21,044 bases of DNA from Candidatus Iainarchaeum sp. (GTDB lineage Archaea > Iainarchaeota > Iainarchaeia > Iainarchaeales > VGJJ01). The notes below the pieces were generated by a model. The model searched no databases. It worked only from the letters and a program-made list of their open reading frames with translations, and was not told where the DNA came from. Made by a program: the position numbers and the translations under genes. Location of the stretch: NCBI GenBank assembly GCA_043803765.1, contig JAZDJQ010000008.1:1-21044 (forward strand), in the 5' to 3' direction. Shown here one piece after another: positions 1 to 21,044 of this stretch (its first letter is position 1; every line of letters starts with the position of its first letter).

Positions 1-120
1 GGAGGGTTCGTGGGTTCCCGCTCGAGCGGGAACCAAGAAAAACAAGCACTCCTAAAGGCACTAACCTACAATTTGGAAATAATCAACCGAAAAATCACTT
101 TAACGATTAACTTCCTCTAA
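1..120 (+). CDS. C-terminal fragment of a DDE transposase (IS4/IS5-like), 5'-truncated by the window edge
   Basis: Not in the ORF track. Frame +1 reads GGFVGSRSSGNQEKQALLKALTYNLEIINRKITLTINFL* (TAA 118-120). This resembles the G-x-x-V-x-S-R...Q-x-x-(E)-x-x-L-K-x-L-x-Y-N-L tail that follows the catalytic Glu helix of DDE_Tnp_1-type transposases. Recognised by eye. Confidence 0.6.
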   Translation, partial: GGFVGSRSSGNQEKQALLKALTYNLEIINRKITLTINFL

Positions 121-140
121 AAGAGGAAGTCAACAGAGCC
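1..140 (+). mobile_element. Right end of a probable insertion sequence; putative terminal inverted repeat ~123-140 (gaggaagtcaacagagcc)
   Basis: The transposase-like tail stops just before a ...tcaacagagc motif of the kind I recall from archaeal IS5-like element ends. The left repeat lies outside the window and cannot be compared. Confidence 0.45.
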
Positions 141-204
141 TGCTCCATTCCCAATTTTTCCTCCTCGTTGTTTTTATACTTCTGTGGTGTTGTAGTTTTT
201 GCGT

Positions 205-903
205 ATGTTTATTCATTTTCTTGGCCACTCTTCCTTTATCCTTGAATTTTCAAACACGAACGTGTTAATTGACCCTTGTATTCACTGTGAATCGTTCGGC
301 CAATACGAGCGTCTCATTCCTTCTCCTTTCATTATGGGTGATTTGCCTAAGATTTCTCTTATTCTTATTACGCATGAGCATGAGGACCATTTCGACAAGA
401 AGACGATTGAATTTTTGGCTCATCGTGACGGCGCCTGTGTAGTGGCACATGATTCGGTTCTCTCCGAGTTGAATATTCCCATGCGTTGCAAGCGTGCAGT
501 AATAGCCGATAGTACGCTTCATGTTCGCGGTGTTCATGTTGCCGTGCAATCCGCTCATCATCCTCAGGCGTTTTATCCCATGGCGTATCTTGTTACGGGT
601 GATAATACTGCGATATTTCATGCGGGTGATTCTGATTTGGTGGAGGAATTTTCTCCCGATTTCAATGCGGATGTTGCGCTTCTTCCTATTGGGGGAAATA
701 TCACCATGGATGTAGTAGATGCAGTGAAAGCCACTAAAGTGTTGAAGCCCGAAGTGGTGATTCCCATGCATTATAACACGTTTCCTATTTGTCAGGCATC
801 CCCTGAGGAGTTTGCCCGTAAAATAGAGAAGAGCAATCTCAAAACGCGTCCTATTATTCTTTCTCCCTCAGGCAAGTTTGAGTTTATTCCTGAAAAAAAG
901 TAG
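205..903 (+). CDS. Metallo-beta-lactamase-fold metal-dependent hydrolase (UPF0173/UlaG-like)
   Basis: Motifs FLGHSSF, LIDP, THEHEDH (HxHxDH), FHAGDS, LLPIGG..TM and VIPMHYNTFP. ATG 205 preferred over TTG 199 because TTTATA lies at 173-178. Confidence 0.9.
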   Translation: MFIHFLGHSSFILEFSNTNVLIDPCIHCESFGQYERLIPSPFIMGDLPKISLILITHEHEDHFDKKTIEFLAHRDGACVVAHDSVLSELNIPMRCKRAVIADSTLHVRGVHVAVQSAHHPQAFYPMAYLVTGDNTAIFHAGDSDLVEEFSPDFNADVALLPIGGNITMDVVDAVKATKVLKPEVVIPMHYNTFPICQASPEEFARKIEKSNLKTRPIILSPSGKFEFIPEKK

Positions 904-905
904 TA

Positions 906-1862
906 TTATTTTTTGGTCCGCGTTTTAGCCGTGATAGGATATCGTTCGGGTGTTTCGACGCGCAGCAGGTCGTGCGCCCCAACCACGTTTGTGAATTCTT
1001 TTCGGGCTTCTTTCACCATTTCTTTTCCATTTGCATATCGTGGGGAAAAATGGGTGAGGAATAATTGTGCTGCTCCAATGCGTTGGGCGATTTCTCCCGC
1101 CATTCGTGCAGTAGAATGTTTGACTTCTTCTGCGCGTTCTTTTTCATTCTCCATGAAGGACGATTCATGAATCAGCACGTCAATTTTCATTTTTTTTAAT
1201 TGGTCAATGTAATGCGTGTGCGGAAAAGTGTCCGTGATGTAGGCTATTTTTCCTCCGCGCAATGCTTTCGTGTAATCCATCACCTGCGCGGGTGTTATTT
1301 TTTTCTTGTTGTGGGTGATGGTTTCTCCTCGCTGTAATTTTCCCCATAACGTTCCTTCCGGTATTCCTAGTTTTATTGCTTTTGTTCGTTGGAATTCTCC
1401 TTCTTTTCCATTGGCTTCAAATACGAATCCGTAACACTTGCTTGAGTGGTTTAATTCCAATGCATGAATAGTGTATTCGTGGTGTTTCAGTAACACCCCT
1501 TCTTTAATCTCATGCGGAATAATCCTGAACGTTGGCAGAGCGTTAGCCAGTGCAACCGCTTGTTTTATTTTTTCCTCTATTCCTCGCGGGCCGTAAATGT
1601 GCAAGTCTTTTTTTCGCTCATGAATGGACATCGTGGCTACTAATCCCGGCAATCCTAATATATGGTCTGCGTGAAAATGGGAAATAAAGATATGTTCTAC
1701 TTTCAGATAGGATAATCCCGTTCGCATCATCTGCTGCTGTACTCCTTCCGGGGTATCAAACAACAGCTGGTTTCCTCGGAAAAGGAGGGCCATGCTGCTT
1801 AAGTTGCGTTCCGTGGTGGGAGTGGAACAACTTGTTCCTAAGAATATCATTTCGATGCTCAT
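906..1862 (-). CDS. rnz: Ribonuclease Z (tRNA 3' endonuclease)
   Basis: Motifs FLGTS..PT..RN, EGVQQQ, ISHFHADHILGL, a GIPEG flexible arm, LIHES, HST and THFSPRY. Start set at MSIEMIF (1862), 24 nt from a minus-strand TTTATAA at 1886-1892. Confidence 0.95.
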   Translation of the reverse strand: MSIEMIFLGTSCSTPTTERNLSSMALLFRGNQLLFDTPEGVQQQMMRTGLSYLKVEHIFISHFHADHILGLPGLVATMSIHERKKDLHIYGPRGIEEKIKQAVALANALPTFRIIPHEIKEGVLLKHHEYTIHALELNHSSKCYGFVFEANGKEGEFQRTKAIKLGIPEGTLWGKLQRGETITHNKKKITPAQVMDYTKALRGGKIAYITDTFPHTHYIDQLKKMKIDVLIHESSFMENEKERAEEVKHSTARMAGEIAQRIGAAQLFLTHFSPRYANGKEMVKEARKEFTNVVGAHDLLRVETPERYPITAKTRTKK

Positions 1863-1970
1863 ACGCATACTTTTCCGCTCACCCCTTATAAACACCATTT
1901 TTTTTATTCTTTTTCGGCTTTCCTTTTTAAGACGGACAATCCTTACATTATTCTGTTCTACTCGATTTCC

Positions 1971-3296
1971 ATGGCTCGTAAACAAACTCCCATGAAAGAA
2001 GAATCGGCCCCTCTTCACGTGGATGCCGAAGACCTTGCGGAATTGCAGATTCCTCTTTCTTTCAAGTCTACTTCGGATGTGGAAGTTCCCAAATCCCTTG
2101 TTGAACAGGTGATTGGTCAGGATAAGGCGGTTGAGATTATTCGGAAGGCCGCAGCCCAGAAGCGTAATGTTTTGTTGATTGGAGTTCCAGGCATTGGGAA
2201 AAGTATGCTGGCTCAGGCGATGGCCGAGATTCTTCCTGTTTCCCGTTTGTACGATGTTTTAGTCTACCCCAATAATGAAGACCAAAATAATCCCCGTGTC
2301 CGAGTGGTGCATGCGGGTGAAGGGAAGCATCTTATTCATTCCACTCGTCTTGAGGCGCAGAAGGCAGAAGATAACATGCGTCTTCTTGGATTGGTTTTCC
2401 CGTTAGGGTGGTTTCTTCTTTCATATATCATTTGGTCTATTGGTTGGATGCCCGATGTAGTGTATGCCGCTACTCTTATTCTGGGGGGTATTCTCATTTT
2501 TGGTTTTGCTATTGGTTCCCAAGTGAATCGTCCTACGGTGAAGCAGACTCCCAAATTGTTAGTGGATAATTATGCACGGAAGACGGCTCCATTCGCTGAA
2601 GCAACCGGTGCAAGAGCGGGGGCATTGCTTGGTGATGTGAGACATGACCCTCTTCAGAGTGGGGGTTTGGGAACGCCCGCTCATTTGCGTGTGGAGCCCG
2701 GCCTCATTCATCGTTCGAGCGGTGGTGTGTTGTTTTTGGATGAGATTGCCACGCTCTCCATGAAGTCCCAGCAGGAACTCTTAACGGCGATGCAGGAAAA
2801 AAAATACTCCATTACGGGTCAGAGTGAAATGTCGAGTGGTGCGATGACGCGTACCGAGCCCGTTCCTTGCTTTCCTTCTGGAACTATGATTGAAACGGAA
2901 AATGGTCCTGTTGCCATTGAGCAGTTAGTGGATGATCTGTTTTCCAATGCTCAGGAAATGGGTTCAGTAAAAAAAGAGGGAAATGTCGATGTGTTGGATT
3001 TGAATATTGATAGAATGGTGTGGGTACCAACCAATAAGAACGTGGTTCTCGATCGACTGGAAAGGGTTTATCGTCGTCCTTATACTGGAAAATTACTGAA
3101 GATTACCCTGGATGATGGAACTATTCTTTTGGCGACCCCCGAGCACCCCATCCAAACGCCAAATGGCTTTGTTAAAGCGCAAGAGTTGAAAGTAAATCAG
3201 TTGGTTGAAACCATGGATAGCATTATACTTAGCCGAGAAGATATAATTGGGACACCTATTTTGGAAAAGAAGAGGTTTTCAAGATGCCTGACTTAA
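1971..3296 (+). CDS. lonB: LonB ATP-dependent protease, N-terminal part (AAA+ Walker A/B, two TM helices) fused to N-terminal intein half
   Basis: QVIGQD, Walker A GVPGIGKS, two hydrophobic helices, [20 protein letters not shown], Walker B VLFLDE and [11 protein letters not shown]. Intein block A (CFPSGTMI) begins at residue 300. Confidence 0.93.
2868..3293 (+). mobile_element. Intein N-terminal half (IntN, 142 aa, Hint domain, no homing endonuclease)
   Basis: Starts at Cys (TGC 2868) after extein EPVP. Block [21 protein letters not shown], block [20 protein letters not shown] (TxxH), then [14 protein letters not shown]. Ends at TAA 3294-3296. Confidence 0.92.
3272..3276 (+). promoter_or_regulatory. 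Putative Shine-Dalgarno (GAGGT) for the lonB C-terminal ORF
   Basis: GAGGT is 7 nt upstream of ATG 3284. A similar AAGAGGT precedes the SPFH ATG (5839), and GGAGG precedes the PAC2 ATG (18590). Confidence 0.55.
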
Positions 3297-3403
3297 CAGC
3301 TAAAAAAATTATGGCCATTGAGGGAATAGACTATGCTGGGAACGTCTATAATCTCAAGACAAATTATGGCACTTATTTAGCTAATGGAGTCGCTGTTCAT
3401 AAT
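3284..3403 (+). mobile_element. Intein C-terminal half (IntC, 40 aa)
   Basis: [40 protein letters not shown] contains block F (VYNL) and block G ending His-Asn. It is followed by +1 Cys (TGT 3404) of extein CDFVLVAAG. Confidence 0.92.
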
Positions 3404-4483
3404 TGTGATTTTGTTTTAGTCGCCGCAGGCGGTTATAAGGATTTAGAAAATGTTCATCCTGCGTTGCGTTCGCGTATTCGCGGATACGGTTATGAAGTGT
3501 ACATGAACACGGAAATGGATGATACTCCGGATAATAGGAAAAAGATTGTTCAGTTTGTTGCGCAGGAAGTAGTAAAAGATGGGAAGATTCCTCATTTTTC
3601 TAAGAGTGCAGTGGAAGTGATTTTGTTTGAGGCCAAGCGCCGTGCGGGTAGAAAAGAAAAACTCACTCTAAAGTTGCGTGATTTAGGTGGATTAGTTCGT
3701 GCTGCGGGGGATTTAGCAAAAGAGAAAGGCCACTCTCTTGTTCTTGCCGATGATGTGTATGAAGCACGCATATCGGCTCGTACATTAGAACAGCAGATGA
3801 TGACGAAAGCGCTTGAGCAGAAAAAAGAATATGAAGTGTACAAGTCAACCGGTTTTGCCATAGGGAGAGTGAACGGTCTTGCCGTATCCGGTGACGGGGA
3901 CGCAGGTCTTATTCTCCCTATTGAAGCGGAGATTGCTCCCGCGCAGAGCAGTGCGGAAGGTCGTCTTATTGCTACTGGAAAGTTAGGTGATATTGCGAAA
4001 GAGGCAGTGCAAAATGTTTCAGCATTGATTAAGAAACTCTCTGGGAAGGATATTTCAAAACACGATGTGCATATTCAGTTCCTTCAAACCTATGAAGGGG
4101 TGGAAGGTGATTCTGCCTCGGTAAGTGTGGCCACCGCCGTTATTTCGGCATTGGAAGGTATTCCCGTTAAGCAAAATCTTGCCATGACCGGCTCATTGAG
4201 TGTACGTGGAGAGGTGTTGCCTGTTGGCGGTGTTACCAGTAAAGTGTATGCTGCCGTAAAAGCGGGTTTCTCTGAAGTTATTGTTCCAAAAGCCAATCTT
4301 GCCGATATCGTATTATCCAAAAAAGAGTTGAATGGAATTAAGGTTATTCCTGTTTCCACACTCAAGGAAGTATTGGACCATTCTCTCGTTCGTGGAAAGA
4401 AAACGGATTCTTTCCTTAAGAGTTTGGGAAAGCTGGTTGAGTTTAATCTTGGTCATATTATTGGTGAAAAAACACTGCGATAA
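3284..4483 (+). CDS. lonB: LonB protease, C-terminal part (intein C half, rest of AAA+ module, Ser-Lys protease domain)
   Basis: [36 protein letters not shown], catalytic Ser in [27 protein letters not shown] (catalytic Lys) and VIVPKAN. Confidence 0.95.
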
Positions 4484-4515
4484 TTCGTTCATCAATACTG
4501 ATTATTTTTTTTGTT

Positions 4516-5766
4516 TTAGTTAGGCGTGTTTCCTTGTAAGAGTATTTTCCCATTATCCATTAGAAAATCTCCTCGCGTAATCAGTATTTTCTTATTCTTG
4601 AGTGTGAATTCCATTGCATCTTTTTCTTTTGATATTTTTTCTACTCGTCCCAACCATTTTCCGCTTTTGCTGTACACGGGCAATCCAACTAGTAATCGTG
4701 TAACGCGTTTTCGTATATCCAAAATGGATGTTGCTTTGTACACTCCAAAGAATACAAGGAATGATATGATTATGAGGAAAAGGAACCAGTTGAATGTCGT
4801 GCTTCCAACTAATACTCCTTTTGCTGTTCCTAACAATACCGCTCCCAGAATAACGGCGACCGTGGATAAGAGATACGTGTGAAGCAGGTATGCTCGTTTT
4901 AATTGCACGGCATCTGCTCCTTTTCCAAAAAGGAATGCGATTCCCGTGATGGTTCCAAACATGAGAATGAAGTCCACTCCTACTCCCATGCTTCGTATCA
5001 TGGCAAGTAAGTCTCCTGTTTGGTAGAATGCATACGCGTCGGTTAGTAAGGGGGTGGCGGAAAACACTCCAAATGCAGCGAACATGATGCTTCCTACATA
5101 GAATGGAAAGCTTACTCGTTGTGCGCTAATCGAACTGGTTATTTCTTTTCCAACGTTCAACACTTTGTCTTCGACTCCAAATCCCTTCAGTATCAAATAT
5201 ACTCCTAAAATGCCCCCAACGAGCTGTAATCCTATTGTGGGAAGAAGCAAATACAATAATATCACGATTCCGGGAACCCCGAATGCGAGGCGTGCAAGGA
5301 ACGGGTCCTTCAATGCTTCCTTAATTGTATAAAATGTGCTTTCTACTTCTCGTGCTTGTTTTACAATCACCGTATTCTTCGATAAGATGGGGGCCCTGCT
5401 TTGCAGTATTGGAATAATCTGGTCATCTTCTGCTCCATCTGTTACAAGTACGAATGCTTCTGCTTTGAATGTTTCAAGAAAACCATCGAGTTGTTCGTTT
5501 ATTTTCACATCGCTCTCAAAACCAAACTTTTTGCTTCCAACCAGTGTAATAATTTCCACTGTCGCGTATTTTTCTTTCAGCTCATCATATCGTTGAATGG
5601 CCATAAATAAGCAGTTCGCGTCACTATCTTCAGGGTCGGCTAGGGCCAATTTGACTGCCGCGCGTAGGTTATCTTTCCTTCCGACGATGGGTCCGTCAAT
5701 TCCTGCTTTTCTCCCAAAATCATTGTCCCGGTCCACACAAATGACGGCGAGCGCCTTTTCTTGCAT
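4516..5766 (-). CDS. DUF373-family membrane protein with C-terminal PRC-barrel-like domain
   Basis: Motifs CVDRDND.G.K, LALADPEDSDAN, VTDGAEDD and VIVKQ...VESTFY, then several TM helices. C-terminus LVGLPVYSKSGKWLGRVEKI. Confidence 0.85.
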   Translation of the reverse strand: MQEKALAVICVDRDNDFGRKAGIDGPIVGRKDNLRAAVKLALADPEDSDANCLFMAIQRYDELKEKYATVEIITLVGSKKFGFESDVKINEQLDGFLETFKAEAFVLVTDGAEDDQIIPILQSRAPILSKNTVIVKQAREVESTFYTIKEALKDPFLARLAFGVPGIVILLYLLLPTIGLQLVGGILGVYLILKGFGVEDKVLNVGKEITSSISAQRVSFPFYVGSIMFAAFGVFSATPLLTDAYAFYQTGDLLAMIRSMGVGVDFILMFGTITGIAFLFGKGADAVQLKRAYLLHTYLLSTVAVILGAVLLGTAKGVLVGSTTFNWFLFLIIISFLVFFGVYKATSILDIRKRVTRLLVGLPVYSKSGKWLGRVEKISKEKDAMEFTLKNKKILITRGDFLMDNGKILLQGNTPN

Positions 5767-5838
5767 ATTAGAGTTAAAAAGGGGGGAAAATATTAACCTA
5801 TGTGCCTTTTACGGTCTAAAAAAGAGGTTTTTTTGAGT

Positions 5839-6822
5839 ATGGCGAAGCGTTTAGGAAAAGTGGAGTCCCATAAGCTCAAGCAGGCAATCTTTTCAGGCAT
5901 CCTTCTGGTCGCCTTGCTAAGTGCCTATTTTGCTTGGCAGAATGCCACGAACCTAGCAGCAGTAGTGGGAGTAGGCGGTCTTCTCATTATTTTCATCATC
6001 GTCATCCGTCAATATGATTTCCTTCTTACTCTTAAGGAGTATGAACGTGCAGTCATGTACCGCCTTGGTCGAGTGAACCGTGTCGGCGGTCCGGGGTGGG
6101 CGCTTCTTATTCCTTTGTTTGAAACGTTTAAGATTGTGGATTTGCGTACCCAAACATTAGATGTTCCTCCTCAAACGGTTATTACGAAAGACAATGTGGT
6201 CGTGAAAATTGATGCAGTCATTTATCTTTATGTTAAACGGGATGCGTCCTCTGTTATTAATTCGGTGATTGAGGTAGATGATTATCGTCATGCCGCTACT
6301 CAGTTTGTTCAAGCCAAAATTCGTGATACGGCGGGCGGGCTTACTCTTTCGGAATTGATTTCAGATGTTGGGAAACTTAATTCGGAGTTGAGAAAAGAAC
6401 TCGAACAGATTTCGGCCAGTTGGGGTGTTGCAATTGAGAGTGTTGAAATCCAATCATTGGATGTTCCCAAAGAGATTGAGGAAGCTTTTTCTCATCGTGC
6501 GGCTGCCGAACAGGCTAAACTCGCTCAAGTTCAGCGCGCATTGGGAATGCAGGCAGAGATTGATTCTATTAGGGAAGCGGCTCAAAAATTGGATGACAAA
6601 TCCCTTTCCTATTTTTACATTAAAGCTCTTGAAGTATTGGGGCAGGGTGCTTCAACCAAGTTTATTTTTCCTCTTGAGTTGAGTGCGTTGATTCAAAATC
6701 TTTCAGAGAAAACAAAGAAGGCTCATTCCAAGAGGGAATTGGAGAATGTTTTCGAGCAGTATGCTCCTATTCTCCATACGCTGGTTGGGAAAGCAAAGAA
6801 AAAGAAGTCAAAGAAAAAGTAG
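5839..6822 (+). CDS. SPFH/band-7 (stomatin/slipin-like) membrane protein
   Basis: Two N-terminal TM helices, then EYERAVMYRLGR..GPG, VDLRTQTLDVPPQTVITKDNV..IDAVIY, WGVAIESVEIQ and KFIFPLEL. ATG 5839 has an upstream GAGGT. Confidence 0.92.
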   Translation: MAKRLGKVESHKLKQAIFSGILLVALLSAYFAWQNATNLAAVVGVGGLLIIFIIVIRQYDFLLTLKEYERAVMYRLGRVNRVGGPGWALLIPLFETFKIVDLRTQTLDVPPQTVITKDNVVVKIDAVIYLYVKRDASSVINSVIEVDDYRHAATQFVQAKIRDTAGGLTLSELISDVGKLNSELRKELEQISASWGVAIESVEIQSLDVPKEIEEAFSHRAAAEQAKLAQVQRALGMQAEIDSIREAAQKLDDKSLSYFYIKALEVLGQGASTKFIFPLELSALIQNLSEKTKKAHSKRELENVFEQYAPILHTLVGKAKKKKSKKK

Positions 6823-6849
6823 CCAAGGAAAAAGAAGCCAAAGAAGCAG
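6793..6849 (+). repeat. Degenerate 15-nt tandem repeat (Nca aag aaa aag aag, ~3.8 copies) spanning the SPFH stop codon
   Basis: gcaaagaaaaagaag | tcaaagaaaaagtag | ccaaggaaaaagaag | ccaaagaagcag. Confidence 0.7.
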
Positions 6850-6865
6850 GTTCTTCTTCGTTCCG

Positions 6866-6884
6866 TTTTTTTTCTTTTTTCTTA
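6866..6884 (+). terminator. Oligo-T tract, probable archaeal terminator between convergent genes
   Basis: T-rich tract (tttttttctttttt) downstream of the SPFH stop and just outside the convergent SpoIIM-like gene end. Confidence 0.4.
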
Positions 6885-6895
6885 TTGGGAATGAT

Positions 6896-7855
6896 TCATG
6901 TGAACAGCCACAGGTAACTTTCAATCATCGCCGCGCCCCATAATAATACAACCGCAATTCCAATCAATGCGGCTGCGTCTTTTGCAATGGTTTGAAATTC
7001 ATTGGTGCGGTACACTTGCTTGCTCATGCTGGCGGAAATGATTCCTCCTGCAATCGCTCCGATATAATACGCCACGATTTCAGGTATCCCGTGTGGAATA
7101 AATCCGATTCCGTGATAGATTCCGTATGCCATTGCAAAAACAATAGAAAAGATGTCATGCACGGGTGCCATTGCGAGTGATTGTGCGGCGATTTTTCCAA
7201 TTACTGTTCCAATAATGCTCGCGTTCCAGCTGATGAGAAATAACGCTCCTTCTCCGAATAGGAATGAGAACAAAATGGCAAGCAATAACACAGTCGCATT
7301 ATTGGCAAAAAGGAACTGGGCAATTCCCCAAAAATCACCTCCTCCTGCGGGTCCGCTCTGCGACCCTCCTACGTTCATTCCTGAAATGCTTACTACGTTT
7401 CCTGTTCCCGCGCTGTCTCGTAATTGGGCTATTCCCAATAATTGTCTTTCCTGTTCCGCGAATACGCTGTCCCGTGTGGGGAATTCTCCACAAATATTTC
7501 CTATCACGCATCGCAACGGCTCCGTTCCTGGCAGAATAATATACCATGTCATATACGCCAGTATTAATCCCAGAAAGAACCAGCTGTAAATCTTAATCAA
7601 ATCAAAGTGCCGTTCGAGGAACGTTCCCGGATTTCCGGGTGATTGTGCTTCTTCATCTTCTTCCTGCATTAGTGTTCGTCGAATAATGGGTTCGGCGGCA
7701 ATGACGATGAATGCGAGTGTTAGAATAGATGCGGAAAATGGGAATATGAAATAGGCCAGCCACATTCCTACGATAGCGAAGAGGAATGCGACTAGCATCA
7801 TGTAATGCGGTTTTTCCCTTGCTACACTGCTGGGGAGGAGGGTTTCGAGCACCAT
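6896..7855 (-). CDS. SpoIIM-like (DUF95) integral membrane protein
   Basis: Motifs LFANNATV, LISWNASIIG and PHGIPEIVAYYIGAIAGG, with multiple TM helices. Minus-strand TTTTAAATA at 7878-7886. Confidence 0.85.
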   Translation of the reverse strand: MVLETLLPSSVAREKPHYMMLVAFLFAIVGMWLAYFIFPFSASILTLAFIVIAAEPIIRRTLMQEEDEEAQSPGNPGTFLERHFDLIKIYSWFFLGLILAYMTWYIILPGTEPLRCVIGNICGEFPTRDSVFAEQERQLLGIAQLRDSAGTGNVVSISGMNVGGSQSGPAGGGDFWGIAQFLFANNATVLLLAILFSFLFGEGALFLISWNASIIGTVIGKIAAQSLAMAPVHDIFSIVFAMAYGIYHGIGFIPHGIPEIVAYYIGAIAGGIISASMSKQVYRTNEFQTIAKDAAALIGIAVVLLWGAAMIESYLWLFT

Positions 7856-7936
7856 TGTTCCAAGGGCAGGGCGCGTGTATTTAAAACCATTGTGCCGGTT
7901 TTCTCTTTATTCAACCCCTTATTGGATGTAAGATAT

Positions 7937-8473
7937 ATGTCGCGCAAAATCGTTTTTCCAGGTGAACGTTTGACGGTTGAAGAGGAATATGCTCCCGGCT
8001 ATCATGCGTTTTCCGATGAGGATGGTAATGTTTCTTCTTCCATTGTAGGAGAAGCCTCTTTTGATGAGGAATCTCGTGAAGTTCATGTGAATCCTACGCG
8101 CAATCAGCATGTTTCGATTGATGTGGGAACAATCGTATACGGTCGTGTTGCGTTGGTGAAGGACGCAGTTGTTATTCTTTCCATTGGCCGTGCGGAAAAG
8201 AATGGGGAAAAGCGCGCCATTCATGACGCAAGCGCGGTATTGGGAGTAGCGCGTGCTTCGCGTGATTTTATTCGTTCCCTTAAGGAGCATTATAAGATTG
8301 GGGATATTGTCAAAGCAAAAGTATCCAGCATTACTCCTTATTCGATTGAGGTTTCAACGAATGAGAAGGGGTTTGGCGTGATTTGTTCTCGTGATGAGAT
8401 TATTCAAAAGACAATTGCCGGCGGAGAAAAACTGCCGGTTAATCCGGTTGTGAGTATGCTTGAGGGAGAGTGA
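7937..8473 (+). CDS. csl4: Exosome RNA-binding subunit Csl4 (lacking C-terminal Zn ribbon)
   Basis: IVFPGERLTVEEEYAPG N-terminal domain, S1 domain (VGTIVYGRV; YKIGDIVKAKV) and GFGVI. Directly upstream of rpoL, as is usual in archaea. Start moved to ATG 7937. Confidence 0.88.
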   Translation: MSRKIVFPGERLTVEEEYAPGYHAFSDEDGNVSSSIVGEASFDEESREVHVNPTRNQHVSIDVGTIVYGRVALVKDAVVILSIGRAEKNGEKRAIHDASAVLGVARASRDFIRSLKEHYKIGDIVKAKVSSITPYSIEVSTNEKGFGVICSRDEIIQKTIAGGEKLPVNPVVSMLEGE

Positions 8474-8480
8474 AAAAAGT

Positions 8481-8756
8481 ATGGAAATCGAATTCATCAA
8501 GAAGCAAGCCCGTCATGTCGAGTTCAAATTGTTAGGTGAAACGCACACGTTTGCTAATTTGTTAAAGTCTCATCTTATGGACGACCCTTCGGTTGAGTTT
8601 GTGGCGTACAAGTTAGAGCATCCTATGGATAAGGATGCATTATTTGTTATCAAGACGAAGGAAAAGGATGCTAAAAAAGTTCTTCTCGATGCTGCGAAGA
8701 AGGTAGAAGAGGACGTGAAGGACTTGCAGGGTGCATTAGACAAGGCGTTGAAGTAA
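8481..8756 (+). CDS. rpoL: DNA-directed RNA polymerase subunit L (Rpo11)
   Basis: GETHTFANLLKSHL...VEFVAYKLEHP signature. Purine-rich RBS before ATG 8481. Confidence 0.95.
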   Translation: MEIEFIKKQARHVEFKLLGETHTFANLLKSHLMDDPSVEFVAYKLEHPMDKDALFVIKTKEKDAKKVLLDAAKKVEEDVKDLQGALDKALK

Positions 8757-8811
8757 TCATTTTTCTCCGAACACGTCTCTTTTTTAATGCCTCGGGTTTC
8801 GTTTACATTTA

Positions 8812-9555
8812 ATGTCTTTCCAAAAAAAGAAATCAGTCTGGTCGCGTCTTGATCCTTTCACCTATGTGGAGGAGTACGCCATGCCCCTTCTCAATCCGTG
8901 GAATAATGAAATTCTCTCATGGATTATTTACATTGCTTTTTCTTTTCTTTTTGCCTATCTCTTGTATGCTCTTTTCGGTTTTGTTCTTCAAACAGCGTCT
9001 CCTCTTGTAATTGTCGTTTCGGGCAGTATGCTTCCCACCCTTGCGCGTGGTGACGTAGTATTGTTGCAGGGAATAGATGGTATTTCTCTTGACGCACCGG
9101 AGGTAGTGTTGGACGGAATAGATGTTTCCCATTCTTCTCTTCAGGATTTAGCGGATATCCAGCTTCTTCCTTCTGGAGAATGGCGTATTGAATTTAAGGG
9201 AACGAATCAAACCATTCTAGTCCCGCCGCGTGGAACGAGCAACATTGTAGTGTATGCTTCTTCCTACAAGAATATTGAAATCATTCATCGTGCCGTGGTA
9301 AAAATAATGTCGGATGGGCAATACTATCTTCTTACGAAGGGGGATAACAATCCTTCTTTGGACCAGGATTGCGGGGACGTTTCGACGAAGTATTTTCCTG
9401 AGGAAAGTGCCATTCACACTATTACGCAAAAGTCCTGTCCTTCTCCTTATCCCGTTCCCCTTTCGGATGTTAAAGGAAAAGCCCTCTTTTGGATTCCTTT
9501 TATTGGCTATGTGAAATTGGTTATTGTGGATGGGATTCCTTCTTTTTTTAGGTAG
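8812..9555 (+). CDS. Signal peptidase I, archaeal/Sec11 type
   Basis: TM helix, then VVSGSMLPTL.RGD (catalytic Ser), IIHR (His), TKGDNN...D and GKALFWIPFIGYV. Confidence 0.9.
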   Translation: MSFQKKKSVWSRLDPFTYVEEYAMPLLNPWNNEILSWIIYIAFSFLFAYLLYALFGFVLQTASPLVIVVSGSMLPTLARGDVVLLQGIDGISLDAPEVVLDGIDVSHSSLQDLADIQLLPSGEWRIEFKGTNQTILVPPRGTSNIVVYASSYKNIEIIHRAVVKIMSDGQYYLLTKGDNNPSLDQDCGDVSTKYFPEESAIHTITQKSCPSPYPVPLSDVKGKALFWIPFIGYVKLVIVDGIPSFFR

Positions 9556-9634
9556 GGTTTATATCATTCCCGTGTGTTCTTACTTTATTGAGTTCTCGTA
9601 CGTAGAATAACCGGATATAGGGGGTTGGTTATCC

Positions 9635-10384
9635 ATGATGGAATTGGTGATTGAGCGCGCAGAAGTATTGAAGCGTAGTGTGGATGCGATTGCCGTGCTG
9701 ATTGATGAGGCCGAGTTCGAGGTCTCAAGTAAGGGTCTTTCTCTCAAAGCAACAGATCCTTCCCAGATTTCGATGGTTGATTTTGAGTTTGAAAAATCCG
9801 CGTTTAAGAAATTTCATGTGGATAACACGTTGCGTATCGGGTTGGATTTAGAATACCTCAATCAAGTCATGTCTCGTTCTAAACCAAATGATGAGGTCAT
9901 GTTAAAGTTGGATGATGATTCTTCTAAACTTATGATTACGTTCAGGGGAACATCCACCCGCACGTTCTCCGTTCCCTTAATCGATATTTCTTCTGGGGAG
10001 CTTCCCAATCCCAAGATTGAGTTTGATGCGATGGTGAAAGTGAAAGCAGGGGTGTTGCAGGACGCGTTGAAGGATGCAGGGCTGCTTTCGACGCATCTCA
10101 CGCTTGGGGCAAAGATGGATTCTTTTTTTGTGAAGGCTGTTTCTTCTAAAGGGGAATTGATGAATGAAACTTCCAAAGGGAGTGATTCTCTTCCCGATTT
10201 GAGCGTGAAGAAGGATTGTTCTTCCATGTTTCCGTTGGATTATTTGAGTGATATGCTCAAGGCCGCGGGCGGTGACACGGACGTATTAGTCAAACTCAAG
10301 GAAAACGCTCCCGTTGAAATTAATTACAAGATTGGCGATGCCAAGATGCGTTACTTTCTTGCTCCGCGCATTGAGAGTGCGTAA
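9635..10384 (+). CDS. pcn: PCNA sliding clamp, paralog 1 (canonical)
   Basis: LIDEAEFEV...GLSLKATDPSQISMVD, IGLDL, interdomain loop PLIDISSGELPNPKIEF, and YFLAPRIE C-terminus. Confidence 0.96.
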   Translation: MMELVIERAEVLKRSVDAIAVLIDEAEFEVSSKGLSLKATDPSQISMVDFEFEKSAFKKFHVDNTLRIGLDLEYLNQVMSRSKPNDEVMLKLDDDSSKLMITFRGTSTRTFSVPLIDISSGELPNPKIEFDAMVKVKAGVLQDALKDAGLLSTHLTLGAKMDSFFVKAVSSKGELMNETSKGSDSLPDLSVKKDCSSMFPLDYLSDMLKAAGGDTDVLVKLKENAPVEINYKIGDAKMRYFLAPRIESA

Positions 10385-10398
10385 TCATTTCATTTTTC

Positions 10399-10959
10399 TC
10401 ACTTTGGGCGTTTGATCCACGCAATGCTCACTACCAATCCGGCTATCATGTCCACGAGAAAGTCTTGCATCGTGTTAGTTAAACCCCCTTGGAAGTCCGT
10501 TCCCCGCAGAAAGTCAGATGAAAACTCTCCTAACTCCCATACCGCTCCTAGTCCCAAGCTGAATAGTATCATTCCCACTACAATCAACAAGGGAGGGGCT
10601 TCTTTCAATAATTGCGGGTAGGCTTTTTGCATTAATACGAGTGCGCTTACTGCAAGGAATACGCTTGTCGTGTAATGCGTGGTAATGTCCCATCCGGGTA
10701 TGGTATGATAAAAGTCGAATCCCAATCCAAGGAGGTTATTGAACACGAGTAATAATGAAAAAAGAGCATCCATCCATTGCCCCGTGTTTCCCAAAAAGTG
10801 TTTGCATACATAATATGCGATTCCGCTTGCTCCTAAACTCATGAGGAGTATTCCCACCATTTCCCATTTTCCATTGAGTGCAAAATAGAGTATTCCTGCT
10901 CCCAGCAGGGCGCGTAACCCCCATCCGAGTGCATGTCCTTGTTTTTCCACCTGTTTCAC
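10399..10959 (-). CDS. Membrane protein, DUF2238/VanZ-like
   Basis: Several TM helices with WDITTH, GAVWELGEF..D and TMQD motifs. GTG start. Confidence 0.7.
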   Translation of the reverse strand: MKQVEKQGHALGWGLRALLGAGILYFALNGKWEMVGILLMSLGASGIAYYVCKHFLGNTGQWMDALFSLLLVFNNLLGLGFDFYHTIPGWDITTHYTTSVFLAVSALVLMQKAYPQLLKEAPPLLIVVGMILFSLGLGAVWELGEFSSDFLRGTDFQGGLTNTMQDFLVDMIAGLVVSIAWIKRPK

Positions 10960-11000
10960 CCTCTTTTCTTTTAACGTTCAGCCTGCCTATAATAGTTTGT

Positions 11001-11729
11001 ATGATGGAAACGCAGGACATTTCTTCCTTCAAGCGTACGATTGATGCGATTGCTTCTTTCATTTCAGAGGGGAATTTCCGCTTCTCCGATAAAGGGATTA
11101 GTTTGCGTGCCGTTGACCCTTCTCAAATCGTATTAGTGGATTGTTTTATTGAAAAGAGTGCTTTTCAGAAATACGAGTTGGAGCCAAACTATATTGGGTT
11201 GGATGTGGTAGAATTGTCGCGCATGCTGGCGCGTTCGTTAAACAACGACAAACTAGTTTTAGATGTGGATGATAGTGAGCTTCATCTCAAACTGGAGGGG
11301 GATTTTTCTCGTTCTTTCCACTTGCCTCTTATCGATGTTTCCGAACCCGATAAAGAACTCAGGCTTCCTTCGCAGAATTTTGATACGCATGTGGAGATAA
11401 ATGCTCGTCTCTTTAAGGAAGCATTGAAAGATGCTCTTATTTTTGGTAGCACAGTCGTGTTGAAAGTGAAAGATTCTCATTTTGAGATGGAGGCGCGTGG
11501 CAGTCCGGGTATGCTCAAAACGGTATCAACTCAATCCAAACTTATTTCAATCAACAAGGGAACGAATGCCGTGTCAAAGTATTCTCTTAATTTTCTTTCA
11601 AATATTGTAAAGGAAGCGGACAATGATTCCACTATTTCGCTTGAGTTTAAGACGGATTCCCCGATGCGCATCACCTATCCAATAGGAAAGACCAAAATGC
11701 AGTACTACCTCGCGCATATGATATTGTAG
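11001..11729 (+). CDS. pcn: PCNA sliding clamp, paralog 2 (divergent)
   Basis: FKRTIDAIASFISEGNFRFSDKGISLRAVDPSQIVLVD, IGLDV, LPLIDV, SKYSLNFL, DSPMRITY and YYLAH. Start at ATG 11001 with TTTTAA at 10969-10974. Confidence 0.93.
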   Translation: MMETQDISSFKRTIDAIASFISEGNFRFSDKGISLRAVDPSQIVLVDCFIEKSAFQKYELEPNYIGLDVVELSRMLARSLNNDKLVLDVDDSELHLKLEGDFSRSFHLPLIDVSEPDKELRLPSQNFDTHVEINARLFKEALKDALIFGSTVVLKVKDSHFEMEARGSPGMLKTVSTQSKLISINKGTNAVSKYSLNFLSNIVKEADNDSTISLEFKTDSPMRITYPIGKTKMQYYLAHMIL

Positions 11730-11822
11730 TTTTTTTTGTTTTCCTATTTTTTTTCTTTTCTTTTTATTATTGGCGCTTTCCTTCCATTAGGTTTAAGGGA
11801 GTGCAGCAATGCATATTATTCT

Positions 11823-12923
11823 ATGATTCCCATTTCCCAATTGCAGTTTGCCAGAAAATATCCTTTTTCTTCGAGTGCTAAACAAACCATTCGGCATCTT
11901 TCTCCTAATTTAGAAGACGTAGATTCGTCTCTTTTCTCGAGTGCGGGGGAATGGATTCTCGCATTGGGTTCTGCTTCTTCAAAAAATCGTCGTGCATTTG
12001 TTGAGCATCATTTTGCTCAGCGTGAAATTTCGTATTCCGAATTTCTTACTCGTGATATTCTTGTTTTTCCTCTCATTAAGGTGCTTCTTTCATGTATGGG
12101 CAATCCTGTATTGTATGAGCGTTTTGCCATGCTGATGGGGGACCTTACGTTTGAATACTTGGCGAGTGAGAAAGACCGCTCCTCGGCAATAATTGAATTA
12201 GCTCATGAATTAGGTTATCGTATTGAATTTTCTCATATGGAGGATAAGCCCGTTTTTCATATTTCCTTATCTCAATATCTTGCTTTTCCATTGAAGGATG
12301 CCCAGCTTCATTTGGTGAATCAGCCTGTTCATAAAGGAGTAATACGTGCGGACGTGAATACGACTGCGCGTTGGCTTGCGGAAGGGGTTCATGCTATTGT
12401 TCGGGAGTCTCTTCCGGTTGAAGTAAAAGGTCTTCCTTCTTCTATTTTGTCAGCCGCCGCTGCTATTCGTGAAAATCTTAACGTGCTTCGTTCGCAGGAA
12501 TCTCGTTCTCTTCCTCATGGGGTTATTCTGGATGCTTTTCCTCCTTGTATGGAAAAGTTGCATGGGGAAATTATTTCCGGGGGGAATATTCCGCATATGG
12601 CTCGTTTTGATTTGGCTACTTTTTTGATTAATATTCACATGCCATTAGACGATATTATGTCTGTTTTTTCCAAAGCGTCTAATTTTGATGAGCATGTTAC
12701 ACGTTATCATGTGGAGAATCTCTCTGGAAAATCATCAGGTAAGAAGTATTCCGTTCCTGCTTGCTCTAAAATAAGGGAGCACGGATTGTGCGTTTCCCGT
12801 ACATGCAATGTGGGTCATCCTCTTCAGTTTTATGAACGTGAATCCGTATTTGAAAAAGATAAGAAAGAAGAAAACGATTCGGTTGGAAAAAATCCTATTG
12901 TCCCGACGGCCACGCGTTCATAA
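11823..12923 (+). CDS. priL: DNA primase large subunit PriL
   Basis: ARKYPF, LVNQPVHKG, FPPCM, HMARFDLATFL, FDEHVTRYHVE and YSVPAC...GLC...C...HPLQFY, giving four Fe-S Cys ligands. Start moved to ATG 11823. Confidence 0.93.
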   Translation: MIPISQLQFARKYPFSSSAKQTIRHLSPNLEDVDSSLFSSAGEWILALGSASSKNRRAFVEHHFAQREISYSEFLTRDILVFPLIKVLLSCMGNPVLYERFAMLMGDLTFEYLASEKDRSSAIIELAHELGYRIEFSHMEDKPVFHISLSQYLAFPLKDAQLHLVNQPVHKGVIRADVNTTARWLAEGVHAIVRESLPVEVKGLPSSILSAAAAIRENLNVLRSQESRSLPHGVILDAFPPCMEKLHGEIISGGNIPHMARFDLATFLINIHMPLDDIMSVFSKASNFDEHVTRYHVENLSGKSSGKKYSVPACSKIREHGLCVSRTCNVGHPLQFYERESVFEKDKKEENDSVGKNPIVPTATRS

Positions 12924-15597
12924 TGCTTGTTTTTTCCACGTATTTTTTCCTCATCCATTTCCATACCCGGTCAATATAGGGAGTAATACTTGCTGTTAGG
13001 AGGCTTCCTCCTAGGATGTATATCCAGTCATTCAAAACGATTTCTTTTGTTTTAAAAACCGGATCAAGGAATGGAACATACACGGCTATTAGCTGCAACC
13101 CAAATGATGCGAGTACTGCGAGAATGAGCCATTTGTTAGTGAAGGGCGAGCATTCCAGAATGCTTTTTCCTTCCTGTCGTGAATTGAATACGAGTAATAA
13201 TTCAAACACAACAAGTGTAGTAAATGCGAGCGTTCCGGCATAGGCTGTATCCCGTTGCAGTCCATACAGGTACATCCCGAGTGTTAGTGTTGTTCCCATA
13301 ATAGCTGATATTACAATGAATGATTTCATTCGGTCGAGTATTCCTTCTTCTTTTGGTCGTGGTTTTCGCTGCATCACGTCTTTTGCCGGTGGATCTTCTC
13401 CTAGTGCCAGTGCGGGTAATGCATCCGTTGCGAGATTAATCCATAACAGTTGAATGGGGGCCAATATTTCTCCTATTTGGAGGAAGAATCCCAGTGACAC
13501 GACGAGTATTTCGGCCAAGTTTGCAGCAAGTAAATATCGTACAAATCCTTGCAGGTTTTGGTAAATCGTTCTTCCTAATTCTACTGCTTTTACAATTGTT
13601 GCAAAATTATCATCGCGCAATACCATGGCGCTGGCTTCTTTTGCTACATCGGTTCCCTTTATTCCCATGGCAATTCCTATATCGGCTCGTTTAATGGCAG
13701 GCGCATCATTCACTCCGTCTCCTGTAACCGCGACTACTTCCCCCATTTTTTGGAGTTGTTCGACAATCTTGTATTTGTGTTCCGGGTCCACTCGTGCGAA
13801 TAGTGCATGGGTATGAACGGCTTCTCTGAAATGCATTTCATCCATTTCATTCAATTCTTGTCCGGTAATGGCGTTTCCTTTCAATCCTAATTTTTCGGCG
13901 ATGGCTTTTGCCGTAATCGGGTGGTCTCCCGTTATTATTTTCACTTTTATTCCTGCTTCTTGGCATTGGTGAATGGCTTCTCGTACTTCTTCTCGGGGTG
14001 GGTCGCGTAATGCTTGTAATCCTGTAAAAGTAAGTTCCTGTTCCGGTTCAGATGGAACAATCTTCGTTTTGCGGTAAGCAAATCCTAATACGCGGTACGC
14101 GCTTTTGGATAATGTTTCCGTCTGTTCGAGGATATATTGTTTCTTTAAGGGAGTAAGCGGAACGGCTTGTCCATGTTCCCAGATGGATTGGCAGTGTTCT
14201 AATACCATTTCAACTGCCCCTTTCATGTACGTGTGATAACTTTCATTGTCTTGGCATACCACGCTCATTCTTTTTCGTTCACTTGTAAAAGGAACTTCTT
14301 TCACTCGTGAATATACGTTTGCTATTTCTCCTTTGTGTGCGGATACGAGCATGGCTCCTTCTGTTGGGTCGCCTAATATTTTCTCTCCCGCGATATCATA
14401 TTGTGCATTATTGCAATACACTCCCCCTTCTAATGTGAGCATTCCTCCCGAGTTTTTTTCTAGTTGTACGCGCGTATCATTCCATTGGATTTCTCCTCGT
14501 GGACTGTATCCTACTCCCGTTATACGATATAATTTTTCATCCGCATACAGGTATTCGCACGTCATTTCATTTTTTGTTAGTGTTCCTGTTTTATCCGAGC
14601 AAATAACGGTAGTTGAACCCAGTGTTTCTGCGCTGGGTAAGTGTTTAATGAGTGCATTTTCTTTTGCCATTTTTTGGATGCCTAATGCTAACGTGATTGT
14701 GGTGATTGCAGGTAATCCTTCTGGGATGGCCGCCACTCCTAGTGATATTGCAAGGAGCAGCATTTCGACAATGTTCCTTCCCTGCACAAAATATCCCAGT
14801 ATGAATAACAATACCATGATGACGAGCACTCCTTTCGTCATTTGTTGGGCTAACACTCCTAAGTGTTGTTTGAGTGGGGATGGTTCTTCTTCTACTTCCT
14901 GCATTTTTTGTGCAATTTTTCCAAATTCTGTTTTCAATCCCGTAGCAATGACTACTCCTATTCCTCTTCCCCGTACAACGGATGTATTGGCGTATCCGCA
15001 GTTTTTTCTGTCGGCGATTCCTGCTATTCCTTGAATACGGTCTGTTCGTTTGCTCACCGGATTGCTTTCTCCTGTAAGAATCGCTTCATCTACTGCCGTT
15101 TCAATCGCTTCAATAAAGCGGATGTCGGCCGGAATTTTTGTTCCTTCTTCTAATTGGACAATGTCTCCCGGCACAACAGTTATTGCATCGATTTCTTCCC
15201 ATTTTTCATTTCTTCGTACCGTTGCGCGTAATGCTCCCATTTTTTTTAATTCATCAATTGCTTTTTCTGCCTTAAACTCTTGTAAAAATCCTAGCAGTCC
15301 ATTAAGTATAACAATAGCAAAAATAGCCATCGTATCAATCGTGTCTCCTACTAGCCAGGATAGTATTCCTGCCGCAATGAGAACCAATACTAATAATTCG
15401 GTGAATTGTCCAATCAATAATCCTATTACATTGATTTTTTTTTTGAGTGTGATCGTATTTTTTCCATATTCGCTTAATCGTTGTGCTGCTTCTTCATGAG
15501 TCAATCCTTCTTTTCTTGTTTGGAGACGTTGAATGGTTTCCTCGGGCGATCGTGCGTAATACAAAGGTGCATTTCCTTCCTGCACGGGTAACGTCAT
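12895..15597 (-). CDS. P-type IIA (SERCA-like) Ca2+-transporting ATPase
   Basis: Motifs TGES, AAIPEGLP, CSDKTGTLT, KGA, DPPR, TGD, TGDGVNDAP and WINLATD. Start set at MTLPVQ (15597), 22 nt from a minus-strand TTTATATA at 15619-15626. 3' end overlaps priL by 29 nt. Confidence 0.95.
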   Translation of the reverse strand: MTLPVQEGNAPLYYARSPEETIQRLQTRKEGLTHEEAAQRLSEYGKNTITLKKKINVIGLLIGQFTELLVLVLIAAGILSWLVGDTIDTMAIFAIVILNGLLGFLQEFKAEKAIDELKKMGALRATVRRNEKWEEIDAITVVPGDIVQLEEGTKIPADIRFIEAIETAVDEAILTGESNPVSKRTDRIQGIAGIADRKNCGYANTSVVRGRGIGVVIATGLKTEFGKIAQKMQEVEEEPSPLKQHLGVLAQQMTKGVLVIMVLLFILGYFVQGRNIVEMLLLAISLGVAAIPEGLPAITTITLALGIQKMAKENALIKHLPSAETLGSTTVICSDKTGTLTKNEMTCEYLYADEKLYRITGVGYSPRGEIQWNDTRVQLEKNSGGMLTLEGGVYCNNAQYDIAGEKILGDPTEGAMLVSAHKGEIANVYSRVKEVPFTSERKRMSVVCQDNESYHTYMKGAVEMVLEHCQSIWEHGQAVPLTPLKKQYILEQTETLSKSAYRVLGFAYRKTKIVPSEPEQELTFTGLQALRDPPREEVREAIHQCQEAGIKVKIITGDHPITAKAIAEKLGLKGNAITGQELNEMDEMHFREAVHTHALFARVDPEHKYKIVEQLQKMGEVVAVTGDGVNDAPAIKRADIGIAMGIKGTDVAKEASAMVLRDDNFATIVKAVELGRTIYQNLQGFVRYLLAANLAEILVVSLGFFLQIGEILAPIQLLWINLATDALPALALGEDPPAKDVMQRKPRPKEEGILDRMKSFIVISAIMGTTLTLGMYLYGLQRDTAYAGTLAFTTLVVFELLLVFNSRQEGKSILECSPFTNKWLILAVLASFGLQLIAVYVPFLDPVFKTKEIVLNDWIYILGGSLLTASITPYIDRVWKWMRKKYVEKTSIMNAWPSGQ

Positions 15598-15618
15598 TCT
15601 TGAACCGGAGTTTTGGCG

Positions 15619-15626
15619 TATATAAA
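15619..15626 (-). promoter_or_regulatory. TATA box for the P-type ATPase
   Basis: TTTATATA on the minus strand, 22 nt from ATG 15597. Confidence 0.55.
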
Positions 15627-15712
15627 CCGCGTCTTTGATGGATACAGGCAATGCAAGAGGAAAGGTAATAACTCTCTTCCTTCTTACTACTAGTAAAGGG
15701 GGTTCATCGAAT

Positions 15713-16942
15713 ATGCTGGGGTTGGGCGTTGAGCGCACATGGATGAAGGGTCTTTTTCAGTCCTATTACCATTCGCATCCTGTTAATCCGCCCTATGATG
15801 TTTCACGTAGAGAATTCGGTCATGGTTCTTTTAAGAAAATTGACACGCGTCATCTTTCATTTGATACTACTGCTGAGTTCAATGCTTTTCTCCAAAATGT
15901 TTCTCCTCTCTATATTTCGGCTTCCGCTTCTCAATTTCTTAATCCTTCTGCTCAACCCATTTCTTCTAAAGGATTGATTGGAAGCGACCTTATTTATGAG
16001 TTTGATGCGGATGACATTCCCTCTCCCTGCAAAGAAATACACGATTCGTGGAAATGTGTGCAGTGTGCTGCTGTTGGAAAGGGGCATGTGAAAAAATGTC
16101 CTTATTGTGGCCATGGAACACAATTAGATGAATGGGTGTGTTCTTCTTGTTTGTCCTCAACAAAAGAACAAACGTTTTCCTTGTTAAACGTCTTGCAGGA
16201 TGATTTTGGTTTTACTTCAAACGATTTACGCATTAATTTTTCTGGCAGCAAGGGCTATCATGTTCATGTCTCCTCTCCATCTATTTTTTCATTGCCAAAA
16301 TCGGCTCGTATCGAGTTGATGGATTATCTTTCTCTTCATGAGTGGGATGTGGCCAGTGCTGGATTTTTTTTTGATGGTAAACAATTTCACTGCCCCAAAA
16401 TGAATCATGCAGTAGGACTTGCGAGTCGTTTATTGAATGAGATACGCAATAAATTGGAATTTGGTTCGATTGAAGAATGGGCTGTTCTTTCAGGAACCAT
16501 TCCTCGTGTACTCAAACCTTTTCTGTTGGATAGGGAACGGTTGCTCCGTGATGTATCTGCTGGAGTGCTTCCTCCTCTTCCCGGAAAAAAGACGGAATCC
16601 TTTTGGGGGAATGTTCTTTCTTCTCTTTCGTTGCGTATTAAGCTTAATATTGACCGGCAGACGTCGGGGGATATTTACAAGCTCCTCCGCGTACCCGATA
16701 CGTTGCATGGAAGCACAGGATTCGTATCCAAATCGCTTTCTCTTGAAACGCTTTCCCCGTTTGACCCATTTGTTGATGCAGTAGCCTTTTCTCGTTCGAT
16801 TAAGCGAAAGGTTTTTGTTAAAACAAGTCCCATGATTAGAATAGGGGATGAAACTCTGGACCCCTTGAGTGAAAAAGAGGTTCTCGTTTCAGAGAGTATG
16901 GCAGCCTATCTTGTTGGGTGGGGTGCTGCCACATTAAGGTAG
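15713..16942 (+). CDS. priS: DNA primase small catalytic subunit PriS
   Basis: RREFG, RHLSF, DLIYEFDAD (catalytic motif), FSGSKGYHVHV and IDRQTSGDIYKLLRVPDTLHGSTG. ATG 15713 is preceded by AGGGGG. Confidence 0.95.
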   Translation: MLGLGVERTWMKGLFQSYYHSHPVNPPYDVSRREFGHGSFKKIDTRHLSFDTTAEFNAFLQNVSPLYISASASQFLNPSAQPISSKGLIGSDLIYEFDADDIPSPCKEIHDSWKCVQCAAVGKGHVKKCPYCGHGTQLDEWVCSSCLSSTKEQTFSLLNVLQDDFGFTSNDLRINFSGSKGYHVHVSSPSIFSLPKSARIELMDYLSLHEWDVASAGFFFDGKQFHCPKMNHAVGLASRLLNEIRNKLEFGSIEEWAVLSGTIPRVLKPFLLDRERLLRDVSAGVLPPLPGKKTESFWGNVLSSLSLRIKLNIDRQTSGDIYKLLRVPDTLHGSTGFVSKSLSLETLSPFDPFVDAVAFSRSIKRKVFVKTSPMIRIGDETLDPLSEKEVLVSESMAAYLVGWGAATLR

Positions 16943-16967
16943 TATCGGAAAAGGGGTGGAAAAAAGG

Positions 16968-17663
16968 ATGGCATTCGATTTCGAGGAAATGCGGCGCATC
17001 TACCGGCTAGAGAAAAGTACGGCTCGTCTCGTGGATGTTCCGGAGGATTTTTTCACTCTTCTTCACACATTAGTTGAGGATGAGCGCAAAAAGTATTTTG
17101 ATTCTTTGAATGATTTGAATACGACTCGTGCGCGTGATTTTGGAAATTTGAAAAAGCTCGTAGATGAATGGTTTGTCGTGCGTGAAAAAAAATTACTGAA
17201 CACGGTTCTTGTTTCCGCACAATTAGGAGAAATGGATCTTGCGCATCTCACGGTAGAGGAAAAAAGACTCTTCACGCAATTGTATGATACTTTGCGTGCG
17301 CACCGAAACCTTACGCAGAGCATATTAGATGCGAATAGTGCATTTGTTGGGATGGTTTCTCTTCCTGTTGAAAACGAAACCATTTCTCTTTCAAATAATT
17401 CTTCTATTGCACACAATATTCCGCTTTCTAATTCATCTCCTCTTTCTCATTCCGCTTCTTCTCCTTCTTCCGCTCACTCTCAATCCGCTTCTTCTTCATC
17501 TTCTCTTGCTATTCTATCAGTGCGTATTCTATCTGAAATTCCTTCGTTCGTTGGAACGGATTTGAAAGAATATGGTCCTTACAAAACGGGAGAAGTCGTA
17601 TCGCTTCCTTCCAAGATTGCCCAATTATTTATTTCCCGCAAGTTAGGGGAGAGCGTTGTATAA
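16968..17663 (+). CDS. GINS complex subunit Gins15/Gins51 (A domain, linker, B domain)
   Basis: RLEK...L..VPEDFF, REKKLL and LTVEEKRLF, plus B domain VRILSEIPSFVGTDLKEYGPYKTGEVVSLP. Follows priS, as in the conserved archaeal cluster. Confidence 0.9.
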   Translation: MAFDFEEMRRIYRLEKSTARLVDVPEDFFTLLHTLVEDERKKYFDSLNDLNTTRARDFGNLKKLVDEWFVVREKKLLNTVLVSAQLGEMDLAHLTVEEKRLFTQLYDTLRAHRNLTQSILDANSAFVGMVSLPVENETISLSNNSSIAHNIPLSNSSPLSHSASSPSSAHSQSASSSSSLAILSVRILSEIPSFVGTDLKEYGPYKTGEVVSLPSKIAQLFISRKLGESVV

Positions 17664-17670
17664 CAAGGCG

Positions 17671-17677
17671 TTTATAA
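17671..17677 (+). promoter_or_regulatory. TATA box for aIF2-alpha
   Basis: TTTATAA ends 24 nt before ATG 17701. Confidence 0.55.
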
Positions 17678-17700
17678 TCGTTTGTCTTCCTTTCTTTTCC

Positions 17701-18588
17701 ATGTCTCCGGTTTCTCGTCGTCCATTTCAACACGATCGTTTTTCACGCAGTCGTTCGAGCGGATTCAAGGGAAACACGCATACTGTTTCAGCAGCGCCTA
17801 ATCTGCGCAACCAGCATGTAAAAAAATGGCCGCAGGTTGGAGAAATTGTTATTGCACGCATCGATAAAGTATTGGATTATGGTGTTTTTTGTGCGCTATT
17901 AGAATATGAGGGAGCAACGGGTTTTGTTCACATTTCCCAAGTCGAGAGTGCATGGATTAAGAATATCCGCAACCATGTCAAAGAAGGACAGTTGCGCGTT
18001 GCATTAGTACAAAAAGTGGATTTGGAAAAACTTCAAATCGACTTGTCATTAACCAAGGTTTCAGAGAGGCAGCAGCGATTGCGTATTGAAGAATACAAAC
18101 AACTTGAACGAAATAAGAAATTAGTTGAAGTGATGGCCAAAACGCTGAACAAGAGTCTAGGGGAAGGCTGGTCCATAGTAGCAGAACCCTTGATTAAAAT
18201 GTACGGTTCTCTTCCTCTGGCGTTTGAAGCCATTGCAATGGATGGTGCATCAGCAGCTGAAGGAATTGCTAAAGAATGGATTCCCATTCTCGTGGAAACG
18301 GTTCAAAAAAATGTTCGTCCTACTGAAAAAGAAGTGAAAGGAACACTATCCATTGCGTGCACGGCTCCTGACGGTGTTGAGCGTGTGAAGTCCGCTTTAT
18401 TGAGTGGGGCAAAAGGGGTGCATAACGCGAATGTGTGCTATTCTTATTTGGGTGCAGGAAAATATTTGGTAAAAGTTATTTCATTTGACTACAAATTAGC
18501 AGAGAAAGCCCTTGCTTCCGTTCAGGAAAAGGTTCAGAAAAACATTGGTTCTTTTGGCACGATGTCTTTTGTCCGGCAGGAGGCGTGA
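17701..18588 (+). CDS. eif2a: Translation initiation factor 2 subunit alpha (aIF2-alpha)
   Basis: WPQVGEIVIA, DYGVFCALLEY, GFVHISQV..WIKNIRNHVKEGQ, IDLSL, APDGVERVK, YLGAGKY and DYKLAEK. Confidence 0.95.
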   Translation: MSPVSRRPFQHDRFSRSRSSGFKGNTHTVSAAPNLRNQHVKKWPQVGEIVIARIDKVLDYGVFCALLEYEGATGFVHISQVESAWIKNIRNHVKEGQLRVALVQKVDLEKLQIDLSLTKVSERQQRLRIEEYKQLERNKKLVEVMAKTLNKSLGEGWSIVAEPLIKMYGSLPLAFEAIAMDGASAAEGIAKEWIPILVETVQKNVRPTEKEVKGTLSIACTAPDGVERVKSALLSGAKGVHNANVCYSYLGAGKYLVKVISFDYKLAEKALASVQEKVQKNIGSFGTMSFVRQEA

Positions 18589-18589
18589 G

Positions 18590-19360
18590 ATGTCTACTCA
18601 AGTTTTGTTATATGAAAAGCCTCCTTCTAAAGAAGGAATTGTATTCATCGGGCTTCCAGGAATAGGGTTAGTTGGAAAAATCGTGGTGGATTATTTGGTT
18701 AAGGAACTCAAGCCCAAGAAGATTGGGGATATTTTAAGTGATTCTTTTCCTCCTGCGGTTATTACCAAAGCAGGAATAGCGGATTTATTCAAAGACCATG
18801 TGTATTATCTCAAACAGGATGGAAAATCCTATTATTTTGTTGCCGGTCCTGTTATTCCTAATTGGGATCAGGGTGCTACCATCGTAGACCAGTATGATTT
18901 CTCCCGGACCCTTGTTGCGGCATTCAAAGAGTTGAAAATTAATTCCATTTGTACGATTGCCGGGCTGAATGTTGGAGAGGAGCGCATGAAAATAACACCG
19001 CATGTAATCGGAGCGGCTACGGACAAGGCTACATTAGAGCAATGGACAAAAAGAGGAATAAAACCCTCCGCGGAAGGAACCATTTTCGGTCATGCGGGGT
19101 TGTTATTAGGAATTGGGAAAATGCAGGGCATTCCCGGCGTATGTTTGATGGGAGAAACATCCGCCCGTTTAGTGTACGGTGACCCCGGTGCGTGCAAAGC
19201 AGTATTAGATTTGATTGCTAAAACGTTTGGTTTCAAACTCAAGATGGATAAAATGGATGCGGAAGCGAAAGAAATAGAAAAAGCATTCCAAAAACTATCC
19301 GAAACAATGCAAGCGGACGAGAAAGGGGACCATGGACTGCATCTTCCGTATGTGCGGTAA
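18590..19360 (+). CDS. PAC2-family proteasome assembly chaperone
   Basis: GLPGIGLVGKIVVDYL, SDSFPP, GTIFGHAGLLLG, CLMGET and DP. GGAGG RBS before ATG 18590. Usual neighbour of aIF2-alpha. Confidence 0.92.
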   Translation: MSTQVLLYEKPPSKEGIVFIGLPGIGLVGKIVVDYLVKELKPKKIGDILSDSFPPAVITKAGIADLFKDHVYYLKQDGKSYYFVAGPVIPNWDQGATIVDQYDFSRTLVAAFKELKINSICTIAGLNVGEERMKITPHVIGAATDKATLEQWTKRGIKPSAEGTIFGHAGLLLGIGKMQGIPGVCLMGETSARLVYGDPGACKAVLDLIAKTFGFKLKMDKMDAEAKEIEKAFQKLSETMQADEKGDHGLHLPYVR

Positions 19361-19391
19361 TGGTTAATAATCCCTTGATTTATTTTCAAGG

Positions 19392-20024
19392 ATGAGTCGA
19401 ACAAAACCAACTCCTCCTCATTCAACCCGTGCGATTCATGATTCGGGGTGGCGCAGAGTAGTGTATCGTGGCAGGAAACTGTTGTGGAAGATTCAATATC
19501 CTACTCATACGATGTCCATTCTTGGGCGCGACTACTCTGTTCCAATGGCCGTATGCGGGCTGAAACGATTTGGGTCCATTGATATGAATATTGCCGAATG
19601 GAAGAATTACACCCACTATTTCCAGCATGTTCCGCCTGCCTTTCGGAAGTATTTTGCTCCCATTCAAACTATTCGGCGCAGAAAAGGGAACGTATTCCTT
19701 GGAATGGAAGCGGTGCGGAATGATGATGGAACCATTTCCCAAAGTTTGGAGCATTTTGGGAAGGTACGCGACCCCGTATTTTGGAACCACTTTCATCGGC
19801 TGGTTGAATGGTTGATTAGCCGTGGAATTCCCTTCTTTGATATTCGATCCCCCAATTTTCTCGTGCAGAAAAAATCGGGGGGACTTATTCCCGTGCTTAT
19901 TGATTACAAGACGGCGAGTATGAACTACTACCTATTTCGACCTTGGTACCTTGTTCCTGCGCTCCGTGCAGATTTTATGCGAAAACGATTATTGTCATTG
20001 GAAAAGCAGTACTGGGAAATATGA
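19392..20024 (+). CDS. Hypothetical protein with protein-kinase-like fold (YrbL-like)
   Basis: G..R.VY, Lys in LWKI, N..EW..Y helix, V.N.DG.IS.SL, FDIRSPNFLVQ catalytic loop and VLIDYK. Confidence 0.65.
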   Translation: MSRTKPTPPHSTRAIHDSGWRRVVYRGRKLLWKIQYPTHTMSILGRDYSVPMAVCGLKRFGSIDMNIAEWKNYTHYFQHVPPAFRKYFAPIQTIRRRKGNVFLGMEAVRNDDGTISQSLEHFGKVRDPVFWNHFHRLVEWLISRGIPFFDIRSPNFLVQKKSGGLIPVLIDYKTASMNYYLFRPWYLVPALRADFMRKRLLSLEKQYWEI

Positions 20025-20036
20025 TTCTGATTAAAA

Positions 20037-20327
20037 TCAGACTAAAATTCCCAGTACGCTCAACACGAGCATTGCTCCTAATCCCGCGAGTCCAAATATG
20101 GCGCTCACAATCAACGATGGCCAGAAAGGCAGTTGCACATTAAACACGTATACTAAAATTCCCCATCCGAGTAATCCTAAAACCGTATTCACAATCACAT
20201 TCTTGAGAAAATATAACACGATTAGTGCTACGATGACGAATGCAATTCCTATTCCTAACCATCCCCAGTTTCCTAATAGGGAAGAATTAATCGTCTCCAT
20301 CGCCTGAAGAAAGAGTGTCATACTCAT
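20037..20327 (-). CDS. Small membrane protein, BofA-like
   Basis: Three hydrophobic segments with the pattern NTVLGLL...LP....IVSAIFGLAGL, resembling pro-sigmaK processing inhibitor BofA-family proteins. Confidence 0.65.
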   Translation of the reverse strand: MSMTLFLQAMETINSSLLGNWGWLGIGIAFVIVALIVLYFLKNVIVNTVLGLLGWGILVYVFNVQLPFWPSLIVSAIFGLAGLGAMLVLSVLGILV

Positions 20328-20402
20328 TTCCTAATTATTTTCCAATTAAAAACCCCCTTGTATCACTGCCCCTCATATAAAGCATTGGCACGTTTTCATA
20401 GT

Positions 20403-21044
20403 ATGGCATTGCAATTCACCGATATTCAAAAGACCATTTGCCAGTCCTTGTTAAACGGTCCCATGAGTTTGGAAACGATGGCGGAACGCACGCATCATAG
20501 CCAGACGGAATTACAAATAGAATTGAAGCATTTGATGCAACTCAAACTGGTTACTCTGGAGGGGGTTCCTCCATTATACATTCTAAAAGAAGAAGTGGTT
20601 CAAGAACTTAAACGGCGTAAGGGAATTGAAGCGGATGATGATAATCCATTCCGTGTTCGTATTCTTATCGAGGTGCAGGGAATAGAAGAAGAACTTGTTA
20701 AGCGCCAAGTTGACAAAATTATTGACAATTTACGGAAGGAGCCCTTTTTCAAAATCTATGCTTCCACGATTGAGCCGATTGAGAAAGTAGAAGACAAGTA
20801 TTCTACATTTGCCGATGTAAATTTGTCCGTGCGTGATTTTAGAGGCCTAGTACGATTGATGTTCTTCTACGGTCCTGCTTCTGTTGAAGTAATAAAACCC
20901 CAGAAGATTGTTTTTGAATTAGATGATTTCCAGAATGGACTTGTGGATATGACTGAAATGGTGCATGCCTATGCGGATTACATTATGGGATTGCTCAGCA
21001 GGAAAAAAGTAGAAGAGTTCAATGCCCAATTCTATCAAGGAATG
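20403..21044 (+). CDS. Hypothetical protein: N-terminal winged-HTH-like region plus conserved archaeal domain (3'-truncated by window edge)
   Basis: Not in the ORF track. Open for 214 codons from ATG 20403: MALQFTDIQKTICQSLLNGPMSLETMAERT...LKHLMQLKLV...RVRILIEVQG...YSTFADVNL...FFYGPASVEVIKP...MVHAY. Confidence 0.85.
   Translation, partial: MALQFTDIQKTICQSLLNGPMSLETMAERTHHSQTELQIELKHLMQLKLVTLEGVPPLYILKEEVVQELKRRKGIEADDDNPFRVRILIEVQGIEEELVKRQVDKIIDNLRKEPFFKIYASTIEPIEKVEDKYSTFADVNLSVRDFRGLVRLMFFYGPASVEVIKPQKIVFELDDFQNGLVDMTEMVHAYADYIMGLLSRKKVEEFNAQFYQGM

Follow-up and report, generated by a model that had tools for sequence, protein, structure and literature searches.

Introduction

In a 21,044-nt stretch of DNA from Candidatus Iainarchaeum sp. 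(hereafter "the window"), the gene for the Lon-type protease LonB is written as two open reading frames (ORFs) in different frames, which share 13 nt, with the break falling inside an intein. Is this a gene broken by error or decay, or does it encode a naturally split intein whose halves, as was originally predicted, join the protease by trans-splicing? Published natural split inteins are few and occur in replication, nucleotide-metabolism or phage genes (PMC2677866, PMC4760082), and they are currently held to arise when an invading endonuclease fragments a contiguous intein (PMC2677866, PMC11766414). We discuss below the structure of the window locus, its counterparts in related genomes, and what these suggest about how such a gene works and arose.

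The lonB Locus and Its Host Protein

The layout of the locus is given in Table 1, whose coordinates agree with the original prediction as to the two overlapping frames, the 142-aa N-terminal intein half (IntN) with its Cys1 and TxxH block B, the 40-aa C-terminal half (IntC) ending in His-Asn before Cys+1, the start of ORF2, and the Walker, Ser-Lys and splicing motifs, all of which could be located. By its Walker A and B motifs, membrane hairpin and Ser-Lys protease domain, the host protein is an archaeal LonB. In the NCBIfam LonB model TIGR00764, ORF1 aa 29-300 align with positions 2-267 (335.3 bits) and ORF2 aa 40-380 with positions 266-605 (504.6 bits). Neither piece by itself reaches the cut-off of 516.6 bits; jointly they cover positions 2-605 of 608. 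Since they meet at 266/267, the exteins abut exactly, and excision of the intein restores the expected LonB sequence EPVP/CDFVLVAAG (the slash marks the insertion point), a site that runs unbroken as T[ED]P[VI] in relatives that are intein-free or interrupted elsewhere. The C-extein also matches the Pfam families Lon_C (7.4e-35) and LonB_AAA-LID.

Table 1. Features of the split lonB gene, in positions of the window
Feature	Position	Strand	Remarks
lonB ORF1	1971..3296	+	441 aa
LonB N-extein, aa 1-299	1971..2867	+	TIGR00764 and motif coordinates
Walker A GVPGIGKS	2181-2204	+	in N-extein
Two hydrophobic helices	2382-2447 and 2457-2516	+	in N-extein
Second intein site HDPLQ/SGGLGTP	2643-2678	+	in N-extein; uninterrupted in the window
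Walker B VLFLDE	2727-2744	+	in N-extein
IntN, 142 aa	2868..3293	+	TIGR01445; alignment A2; PDB profile matches
Cys1 codon TGC	2868-2870	+	
Block B TPEH	3135-3146	+	
Deletion scar	3254..3255	+	about 1112 nt of endonuclease DNA missing relative to same-genus G006
Remnant of ancestral IntN-endonuclease C-terminus	3256..3291	+	third frame, then TGA; agrees with the terminus of the G006 N-ORF
Shine-Dalgarno-like GAGGT	3272-3276	+	7 nt before the ORF2 ATG (3284)
lonB ORF2	3284..4483	+	399 aa
IntC, 40 aa (MPDLTAKK...GVAVHN)	3284..3403	+	blocks F and G; TIGR01443; alignment A3
ORF1 stop codon TAA	3294-3296	+	
Penultimate His and terminal Asn of IntC	3398-3403	+	VAVHN/C at 3395-3406
Cys+1	3404-3406	+	first C-extein residue
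LonB C-extein, 359 aa and stop	3404..4483	+	rest of AAA+ module, LID domain, S16 protease domain
Ser motif GDSAS	4106-4120	+	in C-extein
Lys motif GGVTSK	4226-4243	+	in C-extein

The window genome, a 93%-complete draft in 19 contigs, has a single LonB, a protein that a census with the LonB model found in 190 of the order's 196 genomes and, among those of high quality, in all 55. Elsewhere across the 2.5 kb of lonB there are zero stops and zero frameshifts. A scan for promoters and terminators of the sigma-70 type, signals not of an archaeal host's own kind, returned fewer sites than shuffled sequences did.

The Intein Halves and the Start of the Second Frame

Both halves exceed the cut-offs of the corresponding intein models, IntN with 39.0 bits against 24.5 (TIGR01445, N-terminal) and IntC with 17.4 bits against 15.6 (TIGR01443, C-terminal), and a profile search of the PDB with alignment A1 retrieved the MJ0781 intein (2.3e-11) and also PI-PkoII, with the Hint part alone being matched. 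The Hint-N core of IntN extends to about residue 118-128. In alignments A2 and A3, which compare the window with the other genomes bearing this intein (see below), Cys1, the block B Thr and His, His39, Asn40 and Cys+1 are invariant in 10/10, as are M1 and VYN of IntC, at an overall intein identity that falls to about 40%. With its nucleophile, TxxH, His-Asn and Cys+1, and with the host sequence restored on its removal, the element can be classed, from its sequence, as a class-1 intein with a Hint domain.

ORF2 begins at an ATG 10 nt ahead of the ORF1 stop, and the GAGGT motif before it is complementary to the 3′ end of the genome's own 16S rRNA (..GGATCACCTCCT); the position of this start, with a Shine-Dalgarno (SD) motif of its own so close to the ORF1 stop, suggests translational coupling. 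The charge of IntC, with 3 Lys and 3 acidic residues, is net neutral as had been pointed out; the whole family shares this trait, with net charges from -2 to +1 across all 10 genomes.

The Same Break in Related Genomes

When 215 genomes of the phylum were screened with IntC profile A3, exactly 10 gave a full-length IntC match (E <= 2.4e-29, the next match being at 2.4e-12); this census repeated an earlier one of the order with the LonB model, in which 10 genomes among the matches listed had been followed up. The 10 intein-bearing genomes, the window genome included, span 7 GTDB families. The open frames that hold their IntC matches are 402-433 aa long, with one exception of 190 aa cut by a contig end, and in none of the 10 does the match lie inside a long LonB frame: all have two ORFs, with N and C parts in different frames. 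In each, an ATG that follows an SD-like GAGG/GGTG motif yields a 40-aa IntC, and the stop of the upstream ORF either overlaps this ATG or directly adjoins it. The details of the junction vary, from ATGnnTRA (n = 5) and TAATG or TGATG (n = 4) to the 13-nt overlap of the window, against 1-8 nt in the relatives, and, with the window counted, the C-ORF stands at +1 from the N frame in one half of the genomes and at -1 in the other (five each). A metagenome locus, L066, adds an eleventh case of a split at EPVP/CDF. The N-half of one relative is annotated as a "sigma 54-interacting transcriptional regulator". An apparent break near the site in another genome, G194, proved to be a place where scaffolds were joined, marked by Ns and a sequence duplication and with no intein, and was left out of all counts.

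Contiguous forms were sought in two further ways. Word-based searches for IntN homologues, which have low sensitivity and returned 2 near-length proteins and 1 longer one, revealed no contiguous intein at EPVP/CDF among longer proteins, the sole match being the 811-aa N-ORF of the same-genus relative G006. Given the weakness of such searches, the argument is carried by the genome census and by an HMM search of 1.84 billion representatives, in which, within the 16 of the best 150 matches listed that were covered, all four full-length matches at the site (P0004-P0007) stop right after the endonuclease described below. Contiguous LonB inteins do occur in relatives, in 6/6 at other sites and in one frame. 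Besides lonB, about 10 intein loci were seen in the window genome itself: in nine, the N and C splicing regions, or a whole-domain match, share a single frame of 810-1304 aa, and one gave an N-part match only.

The break is thus conserved in independent relatives and, judged from these sequences, is very likely neither an error nor a fresh pseudogene. With at least four stop/start geometries and two relative frames present, neither an indel from sequencing nor a single frameshift signal kept throughout is at all likely. The original prediction of a naturally split, trans-splicing intein in LonB had called for comparison with related genomes, and it gains support from this recurrence of break, SD-like motif and ATG.

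The Homing Endonuclease of the Relatives and Its Loss in the Window

In the other nine genomes IntN carries an insert of about 385 aa fused in frame, and the break comes just past it. The insert models with a pLDDT of 83.4; Foldseek returned the endonuclease (HEN)-associated TliVMA and PhoVMA inteins (E 6e-10 to 2e-7) and I-DmoI (E 3e-5, TM about 0.6), and the motifs GALFGDGG and ..CE.. are invariant in 9/9. Pfam matched only helix-turn-helix (HTH) families in the insert and not the LAGLIDADG family, so that the nuclease assignment rests on the fold search and the motifs, which show a two-motif LAGLIDADG fold with its conserved acidic residues and hence a predicted LAGLIDADG/HTH homing endonuclease. 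The break had been expected between blocks B and F, where the endonuclease normally sits; it does lie between these blocks, but not simply at the endonuclease's former place, since nine relatives keep the endonuclease and are broken just after it.

The compact form of 142 + 40 aa is found in the window alone among the relatives. In a blastn comparison with G006, positions 1284 and 1285 within the gene correspond to 1305 and 2418, with both flanks at 78% identity. As read from the draft assembly, the window copy has lost the endonuclease through a deletion of some 1.1 kb that is out of frame, its length not being a multiple of 3, and that turned IntN residues 130-142 into a 13-residue frame-shifted neo-tail. 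The Hint-N core up to ..IIGT is kept and aligns with all relatives, and in the third frame the ancestral stop TGA is kept at 3289-3291; the 37 nt at 3255-3291 show 1 difference from G006, against an average divergence of 22%. The window copy thus reads as a secondary deletion derivative of an endonuclease-bearing split intein.

Selection and Modelled Association of the Halves

Between the window genome and G006, dN/dS (NG86) is 0.16 for IntN, 0.07 for IntC and 0.04-0.08 for the exteins; these values alone were used, dS being near or at saturation in many pairs and not computable in some. They indicate purifying selection on intein and exteins, as an average over the whole time since the two genomes diverged, from which a recent loss of function escapes detection.

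A model of the IntN-IntC complex scored 0.80 in the best run, against 0.00 for the best of 3 controls. In calibration the mark of 0.80 was attained for 58 of the 80 solved complexes and for 2 of the 110 mismatched pairs, although this calibration is only rough because our own alignments were supplied. Contact agreement among runs was at least 89% and partner pLDDT at least 74; all 40 IntC residues lie in the interface, and the neo-tail residues of IntN lie outside it. The model suggests that the two halves may associate into one Hint fold, although its score may only mirror likeness to solved split inteins such as Npu DnaE (4qfq), which was matched here.

Alternative Explanations

Were the window to hold a real contiguous mini-intein of about 180 aa, a 1-nt error in a metagenome-assembled genome of 19 contigs would suffice to break it, and short homopolymers (AAAA, TTTT) lie within 3262-3280; yet we consider such an indel extremely unlikely, as the same break recurs in 10/10 independent assemblies and one metagenome contig with differing junctions and relative frames, the ATG and SD motif are conserved with the ancestral TGA still in place, the splicing regions of nine further inteins in this genome share one frame each, and no contiguous relative was found in the databases searched. 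Equally hard to credit is recoding, in which a frameshift within the overlap would yield one cis-splicing precursor from ORFs that do overlap one frame apart: with the genomes divided evenly between a C-ORF at +1 and one at -1, overlaps of 1 to 13 nt, no slippery sequence shared by the 10 genomes, and an ATG at the same IntC position behind an SD-like motif in every one, a common signal of that kind finds little room.

A different concern is that the intein was recently inactivated, the deletion having damaged IntN through the neo-tail or through the loss of a needed linker or domain, so that the halves no longer splice and lonB is decaying or poorly functional. The uniqueness of the window form among all relatives found, the rewriting of the last 13 IntN residues by a deletion that is not a multiple of 3, and the near-identity of 3255-3291 to G006, which could mean that the deletion is recent, all lend this some weight. 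We nevertheless hold it to be unlikely, for the deletion takes the insert only and retains the Hint-N core, the neo-tail falls outside the predicted interface, the 2.5 kb are free of other stops or frameshifts, the SD motif, the ATG and every catalytic residue are intact, and the gene is the genome's sole copy of a protein near-universal in the order; endonuclease domains are, besides, dispensable for intein splicing (PMC11766414). Nor would splicing be needed if the intein halves merely served as a dimerisation module for a non-covalent two-piece Lon, a role in which the predicted tight IntN-IntC complex would serve equally and for which a fragmented enzyme assembled by interaction domains offers a precedent (PMC3045599). 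That residues needed only for the chemistry stay invariant in 10/10, despite intein identity down to about 40%, and that an unspliced 180-aa domain in the AAA+ core before the strand CDFVLVAAG would probably disrupt the ATPase, make this very improbable.

Proposed Mechanism and Origin

It is likely, then, that lonB in the window forms an operon of two genes, with the break within a class-1 split intein whose halves trans-splice and whose endonuclease was lost by deletion. Co-transcription, translational coupling and the splicing itself would be expected to run as follows. ORF1 would give a membrane-anchored 299-aa N-extein with Walker A and B fused to the 142-aa IntN, and ORF2, from its own SD motif and ATG, the 40-aa IntC fused to the 359-aa C-extein with the Ser-Lys protease. 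IntN and IntC would fold together as one Hint domain, in which an N-S acyl shift at Cys1, passage of the acyl group to Cys+1, cyclisation of Asn40 assisted by His39, and a final S-N shift would complete the ligation to a 658-aa LonB. That splicing might also gate activation of the protease is speculation.

The ancestor would have belonged to a split intein family whose IntN bears an in-frame LAGLIDADG/HTH endonuclease, presumably active in the relatives, with the break right after it; a deletion of about 1.1 kb, out of frame, would then have produced the minimal and presumably immobile split intein of the window genome. More tentatively, at odds that we place slightly short of even, the LonB element may record the stepwise rise of a minimal DnaE-like split intein without genome rearrangement. 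A mobile intein would first have split at the protein level just past its nested LAGLIDADG endonuclease while its DNA cassette stayed contiguous and still homed as a unit, a "mobile split intein" suggested by its patchy distribution, by its incongruence with the exteins and by a nuclease that is conserved; deletion of the nuclease in the window genome would then have left a fixed split intein of 142 + 40 aa.

Novelty and Significance

Lon had seemed an unfamiliar host for split inteins. Inteins in Lon as such are already on record, ten contiguous LonB inteins being listed for Euryarchaeota (Table 2 of PMC4760082); what is new is the split form. In the literature searched, which covered few subscription journals, we found neither a split intein in Lon or LonB nor one with an endonuclease fused to IntN, and there the combination of an IntN bearing a homing endonuclease, a break after it and overlapping ORFs is a new architecture. 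LonB would add to the natural split inteins a new host, a membrane-anchored AAA+ protease encoded by a chromosomal housekeeping gene, in a little-studied archaeal phylum. The form with the nuclease (as in G006) and that without it (the window) make a natural before-and-after pair that bears on the origin of split inteins. Being compact, with Cys1 and Cys+1 as nucleophiles and a neutral IntC of 40 aa, the window's pair is also a candidate tool. Split LonB genes of this kind probably escape genome annotation or are wrongly counted as absent.

Comparison With Known Split and Contiguous Inteins

The halves of the DnaE split intein are encoded at distant loci, whereas those of LonB are adjacent overlapping ORFs, and the host is a membrane AAA+ protease rather than a replicative polymerase. 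Shared with DnaE (Ssp, Npu) are the class-1 Cys1/Cys+1 chemistry, the split between blocks B and F, and a short IntC of about 36-40 aa; moreover, every known intein at the DnaE insertion point is reported to be split (PMC4760082), and so are all those found here at EPVP/CDF. The DnaE IntN is negative and its IntC positive, and electrostatic steering is described for the DnaE and gp41-1 split inteins (PMC2677866), whereas with a net neutral IntC such steering is not evident for LonB. The LonB IntN, at 142 aa, is also longer than that of DnaE, and LonB-intein relatives keep the endonuclease.

Nanoarchaeum equitans Pol B is a natural split intein of a small-genome archaeon whose halves are encoded far apart, and we know of no endonuclease-bearing relatives of it. 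The LonB intein likewise has an archaeal, small-genome host, though in a different host protein. Oxyester chemistry is attributed to the Pol B intein in a title cited in PMC11766414.

Closest in gene layout are the "fractured genes" (such as gp41-1; Dassa et al. 2009), whose half-genes are neighbours on the same strand, the upstream coding region overlapping the start of the IntC gene by 6-69 bp in 15 loci (PMC2677866). In the model proposed for them an endonuclease element supplies the stop and Met codons, and at their phage-like loci, from marine metagenomes, the halves are separated by a free-standing GIY-YIG or Vsr-like gene (PMC2677866). The LonB half-genes are also neighbours on one strand, with an upstream ORF that overlaps the IntC start. 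Unlike fractured genes, however, they have no free-standing endonuclease gene between them in the window or the nine relatives, their endonuclease is of the LAGLIDADG/HTH type and either fused to IntN (nine relatives) or absent (window), and their host is an archaeal chromosome gene.

The second LonB site, HDPLQ/S, does show a true fractured layout in relatives, with a free-standing homologue of the IntN endonuclease. In eight relatives two different split inteins may assemble LonB from three polypeptides, which would require natural orthogonality between the pairs; this second, apparently co-existing pair suggests built-in orthogonality and is a further candidate tool. An ORF between the second-site halves of G018 is unrelated to the endonuclease. 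Contiguous LonB inteins with a homologous endonuclease occur at HDPLQ/S in P0011, P0032, P0037 and L066, in the last case in frame and in the same gene as the EPVP/CDF split.

Contiguous LonB inteins share the host protein but are single-chain and cis-splicing, and none of those found in this analysis lies at EPVP/CDF; the insertion sites of the published Euryarchaeota LonB inteins may bear on whether EPVP/CDF was already catalogued. The best fold matches for IntN with its insert in the relatives are the VMA inteins (TliVMA, PhoVMA, PI-SceI) and I-DmoI, in which a Hint domain and a two-motif LAGLIDADG nuclease are combined. The VMA inteins are contiguous, with blocks F and G following the nuclease in the same chain, whereas the LonB IntN chain ends after the nuclease/HTH region and blocks F and G lie on a second polypeptide.

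Gene anatomy and neighborhood

The window is contig C8 of an archaeal genome (1.02 Mb in 19 contigs, 93% complete, with an archaeal 16S) that is small and intein-rich, and the genes around lonB are ordinary archaeal housekeeping ones, encoding tRNase Z, DUF373, SPFH/Band 7, two PCNA-like proteins, the large and small primase subunits, and a P-type ATPase. LonB, single-copy in this genome, is encoded by two open reading frames, ORF1 and ORF2, whose coordinates are collected with those of related features in the table below. Positions 2–267 of the NCBIfam LonB model TIGR00764 align with ORF1 residues 29–300 and positions 266–605 with ORF2 residues 40–380, so the two extein parts abut exactly. 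The intein N-terminal splicing model scores 39 bits (cut-off 24.5) on the 142 ORF1 residues that follow ..TEPVP, and its C-terminal counterpart 17.4 bits (cut-off 15.6) on the first 40 residues of ORF2. The sequence details that the original prediction had singled out are all in place: Cys1 at 2868, TPEH, GAGGT followed by 7 nt and ATG, His-Asn and then Cys+1, and the LonB Walker and Ser-Lys motifs. That GAGGT is also complementary to the 3′ end of the genome's own 16S rRNA (..GGATCACCTCCT).

Some neighboring features deserve mention in their own right. In its longest reading, the tRNase Z-like ORF shares 48 nt with the start of lonB, but its true start probably lies further in, because its Pfam match starts only at residue 65. 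The two PCNA-like ORFs are close neighbors. Elsewhere in the genome there is a second, distant Lon-protease-domain match, not a LonB paralogue by the model's cut-off, and most relatives have an ORF of about 800 aa resembling the frame that holds it.

Coordinates of features in the window and in related loci (G, genomes, G000 being the window's own; L, fetched loci; C, contigs; a slash marks a junction)
Feature	Location	Strand	Remarks
ORF1 (N-extein and IntN)	window 1971..3296	+	441 aa
ORF2 (IntC and C-extein)	window 3284..4483	+	399 aa; frame differs from ORF1; 13-nt overlap
Gap relative to congener G006	window 3254/3255; gene position 1284/1285; G006 1305/2418	+	about 1112 nt
Ancestral IntN tail and TGA	window 3256-3291	+	readable in third frame
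tRNase Z-like ORF	window 906-2018	-	longest reading; GTG start at 2018, lonB start at 1971
PCNA-like ORF	window 9635-10384	+	
PCNA-like ORF	window 10878-11729	+	matches PCNA N-terminal domain model only
Lon-protease-domain match	G000:C12:48675-49016 (L003)		E 1e-12; within 822-aa open frame
Other intein loci of G000	C1, C4, C5, C9, C12, C13, C16 (two loci), C18, C19; L082-L087		
LonB split at both sites	L035 (G007), L036 (G026), L037 (G018), L038 (G049), L039 (G134), L040 (G188), L041 (G184), L042 (G052)		
LonB with three inteins	L037 803-3268 (G018)		third intein contiguous
Asgard split site-2 LonB	L056 2296-5798		complete genome labelled Candidatus Heimdallarchaeum aukensis; 7-nt overlap
Fractured site-2 intein	L058:1856-3046 (G001)		free-standing nuclease ORF between halves

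Conservation of the frame break

The reality of the break was judged by comparing the loci of relatives. A scan with the LonB model, covering 40 relatives and then the whole order, found LonB in 190 of 196 genomes; among the matches listed, it is mostly an uninterrupted gene of about 640–680 aa, with a minority broken at model position 266/267. In a phylum census of 215 genomes, using a profile built from IntC and 8 adjoining extein residues, exactly 10 gave full-length matches (E ≤ 2.4e-29), the next match, at 2.4e-12, coming from other inteins. The open frames holding these ten matches span 402–433 aa, or 190 aa where the contig ends, and none of the ten lies within a long LonB frame. When all ten loci with an intein at this insertion point (EPVP/CDF, site 1) were fetched, each had its N and C parts in different frames, an ATG giving an IntC of exactly 40 residues, an N-ORF stop that overlaps or abuts that ATG, and a GAGG or GGTG motif a few bases 5′ of it. 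The junctions themselves differ, being ATGnnTRA in five genomes (8-nt overlap; C frame +1 relative to the N frame), TAATG or TGATG in four (C frame -1), and a 13-nt overlap in the window. The ten genomes fall in seven GTDB families, with intein identity down to about 40%.

An assembly indel, or one conserved frameshifting signal, is a very unlikely explanation for the break, given that the same split recurs in all ten genomes with varied junctions and that three internal controls speak against sloppy assemblies. All six relatives with long LonB frames have contiguous inteins at other sites and an uninterrupted EPVP/CDF region. One lonB gene on a metagenome contig (L066) has its site-1 intein split, and its intein at another insertion point (HDPLQ/SGGLGTP, site 2) is contiguous and in frame. 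Among about 10 other intein loci in the window's genome (Pfam Intein_splicing), nine lie in one frame of 810–1304 aa, with N and C regions or a single whole-domain match, and the remaining one, on contig C19, has an N-part match only, at the threshold used. A genuine natural split intein is, in our judgement, probable, the main doubt being whether the deletion derivative found in the window splices. The original prediction's reading of lonB as a split intein is supported, and the comparison it had proposed, of relatives' lonB for the same break with a Shine–Dalgarno-like motif and ATG, bears it out in all ten genomes.

An apparent LonB break near site 1 in another genome (L048, on G194:C108) was rejected as an assembly artefact, as it coincides with a scaffold join where a stretch of N occurs and the PVPCDF region is present in two slightly differing versions.

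The endonuclease and its loss

IntN is 507–519 residues long in the other nine site-1 genomes, compared with 142 in the window. In these relatives a conserved insert of some 385 residues, containing the motifs GALFGDGG and FFSSLLxCE, follows the Hint-N core (..IIxTY); after it come helix-turn-helix segments and then a tail (..IPYTTVLYWK..) that reaches the stop. A Pfam search of the insert returned HTH families only, while an AlphaFold model of the relatives' IntN with its insert (pLDDT 83.4) matched the folds of endonuclease-associated VMA inteins (E 6e-10 to 2e-7), the LAGLIDADG enzyme I-DmoI (E 3e-5, TM about 0.6), and PI-SceI. From these motifs and fold matches, the family is a split intein in which IntN carries a homing endonuclease as an in-frame fusion and the break falls just past this nuclease, ahead of block F.

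On either side of a clean gap, the window and its congener G006 are identical at 78% of nucleotides. The gap length is not divisible by three, so IntN in the window ends in a rewritten neo-tail of 13 residues, and the ancestral 11-residue tail and its TGA are still readable in the third frame. The 37 nt over this ancestral tail differ from G006 at one position (binomial probability about 0.0015 at 22% average divergence), a low divergence consistent with constraint around the Shine–Dalgarno motif and the start, with a recent deletion, or with both. The two ends of the deletion share a short similarity, T(T/C)GGAAAA, which may have mediated the loss; this observation is weak.

A word-based search with the window's IntN returned only itself and one 621-aa, nuclease-bearing N-ORF. 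An HMM search of 1.84 billion representatives gave 1163 matches at E ≤ 0.001 in all; among the 16 fetched and read from the best 150 listed, the four full-length site-1 proteins (P0004–P0007) all end directly after the nuclease, and the shorter P0008, P0009, and P0036 are fragments running into it. Neither the word-based search nor these 16 yielded a contiguous site-1 intein, and within the same scope the endonuclease-free copy in the window appears to be the only one of its form. Many proteins of 300–400 aa (e.g., P0018–P0035) match the nuclease part only (profile positions about 115–460), from their residue 2–3, and appear to be stand-alone homologues of the intein nuclease.

The site-1 intein is patchily distributed, occurring in 3 of the genus's 17 genomes and in 10 of the phylum's 215. 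In its exteins, the window is about equally close to intein-free and intein-bearing congeners, its C-extein being 89–90% identical to that of the intein-free G003 and G013, and 93% and 88% identical to that of the intein-bearing G007 and G006, respectively. Compared with G007, the window's exteins are 91% identical but the inteins only 57%; for G006 the figures are 88% and 80%. Such patchiness, the mismatch between intein and extein similarity, and the conserved nuclease suggest that the two-ORF cassette may still spread as one DNA element.

Possible splicing competence and proposed mechanism

In every one of the ten genomes, Cys1, the Thr and His of block B, the penultimate His and terminal Asn of IntC, and Cys+1 are conserved without change. 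Between the window and G006, dN/dS is 0.16 for IntN, 0.07 for IntC, and 0.04–0.08 for the exteins, and it is 0.09–0.20 for the nuclease in other genome pairs, many saturated pairs being left out. Complex prediction with the window's IntN plus 5 extein residues and IntC plus 8 scored 0.80 in the best run, versus 0.00 in the best of three controls; in the tool's calibration, whose counts are only rough here because the alignments were self-supplied, this mark was attained by 58 of the 80 solved complexes and by 2 of the 110 mismatched pairs. At least 89% of contacts agreed between runs, the partner pLDDT was at least 74, and the predicted interface takes in the whole 40-residue IntC together with IntN to about residue 118, with the neo-tail outside. 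The prediction indicates likeness to the split-intein complexes already solved, not binding by this pair.

On the basis of this anatomy and established intein chemistry, we propose that ORF1 and ORF2 would be co-transcribed, with translation of ORF2 coupled, and that the IntN and IntC halves would then associate and undergo class-1 trans-splicing to yield a 658-aa LonB.

A second insertion site and LonB in three pieces

Site 2 is uninterrupted in the window and in G006, and the other eight site-1 genomes also carry a split intein there. Their middle ORF begins with the site-2 IntC (..GHVYNVTTETGNLF..VHN/SGGLG), and with inteins split at both sites LonB is therefore encoded in three pieces, an arrangement that would need two trans-splicing pairs that do not cross-react. 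The site-2 IntC of G049 ends in Cys-Asn (..VLVCN/SGGLG), without the penultimate His present in the other seven. The lonB of G018 holds three inteins in all, the third lying inside Walker A (GLPGTGK/C...SHN/SMLAQA) with a LAGLIDADG-like insert.

With a homologous nuclease, the site-2 intein takes three forms: contiguous in P0011, P0032, P0037, and L066; split, with overlapping ORFs and IntN fused to the nuclease, in an Asgard genome and in P0013, P0016, and P0025; and "fractured", the two halves being separated by a free-standing nuclease ORF, in G001 and L067, the ORF in G001 matching the nuclease profile with 99.6% hhalign probability. The 811-aa N-ORF of G006 (P0003), comprising N-extein, IntN, and nuclease, is publicly named "sigma 54-interacting transcriptional regulator", and public annotation of split LonB halves is probably faulty.

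Comparison with known split inteins

A natural split intein is described for the Pol B of N. equitans. In the part of the literature covered, neither a split Lon intein nor a split intein bearing a nuclease is described, and an earlier description is possible. Contiguous LonB inteins are on record, ten of them in Euryarchaeota in Table 2 of PMC4760082, which also states that every intein at the cyanobacterial DnaE insertion point is split. Phage-like "fractured genes" have, according to PMC2677866, a free-standing GIY-YIG or Vsr-like nuclease gene between the halves, often overlapping the downstream start. The same paper describes electrostatic steering of the halves in the DnaE and gp41-1 split inteins; this is not obvious in LonB, because IntC is net neutral in all ten genomes (charge -2 to +1). 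By analogy, the LonB split intein would work like those of DnaE and N. equitans Pol B and like fractured genes, but it differs from them in its host protein, its neutral IntC, its directly overlapping ORFs, and its nuclease, which is fused to IntN in the relatives and deleted in the window.
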